Shown piece after piece: positions 1-64,000 of a stretch of 64,000 nucleotides of DNA (the first letter of the stretch is position 1; each line of letters begins with the position of its first letter). Under the pieces are notes generated by a model. It saw only the letters and a program-made list of their open reading frames with translations, ran no database searches and was not told the origin of the DNA. Both the position numbers and the translations under genes were made by a program. Origin of the DNA: Eledone cirrhosa. Its lineage: Eukaryota. Location: the NCBI GenBank assembly GCA_964016885.1, contig OZ024743.1, positions 255,378,001 to 255,442,000 on the forward strand. Reading direction: 5' to 3'.

Positions 1-612
1 GAATCTCAGATCACAGAGAACCATGTCATGATCAGAGAGTAGAGTTTTCTCCACTGCAATATTGTGGATATTGTCAGTGTGATTGCTGAAAATTAAGTCT
101 AGGACGTTTTTGTGGCACCTCGTTGGTTCGAGCACTAGTTGGGATAGGAAGAAATCATCCATGAAGTCAAGAAGCGATTCCACAGCTTCCCTGTCAGAGG
201 TTGAGGCAGAAGAACCTGGTGGCAGGGTGTTTGTGGACCAGTCAACTCCGGGGAGGTTGAAGTCCCCCATCATTAAGATGTTGTCAGGGTGACACTCTTG
301 GATGAAACACTTTATGCTGTTGAGGCATTCCTTGAAGCATGGTACAGGCGTTTGGGGTGGCCTATAGAGCCCAACTACTAATAGGTTGTTGGTTTGACTG
401 AATACAGTGACTGCCTCACAGTATCCATTAGTGAATATGTTCATAGCCTCTGTTGAGAAAGAATTATGGACATAAATGGCAGTTCCGCCCTTTCTTCTGC
501 CAGCGCGATCAGCACGGATGGCTTTGAAATTTTTCACTTTCACCTCGGCTTCCAAGTGGAGGTTACTGAGATGGGTTTCAGTGAAGACGAAGAAAGGGAT
601 GTGGTTTGGATG
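1..612 (-). mobile_element. Fragment of CR1/L2-group LINE ORF2, apurinic endonuclease (APE) domain, running off the window start
   Basis: Minus-strand manual translation gives APE motifs FTETHL, VGLYRPP, MGDFNLPGVDW and LLSDHDMVLCDL; the upstream end stops at a (TA)n tract. Confidence 0.8.
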
Positions 613-644
613 GACATATGTATATATATGTATATATATGTATA

Positions 645-975
645 TCATCTCATTTTACGTCCACTTTTCCCTGCTTGCAAGGGTGGGACGGGAACTGATT
701 CTGGCTTGATTTCTACAGCTGGATGCCCTTCCTAACACCAACCTCATTTACAGTGAGTGCTGGGTGCTTTTTTGCCGTGGCACCTCCACGACCACTTTAC
801 AGTGGAATGATAGGGACCCCAGTCCCTATCATCTCATTTCTACAGCTGAGTAAACTGGAGCAATGTGAAATAAAGTGCCTTGCTCAAGGAAACAACACAT
901 CACCCGGTCTGAGAATTGAACTCACAACCTTTTGATTGCAAGGCCAATGCTCTAACCACTAAGCCATGTGCCTCC
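645..975 (-). mobile_element. tRNA-derived SINE (CORE/V-like middle) with RTE-type 3' tail
   Basis: Reverse complement starts GGAGGCACATGGCTTAGTGGTTAGAGC (A box) ... GAGTTCAATTC (B box), then CCTTGAGCAAGGCACTTT. The tail shares GGTGTTAGGAAGGGCATCCAGCTGTAGAAA with the RTE 3' UTR. A near-identical copy is at 26790-27120. Confidence 0.8.
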
Positions 976-1017
<42 letters not shown>

Positions 1018-1019
<2 letters not shown>

Positions 1020-3878
1020 CATCATCATCATCATCATCACCGTTTTACGTCCGTTCTTCCACGCTAGCATGGGTTAGACGGGTTGTCCTGTTGTGGGCAG
1101 TGTCTGGTCGGCTGACCATGCCTTGCTCATACAGGAACTGATCTGGCTTGATTTCTACAGCTGGATGCCCTTCCTAACACCAACCTCATTTACAGTGAGT
1201 GCTGGGTGCTTTTTCGTGGCGCCTACACGTCCACTTTACAGTGTGGGCTGGGTGCTTTTTTGCCGTGGCACCTCCACGACCACCTTGCGGTGGTGGGGGG
1301 GGGGGGGGCATATTGTTTATATGCTTCAGCATGTACCCATGGGAGGTCGGGTACCCTGTATTACTGCGTGACGCCAGAAGTCACGGTCATGTGTCATTGA
1401 CTTTGAGAGGTGTAGTTGGGTAAGGTCGGCTTTTATCACCTCATCCCAAGTCATCTTGGGTCTCCCCACTCCGCGGTTTCCATCAACTTCTAGTGCTCTG
1501 CACCTTTTTATGCAGCTGTCATCCTTCATACGCATCACATGTCCATACCAGCGTAACCGCCTCTCCTGCACGCAGCATTTGATTCCTCTTATGCTCAGTC
1601 TCTCTCTCAATTCATTTATGCTTTGTCGTTCACGTATATTACTGTTACACATCCATCGGAGCATGCAGGCTTCGTTTCTCTCTAATCTACGTAAGTCTTC
1701 CACCTTCAGCGCCCAGGTCTCACTACCATGCAACATCGCTGTTCGGATACACGCATCATACAGTCTGCCTTTCATTCTGAGGGAGAAGCCTTTTGCAGCT
1801 AGCAGTGGTAGTAGTTCCCTAAACTTCTTCCATCCCGTTCTTACCCTAGTTATTGTACTTTCTGAGCACCCACCTCCGTTGCTAATTCGGTCACCTAGGT
1901 AGCAGAAGCTGTCTACTGTTTCTACAGGGCCCTCCCAGAGATTGGTGGTACTTGTTTCCTGTGGCTGTTTGCTTGCTGTTTCAGCACAGCTGCTGCATGT
2001 GAATCCTACATTCTTAATTAAGCTTCCTGAGATCCCGCTACATCTCTTGTGTACCCATTGTTTGCATTTGGGGCAAAGAATGGAGTTCCTACCTACACCT
2101 TTCCTACATACTGAGCAAGGCCATTTCCCTGAGGGGATCTGGGTTCTGTTTTCTCGTCTACTTATAAGGATGTTAGTCTTTGTCATGTTGACTTTGAGGC
2201 CCTTTCTCTCTAGTCCCTGCTTCCAGGTTTGGAATTTATTCTCTAGTTCTACCATAGATTCAGCTATGAGTGCGAGGTCATCAGCATACAGGAGTTCCCA
2301 TGGGCATCCGGTCTTAAACTCCTCCGTTATTGCCTGCAGGACTATGATGAACAGGAGAGGGCTAAGAACAGAGCCCTGGTGGACCCCAACCTGTACGCTA
2401 AATTCCTCGCTATACTCATTGCCAATCCTAACTTTGCTGACTGCTCCCCTATACATGGCTTGTACCGCTTTCACAAGCCATTCATCTACTCCTAGTTTTC
2501 TAAGAGCCCACCAGATTACTGCACGTGGAACTCTGTCAAAGGCTTTCTCAAGGTCGACAAATGCCAAGTAGAGTGGCTTACTTTTAGCTAGGTACTTTTC
2601 CTGTAATTGCCTCACAAGGAAGAGCGCATCAGTGGTGCCTTTCCCTGGTACAAACCCAAATTGCATCTCGTCTATATTCACCCGGTCCCTAATCAGCTGT
2701 GCTATAACTCTTTCTGTTACTTTCATGACCTGGTCCATCAACTTTATACCTCTATAGTTTCCTCTATCTAGTGCATCGCCTTTACCTTTGTAGCAGTTGA
2801 CAATGATGCTACTGCACCAATCTTTTGGTATGGCCCCCTCTAGTATTACCTGGTTAACGATACGTGTGGTTATAGTGTGACCTACAGACCCAGATGCCTT
2901 CAGCATCTCGGCAGCTATACCCGATGGACCGGTTGCCTTCCCTATCTTCATATCTCTGATTGCCTTACTTACTACGCTGCCGCTGACTTGTACTGCTGGT
3001 CCCTCTATAGGGTCTACGTGGGGTAGGGTCTCTTCTTCCCATGCATTCTCCTCATTTAGTAATCTATCATAATGACTCTTCCATGCATCTTTCTTCTCAG
3101 CACTTGTGAGGGCAAGCTCACCTTTATCATTCCGGATACACTTCTCTCCAATGACATCACAACTATCTCTGACACACTGCCTCGCAATCTTGAATACCTC
3201 CTGTTTCTGGTCCTCACGTTGTAAAACATGCTTGAATTTTCTATCCTCTGCTTCCCTCCTAGCTAAGTATACTTGTCGCCTAGCTTCCCTCTTGGTCTCT
3301 ATGTAATGTACCCTGCTCCCCCCGTTCTTCCATTCTTTCCATGCCTGTCTCTTGGCCTTGACTGCTTCATCTACCTTATTGTTCCACCACCAAGTCACTC
3401 TCCTCCTGCTTGAGGTCTTACTCCAGCCACAAACCTCATCCGTCGCCTCTAGTAAGTTATTTTTTAGGAACTCCCAGTTCTCTTCTACGTTAAATGTCTC
3501 TATCTGTTCTTCTTTACTGTCGTAGGCGTTGAGTAAAATATCTTTAAATCTGTTACTGGTTGAGGGGACTTTCAGCTTCCAGATCTTTCTTCTCCAGGTT
3601 GGCCTCTGTTTCAGGGCTCGTCTAGTTCTGACCGTGAGGTCGCTGACAACTAAGCTATGTTGGGATGTACATTCCTCACTAGGGAAGGCTTTTGTGTTTA
3701 CGACCGTCCATCTGTCACGTCCTCTGATGAGGATAAAATCTAACTGACTAGAGTGCTCCCCTGATCTATAGGTGATCAGGTGGTTGTCGGGTTTTTTAAA
3801 GTTTGTGTTACATATCGACATGTCATTGGCGTCGCAGAATTCTAGAAGTCTGAATCCTTCCTCATTCCTTGTGCCATA
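1018..3878 (-). mobile_element. 5'-truncated RTE-clade LINE with 3' UTR and (GAT)n tail
   Basis: Continuous ORF to the stop at 1326, followed by a UTR ending GGACGTAAAACGGT(GAT)n; the 5' end abuts a microsatellite. Confidence 0.93.
1326..3878 (-). CDS. RTE ORF: C-terminal part of APE, reverse transcriptase and embedded PHD finger (5'-truncated; the ORF-track N-terminus is microsatellite artefact)
   Basis: Motifs: SQLDFIL and TSQHSLV (APE); [48 protein letters not shown] and [16 protein letters not shown] (RT and RTE C-terminus). Confidence 0.92.
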
Positions 3879-5279
<1,401 letters not shown>

Positions 5280-5353
5280 CTCTTTTACTCTTTTACCTGT
5301 TTCAGCCATCCGGCTGAGGCCATGCTGGGGCACCGCCCTTGTTGCTACACATT

Positions 5354-8300
5354 TTATCTCCAGCCTGTATAGGTTGGCCACTGGTGTAGGAGGGAGTTTG
5401 TTGCTGCTGCCCTTAGGTTTCCCTCGTGTCTTGCTGTGGGCTCATCCGGGATCCTGGATAACAAGGTGTCGAGATGTTTCTTAAAGACATCCACCTCCAC
5501 GTCATGCAAGTCTCGCAGATGCCTCGGCAGCCTGTTGAAGAGTTGAGGGCCCTTGAATCCCAGGCTATTGCAATACCTGCTCCTTATTCTAGATGTGGAA
5601 GACGGGACCTTTGGCACCACACAGTGACGTCCTGTTCGACGGTTGGTCCAGCTCCCAATGCCAAAGTTTGGTGCTAGTCCCTCCAGGATTTTCCACATGT
5701 AGATCACTGCGTATCACTCCCGTCTTCGCTCCAAGGAGTAGAGGTTCAGTTCTTTCAGCCTCTCCCAGTAGCTTGTCTCCCTCATCTTGGCAATCCTCTT
5801 GGTATAGCTTCGCTGGATTGCCTCAAGCTCTGTGGTTAGTTTGACACTATGGGGTGACCACAGCTGGGAGCAGTAGTCCAGGCAGCTTAGGACAAAAGTC
5901 CTCCACAGTGTCAACATGGTGTCTCGATCTCTTGTAAGGAAAGTCCTCAAGATCCAGCCAGCGAATCGTCTACATGCTGTCGCCACCTTCATGATGTGTG
6001 AAGAAAAAGATGCATCATCGCTCATGTCTATGCCCAGGTCTCGTATCGATTTTGACACGGGGATATCGGTCCCTCCTGGTCCTGTGTAGCTGTGTTCCGC
6101 TATATTTGTGTTTGTGTTTGCAGGTTTGTATTGTAGGGCTTGGAATTTGCCAGCATTAAACTGCATGTTGTTTTCTTCCGCCCATCTGTATATGGCATCC
6201 AGATCCTGCTGTAAGAGGGCAGCGTCAGCCGGGTTTTTGATTGCCTGTGCTACCTTAGTGTCATCAGCATAGCTAGTGAGGGATGTTGTTGCATGCACCA
6301 CAGAGGGCATGTCCGAGAGAGCCACCAAAAAGAGTAGTGGTCCCAGGACTGTCCCCTGAGGCACCCCACTTGTTATCGGTGTTTCCCTCGAGAGGGCCCC
6401 ATTTGCTGCGACTGCCTGGCTTCTGTCCCTTAGGAAGCCATGCAGCCACTCACCCACTTTTCCAGTTATGCCGAGTCCGTGTAGTTTGTGCCATATCATT
6501 CCGTGGTCGACCTTGTCAAAGGCCTTCGCAAAGTCAAGATATATCACGTCTACATGTGAGCTGTCTAGCAGTTGTCTCAGTACCCAGTCGTAGTGATGTA
6601 GCAGCTGTGTAAGGCAGCTTCTTCCTGGGCGGAAGCCATGTTGCGTGCCAGTCAGGCGGTCATTTTCTTCGAGGAAAGTGATTAGTTTCTTTCTGACGTC
6701 TCGCTCCATGACCTTACTGATATGCGACGTCAGGGAGACTGGCCTATAGTTCTTGGCCTCCGCTCTACTAACTCCTTTATGGATAGGGCATATTGTGCCT
6801 TCTTTCAGCTCCCTGGGTAGTACACCGCTAGCCAAGGAGCTTCTGAAGAGCATCTTCAGTGGAGTTGCTAAGGCCCGCTTACATATTTTTAGGAGAACTG
6901 CTGGGAATCCATCAGGTCCAGCAGCCAAGTCTGTTCTAATTTCATCAATGGCGTACACCACATCCTTCTCCGTTATGTCTATGTGGTTGATGGTTGCCAT
7001 TTCTTGATGTAGTGTTGTGGCATCAAAGAACTCCCCTGGCTTCGTTATTTGCATGTGCCTCAGTGGACATGTGAAGACACTTTTGTACTGTTCGTTCAGT
7101 ATTTCACATATCTCTTGGGGATTTTCGGTAATGAACCGTCCGTGTGGAAGAGTGGTCCAATCTTGCAGTGTACTGAGGCAGTTTCTTTTGCAAATTTAAA
7201 GAAGGCCTTAGGGTTTGTTTTAATGTTTTCTATGGCCCTGTTCTCTTTCCTTGCCCTCTCATTCTCATGTGAAAGCTTGAGTACAATCTCGGTGTCAAGT
7301 AGTGCACGTTTCAAATAGGATTCCTTCTTGTTTTGGTTTTGTTGACTATTCAACTGGTTTGAGAGTTTAGTTCTACGTCTCATAAGGATTTTCCTATCTC
7401 TGGGAATAAGATTTTTGTGTCTGTTTGCCTCTTTCTCCGGGACACACTTTTTGCATATGGTGTGTATCGTTGTCATGAAGTGTTGAAATTGTGTGTTAGT
7501 GTCTTGTGTGGCGATGTTTGCACTCCATGTTTGCTTCCGGATTTCACTCTTAATCTTCTTCCAGTCAGCCCTGTAGAAGTTAAGGCTGGATAGCGTCCCG
7601 GAGCTTCTTGGTGGTTTTGTCTCTGTTGGTTCTCCTGGACCACATATCATTAGCTCTACCAAGTTATGATCCGAGAGAATTGTTGGTGTCACCTTTACAT
7701 TGTGGATGAGCACTTCGTTGTTTGTAAAACAGAGGTCCAGGACATTTTCGCCTCTTGTTGGGAGGAGTATTGCTTGCTCCATGAACAGCCTGTGTGTGAG
7801 GGCCAGCAGGGATTCCGTCTGTCTCTGTTCTATTGACGTCATTCCAGGGAGGAGGTGGCCCTCAGGCCATTTGACCTTTGGTAGGTTGAAGACTCCCAGC
7901 AGTAGGATGTTGAGACCCTGGTCCAGTTTGTCAAGGACCTCTTCTATCCTACTTAGGCTATCCTCAAATTTACCCTCATGACTGGGGGCATCGGGCGGCC
8001 GATATGTGACACATATTACCGTCTGTAGTTGCTTCATATATATTATCAGTGTGTCACAGACTGAGTTTGAATGTGTCAACAGTACAATTGGTGTGACATC
8101 TTCACGGATATACAGAGCAACCCCACCATGAGTTCTCTCCTTCCTGTCCGAAAGAAATACAGTATATTTCGGTATATGTATTTCTGCATCTGCTATACTG
8201 CTTGTCAGGTGCGTTTCGGTTAGTGCCATGCATAGTGCTTGATTGCTTATGGCTAAGTCTCCCAGGTAGGAAATTTTACTCATGTTGCTGAGTTTCACCA

Positions 8301-8394
8301 GGCCCCTGACATTCAGCAGCAGCACTGGTGTGACTTTTGGGGTGCCAGTAATGGCTGTCGGTATGACACCTGGTCTGGTGTCAGCGGCGGCCAC
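5354..8394 (-). pseudogene. CR1-group ORF2 (APE + RT) with two frameshifts
   Basis: Motifs LNVRGL, ALTETHL, GGVALY, YRPP, GVFN (canonical GDFN), LDLCFT, LSDHN; NYRPVSLTS, QHGFRPGRS, YLDFAKAFDKV, GVPQGTVLGP, YADDT, YSLERRRE. Frame changes near 7120 and 5715. Confidence 0.9.
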
Positions 8395-8755
8395 TCTGGG
8401 TCCCTTAACTGCGGTGGTCTCGAGTGCTGGTGTGGATGACCCTGGCTCTGGAGACGATGCAGCCAGGTCAGCTGTCCCACAATCTTCTCTGCCATCACTA
8501 AAAAGTTTTTCTGATCTGCTGCTGCCATCTGTATCTCGTCGGCATGTGCGTGCCTTCTCCTTGTTGGTGCAGCACGCACGACATCAGCATACTTCTGGAG
8601 CGGCTTATTTCGGCTTAGGCTGGGGCTTGTTGCGCGAGTATGATGGGCAAAGTTCGTTTGAGAGCTAGCGTGGGCGAATCTGCATCCCATCCCTGTCTCT
8701 CCATGCCAGCATGTCCCGTTCTTGAAAAACTTGCACCTTACTTGGGGTTTTTTTT
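8313..8755 (-). CDS. C-terminal remnant of LINE ORF1 with a CCCH-type zinc finger
   Basis: [22 protein letters not shown] (C-x7-C-x8-C-x3-H) directly upstream of and overlapping the ORF2 start; truncated by a (TA)n tract. Confidence 0.6.
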
Positions 8756-8841
8756 TTAATGTATATATGTGTATATATGTGTATATATATATATATATGT
8801 GTATATATGTGTATATATGTGTATATATATATATATATGTG

Positions 8842-8894
<53 letters not shown>

Positions 8895-8921
8895 GTATAT
8901 ATATGTATATATATATATATG

Positions 8922-11900
8922 TAAACGGAAAAAATGAAACGATATTTCATTTCCCACTCTTAGTACGGCTGTTACTTAAATATAAGTATGTACACGTACA
9001 TACATATATGTATACCGACGTACAGTAGTATGTATATATATATATATACATACATGCACACATATATATATGCACGTATGGATTCACCGAACATTTATTA
9101 TAATGCTCGGTGTGTTTGTAAACAAACATCCCGTATTAAGCCGTAGTGTCTAGCAACCACCGTTGCTCGTTTGTTCAACACTGACAAAGGAACGCTGTAC
9201 TAGTTTCAAGCTTGTTAGCTATCGTCAGCAACGTATACCTTCCTGCCAGATTGTTGAACGTATATACTTACCTTATGCATATTAACGGCTGAGAAGCCCA
9301 ATATGCATATCGAGTGGGTTAATCGGCCGGGTGCACCGAAAACGATAAACGGAAAAAATGAAACGATATTTCATTTCCCACTCTTAGTACGGCTGTTACT
9401 TAAATATAAGTATGTACACGTACATACATATATGTATACCGACGTACAGTAGTATGTATATATATATATATACATACATGCACACATATATATATGCACG
9501 TATGGATTCTCCGAACATTTATTATAATGCTCGGTGTGTTTGTAAACAAACATCCCGTATTAAGCCGTAGTGTCTAGCAACCACCGTTGCTCGTTTGTTC
9601 AACACTGACAAAGGAACGCTGTACTAGTTTCAAGCTTGTTAGCTATCGTCAGCAACGTATACCTTCCTGCCAGATTGTTGAACGTATATACTTACCTTAT
9701 GCATATTAACGGCTGAGAAGCCCAATATGCATATCGAGTGGGTTAATCGGCCGGGTGCACCGAAAACGATAAACGGAAAAAATGAAACGATATTTCATTT
9801 CCCACTCTTAGTACGGCTGTTACTTAAATATAAGTATGTACACGTACATACATATATGTATACCGACGTACAGTAGTATGTATATATATATATATACATA
9901 CATGCACACATATATATATGCACGTATGGATTCACCGAACATTTATTATAATGCTCGGTGTGTTTGTAAACAAACATCCCGTATTAAGCCGTAGTGTCTA
10001 GCAACCACCGTTGCTCGTTTGTTCAACACTGACAAAGGAACGCTGTACTAGTTTCAAGCTTGTTAGCTATCGTCAGCAACGTATACCTTCCTGCCAGATT
10101 GTTGAACGTATATACTTACCTTATGCATATTAACGGCTGAGAAGCCCAATATGCATATCGAGTGGGTTAATCGGCCGGGTGCACCGAAAACGATAAACGG
10201 AAAAAATGAAACGATATTTCATTTCCCACTCTTAGTACGGCTGTTACTTAAATATAAGTATGTACACGTACATACATATATGTATACCGACGTACAGTAG
10301 TATGTATATATATATATATACATACATGCACACATATATATATGCACGTATGGATTCACCGAACATTTATTATAATGCTCGGTGTGTTTGTAAACAAACA
10401 TCCCGTATTAAGCCGTAGTGTCTAGCAACCACCGTTGCTCGTTTGTTCAACACTGACAAAGGAACGCTGTACTAGTTTCAAGCTTGTTAGCTATCGTCAG
10501 CAACGTATACCTTCCTGCCAGATTGTTGAACGTATATACTTACCTTATGCATATTAACGGCTGAGAAGCCCAATATGCATATCGAGTGGGTTAATCGGCC
10601 GGGTGCACCGAAAACGATAAACGGAAAAAATGAAACGATATTTCATTTCCCACTCTTAGTACGGCTGTTACTTAAATATAAGTATGTACACGTACATACA
10701 TATATGTATACCGACGTACAGTAGTATGTATATATATATATATACATACATGCACACATATATATATGCACGTATGGATTCACCGAACATTTATTATAAT
10801 GCTCGGTGTGTTTGTAAACAAACATCCCGTATTAAGCCGTAGTGTCTAGCAACCACCGTTGCTCGTTTGTTCAACACTGACAAAGGAACGCTGTACTAGT
10901 TTCAAGCTTGTTAGCTATCGTCAGCAACGTATACCTTCCTGCCAGATTGTTGAACGTATATACTTACCTTATGCATATTAACGGCTGAGAAGCCCAATAT
11001 GCATATCGAGTGGGTTAATCGGCCGGGTGCACCGAAAACGATAAACGGAAAAAATGAAACGATATTTCATTTCCCACTCTTAGTACGGCTGTTACTTAAA
11101 TATAAGTATGTACACGTACATACATATATGTATACCGACGTACAGTAGTATGTATATATATATATATACATACATGCACACATATATATATGCACGTATG
11201 GATTCACCGAACATTTATTATAATGCTCGGTGTGTTTGTAAACAAACATCCCGTATTAAGCCGTAGTGTCTAGCAACCACCGTTGCTCGTTTGTTCAACA
11301 CTGACAAAGGAACGCTGTACTAGTTTCAAGCTTGTTAGCTATCGTCAGCAACGTATACCTTCCTGCCAGATTGTTGAACGTATATACTTACCTTATGCAT
11401 ATTAACGGCTGAGAAGCCCAATATGCATATCGAGTGGGTTAATCGGCCGGGTGCACCGAAAACGATAAACGGAAAAAATGAAACGATATTTCATTTCCCA
11501 CTCTTAGTACGGCTGTTACTTAAATATAAGTATGTACACGTACATACATATATGTATACCGACGTACAGTAGTATGTATATATATATATATACATACATG
11601 CACACATATATATATGCACGTATGGATTCACCGAACATTTATTATAATGCTCGGTGTGTTTGTAAACAAACATCCCGTATTAAGCCGTAGTGTCTAGCAA
11701 CCACCGTTGCTCGTTTGTTCAACACTGACAAAGGAACGCTGTACTAGTTTCAAGCTTGTTAGCTATCGTCAGCAACGTATACCTTCCTGCCAGATTGTTG
11801 AACGTATATACTTACCTTATGCATATTAACGGCTGAGAAGCCCAATATGCATATCGAGTGGGTTAATCGGCCGGGTGCACCGAAAACGATAAACGGAAAA

Positions 11901-14275
11901 AATGAAACGATATTTCATTTCCCACTCTTAGTACGGCTGTTACTTAAATATAAGTATGTACACGTACATACATATATGTATACCGACGTACAGTAGTATG
12001 TATATATATATATATACATACATGCACACATATATATATGCACGTATGGATTCACCGAACATTTATTATAATGCTCGGTGTGTTTGTAAACAAACATCCC
12101 GTATTAAGCCGTAGTGTCTAGCAACCACCGTTGCTCGTTTGTTCAACACTGACAAAGGAACGCTGTACTAGTTTCAAGCTTGTTAGCTATCGTCAGCAAC
12201 GTATACCTTCCTGCCAGATTGTTGAACGTATATACTTACCTTATGCATATTAACGGCTGAGAAGCCCAATATGCATATCGAGTGGGTTAATCGGCCGGGT
12301 GCACCGAAAACGATAAACGGAAAAAATGAAACGATATTTCATTTCCCACTCTTAGTACGGCTGTTACTTAAATATAAGTATGTACACGTACATACATATA
12401 TGTATACCGACGTACAGTAGTATGTATATATATATATATACATACATGCACACATATATATATGCACGTATGGATTCACCGAACATTTATTATAATGCTC
12501 GGTGTGTTTGTAAACAAACATCCCGTATTAAGCCGTAGTGTCTAGCAACCACCGTTGCTCGTTTGTTCAACACTGACAAAGGAACGCTGTACTAGTTTCA
12601 AGCTTGTTAGCTATCGTCAGCAACGTATACCTTCCTGCCAGATTGTTGAACGTATATACTTACCTTATGCATATTAACGGCTGAGAAGCCCAATATGCAT
12701 ATCGAGTGGGTTAATCGGCCGGGTGCACCGAAAACGATAAACGGAAAAAATGAAACGATATTTCATTTCCCACTCTTAGTACGGCTGTTACTTAAATATA
12801 AGTATGTACACGTACATACATATATGTATACCGACGTACAGTAGTATGTATATATATATATATACATACATGCACACATATATATATGCACGTATGGATT
12901 CACCGAACATTTATTATAATGCTCGGTGTGTTTGTAAACAAACATCCCGTATTAAGCCGTAGTGTCTAGCAACCACCGTTGCTCGTTTGTTCAACACTGA
13001 CAAAGGAACGCTGTACTAGTTTCAAGCTTGTTAGCTATCGTCAGCAACGTATACCTTCCTGCCAGATTGTTGAACGTATATACTTACCTTATGCATATTA
13101 ACGGCTGAGAAGCCCAATATGCATATCGAGTGGGTTAATCGGCCGGGTGCACCGAAAACGATAAACGGAAAAAATGAAACGATATTTCATTTCCCACTCT
13201 TAGTACGGCTGTTACTTAAATATAAGTATGTACACGTACATACATATATGTATACCGACGTACAGTAGTATGTATATATATATATATACATACATGCACA
13301 CATATATATATGCACGTATGGATTCACCGAACATTTATTATAATGCTCGGTGTGTTTGTAAACAAACATCCCGTATTAAGCCGTAGTGTCTAGCAACCAC
13401 CGTTGCTCGTTTGTTCAACACTGACAAAGGAACGCTGTACTAGTTTCAAGCTTGTTAGCTATCGTCAGCAACGTATACCTTCCTGCCAGATTGTTGAACG
13501 TATATACTTACCTTATGCATATTAATGGCTGAGAAGCCCAATATGCATATCGAGTGGGTTAATCGGCCGGGTGCACCGAAAACGATAAACGGAAAAAATG
13601 AAACGATATTTCATTTCCCACTCTTAGTACGGCTGTTACTTAAATATAAGTATGTACACGTACATACATATATGTATACCGACGTACAGTAGTATGTATA
13701 TATATATATATACATACATGCACACATATATATATGCACGTATGGATTCACCGAACATTTATTATAATGCTCGGTGTGTTTGTAAACAAACATCCCGTAT
13801 TAAGCCGTAGTGTCTAGCAACCACCGTTGCTCGTTTGTTCAACACTGACAAAGGAACGCTGTACTAGTTTCAAGCTTGTTAGCTATCGTCAGCAACGTAT
13901 ACCTTCCTGCCAGATTGTTGAACGTATATACTTACCTTATGCATATTAACGGCTGAGAAGCCCAATATGCATATCGAGTGGGTTAATCGGCCGGGTGCAC
14001 CGAAAACGATAAACGGAAAAAATGAAACGATATTTCATTTCCCACTCTTAGTACGGCTGTTACTTAAATATAAGTATGTACACGTACATACATATATGTA
14101 TACCGACGTACAGTAGTATGTATATATATATATATACATACATGCACACATATATATATGCACGTATGGATTCACCGAACATTTATTATAATGCTCGGTG
14201 TGTTTGTAAACAAACATCCCGTATTAAGCCGTAGTGTCTAGCAACCACCGTTGCTCGTTTGTTCAACACTGACAA
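8922..14275 (-). repeat. Tandem array of a 424-bp hammerhead-containing unit, left arm (~12.6 units; ribozyme sense on minus strand)
   Basis: Exact 424-bp period (ORF-track starts 8947, 9371 ... 14035). Only two substitutions seen (about 9510 and 13526). Confidence 0.98.
9173..9259 (-). ncRNA. Type I hammerhead ribozyme motif (representative; 12 intact minus-strand copies at 424-bp spacing to 13837)
   Basis: Reverse complement of the motif at 14662-14748; the core reads TCGTCAG at 9222-9228 on plus. Confidence 0.8.
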
Positions 14276-17061
14276 TAGCTAACAAGCTTGAAACTAGTAC
14301 AGCGTTCCTTTGTCAGTGTTGAACAAACGAGCAACGGTGGTTGCTAGACACTACGGCTTAATACGGGATGTTTGTTTACAAACACACCGAGCATTATAAT
14401 AAATGTTCGGTGAATCCATACGTGCATATATATATGTGTGCATGTATGTATATATATATATATACATACTACTGTACGTCGGTATACATATATGTATGTA
14501 CGTGTACATACTTATATTTAAGTAACAGCCGTACTAAGAGTGGGAAATGAAATATCGTTTCATTTTTTCCGTTTATCGTTTTCGGTGCACCCGGCCGATT
14601 AACCCACTCGATATGCATATTGGGCTTCTCAGCCGTTAATATGCATAAGGTAAGTATATACGTTCAACAATCTGGCAGGAAGGTATACGTTGCTGACGAT
14701 AGCTAACAAGCTTGAAACTAGTACAGCGTTCCTTTGTCAGTGTTGAACAAACGAGCAACGGTGGTTGCTAGACACTACGGCTTAATACGGGATGTTTGTT
14801 TACAAACACACCGAGCATTATAATAAATGTTCGGTGAATCCATACGTGCATATATATATGTGTGCATGTATGTATATATATATATATACATACTACTGTA
14901 CGTCGGTATACATATATGTATGTACGTGTACATACTTATATTTAAGTAACAGCCGTACTAAGAGTGGGAAATGAAATATCGTTTCATTTTTTCCGTTTAT
15001 CGTTTTCGGTGCACCCGGCCGATTAACCCACTCGATATGCATATTGGGCTTCTCAGCCGTTAATATGCATAAGGTAAGTATATACGTTCAACAATCTGGC
15101 AGGAAGGTATACGTTGCTGACGATAGCTAACAAGCTTGAAACTAGTACAGCGTTCCTTTGTCAGTGTTGAACAAACGAGCAACGGTGGTTGCTAGACACT
15201 ACGGCTTAATACGGGATGTTTGTTTACAAACACACCGAGCATTATAATAAATGTTCGGTGAATCCATACGTGCATATATATATGTGTGCATGTATGTATA
15301 TATATATATATACATACTACTGTACGTCGGTATACATATATGTATGTACGTGTACATACTTATATTTAAGTAACAGCCGTACTAAGAGTGGGAAATGAAA
15401 TATCGTTTCATTTTTTCCGTTTATCGTTTTCGGTGCACCCGGCCGATTAACCCACTCGATATGCATATTGGGCTTCTCAGCCGTTAATATGCATAAGGTA
15501 AGTATATACGTTCAACAATCTGGCAGGAAGGTATACGTTGCTGACGATAGCTAACAAGCTTGAAACTAGTACAGCGTTCCTTTGTCAGTGTTGAACAAAC
15601 GAGCAACGGTGGTTGCTAGACACTACGGCTTAATACGGGATGTTTGTTTACAAACACACCGAGCATTATAATAAATGTTCGGTGAATCCATACGTGCATA
15701 TATATATGTGTGCATGTATGTATATATATATATATACATACTACTGTACGTCGGTATACATATATGTATGTACGTGTACATACTTATATTTAAGTAACAG
15801 CCGTACTAAGAGTGGGAAATGAAATATCGTTTCATTTTTTCCGTTTATCGTTTTCGGTGCACCCGGCCGATTAACCCACTCGATATGCATATTGGGCTTC
15901 TCAGCCGTTAATATGCATAAGGTAAGTATATACGTTCAACAATCTGGCAGGAAGGTATACGTTGCTGACGATAGCTAACAAGCTTGAAACTAGTACAGCG
16001 TTCCTTTGTCAGTGTTGAACAAACGAGCAACGGTGGTTGCTAGACACTACGGCTTAATACGGGATGTTTGTTTACAAACACACCGAGCATTATAATAAAT
16101 GTTCGGTGAATCCATACGTGCATATATATATGTGTGCATGTATGTATATATATATATATACATACTACTGTACGTCGGTATACATATATGTATGTACGTG
16201 TACATACTTATATTTAAGTAACAGCCGTACTAAGAGTGGGAAATGAAATATCGTTTCATTTTTTCCGTTTATCGTTTTCGGTGCACCCGGCCGATTAACC
16301 CACTCGATATGCATATTGGGCTTCTCAGCCGTTAATATGCATAAGGTAAGTATATACGTTCAACAATCTGGCAGGAAGGTATACGTTGCTGACGATAGCT
16401 AACAAGCTTGAAACTAGTACAGCGTTCCTTTGTCAGTGTTGAACAAACGAGCAACGGTGGTTGCTAGACACTACGGCTTAATACGGGATGTTTGTTTACA
16501 AACACACCGAGCATTATAATAAATGTTCGGTGAATCCATACGTGCATATATATATGTGTGCATGTATGTATATATATATATATACATACTACTGTACGTC
16601 GGTATACATATATGTATGTACGTGTACATACTTATATTTAAGTAACAGCCGTACTAAGAGTGGGAAATGAAATATCGTTTCATTTTTTCCGTTTATCGTT
16701 TTCGGTGCACCCGGCCGATTAACCCACTCGATATGCATATTGGGCTTCTCAGCCGTTAATATGCATAAGGTAAGTATATACGTTCAACAATCTGGCAGGA
16801 AGGTATACGTTGCTGACGATAGCTAACAAGCTTGAAACTAGTACAGCGTTCCTTTGTCAGTGTTGAACAAACGAGCAACGGTGGTTGCTAGACACTACGG
16901 CTTAATACGGGATGTTTGTTTACAAACACACCGAGCATTATAATAAATGTTCGGTGAATCCATACGTGCATATATATATGTGTGCATGTATGTATATATA
17001 TATATATACATACTACTGTACGTCGGTATACATATATGTATGTACGTGTACATACTTATAT
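14276..17061 (+). repeat. Same 424-bp unit inverted, right arm (~6.6 units; ribozyme sense on plus strand)
   Basis: Reverse complement of the left arm with period 424 (14368, 14792 ... 16912); ends in a (TA)n tract. Confidence 0.98.
14662..14748 (+). ncRNA. Type I hammerhead ribozyme motif (representative; repeats every 424 bp, 6 intact plus-strand copies)
   Basis: ACGTTG-CTGACGA-T-AGCT-AACA-AGCT-T-GAAA-C-TA-GTA^CAGCGT. Stem I ACGUUG/CAGCGU is extended by AAGG/CCUU, CUGGCA/UGUCAG and GUUCAACA/UGUUGAAC. Stem III is the palindrome ACUAGU. Predicted cleavage after 14723. Confidence 0.8.
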
Positions 17062-18988
<1,927 letters not shown>

Positions 18989-19482
18989 CCATGTTACACA
19001 CACATACGTACATATATATACACATCATTGATGGTGATGAATACTTATTCAGAATTCCTACAGGCATGAAATATTGCAAGGGTGTATGTGTACATATGTA
19101 TATACATTTATATATATATATATACGTATGTGTGTGTTTTAAACTAGTATGTGACTGTCTGTATATTCTGCTGTGAATAGTATATGAAGGCAATAGTTGA
19201 TATATTGGGAGAAATAAGCCTTGGGCAGTGAGAATCTAATAAATGTCTCCAGTTTTTTGGGCAAAAGTTCAAAAACAGGAAAAAAGTAAATAAATATATA
19301 AATATATAAACATTTAAAAAAAAAATTAATAAACTACATCCAAATGACAACCACATCACTATATAAGTATGTCATTTTGGGGACTGCTACTTAGGAGGTA
19401 GGATGTTTGAAAAATATCTCTAATAAAGATGATATATATATGAACACATGTGTGCACTGTGTGTATCTATATATATATATAT

Positions 19483-19680
19483 ATAGGAACCAGTAAGACC
19501 CCGACAGCTGAGCTCAAGCCGTTTCGACGGCTAATTCAAAATTATTCAGAATTAGCCGTCGAAACGGCTTGAGCTCAGCTGTCGGGGTCTTACTGGTTCC
19601 TATTACCCACTCTACTACCTCAAGTATTGAGTACTTTGGTGCGTTATGGTCCACCTGGTTCCTTACCACATTTCCTTCGT
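19483..19680. mobile_element. Short dispersed element with a perfect 55-bp inverted repeat (possible Penelope pLTR remnant)
   Basis: Arms 19483-19537 and 19549-19603 with an 11-nt spacer. A related non-palindromic copy is at about 34247-34420 and relatives at about 38140-38800; all abut simple repeats. Confidence 0.55.
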
Positions 19681-20073
19681 TATATATATATATATATATA
19701 TATGTATAATCGCTGTGGAAATGCATAATGTATCTTATATATTGTCAATTCTACTACGTATGGGTAGGTTGTATGTGTGTATATATTCATATATATATAT
19801 ATATATATATGTATAATGTCCCAACCCGGCAAGCAAGGAAAAGCAGATGTAAAGTGATGACAATGATGATGAAGAGGAAAATAAAGAGATGTATGTGTGT
19901 GTGTAAGAGTACAGACAAAAGGTATGATTCACATTTGACAGCATTGCATTGGCTTATTATTATTGATACAAGTATTAAGATGTAGTTTAATAACATGTAC
20001 AGATAGCAGTTTAACTATGTATATACATACGCACACACCCACACACACATATATTTATATCTATATATATATA

Positions 20074-20133
<60 letters not shown>

Positions 20134-20169
20134 TATACATGTGTGTTTATAAAAAAATAAAGAACTCTT

Positions 20170-20467
20170 CAGTCACAAATGACCATGAGATTTGCACCTA
20201 GAAAATTTCCCTCTAAGGCACCAGTCTAGACAAATTACTCATGCATATTGGTCACCCCTTTCCATGCCATCAATGTCTAAGTGAAAGGCAAAGGCCGATA
20301 CAGTTTGGCACCAATGACAATGCAATACATTTCTACAGCTGAGTGAACTGGAACACCATGAAATGAAGTGTCTTGCTGAAGAACACAACTGATTGCCCTC
20401 TCCGTGAATCAAACTCATAACCCACAATGGTAAATCCTATGCTCTAACCACTAAGGCATGTGCCTTC
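20170..20467 (-). mobile_element. Degenerate tRNA-derived SINE (same head as 645-975)
   Basis: CTACAGCTGAGTGAACTGGAACACCATGAAATGAAGTGTCTTGCT..GCTCTAACCACTAAG..TGCCTTC. Confidence 0.7.
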
Positions 20468-20502
20468 ACACACACATATATATATATATAAATATGTATA
20501 TT

Positions 20503-22770
20503 GGGGAGAAGTATGTCCGAGATGGCAATGGTGCACTTGCCCTAACCAATGCCAAAAAGAAGACAGCATGAATGCATCATTATGAAAGACTGATGAATGA
20601 GGAGAGTGCATGGGAGGAAGCTAGTCTGCTACAAGTAGACCCAACAGAGGGACCAGCTGTACAACAGCACCCTAGTAAGTAAGTCAATTAAGGATGTGAA
20701 GACAGGTAAAGCAGCTATGCTATTTTGAATATATGCTGAGATGCTGAAAGTATTTGGGATGGTATTACACACCTTAAGCCTCCATATTGTAAACCAAGTA
20801 ATACAAAATGGTGCTATACCCAATGACTGGCAAACCAGCATCATCATCAACTGCTACAAATGCAAAGGTGATGCACTAGTCTGAAGAAAATACTGAGGCA
20901 TCAAATTGAGTGACTAGGGCATGAAAATTACAGAAAAAGTCATTGCACAACTGACTAGAGATCGAATGAACCAAGATTCAATACAATTTGGATTTGTGTG
21001 AGATAAAAGTAGCACTGATGCTGTCTTCTTTGTAATGCAACTACAGGAGAAGTATCTAGCTGAAAGTAAACCCCTCTACATGGCATTTGTTGTTCAGGAG
21101 AAAGCAATTGACAGCGTTCCCTGTTCCATAAGCTGATAGGTACTTAGGAAACTAGGGGTAGATGAGTGGCTTATGAAGACTGTGAAAGCCATGTAGAGAG
21201 GTGCAGTCAAGAAGATTAAAATTAATTATGACTGTAGTGAGGAGTTTAGCATGCAAGTGGGGGTTCATCAGGACTCTGTTTTTAGCACTCTCCTGTTTAT
21301 TATTATCCTCCAGAATGTAACAGAAGTGTTTAAAACACAATGCCCTTAGGAATTCCTGTATGCTGATTGTTTCATTTTCATATTTGAATCTATGGCAGAA
21401 CTAGAGAAAAAATTCTTGAGCTGAAAGCATAACCTGGAATAAAAGGTCTTAAAATTAACTTGGCAATGACCAAATTGTTAATATGTAGAAAGGAAAACAT
21501 GGCCTTGATACCTTGAGGGAAATAGTCCTGCTCAGTGTATAACAAAGAAGTGGGTAGAAATTCTATCCTTTGTCCCAAATTCAAACTATGGATACACAGG
21601 AAATGTAGTATTATCTCAGGCAGGCTAGCAAAGAACATAGGTGTTATATGCACAGGAGCAGCTCTATTAAATTCTTATAGGGCTCGATTTAAGCAGTTAA
21701 CAGCTTCTGTTACTTGGGTGACAAATTGGCAGTGAAGGTGGGTGTTCTGAAAGTACAGTAGCCAAAGTGACAATGCGGCAGAGAAAGTTCAGGGAGCTAC
21801 TACTGCTGCTAGCCAGAAAAGGTTTCTCCTTCAAAAAGAAGGACAAATTGTATGATGCGTGAACATGAAAACAATGCTGCATGGAATGAGACCTGGGTTC
21901 TGTGTGCAGAGCATCTATGAAGATTGAAAAGAAATGAAGCTTGCATGCTTTGATGGATGTGTAATAATTAATATACATGAATAGCAAAATATAAATGAAC
22001 TGAAAGAGAAACTGAGCAGAAGAGGGTTGGATTCAGTGTGCAGGAGATGGTGTGGATATTTGGTGTGTATGGAGGATGACAGCCATATAAAAAGATATAG
22101 GGCTTTCAAAGTTGATGGAAGCTATGGAGTAGGAAGACCTAGGAAAGCTTGGGATGATTTGATAAAAGATGACCTTATACAATTACACCTCTCAAAGGCA
22201 ACAACACAAGATCGAGATCTCTGGCATTATGCAGTACTGCTGACAAGCTGCCATCCATGTCCTGAGGATGAAGCAAACATCTAGAGATCACTAGCATGCA
22301 CCACTTCTCCCCACATCTATACACCTCCCAGGTTTTAACAGTTCACTCATCACCAGCTAAGTACTCCACCTTAGACCTACCTCTTCAATCCCCTCCTTCA
22401 TACAATCACCACACCTACTCCCAAACCACCAATTTCCACATCTGATACACCTCCTTGCCCAACCCATAGCTTCAAGCTTGGAAAGCTGGACATGCTACCC
22501 TTCAATGCTGCTGAAATGACTAAAAGCACACAGTCCCAAAAGCCCCTAGTTCACCATATAAAGTGATTGCATTGGTGACAATAAAAAACACACAGTTCAC
22601 CCTATAAATTGGTCATGTTGGTGATGCACCAAAAGCACCTGGTTCACCATATAAAAGGGTTGTGTTGGAGGCACAACAAAATCACCCAGTCCACCCTGTA
22701 AAGTGGTCATGTTGATGAGATGATAAAACGCATCCAGTACAACCTGTCAGTTGGTTGTTTTGATGCCATG
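20503..22770 (+). mobile_element. Degraded RTE LINE (many stops/frameshifts) with repeat-containing 3' UTR
   Basis: Collinear similarity to 1326-3150 ([42 protein letters not shown]); ~38-bp repeats at 22520-22770. Confidence 0.88.
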
Positions 22771-22981
22771 ATAAGAAGGATTACATGCTCTACGAAGGGG
22801 TGCTAAAAATCCTGGCTTTAAGGGTATTGTGAAAGGGTAGAGCTGTTGCATTTACAGGGAGATAAAACTGCTGGAATAAATGTGTGAATATGAGAATGAA
22901 ATATATTGAATAAAATCATATCTAACTGTTATTTCAGTTCCTGATTATTACTGGAATTCTATAAGAATCCAACATTCATAA

Positions 22982-23073
22982 TTTTCAACAAACAAAGAGA
23001 GTGCTAAGCTCTGAGGAATACCAACAGTATGAAACAGAGATCTGTCAGCTTATCTCTCTTTGTTTGTTGAAAA
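22982..23073 (+). ncRNA. Canonical type I hammerhead ribozyme, copy 1
   Basis: TAAGCT-CTGAGGA-ATAC-CAACA-GTAT-GAAA-CAG-AGAT-CTG-TC^AGCTTA, with a 20-bp stem I extension TTTTCAACAAACAAAGAGAG/CTCTCTTTGTTTGTTGAAAA. Cleavage predicted after 23046. Confidence 0.9.
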
Positions 23074-23299
23074 AAGAGGTAAGTGACATAGTCACTACTT
23101 TAAAACAATAGCATAAGGTCTTCAAAATGCTTTTAATTAAGCATACAGTGTATTACCAAATACACTATATACACATTCATATATACATCGCTATTTCAGA
23201 GCACCAATTCTAATTTTCAATTTTTGCTGGACTGCCAACCGCTCTGTATAATCAGTTGCTGATTATTACTAGAATTTTATAAGAATCCAACATTCATAA

Positions 23300-23390
23300 T
23301 TTTCAACAAACAAAGGAGTGATAAGCTCTGAGGAATACCAACAGTATGAAACAGAGATCTGTCAGCTTATCTCCCTTTGTTTGTTGAAAA
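23300..23390 (+). ncRNA. Canonical type I hammerhead ribozyme, copy 2
   Basis: Identical core (CTGAGGA at 23328, GTC at 23361-23363); stem I GATAAGCT/AGCTTATC plus a long extension. Confidence 0.9.
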
Positions 23391-23523
23391 AAGAAGTAAG
23401 TGTCATAGTCACTATATAAAACAATAGTGTAAGGTCTTCAAAATGCTTTTAATTAAGCATACAATGTATTACCAAATACACTATATATGCATTCATATAT
23501 ACATCGCTATTTCAGAGCACCAA

Positions 23524-23578
<55 letters not shown>

Positions 23579-23584
<6 letters not shown>

Positions 23585-26580
23585 TAATAAAAACAATGAA
23601 TAAAAACAAAGGACAAGTTCCTTATATTAAAAATTCATCATTTTACGATCGTTTCTAGGATATATATGTGTTGGTATGTATATCATATAGATTTATGTAA
23701 AAATTTTACAAACTATCAGAGGAAATATACATACCTTCACATATATATGCTGTCTTCAGAAATAATGATTATTTCTGATATACATACCAACACACATATA
23801 TATCCTAGAAACGATCGTAAAATGATGAATTTTTGAAGATAAGGAACTTGTTCTTTGTTTTTATTCATTGTTTTTATTAATTTATCTTGACTCTGTTTTC
23901 CTGTGATTTTCATCGAAACGTTTTTGAATGCATCTCCTCTTTTCATGATATTTGGATTACATTGAGTTCTTCATACGGATTGGACACTACCGTATATTTT
24001 TGGTAGATTTATCTACATATATATATATAATATGTATATTTATCTACATATTATATATATCTACATATATAATCGCGAGAAGAAACACCTGGAACAAAAA
24101 TTCCTATGTCTTTGCAAGAAACATCACCAGAACAACAATTCTTCACATTACAACAACAGAGACAGTGAAGAAACTACCACCACTTCAAACAATACCACCA
24201 CTCTCGTCACAGACTTCACAGGATCGCTATCATATGAAGAACTTAAACTCCTCAACCTTGGCCCAAATTTAAATTAACTCAGTGACTAGATGACAGGATG
24301 GAACTAAATCTTGAAGCCTGTTTTTGCTGAGCTGCCTACCCTTTCAAATGACTCTCAGTAATACACAACATTACTGATAACAACACTATTACTGCGATGA
24401 ACAGCACTAAATTTCCTATATACCACTTAGACAACCCATTCTCTCCACCGCCTATCAAACGAGAGCTTGACCTCAAACACTCCAGACTTAAGCAATCTAT
24501 TTTTAGCATATTACTGAAACATAAGAAGCTACTCCCTAACATCTCCAGGCAAGAACACCTCATTCTAAACAACATGCGGGAGAAGGACAAAGGGAAAGAA
24601 TTCTTCCTCATCTCGAGGGACACATACAACGACTTGGCATATGAGCACCTTAACAACAGTGAACTATATACAGACGTGACAGACATAGCTGCATCCCAGA
24701 TTGAAGATCACATCAACACCACCTGGATGGATATCTACAGATGAAGACAACTCCCCAACAAATATAAAAACAACCTCACCACCAGAAACAGCAGACTACC
24801 AACGTTCTACCACCTCACTAAAACCAACAAAACCGGTGTTACTCTACAGATTAGACCAATTGTCTCGAGTATAGAAGGACCCCTCTATATAATCTCCTGG
24901 TTCCTCTCCCAGATCCTCAAGCCTCTGCTTGCTACCTGGACATGTCAGCAGCTCTGAAGAAGTCATACAAAGACTACATCAACTACAACCTAACCAACTT
25001 AAACTCAACAGATATGCCTTTAGCTTCAAAGTTCTCTCCCTCTACACGACAGTACCGCTCATCCAGCAGTCAACCTAGTGACTGAGTGCATCATTTCATA
25101 CAACAGATACTGCTTCGACCTCACTCCACAAGACATACATCAGCTTCTATCTGTCATCGTAGAAAATACATATTTCACTTTCTACCACCACACATACAAA
25201 CAAACAACAGGCCTTCTAGCCATCACTTATATGAACCAATTGGAACATTGAGTGCTCAACACCTGCTGCTCCTGTGTTTTCTTCACCCGATACATAGATG
25301 ATATACTCATCCTCAGATCATCCTGTGAAAAGGCCAATATAATATCTACAGCATTTTCAAATACAGATAACAACATACGATTTACAACAGAACACCCCAA
25401 TGAAAATGATTCCTTGACTCTACTGGCCTTCCAACTTAGAATAACAGAAGAAGGTACTATATACACCAACTTCTATAGGAAATCTGCCAGCACAGACCTC
25501 TTTGTGTATTATAGATCAGCCCTTCCACTTGGTGCTAAATCCGGATACATAAGAAATGAACTTACACATATCCTGAATAATTGTAACAAGACAGAAGATC
25601 AGATCACTCACACTACACATTTCATAGATGTACTGAAGATGAACGGATACCCAACATCCACAATGGATCAATTTAAGAATCAAAGGCACTGCAGGTATAA
25701 GGCCTTCTCTAACACCGACTTCATGAAATTACCACATTTCAGTGAAAGCATAACCACAGCTATCCACAGAGCTATCCATAATGAAGGACTGGACATACAA
25801 TTAGCACATTGGGGCTCTTCACTGTGTGGATAGCTGTCTAAAAAGCAATCCAGAGACAACAACAATCAATGCTCGTTGACTAACTGCCCTATCCATGATA
25901 TAGGCATGTGCCAGTGGACACATGTGGTATACCGGATTGAATGCAACAAATGTAATGAGTTCTACATTGGTAGCACAACTCAAGTACTCCACACTCATAT
26001 TAAAGAACACCTCAACACACATGCATCCTCATTCAAAAAACACATTGACAAATCTAGAAACATCAACCAACATATTACCGTTACTATTAAAGCCAGTGAT
26101 AGAAATATGTTCAACCTAAGAATTAAGGAAGCCTTGCTCATACTCATATACCTGCAAATAAATAATAGATTAGAACTGAGCACACAGTACTTGACATAAA
26201 AAGACACTCCCACAGGCACACAAACTAAACATCTCATACAAAAGAGAAAATTGATTTCGCGAAATACTATATTGGCAATTGACATCATTTACATGGAAAG
26301 CGAAGTAACCATCAAAAAACGCTTCAAAATGACTTAGAAAAAACTTAAATCAAAATCAAAATTTAATCCCAAAGAGAGGAAATTGGAACATTATAGAATG
26401 AAAGTTCATTAAACCCAGAAGAAAGGACTTTTATGTCCCGAAATGTTGGACAAATAGAAGAACAATAACAACAACAAAAAAACAAAAAACAAATATTACC
26501 AGGTAAATTACTTTACTTTTCATTACCTCATCTTACAGTCCATTTTGCATTGTTTAGCCTTCTATCTCTTTCAACGTTTT
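23579..26580 (+). mobile_element. Decayed Penelope-like retroelement with inverted 5' repeat
   Basis: RT and GIY-YIG remnants; ~107-bp inverted repeat 23579-23685/23776-23885; decayed hammerhead-like motif at 26415-26450; both ends in (TA)n. Confidence 0.85.
24050..26199 (+). pseudogene. Penelope RT + GIY-YIG endonuclease, fragmented
   Basis: LLNLGP, RLPTFYHL, IRPIVSS, TRYIDDIL, IRFTTE, FYRK and NGYP (RT/thumb); VVYRIECNKCNEFYIGST..IKEH and LRIKEALLI (GIY-YIG). Confidence 0.9.
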
Positions 26581-26789
26581 ATATATATATATATATATAT
26601 ATATCATCATCGTTTAACGCCTATCTTCCATGCTACCATGGGTTTAGATATATACATATCATCATCATTTGATGAAATGGCAAGAGCTCAGCCGTCAGGT
26701 CTAGACACTTTATATAATAACCATACTCTACTACCCCAAGTATCAAGTACTCTGTTGAGTAGTGGTACATATATATATATCATCAGCAT

Positions 26790-27120
26790 CATCATCATTT
26801 TACGTCCGCTTTTCCCTGCTTGCAAGGGTGGGACGGGAACTGATTCTGGCTTGATTTCTATAGCTGGATGCCCTTCCTAACACCAACCTCATTTACAGTG
26901 AGTGCTGGGTGCTTTTTTTGCCATGGCACTTCCATGACCCCTTTGCAGTGGAATGATAGGGACCCCAGTCCTATCATCTCATTTCTACAGCTGAGTAAAC
27001 TGGAGCAATGTGAAATAAAGTGTCTTGCTCAAGGAAACAACACATCACCCGGTCTAAGAATTGAACTCACAAACTTTCGATTGCAAGACCAATGCTATAA
27101 CCACTAAGCCATATGCCTCC
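26790..27120 (-). mobile_element. tRNA-derived SINE with RTE tail (copy of 645-975)
   Basis: Near-identical to 645-975 including the (CAT)n end. Confidence 0.85.
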
Positions 27121-27454
27121 ATATATACACACACACACACACATGCTAGAGCAGAGTATATTAGATGTAAGGAAAATATCCACAATTTATACACACACAC
27201 ACATATATATATGTATATATATAATTACATATATTCCCTTGTTTAACCCTTTTGTTGCATATTTCTAAATAATCATGAAAGATTTAGTAGTATAACCAAC
27301 ATTCTCCTTAATAAGTTAATGTTTTAAACATAACTTAAATAGGTTCTTAATTAAATTATGCAAGTTTGAAGATAAATATAAACATTGTAACCCTTTTCCT
27401 TCCATCTTACTAACAAAAGATATTGCTAATGTTTACATATTTTTGAAAATAATT

Positions 27455-27641
27455 GTTTCTACTATTGGCACAAGGCCAGCAATTACCCAGTACATTACTG
27501 GTACTTTATTTTATCGACCCCGTAAGGATGAAAGGCAAAGTTAACCTTTGGCGGGATTTGAACTCAGAATGGCAAGGGCTGTAACTCCATGAGTCAAAGC
27601 ATGGCGTCCGACCCTCTACCGATACTGCCAATTCAACGCCC
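27455..27641 (-). mobile_element. Second SINE family (Meta-domain-like), minus copy
   Basis: Reverse complement of the 43981-44172 element. Confidence 0.8.
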
Positions 27642-27921
27642 TTTTTGAAAATAATATAACTAATTTTAACATTATTAACCTGGTATTCGGAGCCTAACAT
27701 AACAAATTTTTGTACATAAATTATGATGGAAATTTTGTAAATAAATAAACATATTTTAAAACAGTTTTAAAATATGTTTATTTATCTACAAAATTTCCAT
27801 CATAATTTATGTAAAAAAACTTTCTTATATAGACAACTGTGAATATAACTTTCTTCTTAATAGGTTATTGTTTTAAACATAACTTTAAAAGGTTGTATAA
27901 AGAACATTATTACAATTACAT

Positions 27922-28112
27922 AAGGGCGGTGGATTGGCAGTATCGGTAGAGGGTCGGACGCCATGTTTTGACGCATAGAGTTACGGCCCTTGCCATTCTG
28001 AGTTCAAATCCTGAGGTTAACTTTGCCTTTCATCCTTATGGGGTCGATAAAATAAAGCACCAGTAATACACTGGGTAATTGCTGGCATTGTGCCAAAAGT
28101 AGAGACAATTAT
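27922..28112 (+). mobile_element. Second SINE family (Meta-domain-like), plus copy
   Basis: GGGCGGTGGATTGGCAGTATCGGTAGA..GAGTTCAAATCC..GCCTTTCATCCTTATGGGGTCGATAAAATAAAG. Confidence 0.82.
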
Positions 28113-28387
28113 TACAAATACATAAATAATATCACAAATTGCTCACAATTCTTTCAGAATAACATTACAAACACAATGTTGCTGATAAACACAAATACAA
28201 ACTCATACAACAAACACAACCAACCATTGCCAGGAACCTCACAAAAACAATACACCAAAATACTTGACCAGAACAAGAGAAAGAAAAGAAGAGTGAAAAA
28301 AAAGAAAAAAGAAAAAAGGAAGAAGTAAAACCGAAAACGACCACCAATTTACCACCAAATGCGACAATCAGCCTTACATCACAAGGG

Positions 28388-28600
28388 TTAATGGAGCACT
28401 TTGAGGCAAGGTAACTTGCTCACAACATTACCACGGGTAATGGCAAGGATAAGGCACTGAAACAACCAGGCACCCTCACAAGCATCACCTGACACCTCCA
28501 TAAGGTGAGATGCCAGCGATGACAAAAACTTCACTGTCAGCAGCCCAAATCCACCAACTTTCTCAAACACCACAAGCTGGAAAAAATAGTTATTAGATAA
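28388..28600 (-). mobile_element. C-terminal fragment of a restriction-like-endonuclease non-LTR element (CRE-like)
   Basis: FFQLVVFEKVGGFG..KFL..L....SGDACEGAWLFQCLILAITRGNV resembles the FxPxxxExxG..FLxQRxSxAIxRGN terminus of CRE-clade ORFs (from recall). Confidence 0.6.
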
Positions 28601-29049
28601 TTTGGAGTATTTCCAAATTGTATTAATCATGGCATCCATGATGTGGGAGGGAAGAAAAGAGTCACTGACTGTGGCGTCCCAAATGAGACACCTACCTCTT
28701 ATCCAGAGACACAGGGTAAAGGCTGTCTGGTCTCTCCCATCATTTCTGGATAATCCAGGTGGCTCCAGAACAGAGGGGACATTTACCCAAGGCAGGGCCC
28801 ATTTAATGATCAGGCTTAGCTCAGTGTGGTAGGCAAAACGACCAGCATTCAGGCAGCATGTAGGGTTGTGAAGTTGAGGGACATACTACAAGAGGTTTGG
28901 AATTAAAAAGGTGAATCTAGATATAACATATATAATCCCTCTCCTATATATATATATATATATATATAGGAACGATCGATTTTCGTCAAATCGAACCGAG
29001 GAAACAATGTTTCCATTGGTCTTTCCAATTGCTATTACTATCTATCAGT

Positions 29050-29185
29050 CGCAACTCCAGGTAGAAGGAACAACATGAAATAAAGTGTCTTGCACAAGGA
29101 CATAACGTATCATCCAGTCCGGGAATCAAACTCACAATCTCACGATTGCGAATCCAATTCTCTAACCACTCAGCCACACGCCTTC
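29050..29185 (-). mobile_element. tRNA-derived SINE head fragment
   Basis: GAAATAAAGTGTCTTGCACAAGGAC..GGAATCAAACTC..TCTAACCACTCAGCCACACGCCTTC. Confidence 0.72.
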
Positions 29186-29319
29186 ACTAAATATATATAT
29201 ATATATATGTATATATATATGTTTCCATTTTATGTCCCAAATGCAGACTATGGGTACATAAATATGTATTGCGATCACAGGTAAGCTATCTAAGAACATA
29301 GATTTTATATGTGGCTGAT

Positions 29320-30380
29320 GCTCAGGTGCAATAAGTGGCAAGTGCCCACAGGATATTAGCTCCTTCTATTGCCCAGATGGTTCTATAGAAATAGTGGACA
29401 CCTTCCATTACCTGGGTGACAAAATCAGCAGTGGTGGAGGGTGCTCTGAAAGTACAGTAGCTAGAGTCAGAACGGGATGGAAAAAGTTCAGAGAGCTTAT
29501 ACCACTATTGGTCACTAAAGGTTTCTCTCTAACAATGAAAGGCAGATTGTATGATGCCTGCATACGAACAACAATGTTACATGGCAGTGAGACTCGGGCA
29601 TTGTGTACAGAGAATCTGCACAGACTGGAGAGGAACGAAGCATCCAAGCTCCATTGGATGTGTAATAGTAATATACGCGAACAGCAAAGCATCAATGAAC
29701 TAAGTGAGAAATTAGGAATAAGAGGGATCAGATGCTGTTTACTCGAGAAAAGACTACGTTGGTATGGTCACGTGATGCGCATGAAAGACGACAGTTGTAT
29801 AAAAAAGTGCAGGGCGATCAAAATTGATAGAAGTTATGGAGTAGGTAGACCCAGAAAAACCTGGGACGATTTGATAAATTCTGACCTTACACACTTACAC
29901 CTGACTAATACAATGTCACTGGACCGAGATCTTTGGCGCTACACAGTAATATAGAAGACCTACCTTGCGTATGTACAAAGCGAAACCTACAGTCAGTAGG
30001 CACCTCTTAATCAAATATACACCCCATCCCACTATCCCTACTCCACCACCCCCACTCCCAACAACATCACCCTTTCTCTGTAAAGTTATGTTGGTACCAC
30101 AACATCCAGTCCAAATAAATGCAGTCGTGTGGTGTCACAACAAAAAAAAAAACACACAATCCACGCTGTAATGTGGCCATGTAGGTAACACGGTAAAAAC
30201 CTCCCAGTCCACACTCTAGACGTGGTTGGTGTTAGGAAGGGCATCCAGCTGTAGAAAACCTGCCAGACAGTCCTATATGAGCGATATATGATCACTCGAC
30301 CAATCTTCCCTCAAGTAGGACAAATTCCCGTCTATACCCATGCTAGTGTGGAAGATAGACATTAAACGATGATGATGATG
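29320..30380 (+). mobile_element. 5'-truncated RTE LINE with 3' UTR and (GAT)n tail
   Basis: ORF 29394-29954 [21 protein letters not shown]; UTR contains AGGAAGGGCATCCAGCTGTAGAAA. Confidence 0.92.
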
Positions 30381-30831
30381 TATGTATATATAAATGATGA
30401 AGATGATGATGATATATGTATGTATGTATATATATATATTGCTTGTACCTTCTTTTTGCTTGTACCTTTTCACTTGTATTACCTCAAACAATACCTTTAT
30501 ACATAATATGCTTATTTTTCACTTTTCACCATTGCTCCTTGTAATTTTGTTTTCTGAAGCATAACATTCTTTTTTAACTCCCGATTTTCTATATGATGTC
30601 TATGACACTGGCAACAGTTATATATCTACCTAAATGTTCTGAAGACTAGGATTTTAATCACCTATTTAAACATCCCTTATGCTCCGATTATTCCCAACAT
30701 CTCTCTGGAAGAAACAATTGTCAGCAAATAAATGTATTAAACAAAGATTTGATTGTTTTAATATTCTGTATATATATATCATCGTCATCATCGTTCATCA
30801 TCATCGTTTAACGTCCATGTTCCATGCTTGC

Positions 30832-30864
<33 letters not shown>

Positions 30865-31182
30865 ATATATATAAGCATAACATTATTTAACTATATATGT
30901 TATGAACATATGTTTATTTTTCACTTTTTAGAGTTACAGCCCTTTATGGTCTGAGTTCATATCCCGCCGAGGTTAACTTTGCCTTTCATTCTTACGGGGT
31001 CGATTAAATAAAGTACCAGTAATGCACTGGGATAATTGCTGGCCTTGTGCCAAAAGTAGAAACAATTATTTAACTATATATGTTATGAACATAGACACAT
31101 GTAAGGAATTTCTACATAAACATGATAAAGTTTTCATATATTCGATATACTGCATAAATACTGCATATATATTAAATTATAC

Positions 31183-31234
<52 letters not shown>

Positions 31235-33099
31235 CACACATACATACACATGCATATTTACATATACATATATATACATGTATGTATGGAGATATGTAAA
31301 CAGTAACTAAGTCCAGCAATCAATTTAGCTTTTAACCCAGTTTCTTGTTGTTCTTAATGGAAATTACTAAGAATCTGACTTGTATTTATTTTTTTTTTCA
31401 GAATGGAAATCTTTGGTTCGTGAAATTTATGTAAAAATGCTGGAATATTTGGCTAAAATATTGTCTCTTAAAATCATCAGGCAGATCTAATGGGTAAATA
31501 TTGAACTGTAGATGTACAATAGAGATTTGTTTACATATGTTGTGTATAGATGTACATAGGTGTAGGCAGATGTAGGAATGGATATGTGGCTAAGCAATGC
31601 ACTTTGCAACATTGTAGTTTTGGGTTCTATCCTACAGTCTGGTACTTTGGAAATGTGTTTTCTATTATAGATAGCTGCATGCATGGCTGTTGCTTTGATA
31701 AACAGAAAATTTGACTTATGAATTAAAATGGTTGAGTCTTCTACAAATACATGTACTCTTAACATAATTCTCAAGCAGAATCCACGTGACACATTATATG
31801 AAAATACTGGCCCTTTTTATTACAGCTATAATCCCATTGACAGGCTTCCACACATTCTACAGCTGCCCAATTTCACTCATAAGATTTGTGTTGAGTTAAA
31901 GCTATAGTAAAACAATTTCCGGAGATACTATCCACTGGAATTGAACTATTGACCCCATTAAACCATACTTGTTACACTGCATAGTTAATGGAAGGAAGTG
32001 TGTTTCCTTTTAGTAAATTTCACCCACAAAACATTAGTCAACCCAAAGATAGGGTTATAGTAGAAGGCCAAGATGTCACACAGTGGGTCGAAAGTGGTTG
32101 CAAAGTGAACCTCGTAACCACACAACCATAGCTATTACAAACAGAATACAGTATTAAATTCAAACATTCATTATTTTATCTTTTCGTTTATTGTTTTTTC
32201 AGCTCTTCTGTCTGTGCAACAGTGTAAATTATAAAGATGTTCCATGGTAGTTCCAATATTATGACAGTTACAATCTAATGTTAATGGAAAATGTAATGAT
32301 TTGCAGTATGTTTCAGCAGGCTTTAATGTCTTGCTAGCATGGAAGTCAATTTAACATATCCTTGTGGTGTGTCTTGAATCTTTATAGCTGTCTGTTAGCT
32401 GTGAATTTCAATATTTTCTCTATGTATGTGTGTGCGTGTGCTGCTTCACTTGCAGATTAAGTTAATATCTTTCTTGAGCCTCACGTCAAGAACAGCAGTC
32501 CCCAACCTGAGGTCAACAGACCCCTGGAAGTTCAAAGAAGTAGTACTGGGGGAGTGTTCCATGAACTGATTGCAAGTATTTTGCTAAAACAATAATATAC
32601 ACATATTATTGGGTATCCATTCTTCTCTAATTACTTTGTTTCAATTATTATTATTATTGTTGTTGATGTTATTGTTATTATTATTATTAAAGGTGGCGGA
32701 TTGGCAGGCTTCTTAGAGAATCGGACAAATTCTGGTCAGTTTTTGTTTTGATTCTTTACTTTCTGAGTTCAAATCCGACTGAGGTCAACTTTACCTTTAA
32801 TCCTGCCAGAGTCAATAAAATAAAATACCAGTTAAGTACTTGGGTCAATATAATTGAATTATATATAGATACATGTGCTATTATAATATGATATCTGTGT
32901 TTGTATATTTATTTATATATATCTCTGACTGTAACTCTTTAAAATTTACACACACATACACATACTATACATTTCCTATATTAGTCATGCTGCTAGAATA
33001 AGAATTTTGCTTTTCAATCACAAAGTTCTGGGATCTAATTTTGCATTTGTCTCTGTAAATAATTGTTTCTCCAAAGTTACACATACATTTAATTCTGTA

Positions 33100-33455
33100 T
33101 ATCATATGTACCAACCCATCCCTCCCTCCCATACATCTTCCATGAGGACAGGCCGAAGTATATATCCAGTGAAGCCCCGAGGCCACATTGTAAAGTGGTT
33201 GTGTAGATTTCACAACAAAAAGCTCCTAGTCTACACTGTAAAATAGTCATATAGGTGTCAAGACAAAAAGCACCCAGTACTCATTGTAAATGAGGTTGAT
33301 GTTAGAAAGGGCATCCAGCCATAGAAACCAGGCCAAAATCAGTTCTGTATGAGCAAGACATGGTCATCTGACCTAGCATTGCCTACAACAGGACAACTCG
33401 TCTAACCCATGCTAGCTCGGAAAAATGGACTAAAACGGTGATGATGATGATGATA
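33100..33455 (+). mobile_element. RTE 3' UTR fragment with (GAT)n tail
   Basis: AAAGGGCATCCAGCCATAGAAA..GTCTAACCCATGCTAGC..AAAACGGT(GAT)n. Confidence 0.8.
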
Positions 33456-33818
33456 CCCTAACATTTATGTAATTATATCCTAGAAATAAATTACAAAAAT
33501 GTCATTCTCATTTTTAACCACTTCCATATGTCAGTAATTGACTAAACATAGTATTTCTATTATGCAACCAACTAAGTTATCGAAACAGATTTCCCAGTTT
33601 GTATTATTGTTCATATATCTGATAATCCTTGTATATGTGGAATAGCAATCCTTGATTCGAAAAGTTAAATATGTTTAATACCATTGCTATAGATATTGAT
33701 GGCACTAAACCTCTAGTGAATGTGTGTGCATACGTAGGCATGCATGTATGTATGTATGTATGTATGTATGTATGTATGTATGTATGTATGTATGTATATA
33801 TGTATGTATGTGTATGTC

Positions 33819-33850
<32 letters not shown>

Positions 33851-34539
33851 TATGTATGTGTTTGTATATATATATTAGCTATTAATAAATTTGCTGAGTG
33901 GAGGGTGTGAATAGATTTCTGATTTGTTTATTTAATATTCAATTTCAGATAATGGATCTATTTTGTGATTTTCAGCTATATCTGATATTGATCTGTGTAA
34001 ATTTTCAAACACACACATATATATATATTGATCTTAGTGTTTAATTTTTAACTTAAGTGAGATTATTGAAGGTGATGGATAGCTGTTATGTGTGTAAACA
34101 TACCAGCTTTGATATTGTATAACACATACACACACACACACTCACAGATACATATACATGCACACACAAATACAAGCATGGATATAAACCAAACAGAAAA
34201 TAATATACAATAATGTATATATATATATATATATGTGTGTGTGTATAGGAGAAAGTATGACCCCGACGGCAGAGCTCAAGCCGTTTCGACGGCTATTTCT
34301 GGACTAAATTAGAATTTTTAGCCTGGTGAATTTTTAGCCTAGCTTGAGCTACTACCCTAAGTATTGAGTACTCTGGTGCGTTATGGTCCATCTGGTTCCT
34401 TACCACTATTCCTTTGTTATATATATACAGGGTGTCCCCAAAAAATATATACACAATTTGATTACCTGTACAGGCAATTCTTATTAATTCTAATAAGAAT
34501 TGCCTGTATATATATTTAAGGTACGTGGCCTTTGCCACT

Positions 34540-35112
34540 ATTTTTCCTCCTCTTAATTGATAAAAGCCTCACTCAAAATAGGCAGTGCGAATGCACATGG
34601 CCTGTGGTTGTCTTGGAAACAGGGCCACCTCATCAACAAACTTAGGTCACAAGAAATAGATATGGTGGCCATTAGTAAGACCAGAATCTCCAACACACAA
34701 ACCTTTGTCCCCAGAGGGAAATCAGGATGGAGAGGGAAATGCTGACTTCAGAGCAATTTGTAGAAAGGTGGGCTAGAGAAGCAAGCATGGCCTGAGTGAA
34801 TGGGCCTGTTTTAAGTGTGAGCTTGTAAATTGGAGGAATACAGCTGGGACAGGGCGTTTACCTTAGAAATCTGTGCACCCATGGTTTTAAGGATTTCCTT
34901 TCCATTAGTGACCCTTGAACATCTACCCCATATTTAGGTATACACTTTGTTATAATGTTATTGTTTTTTTTTCATATTATTTTTTAAATGTTGAAACTGT
35001 TTACATGCAAAACTTACGTACCTACACACACACTCTATTTTCGTCCTGTGTCATCATAATCTTTTTCTTGATGCTATCCCTTGTGGTGAATAAAGAAATC
35101 CTTATTATTATT
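34540..35112 (+). mobile_element. Internally deleted LINE remnant (APE N-terminus joined to a 3' end; L1/Tx1-like, tentative)
   Basis: LKIGSANAHGL..IDMVAISKTR is an APE N-terminus. The end CCCTTGTGGTGAATAAAGAAA resembles the minus-strand end at about 53735-53760. Confidence 0.5.
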
Positions 35113-35639
35113 ATTGGTAGAGCATCGGACGCCATGCTTCGAGGCATAGAGTTACGGCCCTTTACATTCTTATTTCAAATCTCACCGAGGTTATCTTTGC
35201 CCTTCGTCTTTACAGGATAGATAAAATAAAGCACCAGTATTTTCCTGGGGTTGATTTAATTGACTTTCCACTCTTCTATTATTATTAAGGCTGATCCAGC
35301 AACTTAATGTTCTGCAGTTACCCTGATGTGTGACCAATGCCGCAGAAAGGAAACCTAGAACTTTTTTCCAAACACCAGATATAGAAATTTGAGAGTATTG
35401 GTGCAAGTAATGGTAATGCCAATAATAGTTGATAGTGTTTGTGTGTGTTGTTAAGCAATGTAGATGCAAGTACAAACACTGACACACACTCAGATACATA
35501 CATACCCATATACACATATATCATCCTTGTCACCATCATCATTTTATTCCATTTTCTATTATTTCATGGCTAGGAAGGGATGTCACAGTTCAAGATTAGA
35601 TAGGTCAGGAGTATCATTTTTATGCATGCAATCTACTTT

Positions 35640-36045
35640 TTCCCTGAATGTCCTTTCTAACACCAATTACTTTGCAGAGTGTTCTGGGTGCATTTTATTG
35701 TGGCACCAGGACTACCACTTTACAGAATGTACTGCATGCATTTTATTGTGGCATTACCACTACAACTTTATAGAATGTACTGGGTGCATTTTATTGTGGC
35801 ACTAGCACTACCACTTTACAGAATGCACTGGATGTATTTTATTGCAGCATAAGCACTACCTCTTATAGAGTGTACTGGATTAATTTTATTGCAACACCAG
35901 CACTAACACTTACAGAGTGTACAGGGTACATTTTATTGTAGAACAAGGCACTACTACTTTCAAAATATATTGGGTGTATATTATCATTGTACCAATGCTA
36001 TTACTTACAGCAAATTATGGGTGCATTTTATCATGGTATCAACAC
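35640..36045. repeat. ~38-bp degenerate minisatellite (~10 copies) within an RTE-type 3' UTR
   Basis: Consensus about CCACTTTACAGAGTGTACTGGGTGCATTTTATTGTGGCACCAGCACTA, preceded by the RTE tail motif in minus orientation. Confidence 0.8.
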
Positions 36046-36399
36046 TAGAATGGTCACATACAAGTATATGCAACATGCTCTTGCACATTTTCCATTTACA
36101 AAATTTCTCTCACAACATATTGATCAACAAAGGTGCCATGCAGTGAGACCATATGGTTTTTGCAAAATGAACTTCTTAACTACACATCCAATGCCTGTGT
36201 CTATATGATATAAATTTCAAACCATTTCTGTATATTTTGATCCTTGTCCAAAATTAATATGCAACATAACATTGTATCTGTTACTTCGCAATACATTTTT
36301 AAGTGTTAAATTCAGAATAAATATTAGAAATCAATTTAGCTATTGCCATGTATTCATTTCACACCCTCACACACATATATATATAATTTTATGTCTGCA

Positions 36400-37140
36400 T
36401 TTTCATGAATGTATTATTTAGACAGGTCTTTTTCTATACAACATCTGGTATTTCCTGACATTTATTCTCCTAGCAATCATCATTCATGTGCATTACATGA
36501 CCACACCGATGCAGTCTTCTTTCTTGCACGCTACAGATTTTTCTTATACCAAGCTTTTCTCTCAGTTCATCCACACTTTGTCATTTTTCCACATTAATAT
36601 TGAACATCTATCATAACATGATTGCTTTATTTTTCTCTATTTTTCAGTAACATGCAACATTGCACTTCTCACACAGAACACAGCATCATACAGTTGACTC
36701 TTAGATTATAGGGAGAAACATTTTGCAGAGGGAGTAGCACCCTAAATTTCTTCCATCCTAATAAAATAATAATAATGAAATTATTTTGTACAAGGACCAG
36801 GTGCACTACTAATGTCAATCCTGTCATTATTGTAGTTGCTATGCTCTTGCAGCACCCACCACCATTACTATTTCGATCACCTAAGTAGTCGAAGCTATCA
36901 ACCACTTCTATGGATCCTACCTAGGATTGAGAAAGGATTATAACTCTGACCCTCTTAATATTAATTACTCTGTACACTTATTACTTATGAAATATTCTTG
37001 TCCTGTTAGTCTGCCTGTTATCCCACAACATAGCTTGCTTACCCCAGATTTGCATATAGTTTCTGCCTATTCCTTCTCTGCATATTGAACAGGCTCACTT
37101 TCCTGATGGGAACATGGTCCAGTTTTCTTTTCTAGTTCCA
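36400..37140 (-). mobile_element. Highly degraded RTE LINE fragment
   Basis: VDSFDYLGDRNSNGGGC and GWKKFRVLLPL. Confidence 0.75.
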
Positions 37141-37389
37141 AATACTTTAAGTAACTAAGTTTGCTCTCACTCTTTTCATTCTGTTCTGTTTTCAGTCATG
37201 CCCACATCTTACATACACTCGTCCTCTCTCCAGCAAGTATACAATTTCTCTTGACATTAAATGGTGATGATGATGATGATATTTGTGCTCAATTTTCAAC
37301 TGCTAATTTTATGCAAATTTTTTTAACTTTCATTGTCACTCTTGTCTTCATAAAAACAGTGACTATATTTCCATTATTTATTTTCAGAA

Positions 37390-38135
37390 TAATTGATTAT
37401 GAATAATTTTGAACCTCCAAATTTGTGGAAGAGACACAGAGTTCTCCTTGGAATCCATGCCAGCAGGGCAAATAAGGAAATTTCAGACTTTCTTAGTGTC
37501 AGCAGAAGAATTGTGTCTCATCCAAAGACGTGCCCAGAGTCATGCAGACAAGCTATCCAGCGACAACATTGGTCTTAGGTGTCGTCAGCAGTCAAGGTGA
37601 CGTCATGCCACCTCACTTCTTCCCTGAGGGCCTCAAGCTGAACACTAATGGCTAGATCCGCGCTCAGAGCGAGATAGTAAAGCCCTGGATCGACCTTGGT
37701 AGCTGCAGGTAGGTTGTACGTGTGGCAGCAAGACTCAGCGCCCTGTCATAACAGCCGAAAGACCCAAGCCTGGCTGTCAGAGAACTTCGTCGACCACACT
37801 TCACCTGACATCTGGCCTCCCAGCTTGCCTGACTGCAACCCCCTCGACTTCTTTGTGTGGGGTGCAGTGGAACAAGACACCAACAGATCTAGCTGCAATA
37901 TGAAAGACGATCTGAAGGCCAGGATCACAAGTGCTTTTAGGGGCCTAAGTCGGGGGACAGTGACGAAGGCCTGTAGCCGGTTCCAAGGCCGCCTTGAGGC
38001 CGTCATCAAAGCCAATGACGGGTTTATCGAGTGAGATCGAAAGAACAAGTCATGAAGACAATCTGATCCAAGTTTGATAAATATATCTTAAAAAATAAAA
38101 CTACTGTGTTGTTTTTTCCTAGACAGTAATCTTGC
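37390..38135 (+). mobile_element. Internally deleted Tc1/mariner transposon, DD37D (maT) type
   Basis: VWQQDSAPCH..WPPSLPDCNPLDFFVWG..RLEAVIKANDGFIE; 37 residues between the second and third catalytic Asp. Confidence 0.88.
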
Positions 38136-38418
38136 GAACAAATATCGTTGTTTCGACAGCTAGATTTGAACTAAGCCAGCAGTATTAGGACAGTGATTAA
38201 TTATATATATATATATGAATTACAAATTAATATGTAAATATCCTTGGAATCCATGCCGGCAGGGCAAATAAGAAAATTTCAGACTTTCTCAGCGTCAGCA
38301 GAAGAATTGTGTCTCATCCAAAGACGTGCCCAGAGTCATGCAGACAAGCTATCCAGCGACAACATTGGTCTTAGGTGTCGTCAACATATATAATATGTAT
38401 ATATATATATAATTATAT

Positions 38419-38457
<39 letters not shown>

Positions 38458-38568
38458 CATATTAATTTGTAATTCATATATATATATAATTAATCGCTGT
38501 TCTAATACTGCTTCAAATCTAGCTGTCGAAACATCGAGAGCTCAGCCTTTGGGGTCCTGACTCTTTCC

Positions 38569-38641
<73 letters not shown>

Positions 38642-39600
38642 ATGTAAAATCCTTACTATGGTGCCAAGCGATTTCAGCTTGTCACAAGCCGAAACTGCTT
38701 AGCACTGCGGTCCTTATTTTACATATTTCTATACCCACTCTACATCTCCCAGAGTATTGAATATTCACATGATTAGTGGTCTCCCCCATCCGACCACCAT
38801 AGAATCTATTTATATATACACATATATATATACACACATATATTATAGTAAAATCTATACACACGCATGCACACATATATATATACACATATAAATACAT
38901 AAATACATACATATAAATTCAAAAGTTGCATATACATAAATATATATATATATACATTTATATAACAAGGAATTATATATGTAAAACAAAAATTCAAAAT
39001 AGAATTGTTGAAAATATATATCATCATGTTATGTTTGCTTTCCACCAGTCCATGCCATACCAACTTGGAATGTCGACGTTAAAAGATGATCACAATGATG
39101 ATGATAATGACATATTTTGTGTTGTATTATGTATTCGCAAATCCTTGTTACGTTTAAAAAAAATTTCAATGTATAAAATTTGATCCTTTTGTTTATTCCA
39201 TTTGATTGGACAAATATGTTCACAATTATGCTATGATTTCTTCTTCAGCAACCAATCACTTGAGCGTAAAAAGAAAATATACAAGAAAATATACATTTAT
39301 AAATTTCTTTCTTTGTAAAATAGATAAATAAATACATAAAATAATAATACAGGTATATTTGATTTTCTCTTCTTCTCCTCAATGCCGCTGAAGTTTCATT
39401 GATCCTTATGAAGCTCCACTATTCCAATGCCATACACCATATTTTGTAACAGTTTGTTGATATTAAGAATATTGGCACTAGAATAATTACCACATTCACA
39501 CATTCATTTTGCAATTAGAATTTGAAAATTTGGAATTTGGAATTTAGAATTTCCATTTGCAAGGAATTCTGGGAAAATAATAATAATGAACAAATGTTAT

Positions 39601-39648
<48 letters not shown>

Positions 39649-39877
39649 ACCAGACTTCATCTATTTTCAAGCTTGTTTACACATATATATATTCCTATAT
39701 ATATTAAATGGATAAATATCTAAACCCCCAAAACTCACATCTTAACACAAATCATTGGAATATGTCTGTGTAACTGTATATTCATATGTGTAAATTCAGA
39801 GGAGAAAAAATATTAAAATTATTATAGGAATATATCAATAAATACCATACACCATACATTCTAGTTTTCAATGCACA

Positions 39878-39942
<65 letters not shown>

Positions 39943-40001
39943 CAGTAGGGAAAATGGACGTCAAATGATGGTGGTGATGGTGTATATATATACCATCACC
40001 A

Positions 40002-40035
<34 letters not shown>

Positions 40036-40272
40036 CCTCAATTCCAATATTTCTAGAATTGTATCATTTATTTATTTTTGGGCTTCAGTCTGGTGCCATT
40101 CTTCATGCATTAGTGACATAATGATAACCTGTGAAATTAAAAATTGCTGCTCTTCCACACATAAAGTTTAAGATTTCTCCTAAAATATATTTCGATTATT
40201 TCTTTGGAATATAAAATAAAAAAAAAGAGTAACAAAACAGTTCCCCCCACCTAAATTATATATATGTATGTA

Positions 40273-40439
<167 letters not shown>

Positions 40440-41984
40440 TTGCACACACACACATAAATGTGTATATTTATATATATATATATACAAAAATATTCATACA
40501 TACACACAAATACATATATATGCACGCACGTACATATATAATCACATGTAAATACATGTATTGTATTATTTTTTGACTGCATCTGAGCTATAGGATTCCT
40601 TGTAGTGCATGATGAGCAGCAACAACAACCACAAAAACAACTCTAACTATTCTTTATTTTCCATATAATGAAGGGTTAATTCCTTACCTATGTACAACAG
40701 CAAAATATAAGTTGTATACTTTGCTTGTTTCTAGAACTATTATTTATTCATTTGTTATGATAACAGGAATAGAAACACCACACTTCAGATGGATTCTTTC
40801 TGAGACACAAATTGGCAGTCTTTTGTTCCTTGTCAAGAACAATATCAGATGATTATAGTGTAGACCTTTATTACAAGGATTCTTTGCAATCCTGAAAAAG
40901 AAAACATTATATTTCATGGATAAAAAAATTCTCCCCTCCCTAAAATATAGGCACCTCTGATATAAATATGACACAACATAGAAGTGATAAAAAATATATT
41001 TTATTTCCATGAATTAATTCTTATTTTGTTTTGTTTTCTTTCTTTGTTTTCTTTTTGTTTTCTAAAATTACACTGAAATCGTACATTATACTTGTTCAGT
41101 TATCATTGGTTAAGTGGTTAACAAGTTTGATTTGCAATCATGAGGTTCCAGTGTTTGATCTCACAGTATGGCATCTTAGGAAAGTGTTTTTCGAGTAGCC
41201 TCAGGTACATCCAAGTTTTTGGACAAGGCAGAAGGAAACTGCCTGGAAGCTTGTCTTAGGGATACTACCAGTAATGCAAAAGCCCAGCCTTGTATCATAT
41301 CTATCATGTCATGCTGATTGGACTTGAGAATTGTAATAGAGCTAATAAAGGCAAACATTGGGTCTATCACCAAGGGTGGAGGGAGGGGCACTAGATGGCA
41401 CTGGCCACCTACTTTTCAATAATGAACCTTCCGATTTAGGAAATAGATTTTACAATATAAAATAAAAACAGATAAATTGTTCTGAAGAGAGTCGTTAGCT
41501 ACAAGTATGTACTTCCTGGAGCTCTATATTATTCCATATTGATTATAAGGCCAACATTGAAGCCTGAAGCTGAGAGAACATCTTCCCTCGAGCAGATCCA
41601 TTGTCTCTGAAATCAACAGGGACCCCCGATATAGGAAAGGAAAAAAATCAACTATGTTAACCGCATAACAACTTTACTGATCCTAGTGCCACGATAAAAT
41701 GCACCCAGTATACACTGTAAAGTGGTTGCTGATAGAAAGGACAACCAGCCATAGAACACATTCCAAATTAAGGATTGAAAGTAATCATCAGTTGTGTCAA
41801 GGGCATGACATCTTTGCTAGTGTTTATGTCATGATAAATAGATCCCGCTGTAGAAACCAAGTCCAAACTGGAATATATTGAGTGTGACAAGGTCCACTGA
41901 CCCATCTAGGGAAACAATAGCTCTGATTAAGTAGTGCTTTTTCATGCCTTTCCGTGATGATGACATATATGTATCGGTAGTTGC

Positions 41985-42305
41985 ATAGTATTGTACAGAA
42001 GTAGGGGTACAGTTTTGTACACAAGTATTTCCATTGTATTGTACACACGTAGCTATAGAGTATTTTACACAATTAACTGTACAGCATTGGACACAAATAA
42101 CTGTACAGTTTTGTTCACAAGTAGGTTTAGATCATCGTACAGTATAAAATTGTACAGTATAAAATTGTACATAAGTAGGTGTACATTATTTTACACAAGT
42201 TGATATCAAGCATTGTGAACAAGTAGATATAAGTTATTACACAAATATGAGTATGGGGTATTGTACACAAAAACGTGTAAAGTATTGTAAACAAAAAGAT
42301 ATGGG
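41985..42305. repeat. Degenerate ~21-bp tandem repeat (ATTGTACACAAGTAG core)
   Basis: Recurrent TTGTACACAAGTA variants at roughly regular spacing. Confidence 0.7.
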
Positions 42306-42691
42306 TTGTTTTAGAGAACTGGTTAACTACAATGGGCCAGACACTTTATTTTGGAACCTGATTAAGACTAGCATTAAACTAGTAAATAAATATGTTTTTT
42401 GCAGTGAAATATTCTATAAAAATATTACTGTCTCCATTGGTATAATCTCTCCTCCTGACCACCCCACCTGTCCAAGACCAACCAAACAACGTAACGATTT
42501 ACCAGATTCTGTGTGCATAAATCAATATTGGTATTCAGGAACTAATACTTGGTATATATGTGCGTGTATATGTGATTGACTCTAACTCTCTACCATTATA
42601 TATACATATGTAAATATGAAGAGTGTATCTTTAGGAAGCATTACAATGCAAGGAGGGTTGTAAATATATATGTGTATGTATATATGTATGC

Positions 42692-42727
<36 letters not shown>

Positions 42728-42828
42728 ACTCACTAATAGACACACTCAGAGCTATATGGCTGTGTAGTGTACACCCTAGAGATATAAATCACCACAAAAT
42801 GGACATTAATTTTACACATAATGTGTGC

Positions 42829-42867
<39 letters not shown>

Positions 42868-43284
42868 GTATGTGTGTATACAATCTTATTGTTGTTGTTT
42901 TCTTTATTGACTTCAGCATGCAAGAGAGACTTTTCTTTATCTCGTCATCTTGTTTGTTGCAGGTTGTTGAGACATAAATGTATGTGTGTGTGTATGTGTG
43001 TGTGTGTACAAATGTGTGTAGATATATATGTATGTATATATACATATATATATACATACATGGCGTCTCCCCAAAATGTATACACACTTTTATTAGAATT
43101 GATTGAAGTGTGTATACATTTGTTGTAGATGGAACACCCTGTATATACGTACATACATATATATATATAAAGCGTAGACATATCCGAGACCCCCAGTAGA
43201 CAACTGATGTGGACCCCCCCCCCCCCCCCATTCTTGGTTTCTTCGTAGTCCCACTGCATTTTAAAATACCTTAAATAGCAACTA

Positions 43285-43968
43285 CACAGTCATCATCTCA
43301 GCAAGACCTTTGTCAGCCACTCTCCAGCTATCTATTTAAGGCTGTACATGGCTATGGTGCAGCCACACTTAGAATTTGCATCACCAGTCTGGAACCCCTA
43401 TCTTGCTCAGAACATTGACCGCCTGGAAACTGTTCAGAGACGTGTAACCAAGCGAATAACCTGCATCAGGCATCTACAATACTCTGAACGCCTTGCTTCC
43501 CTGGGCATGGATACATTGAAGCTCCGACGTCTGGCAACTGACTTGGTGAACACCCACAAAATTATTAACCATCTTGCCAACAACAACCCTGCGTACCTTT
43601 TTGATTTCCATGTTTCTAACACATGTGGGCATGCTCACAAAGTCAGAAAACAGCACAGCTCCCATGACTTTGGGAAACATTTTTACACGCTCAGAGTTGG
43701 TGAAGCATGGAACAAACTACCTGCATCAGTTGTTAGCTGTCGAGCTGTCGAGACACTTCATCCTTTAAGGCCTCCATGCTTCCCGAGATTCGCCAACACT
43801 ACACCTAATGTTTCCGCTCCATACACATACACACATGTATATCATGACTCATACACTATTCACTTCCCTGACATTTGTATATTATTCTATGTACTATACA
43901 TGCACCTTTGACGAGTTGTAGTGCACCTGAGCACTTTACACAATAATTTCATTATTATCATTATTATT
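43285..43968 (+). mobile_element. 5'-truncated CR1 LINE 3' end with (ATT)n tail
   Basis: VQPHLEFASPVWNPY..LETVQRRVTK..YSERL..LKLRRL..DL..GHAHK..WNKLP. Confidence 0.9.
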
Positions 43969-43980
43969 TCTATTTCCATA

Positions 43981-44172
43981 GGGCGGTGGATTGGCAGTAT
44001 TGGTAGAGTGTCGGATGCCATGCTTTGACGCATAGAGTTACGGCCCTTGCCATTCTGAGTTCAAATCCCGCCGAGGTTAACTTTGCCTTTCATCCTTACG
44101 GGGTTGATAAAATAAAGTACCAGTAATACACTGGGTAATTGCTGGCCTTGTGCCTAACGTAGAAACAATTAT
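43981..44172 (+). mobile_element. Meta-domain-like tRNA SINE, best-preserved copy (others near 30935, 32692, 35115, 54540, 60795, 62390, 63241)
   Basis: A box TGGCAGTATTGG, B box GAGTTCAAATCC, conserved GCCTTTCATCC..GGGGTTGATAAAATAAAGTACCAG. Flanked by an apparent target-site duplication TTATTTCTATTTCCATA. Confidence 0.85.
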
Positions 44173-44713
44173 TTCTATTTCCATATATTTCATCATGTTT
44201 TCGCTGTGACCATTCTTCTCTCCCCTTCTAACTACTTATTTTGCTACTTTCTACTCTCACTCCTCTTTCTTCCACTCCCTTTCTCCCTATCTACTCTTAC
44301 CCTACTTTCTTCCTCTCCCTTTCTCCCTGTCACTTTCACCGCCTCGCCTGACGCTTTAGAAGTTCTTTTCTCACTTACAACTGCAGCGATCAGACGTGTG
44401 TCTTTTTTCTCTCGACCACTCAGTCTTGAACTTAGGCTCGCTTATCGAGTGGTCTTGGCTTTCCTTACCTTAAGTTGCTGGCACATTGCTCGGTTTGTTG
44501 TTTATTCGGTATTGTTTTACTGTTTTCTCTTTTCTTCCCTTTTGCTTTCCTTCCCTCCCTCCTCCGTTTTCCCAGTAACTTATCCAGTTATTGACGCCCT
44601 GGGGTGAGATATCTTGTCTTTAAAGCGTAGAAATATCCGAGACCCCCAGTAGACAACTGATGAGGAAAACTCCCCCGCCCCTTCTTTCTTCGTATTTCCA
44701 TTGCATTTTAAGA

Positions 44714-44758
<45 letters not shown>

Positions 44759-45359
44759 TATACACACAAGAAATTCAGGTTGCCATCCTTTGGTTTCATG
44801 TTTGGTTCTACTATGGCACCTGTACCAAGTGTTTTCTACTGCAGTGCCTTGCTAAGAAAATTATGTAGATGAGAATTTTGCATATATATATATATTAGGT
44901 GTGCATTAGATTCGTGATTTACTAAGGGAGGTACAAAATTCAGCACTATGCTAAGGTAGAGAGTATGTATTGGAAACAAAGTAAGACATCACCTTAAGGT
45001 CTTAAGGTGATTATACACAGTTATGATCGTTTTACAGATGGATGACTCGGGATCTATATAAAGGCTATAGATCAAATCGGGCTGGAGTCGTTTCTAGAGC
45101 AATTACATAGATTCTGATCCACCCATTTGTGATACTATCTTATCTGTGTATAATGAATAAAGACTTTTACAAGACTAGAACTGCTTCATTTATTTGGAAT
45201 CATCACAAATGGACATTTCTGACGATTTCAAGTGAAACAGATTAGTCTTGCAAAAGTCTTTTTTCTATAAAAAATGTACATCTTCTCTACTAATATAATG
45301 AGTACCTCATTTAACTGTGGTTTCATTCTATTCCCCTTCAGAAAACCATTGAGTATGAA

Positions 45360-45716
45360 TCACCATCATCATCGTCATTTTCCCTGCTTGCAAGGGTGGG
45401 ACGGATCCTATTCAGCACAGCATCTCTCCACTCGTCACGGTCCTTCGTTATCTCCTCCTGGAGCTTCAGTGGTCTGAGGTCTGCTCTCATCACCTCCGCT
45501 CATGTTTTTCGAGGTCTTCCTCTACTGCTTCTTCCTTCTACTGGGATTTCTTGGCACTTCTTTACCCAGCAGTCATCCTCCATATGCATCACATACCCAT
45601 ACCATTGCAGTCTTCTCTCCTGCACACTACAACTTAACCCTCTTATACACAGTTTGTCTCTCAACTCATCTATGCTTGGTCGTTCACGCACATTGACATT
45701 GCATATCCAACGGAGT
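45360..45716 (-). mobile_element. RTE 3' fragment (different subfamily)
   Basis: LRWICN..QERRLQWYGYV..RGRPRKT, with (CAT)n tail on plus. Confidence 0.82.
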
Positions 45717-46119
45717 ATATATATATATATATATACCATCATCATCATTGTTTAATGTCCATTGTCCATGCTAGCATGGATTTCATACATGGAACAAAAG
45801 TGTTACCTAAGTTTTCAAGGCCCTGTATGTAAGTGGGGGCAAAATTGTGACCTATCTATTTATATACTCAATCACACACACAAACTTACATATATATATA
45901 TATGTCTGACTTTTGTATGTGTGTATATATATATATATACATACACAAATAAAACACGAACTCACACATATATAATATATCATTAGATATAATGTCTTGG
46001 GGAAATAACGAGGATACATCTTTTAATATTTAATTTTCTCTCTAAATGAATAAATAATTCGTTTTCTTTTATTTTCTTACTTGCAATACATGTGTGTATA
46101 TACCACTGTGTGGGGGTTG

Positions 46120-47290
46120 TTTATCATCATCATCATCATCATCAACGTTTAACGTCCGTGTTCCACGCTTGCATGGGTTTGGACGGGGGTAGTCCCACTT
46201 GAGGCAAGAGTGATTGTCTTGCTCGCATAGGACTGTCTGGCAGGTTTTCTACAGTTGGATGCCCTTCCTAACACCAACCACATTTACAGTGTGGGTCTGG
46301 GAGGTTTTTACCGTGTTGCCTACACGGCCACATTACAGCGTGGACTGTGTGTTTTTTTGTCGTGACACCTACACGATCTCATTTGTTTCGGCCTCGATGG
46401 CGCGGCACCAACATAACTTTACATAGAACGGGGTGGTGTGGATCGGGTGGGGGTGGGGGTGGTGGGACGGGGTGTATTTTGTTAGAGATGCCTACTGGCT
46501 GGAGTAGGTTTTACTATATATTTAGGTAAGGCGGGTCTTCTCTGTTACTGAGTACCGCCAAAGGTCTCGGTCCAGTGACATTGTCTTGGAGAGGTGTAAG
46601 TGTGTGATGTCGGAGTTTATCAGCTCGTCCCAGGTTTTTCTAGGTCTGCCTATTCCGTGACTACCGTCTATCTTTATTGCCCTGCACTTTGTTATACAGC
46701 TATCGACTTTCATGCGCATCACGTGTCCATACCAACGTAGCCTTCTCTCGAGTAAACAACATCTGATCCCTCTTATCTCTAATTTTTTCCTTAGTTCGTT
46801 TATGCTTTGCCGTTCACGTATATTACTGTTACACATCCAGCGGAGCATGCAAGCTTCGTTCCTCTCTAGTCTGCGTATATCCTCTGCACACAATGCCCAG
46901 GTCTCACTGCCATGCAGCATTGCTGTTCGTATGCAGGCATCGTACAACCTGCCTTTCATTTTTAGAGAGAACCCTTTAGCAGCTAATAGTGGTATAAGCT
47001 CTCTGAACTTTTTCCAACCAGTTCTGACTCTAGCTACAGTACTTTCAGAGCACCCTCCCCCACTGCTGATTTTATCGCCCAGGTAACGGAAGCTGTCCAC
47101 TATTTCTATAGAACCCTCTGCGCAATTGAAAGAGCTAGTAGTTTGTGGGCACTTGCTGCTACTTATTGCACCAGAGCACCGGCCACATGTAAAATCTATG
47201 TTCTTAGTTAGCTTACCTGTGATCCCACTACATCTTTTATGCACCCATACTTTGCATTTAGGACATAAAATGGAGTTTCTACCTACGCCT
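46120..47290 (-). mobile_element. 5'-truncated RTE LINE with 3' UTR
   Basis: ORF 46522-47244 including the PHD C-terminal half, FRYLGD and RRLRWYGHV; (GAT)n tail. Confidence 0.92.
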
Positions 47291-48762
47291 TATATATATA
47301 TATATATATATAAGCTTCAACACTCCCTCACTATCACAATGTAGTAGCCACTCTCTTCTCTCTTATGCACCCACCCACCATGCCTACTCTTTTAACACTC
47401 CTAGTATTTATCCTCACTATCACTACACCCCCATCCTCACCTATGCCCCCACCCCCACCACCACCATTCCTTACCTATTTCTCAATATCACTACACCTCC
47501 CTTTCCTGGTTTCCTGGCACTGAGTGTTCTCACCTCCATGAAAAGAAAATGTGGTCAAGAGGACCGTTCAGTCATGCCACCATACAGCAAACTTTCTACA
47601 TGATAGACCTATCCAGTCCATGCTGTAAATGGTTGGTGATAGGAAGGACATCCAGCCATAGAACGCTTGGCAAACAAAGTATTAGATGGACTCTTCAGTT
47701 GAGTCAAAGACATGACGACCTATTCTGTGCTCTCACTAGAACGTGAGACCATATGTAAGCAAGTTGCAGATAACCAGCTTGTCTGGGAGGTTAGTAACCC
47801 TGCTTCAGTACTGACTTGGTCATATATAAGCAAAATGTAGCCACCCAAAATGGAGTTCCTCTGAAGGGTCTTTGGAGTAATGAACTCAATAGAGTGTTTA
47901 GCTTGGAGATCAGAAAGTTGCTGCAGGTAGAGCCATTACTTATCTTAGTTGAGAAATCATAGCTACAATACTATGGGCATACAATTAGAATGTCTCAGGA
48001 AAGAATCACTGGACAGATTTTATGGGCAAAACCAACTGGCAGGAGACCCATGTGTAGAATTTGAGCAAGATGATTGGATAACATCCTTGCTCTACTAGTC
48101 TTGCTTGGGGATCCAGCTGGGCCAGTTGGAAATTGTTGCTTTTGACAGGACCCACTAGGAGGAGTGTTTGCAGACTACCTCCATGATTAACTGGGCAAAA
48201 ATGATGATGATGTAGCCCCTCCCCCAGCTCATCTTAGAAAACAGTATTTCCACTTGAGTACTGACTGTGATGTGAATACCTGTCCTACCTTTTCAGGCAG
48301 AGAAAACTAACATCAAATGGTGATTATGATGATATTTGCATTTCGAGGGAAAATTCTACCTAGGTGCTGACATCACAGACTAAACCCTCTACAACCCATA
48401 ATTAGGCAGTATGGACTGTGTCAGAGCAGGATCTACAATGGAGAAAACTTCTTTTTTAAGACCCTATTCCATGAGTGGCCTAAGAAGCAATTTATTGTCT
48501 TCTGTTGCTGGTTAACCTTTTCAGTGTGATAAATTTAATGAAAGTCACTGCCTCTATTTTCACATCATTTTGAAAATTATCAAGAATTTGGAAGGGTGTA
48601 GTAAAATAACAAATTTTGTCATCATTAAGTTCGTGTTTTAAATATAATTTAACAGATGTTCTTCCATAAATTATGTTGGAAGGACTTTAGATAAATATAA
48701 ACACATAAAAATAAATACATAAAAATATAAACACATAAACATATAAACACATAAAAATAAAT

Positions 48763-49160
48763 ACATAGTAAAACCTACTACAGCCAGTAGGCATCTCTAA
48801 CAAAATACACCCCGTCCCACCACCCCCACCCCATCCACACCACCCCCTTCTATGTAAAGTTATGTTGGTGCCACGCCATCCAGGCCGAAACAAATGAGAT
48901 TGTGTAGGTGTCACGACAAAAAAACACACAGTCCACGCTGTAATGTGGCCGTGTAGGCAACACAGTAAAAACTTCCCAGACCCACACTGTAAATGTGGTT
49001 GGTGTTAGGAAGGGCATCCAACTGTAGAAAACCTGCCACACAGTCCTATGCGAGCAAGACAATCACTCTTGCCTCAAGTGGGAATACCCCCGTCCAAACC
49101 CATGCAAGCGTGGAACACGGACGTTAAACGTTGATGATGATGATGATGATGATGATAAAC
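48763..49160 (+). mobile_element. RTE 3' UTR copy, inverted relative to 46120-46520
   Basis: Near-identical reverse complement (identical short ORF translations at 46214 and 48850). Confidence 0.9.
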
Positions 49161-50495
49161 AAAAGACATATGAAGGCTGAAAAGAAAGGAAATGAGTTTG
49201 CTCTGATGGATGTGTGTTAGTCTGCATGAATGTCATAACATAAATGAACTGAGGGAAAAACTTGGGATAAGAGAAATTGGATATAGTATTCAAGAAAAAG
49301 ACTGCACAGGTAAGGACATGTGATGTATCTGGAAGTTGGTAGCTGCATAAAGAGATGCAGAGAAATCCCAGTGGCTGGAACCCGTGGAAGATTTAGGACA
49401 GGGTATTGATGAGCAACCTTAAGAAACTAAAACCTCACAACTGAGATTATAATGGATGAAGAAGGATGGAACTATGCTTTAATGATGAAGACCTGGTCAC
49501 AAATATACAATGCAATATGACATGACCCATCCATGTGTCCCCACGTGAATTATCATTCCCAGCAATTATCTTCACCACCATTGCACCCACCATTCATGCC
49601 CCCTCCAGACCCACTTCTTACATACTCCATCCTCTAAAGCCCTTAGATACTTTCATTATTGCACCCTACTAGCTATATTCTCTACCCCTTGTGCATACAT
49701 CCACTACCACACCTTACCAATCTCTGCATCACTACCCCCCCCCCCTCTATCCACCACTCACCCTGCATCACTACATCCCCTCTCCCCATACCCTCTCAGA
49801 CATCCATTCCCCTTACTCATTGTCCAGCAGAATCACAACACACAACTATAACTTCATACCTATCTCACCCCCTATCAGCCCCACCCCGAGCAGAGAGGGC
49901 TTTTCAGTTGGGACAATAACCAAATATTTCTCTAGTGATGTTGCTACAAAAAGCAATTGCTACACTCCATGAAGTGATTGGTGACAGGAAGGGCACCCTG
50001 CTGTACAAACAATGCCTAAAAGGGTTGTGAGGACACTTCAGTTGTGTCAGTGACACAACAACCACTCTAGAATTGGTGATCTACATGAGAAATGCACCCA
50101 GAACATGCTGTAAAGTTGTTGTTGAGAGAAAGGGCATCCAGCCGTAGAATTCTTGCCAGACAAAAGAATGGGAGGGCTTTTCAATTGTGTCAAGAACCTA
50201 AAAACTTCCCTAGTGCCAGTGATCTACATGATTAAAGTAACCACACTGTAAAGTGTTTGGTGTTTAGAAAAGAATCCACTTGTAGAAAGCTTCCCAAACA
50301 AAAGGTTGGAAGGACCCTCCAATTGTGTCAAAAACATGACAACCTCTTTAGTGCTGGTACCATGTTAAAATGCATCTGGTAGAATGCGGAACTTTATGTG
50401 AGCAAGATGTGAATCCTTAGCCTGTATGGGAGGTTAGTGAAGACCTATCCAACCCTTGCTTGCAAGGAAAGTGAATGTTAAATGATGATGATGAA
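49160..50495 (+). mobile_element. Old RTE 3' fragment with internally repeated UTR
   Basis: Degenerate LKRKEMSLL*WMC; several AAGGGCATCC-like motifs; ends GTTAAAT(GAT)n. Confidence 0.6.
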
Positions 50496-50518
50496 CATTC
50501 TAACCCTTCATTACCATA

Positions 50519-51401
50519 TCTATACATAATATAAAAGAGAGATATTTGTTGGTTGGTTCCTTTGCACATCACACATAAATAAAAACTGAGAATCAAAAAG
50601 TAAGTACAGCAATGGAATAAGGGTATATCCAGAAAAGTTTATTGATACTAATTTTATAACATCAAAGAAGAAAAACATACCGTGTATACTAACCAACCTG
50701 ACTATTATTTCTAGCAGGTTGGGAGACAACCATAATGGATTCTCTCTGCACGTTCATTGTCATTGATGATCGTGTTTCACGCCCAGCACATTTATATATA
50801 ATTGTTTATATCTATATCTATATATAAATATCTATATCTATATATAATATAAAAGATTGGAACTTCCATCATCCTTTTGAGAAATGTGGACCATCCATGT
50901 CTATGCAGTGTTACATGCTGTACAGTCAGATGGAAGATGAACCATCTCTTTGAGGTCAATATTCTTGGAAACAATCATCAAGGAGAAAAATGCCTTTATT
51001 CCCAACACTCCACTTATTTCTTCCTCTATCGAGCTGCCATTTAAATTCTCAAGACTTCAGTTCCCCATTAGAACCAGTTTTGCTATGACCATAAATAAAG
51101 CTCAGGAGTCTCAATGTTGTAGAATTGAATACAAGAAAATCGGTTTTTACCCATGAACACTTATATGTAGGTTGTTCACGAGTGAGAACACCTAGAAATG
51201 TTCATACTCTAGTAAAACGAAGAATTTTGTGTATTAGAAAGATTTTTTAACTGTTATATTTTTTTTATTTTTGTTACATGCACAGACCATGGTCTCGCTT
51301 CATACTATAAACCAGATAACACATCCAGTACAGTTGTTTCCTTTTCTACCTGTTTTCTCTTATAATCTGTTTACCTGGGTGAAGCTGGGCACATCAGCTA
51401 G
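50519..51401 (+). mobile_element. Non-autonomous Helitron with a helicase C-terminal remnant
   Basis: 5' TCTATACATAATATAAAAG (a second start TCTATATATAATATAAAAG at 50837); LPFKFSRLQFPIRTSFAMTINKAQ; 3' GC-rich hairpin remnant then CTAG; inserted at A|T. Confidence 0.8.
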
Positions 51402-53729
51402 TTTCTAATATAAGACACTGCCTATAACTTTCAAATCATTTAGAAAATAATCACTCCCACCTCTTTCTCTCTCACTTCCACCCCCACTTCTCTTTTCCTC
51501 TCACCACTACTCTGCATGAGTTGTATCTTTTTCTTTCTTTCCTCTCCATTCTACTATTTAAACCTCTACAACCACATCTAACAACATTAGCTGAGATTTG
51601 ACTCTCCTAGTTTCACTCATGCCAGTAGTATATATTTGGAAATGTCTGCAAAATTATGTGGAATTGCTTTACATTGTTTCCAAATTTTTCACAAATTTGT
51701 GTCATAGCACCTGCTGTTTGGTTTCTAAAACATCACAAACCAATTGCTGAAATAAGTGAGAGATAGATACATTCGCTGTATTCCTGCAGTCAAAGAATGT
51801 TACAAGGTAATTTTGATGTGAAGCTGGAAATATATGTCTTTCATAAAGAAAACAAGTTAACTCTTTCATTTTTGTCCTCTCTTTAACATATATGGTAGCA
51901 AAGCATCTGAAACTGCCTATGGTTACATCATTCAAACTGTTTGTTTTAAAATGTTTCTATCTATTCCATCATAATTTCATGTAAAAAGTTTATGTTCCAA
52001 ACATCAGCTTAATATTGAGAAAGTTAGTTATAATTAATAAATCTCTCCTTCATTATTTTAAAAATTATTTGATTATTATATGAAATGCCATTAGTAATAA
52101 AAGTGTTTGAATGTTTATATTTATCTAAAAACATTCCACCATAATTGTATATAAAAGCCTTTGTTAAGTTATGTTTCAAACAACAGCTTAATGAGAAAGT
52201 TGGTAAATTCCGTCTTGATTATTTTCAAAATTATCTGTAAATTATAAGCAGAATCTTTCCTTTCTTTAAAAATATAGCAAAGAAATAGTTAAACAATAGT
52301 AAATTAATTACTGGTGAAACAACAGTTATTTTTTTCTTCACAGCTATACTTCCGTTATTGTTGCTGCTGGACTTGATGTAGTCGTTACTTTTGTCATTGC
52401 TGTTATTATAAGTAGTAGTTGTGGGAATCTATTGGTTGCATGTTAGTCCCTCACTTTGGTCACTAATGACACCAATGTGAGATTCCAACAGTTGATAACA
52501 CACCAACTGAAATGTCAACATTGTCCACAATCTACAATATTTTTCATGATATAGAAGATATTAAAATATGGGTGAAAATTGATGAAACCTTTTTGATTTT
52601 TGTTTTCTCTTTATTTTAACCTATACCCTGTTTCACGTACCATGTGAGGCACAATTTCCCTAAGGTCATACAAAACTGTATATGTTTGTAGTTCAACGGT
52701 CATAAATTACTGTTAGTCTTTCTTACTTCACTCATTTGGACAGTGTTTGGCCTATGTCTGATGCTGTGACCCTGGATGTACCAGTAGTACCGATGGTAGG
52801 GCTCAAAACTGCCTAAGTTCATCTCAATGGCCGATGACATGTCGTTCTGTGTCCTTTGTTTGTATATATGTATTTTTTTTAAATAAAAGGTTCCCTCTTA
52901 TACCTATATATATATATGTAAAAGGTAAACAGAAATAACAACACAATCGGTACATAATATGGAAGGAATATATTAGGTTAACTCTTGAAATAGCAGAAAG
53001 AAGGTCTTAACGTTTGGGACGCTAGTCTTTCATCAGAAGAAAGAAAGAGAAATTAGAAAGATTGAAGGGACAGGCGGGGCGGAATCGGAAAAAATGTTTT
53101 TAGAGAAAAATAACAGGTCCATTCAAGTTGTCATCTCTTGGAAAACTGTTGATGCTGGTTTTTTGTGTATGATATACTTTTTTTTAGAAAAGTGGATGAT
53201 GGAATGCGTCTACCTAAAATGGAAAACAAAACGTTTTGTATATAGAGCTATACTTGTGTGTGTATGCGTGTTCATGTGTGTGTTATCAGACATCATACGA
53301 AGCTAAGAGGGAGCGTGTCTCTAATGGAAATGGAAAAAAAAACGTTTTGTATATAGAACTATATGTGTGTGTGTGCATATGTTTGTGTGTGTGTGTGTTA
53401 TTATACGTACAAAGCTAAGAGGATATGTGTATGTATATATATAGAATGATAAATTCAGGCATTGATATGCTATAAAATAGCTTATAAGATAGGATGAAGA
53501 TCCTTAAAACAGAAAAAAAAAGTTGCCATTAGCCACTATGAGGAATCCGACCTCATAACTCCCTGATACTGATTAAAGCATTTTAAATCATTAAGCCGAG
53601 TGACTGAGAAATCTTACCATCTTAAATTTGATAGCTGAATCACAATTATTAAATGTCAGCAAACATTGTGTATATGTAGCCATAAGTTAATATGAAGAAT
53701 GATGTGCTCATGCATGTAGATGCTATAAG

Positions 53730-54340
53730 ATATATTTCTTTATTTGCCACAAGGGTGCACAAGAAAAGGGGATAATACAAGGACATATGCCGGTGATTTT
53801 ACATACAATCGTGTAAAAAAATTTTTAATAAACAAATTCAACAATCGAAATCCTCAATAGGGGGGAGGTGCTACAAATGGGTTGCTTTATACCCTGTAGA
53901 TAGAACAACCCTCAGCTCCAGGAGCATGTTGTGTAAGTACTCCTTTCATCCTTTTGCTCTTTTCTTCAACCTACAGGTTTATATGCAGAGAAGGCCCAAT
54001 CACTTGGGCCATTTTTGCCACATTCACCCACCTTTCAGTAAATTTACTGGGGTGCAGTACCTCTCTCTCCACTCTGATTCTCCTTCTAAAGTGGTACCTA
54101 AAGAAGGGAATGAGTGTTGTCCGGAGAAAAGGCATCTGTCCTCAGTCCTCTCAATCTTGTCCACCATATAACCTCTTTTACCATAGCCACTATACAGGGG
54201 AAAACCGCCTCTCTTTCATTCTTATAAAATAGGTTGAAGACCCTTAAAAAGGGTAAAAGAAGTTGCTATCAGCTGCTCTCGAAAATCGAATCCCATGTCT
54301 CCCAGATACCAGCTATGTATTATACAGCGGTCCGTGGGTC
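53730..54340 (-). mobile_element. LINE 3' end fragment (L1/Tx1-like, tentative)
   Basis: Terminus CACCCTTGTGGCAAATAAAGAAA matches that of the remnant at 34540-35112. Confidence 0.4.
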
Positions 54341-54879
54341 TGCTTCAGTGCTGACTTGACCTGAGACATCAAGCCTAACTGTAGCTAGCAAAGAAAACAA
54401 ACATTAAATGATGATGATGGTGATACATATATATGTGTATATATATATATACAGGGTGTCCCCCAAAAATATATACATACTTCAACAGCAGATAACTCAA
54501 AGTGTGTATACATTTTGGGGGGACAACCTGTATATATAGGCAGTGTATTGTTAGAGTTATTAGAACTTCGGATAGAATGTGTTGTGGTATTTGTTTCAGC
54601 TCTCTATTCCCTGTGTTCAAATTCTGCTGGGGTCAATTTGCCTTTCATCCAATCGAGATTGATAAAAAGTACCAGTCTAGTAATGGGGTCGACTCTTCCT
54701 CTATAGCTTTTTCTTTTCTCACTTCCATTCTGTCTCTCATTCTCTGGAAGAAATCTCCTGTATTCAGACCCGGAGAGGAGATGGGCTCCATGAGGTTTTT
54801 AAATGTTCTAGAAACACTGTATTTCAATACAGCACCTCTACAACTACTTCAGTAGTTATGGGACCATGCATGCATATAT

Positions 54880-55080
54880 ATATATCATCATCATTAAACA
54901 TCCATCTTCCACGCTAGCATGGATTAGACGGGAGTTGTCTCACTTGAGGCAAGATTGGTCGAGTGACCGTGTCTCGCTCATATAGGACTATCTGCCAGGT
55001 TTTCTATGGCTGGATGCCCTTCCTAACACCAACCACATTTACAGTGTGGACTGGGAGCTTTTTACCGTGTTACCTACGCA
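54880..55080 (-). mobile_element. RTE 3' UTR fragment
   Basis: CATCATCAT..CCACGCTAGCATGG..GCTGGATGCCCTTCCTAACACCAACC. Confidence 0.8.
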
Positions 55081-55088
55081 ACACTATA

Positions 55089-55474
55089 TCTATTATATAA
55101 ATGTATGTCAAATGGGCAAAAATTGTCTGAGTCGTGTCTGATACAGGCAAAAGGGTAGTACCAATGCTCTGATTGTCATGAAAATGTACACATTAATGTA
55201 AAAGGTGCCGAGGAAGCGACAGGTCTACTTGGGGTTCTCTAAATTGAAAAATGTGGTTTTAGGGCCAAAAAACGGTATTTTTCTCTCGATTTTACCTCCC
55301 TATAGTTTCTTAGTTTTACTCTCTCCGTCGCTCTTCTCTCTCTCTCTATAATAGATCATTCCCGCTCGCTATAATTTAACTGCTTTACTCTCTCTGTCGC
55401 TCTTCGACAACACTGCAGAGAGAGACAGTTAGACAGAGAGAGATACAATTAAAGTGTTAGATATTCAGAGAGAA

Positions 55475-55505
<31 letters not shown>

Positions 55506-58500
55506 CAGACAGATAGACAGAGAGGGACCAGCAAATTATAGTTAACGTTCAGTCACGTGTTATATATCTTTGATCTGTCGTCGCTCGCATAGCACACACA
55601 CACACACATACACACGACACTTTTATAAAGCTGAGCGTCGTGTGTGTGTATGTATGTATGTATGTATGTATGTATGTATGTATGTATGTATCCTATACAC
55701 CTCCCTATACTATTTAACATAAAATACTTTTATATCCATCTCTTAGTGAAGCATTTCCAATTCATTATACGTAAACAATGACATGAATTTTTCACTTTTA
55801 GCTTAGCATTTTACATTCAATGCCTCCCTTTTTTAATGCAACTTTTTATTGAAACGACTACGTGCTCTCAGTGGTTCAGTATTTAACCTAAAGTATTTTT
55901 ACACTGCTTCTATCGTATCGTTATACGATATGCCTAACCGAAAACGACCAGCATTTTCTTCTAAACGAAATAAAGCCCTTAAATTGCGAAGAATGGAAGC
56001 GCTTAGGCAGGTATGTTTTTTATCGATATCCTTTGCTATTTTGCTTCTTTTATCTCCATAAAAATATTATTTCTATTTTGAGAAGTTGTAAAACAGTAGT
56101 GGCCGAGTTAAAGCATTCAGGTTTTTTTCAACTCCAGGAGACATCGGAGGCAAGGGAGGCCTATCTTTCTGCCCAGCGCGATCAGCGCCAACGCTCACGT
56201 CTTGAGGAGACTCCGGAGGCAAGGGAGGACCGTCTTTCTGATCAGTGCACTCGAAACCAACTCTCACTTCTCGACGAGTCTCCGGGTGCAAGGGAGGACC
56301 GTTTTCTGACCAGCACACTCGACGTCAAGTAGACGGCGTAAACGTCAAGAAAATGCTGCTACTACAAGGGACACTTTTTGCTTAAAAGCTGGCTTTAACT
56401 ACAATCCTTCTGATGATTACACCAATCACCCGGATTTGGCTCTTGGAAAAATGGATAAGGTATGTCAGTCCTGTGGGGCTAAGAAGTGGGTCGGTGAGGC
56501 TCCAGGTCTTTGCTGTTCGGGGGGAAAATTTCGACTTCAGGCGCTGGCTGATCCTCCTGATTTGCTGCAAAATCTTCTCATTGGTAACTCTGACCACGGA
56601 GTGAAGTTTCGCAAAAGCATTTGGAGATACAATTTATGCTTCGCTATGAAATCATTTGGTGTAAGAGATGGCAGAAACAACAAAAAGAACAACAACAACA
56701 ACAACAACACCGGTGTCGCCAGCAATTGTGACAACAACGAAGAAAGAAAGAAAGGAAAACTTTACACCTACAAAATTCAAGGTCAGTGTTACCACCTAAT
56801 GGGAAGCCTTCACCCACAGCTAGGCGAGGAGCCTAAATTCCTCCAGGTATTCTTCATGGGCGGGAATGATGAGAAAGTTTCCCAAAGATGCAAGATCAAT
56901 TCATCTGTTGATGGGAACATTGTTGCGGAACTTCAAACTATGCTCCATGCAACCCATCCGTACGTCCGTGACTTGAAGAGTGCTTTGGAGCTTTTGGGCT
57001 CTAGAAATGAGATAACATTGGTCATCAGAGCTGACAGACGCCCTGCGGGTGGGCATCCTGGATGTTTCAACGCTCCAACTACCAACGAGGTAACAGCACT
57101 CATGGTTGACGAAAATCATGGTGCACATGACATCATCATTCAGCATCGCAATAACAGACTGACGTTCGTTGCAGAAACCCATCGGTCGTACGATTGCTTG
57201 CAGTACCCTCTTCTTTTTTCCTACGGCGAGGACGGCTACAACTTCGCGATTCCCACAATTGATCCGAAAAGTCTTGCTGCTTTACCAAAGAAAGTTTCCA
57301 GCGTGGATGTTTATGCATACAGACTCATGATCAGAGACGGTCAATTCAACCGACTACTTAGGTTCAAAGAGGTGACAAACCAGTTCTTGGTTGATATGTA
57401 CGCAAATATTGAAGCGGAACATCTTCTGTGCATAGTACCCACCAACAAGAACTAAGAGGGGTTCAATACGCTCATCTTAAGGATGCTTTGCAGCGTGATG
57501 GTGGCGCAACCAATGTTGGGCATCAGGTGATCCTTCCTTCAAGCTTTAGTGGCTCACCCGGTACATGCATAAACGGACACAGGATGCCATGGCGTATGTC
57601 CGTAAATTTGGGTGGCCGGATCTTTTTATTACCTTCACATGTAATCCTAATTGGGTGGAGATTAAGGAGAATTTATTTGCGGGCCAGGTGACGAGTAACA
57701 GGCATGATATTACAGCCAGAGTGTTCCACGGAAAGTTGAAGAAACTAATGTGCTTGCTGAAAGATCTACGGACATCTCAGTGCTTGGATGTATACTGTGG
57801 AATGGCAGAAGCGGAGTCTTCCACATGCACATATTCTTATATGGTGCAAAGAACGAATCAGACCTACGGACATTGATCGCGTTATATGTGCAGAGTTGCC
57901 CGATCTCCAAATTGATTTGCAGCTTTACAACATTGTGTTGGCTAATATGATACATGTACCCTGCGGTGCCCTTAACAGCCAAAATGCATGCATGGAGGGG
58001 TACAAGTGCACCAAACACTACCCAAGAGCCTTCACCAGGGAAACTTGCACTGGGGTTGACGGCTACCCCATCTACCGGCGGCGTGCTCCCGATTTTGGCG
58101 GCCTTTCGGCTAGGATTAAGAAGAAAAGGAAAGCATACAACATTGACAACAGCTGGGTGGTGCCTTACAGCCCTTTGCTTGCTAAAGTTTTAATGCTCAC
58201 ATCAATGTGGAGTCCTGCACATCTGTTAAAAGCATTAAATAAATCTGCAAATACATCAACAAATGCGGCGACATGGCGGTGGTTGGCCTCAGTGATGGCG
58301 TAGAAAGACGAAATTACTCAGTTCATGATGGGAATATACATTTCGTCCAATATGGCAGCTTGGCGCATTTTGGGGCTTGAAATTCACCGGTGCTCTCCAG
58401 CAGTTGTTAACTTGGATGTTCATTTAGAGAATGGTCAACGCGTTTATTTCACTGAAGAAACCACATCGGCTGCTGTCGAACAGCCACCTGAGACGACGCT

Positions 58501-60669
58501 TACAGAATTTTTTAAGCTATGTTCTGTCGATACGTTTGCAGTTACCCTTTTTTACGTCGATATACCTACCTACTTCACTTGGTCGAACAAAAAATGGCAT
58601 CGGCGGCGACAAGGGGAAACATTTGAGGATTGGGTAGGTGTCTTCAAAAGTAATGCCATCGGACGCGTGTACAATGTTCATCCAAAGCAACAAGAATGCT
58701 TTTTCCTGCGAATGTTGCTGCATCAAATCAAAGGCCCAAGTCATTCGCCGACCTAAGACTTTTCGATGGCCACATTTGTTCCAGTTACAGGGACGCGTGC
58801 GTGAAGCACGGGCTACTCGAGGATGATGCCCACCTGAACGTAGCGTTGACAGAGGCTGCTGAATGTAAGATGCCTCGAGAAATAAGATGTCTGTTTTGCA
58901 TAATGCTATTGTTCTGCGGCATAGGTGAGCCCCTTAAGCTTTGGCAAACGCATAAATACAACATGTCTACGTAGACTACGAGCAGGAGATCCAGTGGCTG
59001 GCTTTGCTTTCAATGACACGGTGTACAATGAGGCCCTCATCGACATGGACAACCATCTTAAAGCTCTTGGAGTTGGCAGTGTATCTGATTTCGGTTTGCC
59101 ACAACCTCGAAACACTCACAGTGCTTTAGATGTGGAGTTCATGCATGAGTTAAATTACAACATTGACGATATGACACATCAGGTAGCTCAGGACGAACCC
59201 AGACTTTTGCATGACCAGAGACGGGCATATGACAGAATTCTCTCCAGTGTCAATTCAAATGAGGGACGGCTATTTTTCGTGGATGTTCCTGGCGGAACAG
59301 GAGAAACTTTTCTCATCAAACTTTTGCTTGCGAAGCTACGAAAAGACAAGCGGATTGCTTTAGCCGTCGCCTCCAGTGGTATTGCGGCGACACTGTTACA
59401 TAGCAGTCATACGGCACACTCCGCATTCAAATTGCCTTTGGACATTGCAAAGAAAGAGAATCCTACATGTAGAATAGATCGTGGTGACCCTAAAGCACAT
59501 CTTCTTTCTGAGTGCTGCCTGATCATATGGGACGAGGCAACCATGAGTCACAAGGCGGCTTTTGAGGCTCTGGATTGAACTCTCAAGGACTTGCGTCGGA
59601 ACTCATGCGTCATGGGTGGAGCGACAGTACTGCTGGCTGGCAATTTCCGACAGACTCTTCCTGTTATCACTAGAGGCACTAGAGTTGACGAAGTGAACAC
59701 GTGCATCAAGTCGTCCTACGTATGGCAGTATGTCCACAAACTACATCTGACTACCATCATGAGAGTGCATGTGCATGGTGACGCAGACTCCATCGATTTC
59801 TCAAAACATCTACTGGAAGTTGGTAATGGAACTACACCTGGAGTGGATGAAGAGCATAACCGTTTGCCTTTTGGGAACTTTGTGTCAAACATTGACGAAT
59901 TAATGTCATCTGTATTTCCTGATCTTGAATCACGATAACATGATCACACCTGGCTGAAAGGGACAGCTATTTTGGCACCACACAATGTCACTGTTGACGT
60001 GATGAACCAAAAACTACTGAATCAGATTCCCGGAAATGAAGTCTCCTTCAAGTCAATTGACACCAATAAAAACGAGGACGACGCCGTCATCTACCCAATT
60101 GAATTCCTCAACAGTCAACTACCTCCAGGACTTCCTCCTCATGATCTGAAACTGAAGGTTGGTGTGCCAGTTATGCAGCTGAGAAACCTGAATGCACCAG
60201 AACTATGCAACGGAACGCGTTTAATCAGAAAAAAAAATAAAGTCCCAAATTCTGGAGACAACCATTTTGAGCCGACCCGCTGCTAGCATGATCAGGTTAA
60301 TTACCCCTATGAGCCTTAATCCCTCTGACGTCCCCTATTGAATTTACGCGACGGTAAGTTTCCCATAAAACTATGCTTTGAAATGAGCATTAACAAGGCA
60401 CAAGGACAATTGCTGTAAATGGTTGGCCTAAATCTAACACAGCAGGTATTTGCCCGACTATATGTCGGATGCTCCCGCGTCGGCAGTCCACACAATCTCT
60501 TCATTTGTGGTAACCCAGGCAACACCAGAAGCCCTGCAATAACATCTTTGAACCCTACTCCACCCAACGTCTCTCTGTCAAACCACTATCTTCACGTCAC
60601 CCCTCAACTTATTAACTTAATAAAAAGTGGCCCCAAGTAGCCCCGAGTGCAACTGGGCTCAGCTGCTAG
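55089..60669 (+). mobile_element. Full-length, decayed Helitron
   Basis: 5' A|TCTATTATATAAA; 3' hairpin GCCC..GGGC then CTAG|T; internal RepHel remnants. Confidence 0.92.
56130..60510 (+). pseudogene. Helitron RepHel (HUH Rep + Pif1-family helicase), multiply frameshifted
   Basis: CQSC..CCSGG; YDCLQYPLLF; LPSSFSGSP; PDLFITFTCNP; VEWQKRSLPHAHIL; IK*ICKY; VHLENGQ; GGTGETF (Walker A K to E); IIWDEA; GNFRQTLPV; LRNL..LCNGTRL; INKAQGQ; LYVGCSRV. Confidence 0.93.
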
Positions 60670-61069
60670 TATATATATATAGTGTGTGAATGAAGAAACT
60701 GAGCTAGTGTAATAAGTGTGGAAGATAGTTAGGAGGAGACAGACAGTGGGGGAAGGAGGTGGCAGAAGCTGACTGAAAGACAGCATTATTTACGATTGGC
60801 AGTATTAGTAGAGGGTCGGACGCCATGCTTTGACGCATTCTGAGTTCAAATCCCGCCGAGGTTAACTTTGCCTTTCATCCTTATGGGGTCGATAAAATAA
60901 AGTACCAGTAATACACTGGGTAATTGCTGGCCTTGTGCCAAAAGTAGAAAAAATTATTTACAAAAGAGACAGGAAATAAATAACAATGGTGTAGTGACAT
61001 TAATTCATGTCTTATTTATGGAGAATAGTTTAATTTTAGACACTTTTAAAGCTAAACTAAATTGACTAT

Positions 61070-61790
61070 TGAGGAGGAGGATGGTACAATGGTGATGATG
61101 ATAATGAAAGTGATGATGGTGGGGAGGACGATGCTGGTGAAAATGAAAGTGATTATGGTGGTGGTAATGATGTTGATGAGTGTTGAGAATGGTCATATTA
61201 ATGATAAGGAAAATGATGATTATGGTGATGATGGCGATAGTGATGGTGATGATAGTGATTATGAAAATGATGATAATGGTGATGATGATGTTCACTGTGG
61301 TAATGGTGATAGAAATTATAGTGATTATGGTGGTGATGTTGATGTTGATGATGATGGTGGTTGTGATGACAATCGTAATGGTAATGATAATCGAAATGAT
61401 GTTAATTATGGTGATGTTGATGATGATGATAAGGATTGTGGCAGGCATGGGGCTCTAGGAGGGGTTCAGGGTTATGGAAATGATAATGTATGCGATGATG
61501 ATGGTGCTTTTGATGATCTTGGTGTTGGTGATGATGGTGGTGATGATAACGATGTCGGTAATGATGACAGTAGTGATGGTGGTGGTGGTGGTGGTGGTGG
61601 TTGTGGTGGCAATAGTTGTGTTACTGGAGTTGTTGTTGCTGATAGTGATGCTGTGGTTGTGGTTGGTTGTCATGATGGCGGCAGTGGTTGTATTGCTTGA
61701 GTTGTTGTTAGTGGTGGTGCTGATGGTGGTGTTGCTCTTATAAGTAATGGTGGTGGTGGTGGTGGCAATGGTGACAGCGCTATTAAATGA
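61070..61790. repeat. Degenerate (GAT/GGT/GTT)n trinucleotide tract
   Basis: Directly visible; gives low-complexity ORFs in several frames. Confidence 0.9.
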
Positions 61791-62584
61791 TGGCTGGTAA
61801 ATTCATTTTTGTTCATTTTTTTACTCCTTTCAATATTACATTATGTCCAGTCTATATGTTTTTTCAATTTATCCATTTCATAGTGAGTTTCCATAAAACT
61901 TCTCTCTACTTTTACTTATGTCTTAATCAATTGAATGTATAAATTAATTTCATGCTACATTTAACTTACAAATTACTTTTTTCAATAAATGATTTGAAAA
62001 AAGTACTTCTGTAAAAAAAGCCATGTATATATACATATATAACTTTATAAGTATATGTATCTATCTCTATCTATCTATATATGTAAATATGCATGTATGA
62101 TATATACATATATATATATATGTATCTCACTCTTTCTCTCTATATATATACACACACAGACACACACATATATATATATTCATTTATTATAGCTAAGCAG
62201 TGAGAAGTTTTTCTCAGGAGTTTCACTTGTGCACTCACAGGATCATCAGACACGATGTCTAATGATCCTGCATGTGTGCAAGTTAAACTCCAGAGTAACA
62301 AATCTCACTGCTTTGCCATTATAAATGAATATTTAAACTCTACTTTGATATTGAGTACATTTGCTCACATCTGTCAATAAGATACAATAACTGTTTCTGC
62401 TTTAGGCACAAGGCCAGCAATTACCCAGTGCATTACTGGTACTTTATTTTATCGACCCCGTAAAGATGAAAGGCAAAGTCAACCTCGGCGGGATTTGAAC
62501 TCAGATCGTAAAGGGACGTAACTATGCTGGAGAGCATGGCGTCCGACCCTCTACCGATACTGCCAATCCATAAGACACAATAAC

Positions 62585-63240
62585 AAGAACTAAGAAGACT
62601 TGGGATGAGTGATAAAAGCTGAACTTGCACAATTGCACCTCTGGAAAGCAATGATACAGGATCAAGATCTCTGGCATTATGCAGTAATACAGAATACCTG
62701 CCTTCCCATGTGCATGGATTGAAGCATACACCTTGTATGCACCACTTTCCACTCCCCCTTCCATACACCTCCACATCCTAACACTCTTCCCTTCCTCCAT
62801 GTCCCTCCCCCTCTTGCACATCCCATGTCCTAACACTCCACCCATGCCCAAACACTCAGCTTCTCACACACATTCCTAGATCTACCTCCCAAATTCTCCC
62901 ACACCTCCCTGTACACAAGTACCCTGGCCACACTGTAAAGTAGTCATGATGACAAAACGACAAAAAGTGCCCAGTAAAGTGGTTGTGTAGGTGAGACAGC
63001 AAAAAGCACCCAATCCACACTGCTGTAAAGTTATTGTGTAGGTGTCACAACAAAAGGCACCTAGCACACAATGTAAATATGGTTGGTGTTAGGAAGGGCA
63101 TCCAGCCATAGAAACCAAGCCAAATCCAGTTCTGTATGAGCAAGACACACTCATTTGATCTGGCTTGTCTCACAATGGAGCAACTCATCTAACCTATGCT
63201 AGCGTAGAAAAATGGATGTTAAACGGTAGTGAGGATGATA
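62585..63240 (+). mobile_element. RTE 3' end and UTR, flanked by minus-strand Meta-like SINEs (62390-62570, 63241-63433)
   Basis: KTWDE*..DQDLWHYAVI then GGTGTTAGGAAGGGCATCCAGCC..GTTAAACGGT. Confidence 0.8.
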
Positions 63241-63499
63241 ATAATTGTTTCTACTTTTGGCACAAGGCCAGCAATTATCTAGTGTATTACTGGTACTTTA
63301 TTTTATCGACCCTGTAAGGACGAAAGGCAAAGTTAACCTCGGCGGGATTTGAACTCAGACCATAAAGGTCTGTAACTCTTTACTGCAAAGCATGGTGTCC
63401 GACTCCCTACCGATACTGGCCAATCCACCGCCCTGAGGATGATAACAATATATGTATGTTTGTCTGTCTGTCTCCATATATGTATATCTGTATATTTAT

Positions 63500-63965
63500 C
63501 TGTAGAATGGAGAATGATAGAGAATGACCTGATGAAACTCTCCTTTTCACACAAAGAATCTTAGAAATTTTTGGCTTGAAAAGATCTCCAATAAGAAATT
63601 TGCTACATAAATGCCAACATGAGAATATGTCAGCAATCCTTTTCAGAAGAAGATGGAAGTGGATAGGGCATGTTCTCAGAAGAGAGCAAGACAGCATCCC
63701 AAGAACAGCTCTTCACTGAACACCAGAAAGCAAGCAAAAATGAGGAAGGCCAAAAACCACCTGGCACAAAACAGTTGAGGGAGAGATGAAAACCTGGCAA
63801 CACATATGAAGCTCTATCAAGAACCTAGGCATAATGGGCATAATGAGCAGTAGATAAAATATGAGAATTGCCTGTTTTCTGTCTGTGGAGTTCAACAATA
63901 GGTAAATTTGCACCAACAGAACCTGGACAAGCAGATAAAATAGACAATAAATGATGATGATAATG
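63500..63965 (+). mobile_element. Degraded RTE 3' fragment, distinct subfamily
   Basis: RRRWKWIGHVLRREQDSIPRTALH*TPE..GRPKTTW. Confidence 0.82.
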
Positions 63966-64000
63966 ATGTTGTTGATTTGGTTATGTATTCTTTATAATGG

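Follow-up and report, generated by a model that had tools for sequence, protein, structure and literature searches.

The kilobase-scale palindrome examined here is genuinely present in the sequence, far above chance, and represents the usual layout of a very abundant, young, (TA)n-dwelling repeat family rather than a singular event. It lies in a 64,000-nt stretch of Eledone cirrhosa DNA (GCA_964016885.1, OZ024743.1:255378001-255442000), referred to below as the window, in which all positions are counted from the first letter. The Eledone repeat is a further, real case of the insertion layout that is known from Penelope-like elements (PLEs). As the palindrome is ordinary for its family, it should be taken neither for a rare rearrangement nor for a ribozyme-targeted break.

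Layout of the locus

The locus consists of an inverted pair of 424-base repeat arrays, together about 8 kb long, with the following features.

5290-8583, minus strand: LINE with APE and RVT_1 domains, between two (TA)n tracts beside the array, its 3' end abutting (TA)n
8760-8921 (TRF row 8760-8923), no strand: left (TA)n/(TATATG)n microsatellite, the presumed target (TRF and sequence reading)
8922-14275, minus strand, which is the ribozyme-sense strand: '307 arm', 12.6 tandem 424-bp units (repeat mapping)
Abutting the left (TA)n, minus strand: 3' end of the 307 arm, unit offset 306/307, ...TTTTTTCCGTTTA (sequence)
8922-8979, minus strand: one-sided 'tail', unit offsets 249-306 (exact match to the unit; family-wide end rule)
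13526, no strand: single variant at unit offset 366, unmirrored at 15059, the sole mismatch between the arms
14269-14275, plus strand: CTGACAA, terminus of the left arm and junction microhomology with the CTGACGA core box at 6/7 positions (sequence)
14276-14309, plus strand: palindrome 'spacer' of 34 nt, which opens the right arm and consists of normal unit sequence (offsets 7-40)
14276-17061, plus strand: '248 arm', 6.6 tandem 424-bp units in ribozyme sense (repeat mapping)
14662-14748, plus strand: example of the hammerhead-like domain, one of 18 intact copies in the locus (descriptor hit and fold)
Abutting the right (TA)n, plus strand: 3' end of the 248 arm, unit offset 248, ...GTACATACTTATAT
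17062-18988, no strand: right (TA)n microsatellite, about 1.9 kb

The array inverts at ...CAACACTGACAA|TAGCTAACAAG, between 14275 and 14276 (CTGACAA|TAGC); the complement of CTGACAA, TTGTCAG, forms part of the extended helix I. A first-pass annotation of the window had located this junction inside the hammerhead core, with CTGACAA at the site of CTGACGA, and both its position and the match at six of the seven positions were confirmed. The same annotation gave arms of ~2.75 kb and a 34-nt spacer. These values hold for the palindrome proper (11521-14275 and 14310-17064, 2,755 nt each and 99.96% identical, around the spacer at 14276-14309), but the left array really extends over 8922-14275. As this array counts 12.6 units and the right one 6.6, the 2.75-kb 'arm' is the extent of the shorter array only.

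The ribozyme-sense strands of the two arms run apart from the junction (head-to-head, 5'-to-5'), in agreement with the orientation proposed earlier: six CTGACGA core boxes are found on the plus strand in the right arm and 12 TCGTCAG boxes, their reverse complements, in the left arm. Both outer ends enter (TA)n (8760-8921 and 17062-18988), again as described. All units of the locus are alike save for 13526, 9510 and the junction base, and the arm comparison verified that the variant at 13526 is not mirrored at 15059. The tail is present at the outer end of the 307 arm, where it is predicted to fold into the hairpin GGGAAATGAAA-TATCG-TTTCATTTTTTCC, and is missing from the outer end of the 248 arm. 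No ORF of at least 180 aa was found within 9000-16890.

The repeat family across the genome

The 424-bp unit is nearly identical across the genome and its arrays occur on many contigs. Genome-wide, the pattern '307 end + (TA)n' has 3,857 exact sites and the pattern '248 end + (TA)n' has 1,655; that thousands of insertions are almost identical indicates that they are recent. The first-pass annotation had suggested a search for similar junctions in other arrays, and such junctions are common. Two arms diverge 5'-to-5' in 19 of the 21 long arrays, and an inverted arm accompanies 34 of 60 unselected 307-end insertions. The arms of these 60 loci were classified with a k=12 tally, which was concordant with reading by eye and replaced automatic arm calling at k=11; the latter left 21/60 loci unclassified because unit offsets 150-236 are self-complementary. 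Over all fetched loci, 67 strand switches are of the -/+ type and none is a true +/- switch, the two apparent cases being separate insertions that lie back to back across (TA)n. Nearly all arrays have (TA)n on both flanks.

The outer termini are fixed. About 15 long arrays pair a 307 terminus with one at 248-251; among the 34 unselected pairs, the arm opposite the 307 end stops at 241-251 in 28 and at 300-310 in none. The 307 and 248 termini, 59 nt apart, are thus used one per arm. The exceptions, seen among 20 older copies, are one array with 248/248 ends and four single 248 arms. Where only one arm is present, its 3' end is the anchored one and the points of 5' truncation are scattered; the short 307 ends are severely 5'-truncated copies, as read from their flanks (the all-vs-all BLAST being dominated by (TA)n). 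The centre, on the other hand, varies: the 17 mapped junctions fall at 17 different unit phases, so the position of the present junction within the CUGANGA box is incidental. Junction overlaps measure 0-7 nt and reach at least 2 nt in 7/17 (p about 0.01), while 6/17 junctions contain a filler of 3-23 nt. The 32-mer across the present junction is found at a single place in the 3.0-Gb assembly. A DNA foldback transposon, a Helitron and eccDNA reintegration were considered and rejected, given that the centre differs in every copy and that single arms are 3'-anchored with variable 5' ends; the termini, too, are not TC...CTRR.

These family-wide regularities bear on the possibility of an assembly or long-read fold-back artefact, which the 99.96% identity of the arms might suggest. 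Among the listed contigs of runs X1-X5 and X7 (Logan) none bridges 14275|14276, and run X6 contributed no contig; as words of the unit reach a depth of ~13,000, the missing bridging contig neither supports nor refutes the junction. A fold-back chimera would, however, mirror the left flank, whereas the right arm ends at 248 instead of 307 and in other flanking DNA. It would also be expected in both polarities, against a count of 67 to 0, and the contigs of run X2, which were assembled independently, show other head-to-head joints of the unit. Neither a mirrored outer end and flank nor random polarity is seen at the locus or in the family, and we regard an artefact as extremely improbable. For annotators and assemblers, the family is a caution that kilobase-scale perfect palindromes in (TA)n tracts can be real.

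The hammerhead-like domain

Each unit carries one complete set of core elements in the type I order (CUGACGA ... GAAA ... U-A|C), on the sense strand only. The conserved positions C3-U4-G5-A6-N7-G8-A9, G12-A13-A14, A15.1-U16.1 and H17 are all present, and the descriptor of the motif had 0 matches in 20,000 shuffles; within the core box, sequence variation was seen solely at N7, a free position, which is C or U. In the predicted fold of the copy at 14662-14748, helix I is a long rod, followed by CUGACGA, a helix II of 4 bp over a U.U mismatch, and GAAA. Helix III is weak, with a single A-U pair and a CUAG loop, and the predicted cut site is 14723|14724. According to PMC7229834, amphibian hammerhead motifs with a similarly weak helix III are said to act as dimers.

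The Rfam hammerhead models gave no match at the gathering score, at E<=10 on 1 kb or at E<=10 on 131 nt. The miRNA-like Rfam matches at 14222-14363 correspond to the palindrome centre scored as a hairpin, and a mir-684 match corresponds to the helix I rod. The 5' ends of the arms were considered as a possible trace of cleavage, with a pile-up at the predicted cut (offset 31). They show a broad excess at offsets 13-47 (19/98 versus 8.1 expected) with no sharp peak at offset 31, and because the truncation points of single arms are scattered as well, these ends are not evidence of cleavage. The hammerhead-like core is complete and non-random. The copy altered by the junction has A in place of G8 and lacks the 5' strand of helix I; the earlier description of this chimeric core as probably dead is reasonable, and it concerns one of the 19 copies in the locus.

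Origin of the paired arms

Each ribozyme-sense 3' end is directly seen to point outward, into (TA)n. We consider it probable that a single round of retrotransposition yields the pair, with reverse transcription (RT) on the same kind of RNA being primed from both ends of a cut (TA)n target. Two antisense cDNAs would be started, one at offset 307 and the other at offset 248, and each would be extended over many unit lengths (here 12.6 and 6.6) on a circular or multimeric template. The cDNA 3' ends would then be joined via microhomology, in this case CTGACAA on TCGTCAG; the retained A of the primer strand suggests annealing and extension of the 307-arm cDNA. The 59-nt one-sided tail would represent the part of the template that separates the two RT start sites.

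The enzyme would most likely be the RT/GIY-YIG endonuclease of a PLE working in trans, in which case the family would be non-autonomous and retrozyme-like. The link to PLEs that the first-pass annotation had drawn is sustained by the structure of the locus and its family, which combine tandem units and (TA)n targets with a 5'-truncated inverted arm and an extension at one end only. GIY-YIG domains are abundant in the genome (150/150 scored hits above the cut-off, from 10,595 candidates), and no similarity to the unit was found at 12 GIY-YIG loci of these 10,595 candidates.

The first-pass annotation had instead explained the palindrome by snap-back: one rolling-circle cDNA would fold on itself where it carries a short inverted repeat and prime its own copying into the second arm. 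Self-priming has been proposed for head-to-head pLTRs (Arkhipova 2013, PMC3846280), and a native short inverted repeat, CTGAC(G)A...T(T)GTCAG with its halves 34 nt apart, coincides with the junction. With 6.6 units against 12.6, the 248 arm of this locus is also the smaller of the two, as expected of a copy, and the sequence of the locus taken by itself is compatible with snap-back. A copy cannot exceed its template, yet the 248 arm is the longer one in 21/34 unselected pairs and in 4/15 long arrays (L039, L040, L042 and L043). Self-priming would furthermore produce either the same terminus followed by inverted target or random ends, whereas the partner end is fixed at about 248 (28/34) and is never 307 plus inverted target. 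The arms of L037 differ in unit type, and the mismatch at 13526/15059 is weak evidence in the same direction. We therefore do not favour snap-back and think it unlikely.

L1 twin priming gives 5'-to-5' inversions with microhomology, and the geometry of two priming target ends could also be produced by a (TA)n-targeting APE-type LINE in place of a PLE. Such a LINE is found at 5290-8583, on the minus strand beside the array and in the same (TA)n tract, and its 3' end abuts (TA)n. This 3' end, however, resembles neither unit terminus. PMC11167929 reports that a one-sided tail and extension of both strands are specific to PLEs, and hammerhead-bearing tandem repeats are tied to PLEs in PMC7229834 and bioRxiv 10.64898/2026.07.22.740005. 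A LINE as the source of the enzyme is in our opinion decidedly unlikely.

(TA)n tracts are fragile and prone to cruciforms. A one-armed array might have been inverted in situ by DNA fold-back, through replication template switching or double-strand break repair at a short inverted repeat, and the microhomology of 6/7 positions at a native short inverted repeat agrees with this. Inversion in situ would nevertheless not provide the new arm with the canonical 248 terminus in (TA)n that is common to 1,655 other sites, nor would polarity be uniform over 67 junctions, which leaves it very unlikely.

Priming from both target ends can be extended to a more complete model, in which array, inverted arm and tail are all made in one integration. 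Both of the cut (TA)n ends would use one small and probably circular ribozyme RNA as template, from 307 and from 248 and never from the same site, and RT would make up to a dozen turns before 5'-to-5' joining. We advance this model tentatively, as a possibility that falls somewhat short of an even chance. If true, the family would preserve the unsolved integration mechanism of PLEs in a natural record of about 3,900 insertions, and retrozyme 'satellites' would be born as arrays instead of being amplified later. That the arms span many whole units argues that arrays of this kind are made at insertion. One circular template per event was rejected as a general rule: L048, in which both arms are built of 422-nt units, fits, but L037 does not, since its unit variants differ between the arms and in blocks inside one arm. 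The strict one-of-each rule for the start sites is not explained by published data, in which the PLE protein has no strand preference between the two sites in vitro.

Comparison with known systems

Double-strand breaks give rise to palindromes when the DNA folds back at short inverted repeats, as in Tetrahymena rDNA and gene amplification. The Eledone arrays share the central short inverted repeat and the small asymmetric spacer with such palindromes, but differ by their fixed outer termini, their uniform polarity and their thousands of dispersed copies, which point to products of transposition and not of local repair.

In L1, 5' inversions reportedly arise via twin priming, a mechanism attributed to work by Ostertag and Kazazian from 2001. 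The two systems would be alike in that two target-primed cDNAs are joined 5'-to-5' with microhomology, in a sizeable share of the insertions. The Eledone family differs in the absence of poly(A), in its fixed internal start sites and in a higher frequency (34/60). In addition, both segments span the same repeated template, resulting in a palindrome instead of a simple inversion.

Metazoan non-LTR retrozymes are described in Cervera & de la Pena 2020 (PMC7229834) and Li, Clavereau & Pollet 2026 (bioRxiv) as tandem repeats of ~170-400 nt with type I hammerheads and circRNA expression. The Eledone repeat is similarly dispersed and tandem, with one type-I-like hammerhead per unit, and it shares the 1-bp helix III, the palindromic tetraloop and the U.U at the base of helix II with the hammerhead motifs of the axolotl. 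In contrast to retrozymes, its predicted motif has no Rfam hammerhead match. With this caveat, the family agrees with retrozymes in its dispersed tandem repeats of a few hundred nt, each with a predicted type I hammerhead and no ORF. Term searches of the texts of PMC7229834 and the 2026 bioRxiv preprint returned no inverted or head-to-head arrays, tail or (TA)n targets. The preprint (10.64898/2026.07.22.740005) ascribes arrays to local amplification, whereas the Eledone arrays look made at insertion.

PLE insertions combine tandem pLTRs with an inverted copy truncated at its 5' end and a tail of 30-40 bp on one side, in AT-rich or (TA)n targets (PMC3846280, PMC8557442 and PMC11167929); Arkhipova 2013 (PMC3846280) and Craig 2021 (PMC8557442) document the head-to-head inversion of pLTRs, the one-ended tail and a bias towards (TA)n. 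In vitro, the purified PLE protein cleaves and extends both target strands, prefers AT-rich DNA and starts RT at two internal sites with no strand preference between them, the 'tail' being the sequence that separates these sites (Frangieh 2024, PMC11167929). The Eledone family has the inverted 5'-truncated copy, the tail at one end and the (TA)n target of PLE-type insertions. It shares tandem copies, a head-to-head inverted arm and microhomology at the 5' junction with PLEs, together with a one-sided terminal extension that would correspond to the template between two RT start sites. It differs in that the unit is a 424-nt non-coding repeat without ORF, that arms reach 12 or more whole units, that the tail measures 59 nt instead of 30-40 nt, and that each arm has one start site (0/34 same-site pairs), in contrast to the lack of strand preference in vitro.

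No description of head-to-head hammerhead or retrozyme arrays, or of PLE twin priming, was found in a literature search that had most subscription journals outside its reach. Two features were not found in the PLE and retrozyme literature examined: the use of one start site per arm, and arms that cover many whole units. In vivo, the clean-ended insertions of this family display the behaviour that a PLE protein had in its first in vitro study, namely priming on both strands and two start sites that define the tail. Hammerhead-bearing tandem repeats are hereby tied to Penelope-type integration by structure, beyond sequence similarity alone.

Inverted arrays in the window

The 424-bp non-coding unit, a tandem repeat with a hammerhead-like motif, runs head-to-tail through a left array and then in the opposite orientation through a right array. 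The orientation flips at ...CAACACTGACAA|TAGCTAACAAG (14275|14276), and the two arrays are named after the unit offset at their outer ends. The features of this region and its surroundings are as follows.

3876-5279 and 8760-8921, (TA)n tracts either side of the LINE
5290-8583, - strand, APE-endonuclease and RVT_1 LINE (ORFs 7096-8583 and 5714-7195)
8922-14275, - sense, left array (307 arm)
14269/14276-17061, + sense, right array (248 arm)
22934-23530, short tandem repeat (316 bp x 1.9), unrelated to the 424-bp unit
35669-35960, short tandem repeat (96/48 bp x 3-6), unrelated to the 424-bp unit

The repeat arrays, flip point and spacer described in the first-pass annotation are all present. 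Its ~2.75-kb arms correspond to the longest in-register palindrome in the window (11521-14275 against 14310-17064, 2,755 nt each, with a 34-nt spacer), which is the extent of the shorter array only, as the left array (12.6 units versus 6.6) is about twice as long. The 18 units are identical save for single changes at 13526 and 9510, and unit comparison bears out that the former has no mirror at 15059. Both outer ends indeed run into (TA)n, at 8760-8921 on the left and 17062-18988 on the right. Elsewhere in the window, an open frame at 46522-47289 (- strand), whose PHD-finger match is weak and falls short of the Pfam cut-off, probably represents a host-gene exon.

In a fold-back read or a misassembly, the left flank would be mirrored and both polarities would occur; neither is seen. 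Within the 3.0-Gb assembly, the 32-mer across the junction is unique. None of the Logan contig pieces listed spans 14275|14276; further head-to-head joints of the unit, at single-copy-like depth, are present in contigs of one sequencing run (X2). The palindrome is genuine and typical of what the 424-bp unit family produces. As a single locus it is of low interest by itself.

Head-to-head arms across the genome

A one-unit query against the same genome returned at least 425 full-length matches of ~100% identity on many contigs. Twenty long arrays were fetched in addition to the window, and the first-pass proposal to look for similar junctions in other arrays was fruitful: a - arm is followed by a + arm in 18 of the 20 and in the window, two have a single arm, and the reverse order is absent. 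The fetched loci together contain 67 -/+ switches (a few counted twice in the overlapping loci L063-L065 and L091-L092) and just two +/- switches, both of which are separate insertions back to back across (TA)n.

The 17 mappable junctions lie at 17 different unit phases, which indicates independent events and makes the position of the window junction inside the CUGANGA box incidental. Junction overlaps measure 0-7 nt and reach at least 2 nt in 7/17 (16% expected, p ~0.01), and six of the 17 junctions contain a partly templated filler of 3-23 nt. At L063-L065 (G000:C1:19618904-19627372, in the window's own genome), a two-arm insertion occurs three times, ~2.6 kb apart, with the same inner junction (361/272) and ends (248 and 307); this seems to be a tandem duplication of the whole insertion plus flank after integration. 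Unit pieces of 95-99% identity were also found in runs X1, X3 and X7, labelled as other organisms (A, C and D), so the family or close relatives extend beyond one species label. One relative in these runs has a CTGATGA core and an altered helix I 5' strand (ACGGTG).

Fixed outer ends

In the long arrays, the outer end of one arm lies at offset 307 (...TTTTTTCCGTTTAT) and that of the other at offset 248 (...GTACATACTTATAT), both passing into (TA)n; the window ends are 306/307 (left) and 248 (right). The exact 307 end with (TA)n is found at 3,857 genome sites versus 0 for the reversed control, and the exact 248 end with (TA)n at 1,655 versus 22. An in situ fold-back duplication was rejected, as the new arm would not bear a canonical terminus common to 1,655 other sites. 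The 59 nt between both offsets form a tail present at one outer end only (8922-8979 in the window), and a small hairpin is predicted with offset 248 in its loop.

An unselected sample was formed from the first 60 307-type sites on contig C1 of this genome. An adjacent inverted arm is present at 34 and absent at 26, and the outer end of this partner lies at 241-251 in 28/34, elsewhere in 6/34 and at 300-310 in none. Single arms are anchored at 307, whereas their 5' truncation points are scattered, as is typical of target-primed reverse transcription. In a second sample (20 sites of the 248 type without an exact 307 partner), most retain a diverged 300-307 arm, while four single 248 arms and one 248/248 pair show that the rule of one 307 end and one 248 end is strong but not absolute.

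These arrays also bear on the fold-back self-priming suggested in the first-pass annotation, in which the first cDNA would snap back and be copied; it is not supported as a family mechanism. Such a copy cannot exceed its template in length, but the 248 arm is longer than its partner in 21/34 and in four long arrays, and a stop at 248 is unexplained when the template started at 307. Taken by itself, the window locus may have a snap-back origin, as its 248 arm is the shorter arm.

Hammerhead-like motif

Read by hand, each unit contains CUGACGA, a 4-bp helix II over a U.U mismatch, GAAA and A-[CUAG]-U-A|C, together with a long predicted helix I whose 3' strand contains TTGTCAG. A descriptor demanding the full core, 6/6 helix I pairs, at least three helix II pairs and an A-U-closed helix III matches once per unit on a single strand, and never in 20,000 shuffles. 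No Rfam hammerhead match was obtained at the gathering score, and relaxing the threshold to E ≤ 10 gave none on either 1 kb or 131 nt. Given the core and the lack of a curated-model match, we term the motif hammerhead-like. Variation within the core box was seen only as C versus U at the free N7, also in the relative from run X1. Axolotl retrozyme hammerheads are described as having the same two features, namely a palindromic tetraloop on a weak helix III and a U.U at the foot of helix II; such motifs are reported to cleave as dimers (PMC7229834).

The junction core, previously called probably dead, would indeed be inactive judging from its sequence (+ strand CUGACAA, helix I 5' strand replaced), although this affects one of 19 copies. 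Inner (5') arm ends are over-represented near the hammerhead and helix I rod, at offsets 13-47 (19/98 versus 8.1 expected). This excess is spread out and has no sharp peak at the predicted cut (offset 31); it may reflect reverse transcriptase pausing at the stable rod. Every unit also carries a long near-perfect TA-rich hairpin at offsets 149-236 (e.g. 14842-14929), which attracts spurious Rfam miRNA-family matches (mir-297, mir-466 and others) and confuses k-mer strand calling.

Proposed insertion mechanism

From the observed arm anatomy, we infer the following steps. Both strands of a (TA)n site would be cut, and the two 3' ends would each prime on the RNA that carries the ribozyme, at 307 in one case and at 248 in the other. 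Both antisense cDNAs would then be extended across many units, for which the template must be circular or multimeric, and their 3' ends would be joined via a few bases of inverted microhomology. In the window, CTGACAA-3' of the 307-arm cDNA would have paired with TCGTCAG of the other cDNA; the primer's A is kept at the join, which suggests which strand was extended.

The evidence for one template for both arms is mixed. Locus L048 has a 422-nt variant in both arms, which fits a common template. At L037 (G000:C1:392886000-392895999), the variants differ between arms: the + arm (2209-9227) consists of 12 outer CTGATGA units, one 422-nt unit and three inner CTGACGA units, and the - arm (1-2205) of 422-nt CTGACGA units throughout. 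Such blocks show that the template need not stay the same in the course of the insertion or afterwards; a switch during synthesis or later recombination may account for them.

Comparison with known elements

The unit family is a retrozyme-like non-coding element with a Penelope-like element (PLE)-type insertion signature. In the literature searched (few subscription journals, main texts without supplements), we found no description of head-to-head arms with a tail in hammerhead tandem repeats, of a rule of one start site per arm, or of multi-unit arms implying that arrays are made at insertion. The latter, which the multi-unit arms imply, differs from the local amplification assumed for hammerhead arrays (Li, Clavereau & Pollet 2026, bioRxiv 10.64898/2026.07.22.740005). 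These three points are of moderate interest for transposon specialists.

The enzyme could, as a minor alternative, be that of an APE-type LINE, as one adjoins the array in a common (TA)n tract. The 3' end of this LINE (...GTAAAAGAGTAAAAGAGTATACATATAT) continues straight into (TA)n, and the LINE may represent another retroelement, unrelated to the unit, that targets or carries (TA)n. For a PLE enzyme, GIY-YIG domains are very abundant in the genome (150/150 scored matches above the cut-off, among 10,595 candidates), some within open frames as long as 1,096 aa; similarity to the unit is absent from the 12 GIY-YIG copies compared out of these candidates.

The PLE link drawn in the first-pass annotation is supported by the tandems, inverted arm, tail and (TA)n target. 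As described in Arkhipova 2013 (PMC3846280) and Craig 2021 (PMC8557442), PLE insertions comprise partial tandems, an adjacent head-to-head inverted 5'-truncated copy and a 30-40-bp tail on one inverted end, in AT-rich or (TA)n targets. Unlike R2 and L1, the purified anole PLE protein, a predicted dimer, cuts both strands of the target and extends both; it starts reverse transcription at two internal RNA sites, the stretch between which is the genomic PLE tail (Frangieh et al. 2024, PMC11167929). The unit family presents the same picture in vivo, with putative start sites at 248 and 307, a 59-nt tail and two diverging arms.

What the first reader, a model, noticed from the sequence alone, without database searches (positions are those of the whole stretch)
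22934..23530. Second hammerhead family: two canonical ribozymes delimiting a 317-nt monomer
Two tandem copies have identical perfect cores (CUGAGGA, AUAC/CAACA/GUAU, GAAA, ACAG/AGAU/CUGU, GUC^) and a ~20-bp stem I extension, while the flanks have diverged. Cleavage at 23046 and 23363 would release a 317-nt RNA, the typical dimeric retrozyme layout. It lies ~50 bp upstream of a Penelope element across a (TA)n tract, but I see no identity with that element's 3' end.
Basis: partly seen in the sequence, partly recalled or inferred. Interest (0 to 1): 0.78.

Follow-up and report, generated by a model that had tools for sequence, protein, structure and literature searches.

The report
Penelope-copied ribozyme repeat (retrozyme) family
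This is one copy of a several-thousand-copy, protein-free 317-base repeat carrying a predicted self-cutting hammerhead RNA, and its insertion scars show it was likely pasted around the genome by borrowed Penelope-type jumping-gene enzymes: a new member of a known kind.

Summary
The two type I hammerheads are real: identical cores at 23011-23046 and 23328-23363, 317 nt apart, with stems that covary across subfamilies. The flanks have not diverged specially (95% identical). The element 50 bp downstream is not the Penelope but an unrelated 437-bp repeat.

The unit has no ORF and belongs to a family of thousands of copies. In 140 sampled loci, 92 are head-to-head two-armed insertions. 3' ends cluster at two sites 26 nt apart and run into (TA)n. 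In 54 of 58 scorable two-armed copies one arm ends at each site. These are Penelope-like element (PLE) hallmarks, also seen in this genome's autonomous PLE. No copy is the pLTR of an ORF; one is fused directly to a PLE arm. Two-ribozyme arms are rare (4 of 140 loci).

5' ends pile up just downstream of the cleavage site, from ribozyme-cut templates or stem stalling. Cleavage, circularisation and expression are untested.

Verdict: a non-LTR retrozyme, likely moved by PLE enzymes; new member of a known kind with unusually clear mobilisation footprints. The scan earlier saw a look-alike in another genome and judged it a PLE tail; that reading was tested here and not supported.

The parts
22934..23530 (+). 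whole insertion: single arm, 1.88 units (unit positions 205-317, 1-317, 1-168), 5'-truncated, long 3' end
22982..23010 (+). 5' strand of extended stem I, hammerhead 1 (includes the UGC bulge)
23011..23046 (+). hammerhead 1 core with stems II and III; predicted cleavage after C23046
   Evidence: covariation
23047..23073 (+). 3' strand of stem I, hammerhead 1; family 5' ends pile up in this zone (unit 1-30)
23047..23363 (+). predicted 317-nt monomer between cleavage sites; 32% GC; no ORF over 48 codons; z = -5.5
23079..23084 (+). splice-donor-like GTAAGT about 33 nt after the cleavage site, a position like that in PLE pLTRs of this genome; not kept in the most distant sister family; tentative
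23107..23195 (+). three-hairpin domain just upstream of the 3' ends (unit 1); likely protein-binding element (inferred)
   Evidence: 27 predicted pairs, 4 with compensatory changes
23300..23390 (+). hammerhead 2 with stem I; core 23328-23363, predicted cleavage after C23363; stem I carries a 1-nt deletion and a minority C>A change in the bulge
23423..23511 (+). three-hairpin domain, unit 2
23505..23530 (+). optional 26-nt 'tail' between the short (unit 142) and long (unit 168) family 3' ends; this copy uses the long end
23531..23580 (.). (TA)n tract at the 3' junction, the inferred target
23581..24017 (.). separate 437-bp repeat family with an internal inverted repeat; neighbour, not part of the element
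24070..26580 (+). broken Penelope-like element (RT region, GIY-YIG) with its own decayed minimal hammerhead near 26416-26447; neighbour, no sequence match to the retrozyme

Best explanation
The stretch is a 1.9-unit copy of an ORF-less 317-nt hammerhead repeat with thousands of dispersed copies, likely a non-LTR retrozyme that is reverse-transcribed into new sites by the reverse transcriptase and GIY-YIG endonuclease of an autonomous Penelope-like element. Shown: hammerhead fold conserved by compensatory changes; no ORF; two fixed 3' ends; (TA)n junctions; head-to-head arms; one long and one short end per insertion; one retrozyme arm fused to a PLE arm. Inferred: the PLE protein binds the three-hairpin domain, cuts both strands of AT-rich DNA, and starts cDNA internally at unit positions 142 and 168, one site per broken end. 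The two cDNAs grow inward, stop early and are joined at their truncated ends by a few bases of microhomology. Internal starts need no free RNA 3' end, so a circular monomer could serve as template. Predicted, untested: transcripts of dimers like this one self-cleave to a 317-nt monomer that a host ligase circularises. This copy is old (its units differ by about 5%); whether it is transcribed is unknown.
For: Family size: 114 exact 42-nt cores, 1102 matches to a generalised core pattern, 2351 exact tail 23-mers, each with 0 control matches. Covariation: 12 of 34 pairs change on both sides, 0 of 500 shuffles reach it; by eye 88 of the 100 cores listed keep both variable inner stem II pairs, in 7 recurrent variants. 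Architecture of 140 loci: 92 head-to-head, 45 single-arm, 3 complex, 0 tail-to-tail. Of 239 arms 90 end at the short and 100 at the long site, and 64 of 90 and 79 of 100 run into TA repeats, against 7 of 49 other ends. Long+short pairing in 54 of 58 (p = 1.6e-12). The same pairing holds in 4 of 4 two-ended copies of the genome's young autonomous PLE. Inverted pLTRs, a one-sided tail and (TA)n bias are described for PLEs (passages of PMC3846280, PMC8557442), and two internal RT starts making the tail in PMC11167929 (parts 1-2 read). L108 joins a retrozyme arm directly to a PLE arm, both ending on (TA)n. The two arms share a haplotype in 30 of 34 loci, about 42% expected.
Against: No autonomous partner was identified: none of the PLE families in 104 sampled PLE loci shares sequence with the unit, and a structure model over 93 sources hit only the family and two distant short relatives. 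The chimera with a PLE is a single case and could be two adjacent events. Rfam finds no hammerhead. Successive passes within one arm share no more variants overall than matched controls (14.5% vs 12.2 +/- 1.9%), so a single circular template is not demonstrated, although the haplotype test agrees in 20 of 23. Tandem arrays, the defining layout in the papers, are the minority here. In the 2026 preprint only 1 of 9 predicted dimers cleaved in vitro.
Confidence: 0.85

Rival explanations
1. The unit is the pLTR of an autonomous Penelope-like family that was not sampled; the copies are ordinary 5'-truncated PLE ends and the dimer is a partial tandem.
For: All insertion hallmarks are those of PLEs. 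Hammerhead, donor-like site and tail lie in PLE-like order. PLE sampling covered 134 loci of roughly 10,000 candidates. An earlier scan note (e1-7908855) reached this verdict for a look-alike in another genome.
Against: 62 of 239 arms extend more than one unit and always read into the previous unit, never an ORF. Only 9 of 140 loci have any PLE protein hit and only L108 abuts, in opposite orientation. The 45 single-arm 5' flanks share no abutting sequence. No frame over 48 codons in the dimer. An ancestral origin from a pLTR remains possible.
Confidence: 0.08
2. The family is a SINE-like passenger of some other non-LTR retrotransposon, and the hammerhead is incidental.
For: 5' truncation and microsatellite junctions also occur in LINE-driven insertions (own knowledge). 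No partner was matched by sequence.
Against: No poly(A) or tRNA head. LINE twin-priming inverts an upstream RNA segment (recalled), whereas here both arms carry their own 3' end with strict long+short pairing. The ribozyme fold is kept by compensatory changes.
Confidence: 0.04
3. The dimer at this locus arose by local DNA duplication of a one-ribozyme insertion (a nascent satellite) and has no RNA-level meaning.
For: Most copies hold one ribozyme per arm (121 of 140 loci); the 2026 preprint proposes local amplification for arrays.
Against: The two repeats (205-317 plus 1-168) are separated by unit positions 169-204, present only once; duplicating a 281-bp arm cannot supply them. Dozens of other arms run collinearly through the same path.
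Confidence: 0.03

Closest known systems
Metazoan non-LTR retrozymes (Cervera and de la Pena 2020, PMC7229834, parts 2-4 read: coral, mussel 350-390 nt, axolotl 330/350 nt)
   Same: Type I hammerhead in a short, low-GC, ORF-less head-to-tail unit within 170-400 nt; thousands of copies; coexists with PLEs; sister subfamilies have a U-U mismatch at the base of stem II like axolotl HHR_Amex2.
   Different: New sequence family. Mostly dispersed, truncated, two-armed inverted insertions rather than arrays. Stem I is very long (26 bp). Cleavage and circular RNA were shown there and are untested here.
Vertebrate retrozymes as PLE derivatives (Li, Clavereau, Pollet, bioRxiv 10.64898/2026.07.22.740005, parts 1-3 of 5 read)
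   Same: Proposes that retrozymes are non-autonomous PLE derivatives; calls a tandem with two complete ribozymes an 'active' retrozyme, which this locus is.
   Different: Their evidence is co-occurrence and pLTR homology in Xenopus; the main text has no 'tail' or 'cleavage site' and no inverted-arm analysis (supplements closed). Here the evidence is insertion footprints, and no homologous pLTR was found.
Endonuclease-positive Penelope-like elements (PMC3846280, PMC8557442 passages; Poseidon PAc biochemistry PMC11167929)
   Same: Head-to-head inverted arms, tail on one end only, AT-rich or (TA)n targets, two internal RT starts, hammerhead upstream of the starts.
   Different: No RT or endonuclease gene. 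Full stem III and long stem I instead of the minimal PLE ribozyme. Tail 26-31 nt against about 40 nt in this genome's young PLE.
Non-autonomous Chlamys elements such as MRC1 (PMC8557442 passage)
   Same: ORF-less, head-to-tail, PLE-dependent.
   Different: Those match their autonomous partner at the 3' end and belong to a clade reported to lack canonical hammerheads.

Membership tests
non-LTR retrozyme | type I hammerhead with intact core and stems | tested here: met
   Rfam models did not detect it
non-LTR retrozyme | head-to-tail unit of about 170-400 nt with at least two ribozymes in tandem | tested here: met
   317 nt, two cores; 7-unit array at L120; rare in the family, 4 of 140 loci
non-LTR retrozyme | no protein-coding capacity; GC below 50% | tested here: met
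   longest stop-free frame 48 codons; GC 0.32
non-LTR retrozyme | no LTR, primer-binding site or polypurine tract | tested here: inconclusive
   no LTR-internal-LTR layout in 140 loci; PBS and PPT were not searched for
non-LTR retrozyme | target-site duplication longer than 4 bp when present | tested here: inconclusive
   flanks are mostly (TA)n, so a duplication cannot be delimited; none evident at the window copy
non-LTR retrozyme | self-cleavage in vitro | not testable with these tools
   needs a transcription assay
non-LTR retrozyme | expressed as linear and circular monomer RNA | not testable with these tools
   no run on record as RNA was available
autonomous Penelope-like element (pLTR of one) | RT plus GIY-YIG ORF flanked by this repeat | tested here: not met
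   0 of 140 loci in that arrangement; no match in 104 PLE loci
PLE-type insertion (works like) | head-to-head inverted truncated arms | tested here: met
   92 of 140 loci, none in the opposite orientation
PLE-type insertion (works like) | optional 3' tail on one end only | tested here: met
   54 of 58; control 4 of 4 in the autonomous PLE
PLE-type insertion (works like) | AT-rich or (TA)n target | tested here: met
   143 of 190 canonical ends vs 7 of 49 others
PLE-type insertion (works like) | shared cis element with an identified autonomous partner | tested here: inconclusive
   no sequence or structure match; one direct chimera, L108
plant LTR retrozyme | type III hammerhead in LTRs | tested here: not met
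   stem I is the open stem: type I

The most novel reading that the evidence does not exclude
The genome records the retrozyme life cycle. Ribozyme-cut RNAs, whose 5' end is the cleavage site, were real templates in vivo; a PLE enzyme complex starts one cDNA at each of two fixed internal sites and can even join arms copied from two different RNAs. The excess of 5' ends just after the cleavage site (34 of 104 arms at the first junction, 12 of 15 at the second) would then be fossil evidence of hammerhead cleavage during transposition, which was not seen for the one PLE studied in vitro, and a census of chimeric arms would name the partner enzyme.
Probability: 0.35. Interest if true: 0.68.

Novelty: new member of a known kind. 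Interest (0 to 1): 0.45.

Why it matters
That PLEs mobilise animal retrozymes has rested on co-occurrence and pLTR homology in the papers read here. This family shows the PLE insertion scars themselves in an ORF-less ribozyme repeat, at high copy number, with an internal control in the same genome. It makes the idea directly testable: the predicted RT start sites (unit 142 and 168), a conserved three-hairpin binding domain and intact PLE ORFs from the same genome are all in hand. The single locus alone is ordinary; the value lies in the family-wide pattern.

Tried and rejected
Rfam: nothing at gathering score in the window; only chance miRNA-type hits at E up to 10. Sequencing runs: no RNA holder listed, which says nothing about expression. 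Runs X1, X4, X5, X8 (one on record as DNA, three unlabelled) hold the family; X1 and X8 also show the long 3' end running into TA, and inverted joints. Link to the neighbouring Penelope: no homology, and another family lies between. Partner search: RT-protein search, GIY-YIG family search, 40 more PLE loci, blastn and nhmmer, pLTR inspection and a covariance model found no PLE carrying this unit; two weak model hits near one PLE family proved to lie beyond its 3' end. A search with the sister family unit returned nothing, uninformative since the query's own locus was missed. The pattern was one position short and was redone. A stop at exactly one turn of a circle was looked for and not seen (unit 143-168: 0.81 ends per 100 nt vs 0.55 before and 1.06 after). 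A systematic difference between first and second units, expected from one master dimer, was not found apart from a site at the TA junction. Three further retrozyme copies near PLE loci (L329, L336, L340) are neighbours, not 5'-5' chimeras. A short ATG frame at the tail of older subfamilies is not kept in the sister family and resembled no PLE N-terminus by eye. The prokaryotic promoter scan is irrelevant to this genome. The host species was not determined; a recalled resemblance of its repeats to cephalopods prompted, which listed no paper on such a family.

Full report
Observation. The window holds two identical 36-nt hammerhead cores at 23011-23046 and 23328-23363. Stem I is the open stem, so they are type I. 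Each region folds far better than shuffles (z -6.6 and -7.2), and the active fold is within 0.7 kcal/mol of the minimum. Stem III is nearly self-complementary, so a double-hammerhead fold is also possible. The repeat covers 22934-23530, 1.9 units. Rfam detects nothing. Beyond the (TA)n lies a different 437-bp family; the Penelope remnant begins near 24070, has a GIY-YIG hit and its own decayed minimal ribozyme.

Family. The genome is 3.0 Gb; the species was not determined. The monomer gives 2898 first-look candidates. Exact motifs give 114 cores, 136 mid-unit matches and 2351 tail matches; a generalised core gives 1102. Scaling suggests roughly 6,500 loci (crude, sample biased to young copies). 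Copies differ 3.5% from the family majority. Older subfamilies exist. Across 8 hand-picked ribozymes 12 of 34 pairs show compensatory change and 0 of 500 shuffles reach that; the sequences are related and the structure came from the window copy, so this is support, not a probability. By eye, 88 of the 100 cores listed keep both variable inner pairs of stem II, in 7 recurrent variants. A three-hairpin domain at unit 61-149 has 4 compensatory pairs of 27, and distant relatives of it turn up elsewhere.

Sample. I took 89 loci anchored on the exact core and 70 anchored at unit 88-120, drawn from the first 100 listed matches of each search, and dropped 19 duplicates, leaving 140. The window copy and the 30 best-hit loci are not among them.

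Insertion anatomy. 92 loci are two arms head to head with both 3' ends outward, 45 are single arms, 3 are complex, none is tail to tail. Of 239 arms, 90 end at unit 138-144 and 100 at 164-180; 143 of these 190 run into TA repeats, against 7 of 49 other ends. Among the 58 two-armed loci with both ends canonical, 54 pair one long with one short end (p = 1.6e-12); the other 34 have a non-canonical end and were not scored. 48 of 92 arm junctions overlap by 1-10 nt. The genome's young autonomous PLE (860-aa ORF with RT and GIY-YIG) shows the same pairing in 4 of 4 two-ended copies. Inverted pLTRs, a tail at one end and (TA)n bias are known PLE features (passages, PMC3846280 and PMC8557442). PMC11167929 (parts 1-2 of 4) shows that a PLE protein cuts and extends both strands and starts at two internal RNA sites that define the tail. 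The two arms share the 109/111 haplotype in 30 of 34 loci, about 42% expected, and share more variants than controls (19% vs 8.6%). That fits one RNA or one subfamily per event; gene conversion between arms is not excluded.

Not a pLTR. 62 of 239 arms run more than one unit and always read into the previous unit. Nine of 140 loci have any PLE protein hit and only L108 abuts. There a retrozyme arm (long end) joins with no intervening DNA to an oppositely oriented PLE arm (short end), both ending on (TA)n. L071 similarly joins an arm to a relative of the 437-bp family. None of the PLE families in 104 sampled loci shares sequence with the unit, and a covariance model found no partner in 93 sources. 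About 10,000 PLE candidates exist, so sampling is incomplete. Two-ribozyme arms occur in 4 of 140 loci; a 7-unit array exists at L120.

5' ends. In 195 collinear arms, ends fall in unit 1-30 at 1.5 per 100 nt against 0.53 elsewhere (p = 2e-8); 34 of 104 arms stop there at the first junction and 12 of 15 at the second (Fisher p = 0.001). Only 2 ends fall in the 30 nt just past the junction. Against a clean run-off reading: 24 of the 46 ends lie at 11-20, just before three G-C pairs of stem I, and 5 of those scored at 1-5 actually match 4-18 nt further upstream. Run-off from cut RNA followed by trimming and stalling in the stem both fit. No stop at one full turn was seen, and passes within an arm share no significant excess of variants, so circular versus linear template is unresolved.

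Mechanism. Shown: conserved ribozyme fold, no ORF, PLE-type scars. Inferred: PLE RT-EN binds the hairpin domain, opens (TA)n DNA, primes once at each start site, and the truncated cDNAs are joined. Predicted: dimers such as this one give a self-cleaved 317-nt monomer that can circularise, as shown for coral, mussel and axolotl retrozymes (PMC7229834 parts 2-4). No RNA data were available.

Novelty. Non-LTR retrozymes and their proposed PLE dependence are in print (PMC7229834; bioRxiv 10.64898/2026.07.22.740005, parts 1-3 of 5 read, supplements closed and possibly relevant; PMC8969392 passage). Six paper searches listed no description of this family or of inverted-arm and tail statistics for a retrozyme; most subscription papers and repeat databases were not searched. 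Verdict: new member of a known kind, interest 0.45, mostly for the family-wide footprints.

Noticed in passing
window 8922-17061: Very young two-armed array of a different 424-nt hammerhead unit: 12.6 copies on the minus strand and 6.6 on the plus, units 0-1 differences apart, (TA)n on both sides, the two 3' ends at different unit positions. The left arm starts about 12 nt after the predicted cleavage site. A stronger candidate for rolling-circle copying than the finding itself; no similarity to the 317-nt unit.
   Followed up: partly
window 23581-24017: 437-bp family, 3067 first-look candidates, with variable internal inversion junctions and TA/CA-run flanks; looks like another two-armed PLE-dependent family; no clear hammerhead seen.
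   Followed up: partly
L108:1326-2706: Chimeric insertion: retrozyme arm joined 5'-to-5' to a PLE GIY-YIG plus pLTR arm; that PLE family has 2447 first-look candidates, best copies 86-92% identical.
   Followed up: yes
L118:1-1981: Sister family in a near-identical 310-bp tandem with an inverted arm; same 3' domain (77%) but a minimal hammerhead with a palindromic stem III.
   Followed up: partly
L201:5139-7721: Intact young PLE, 860-aa ORF, 3127-bp tandem period, many near-identical copies; minimal hammerhead in the pLTR, start codon inside the ~40-nt tail.
   Followed up: partly
L257:249-500 and L210:508-617: Distant short elements sharing the three-hairpin 3' domain and ending on (TA)n; L257 is two-armed.
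   Followed up: partly
L246:3200-3330; L179:860-980; L192:3040-3140: Further unrelated hammerhead-like motifs in short repeats next to TA runs; the genome seems to hold many such families.
   Followed up: no
window 22536-22728: Four degenerate 47-bp direct repeats upstream of the element.
   Followed up: no
window 27448-28113: Large palindrome with arms about 93% complementary; possibly another two-armed insertion.
   Followed up: no
window 21723-22236 and 29422-29948: Two decayed copies (71-74% alike) of one repeat, the second overlapping a 211-aa stop-free frame.
   Followed up: no
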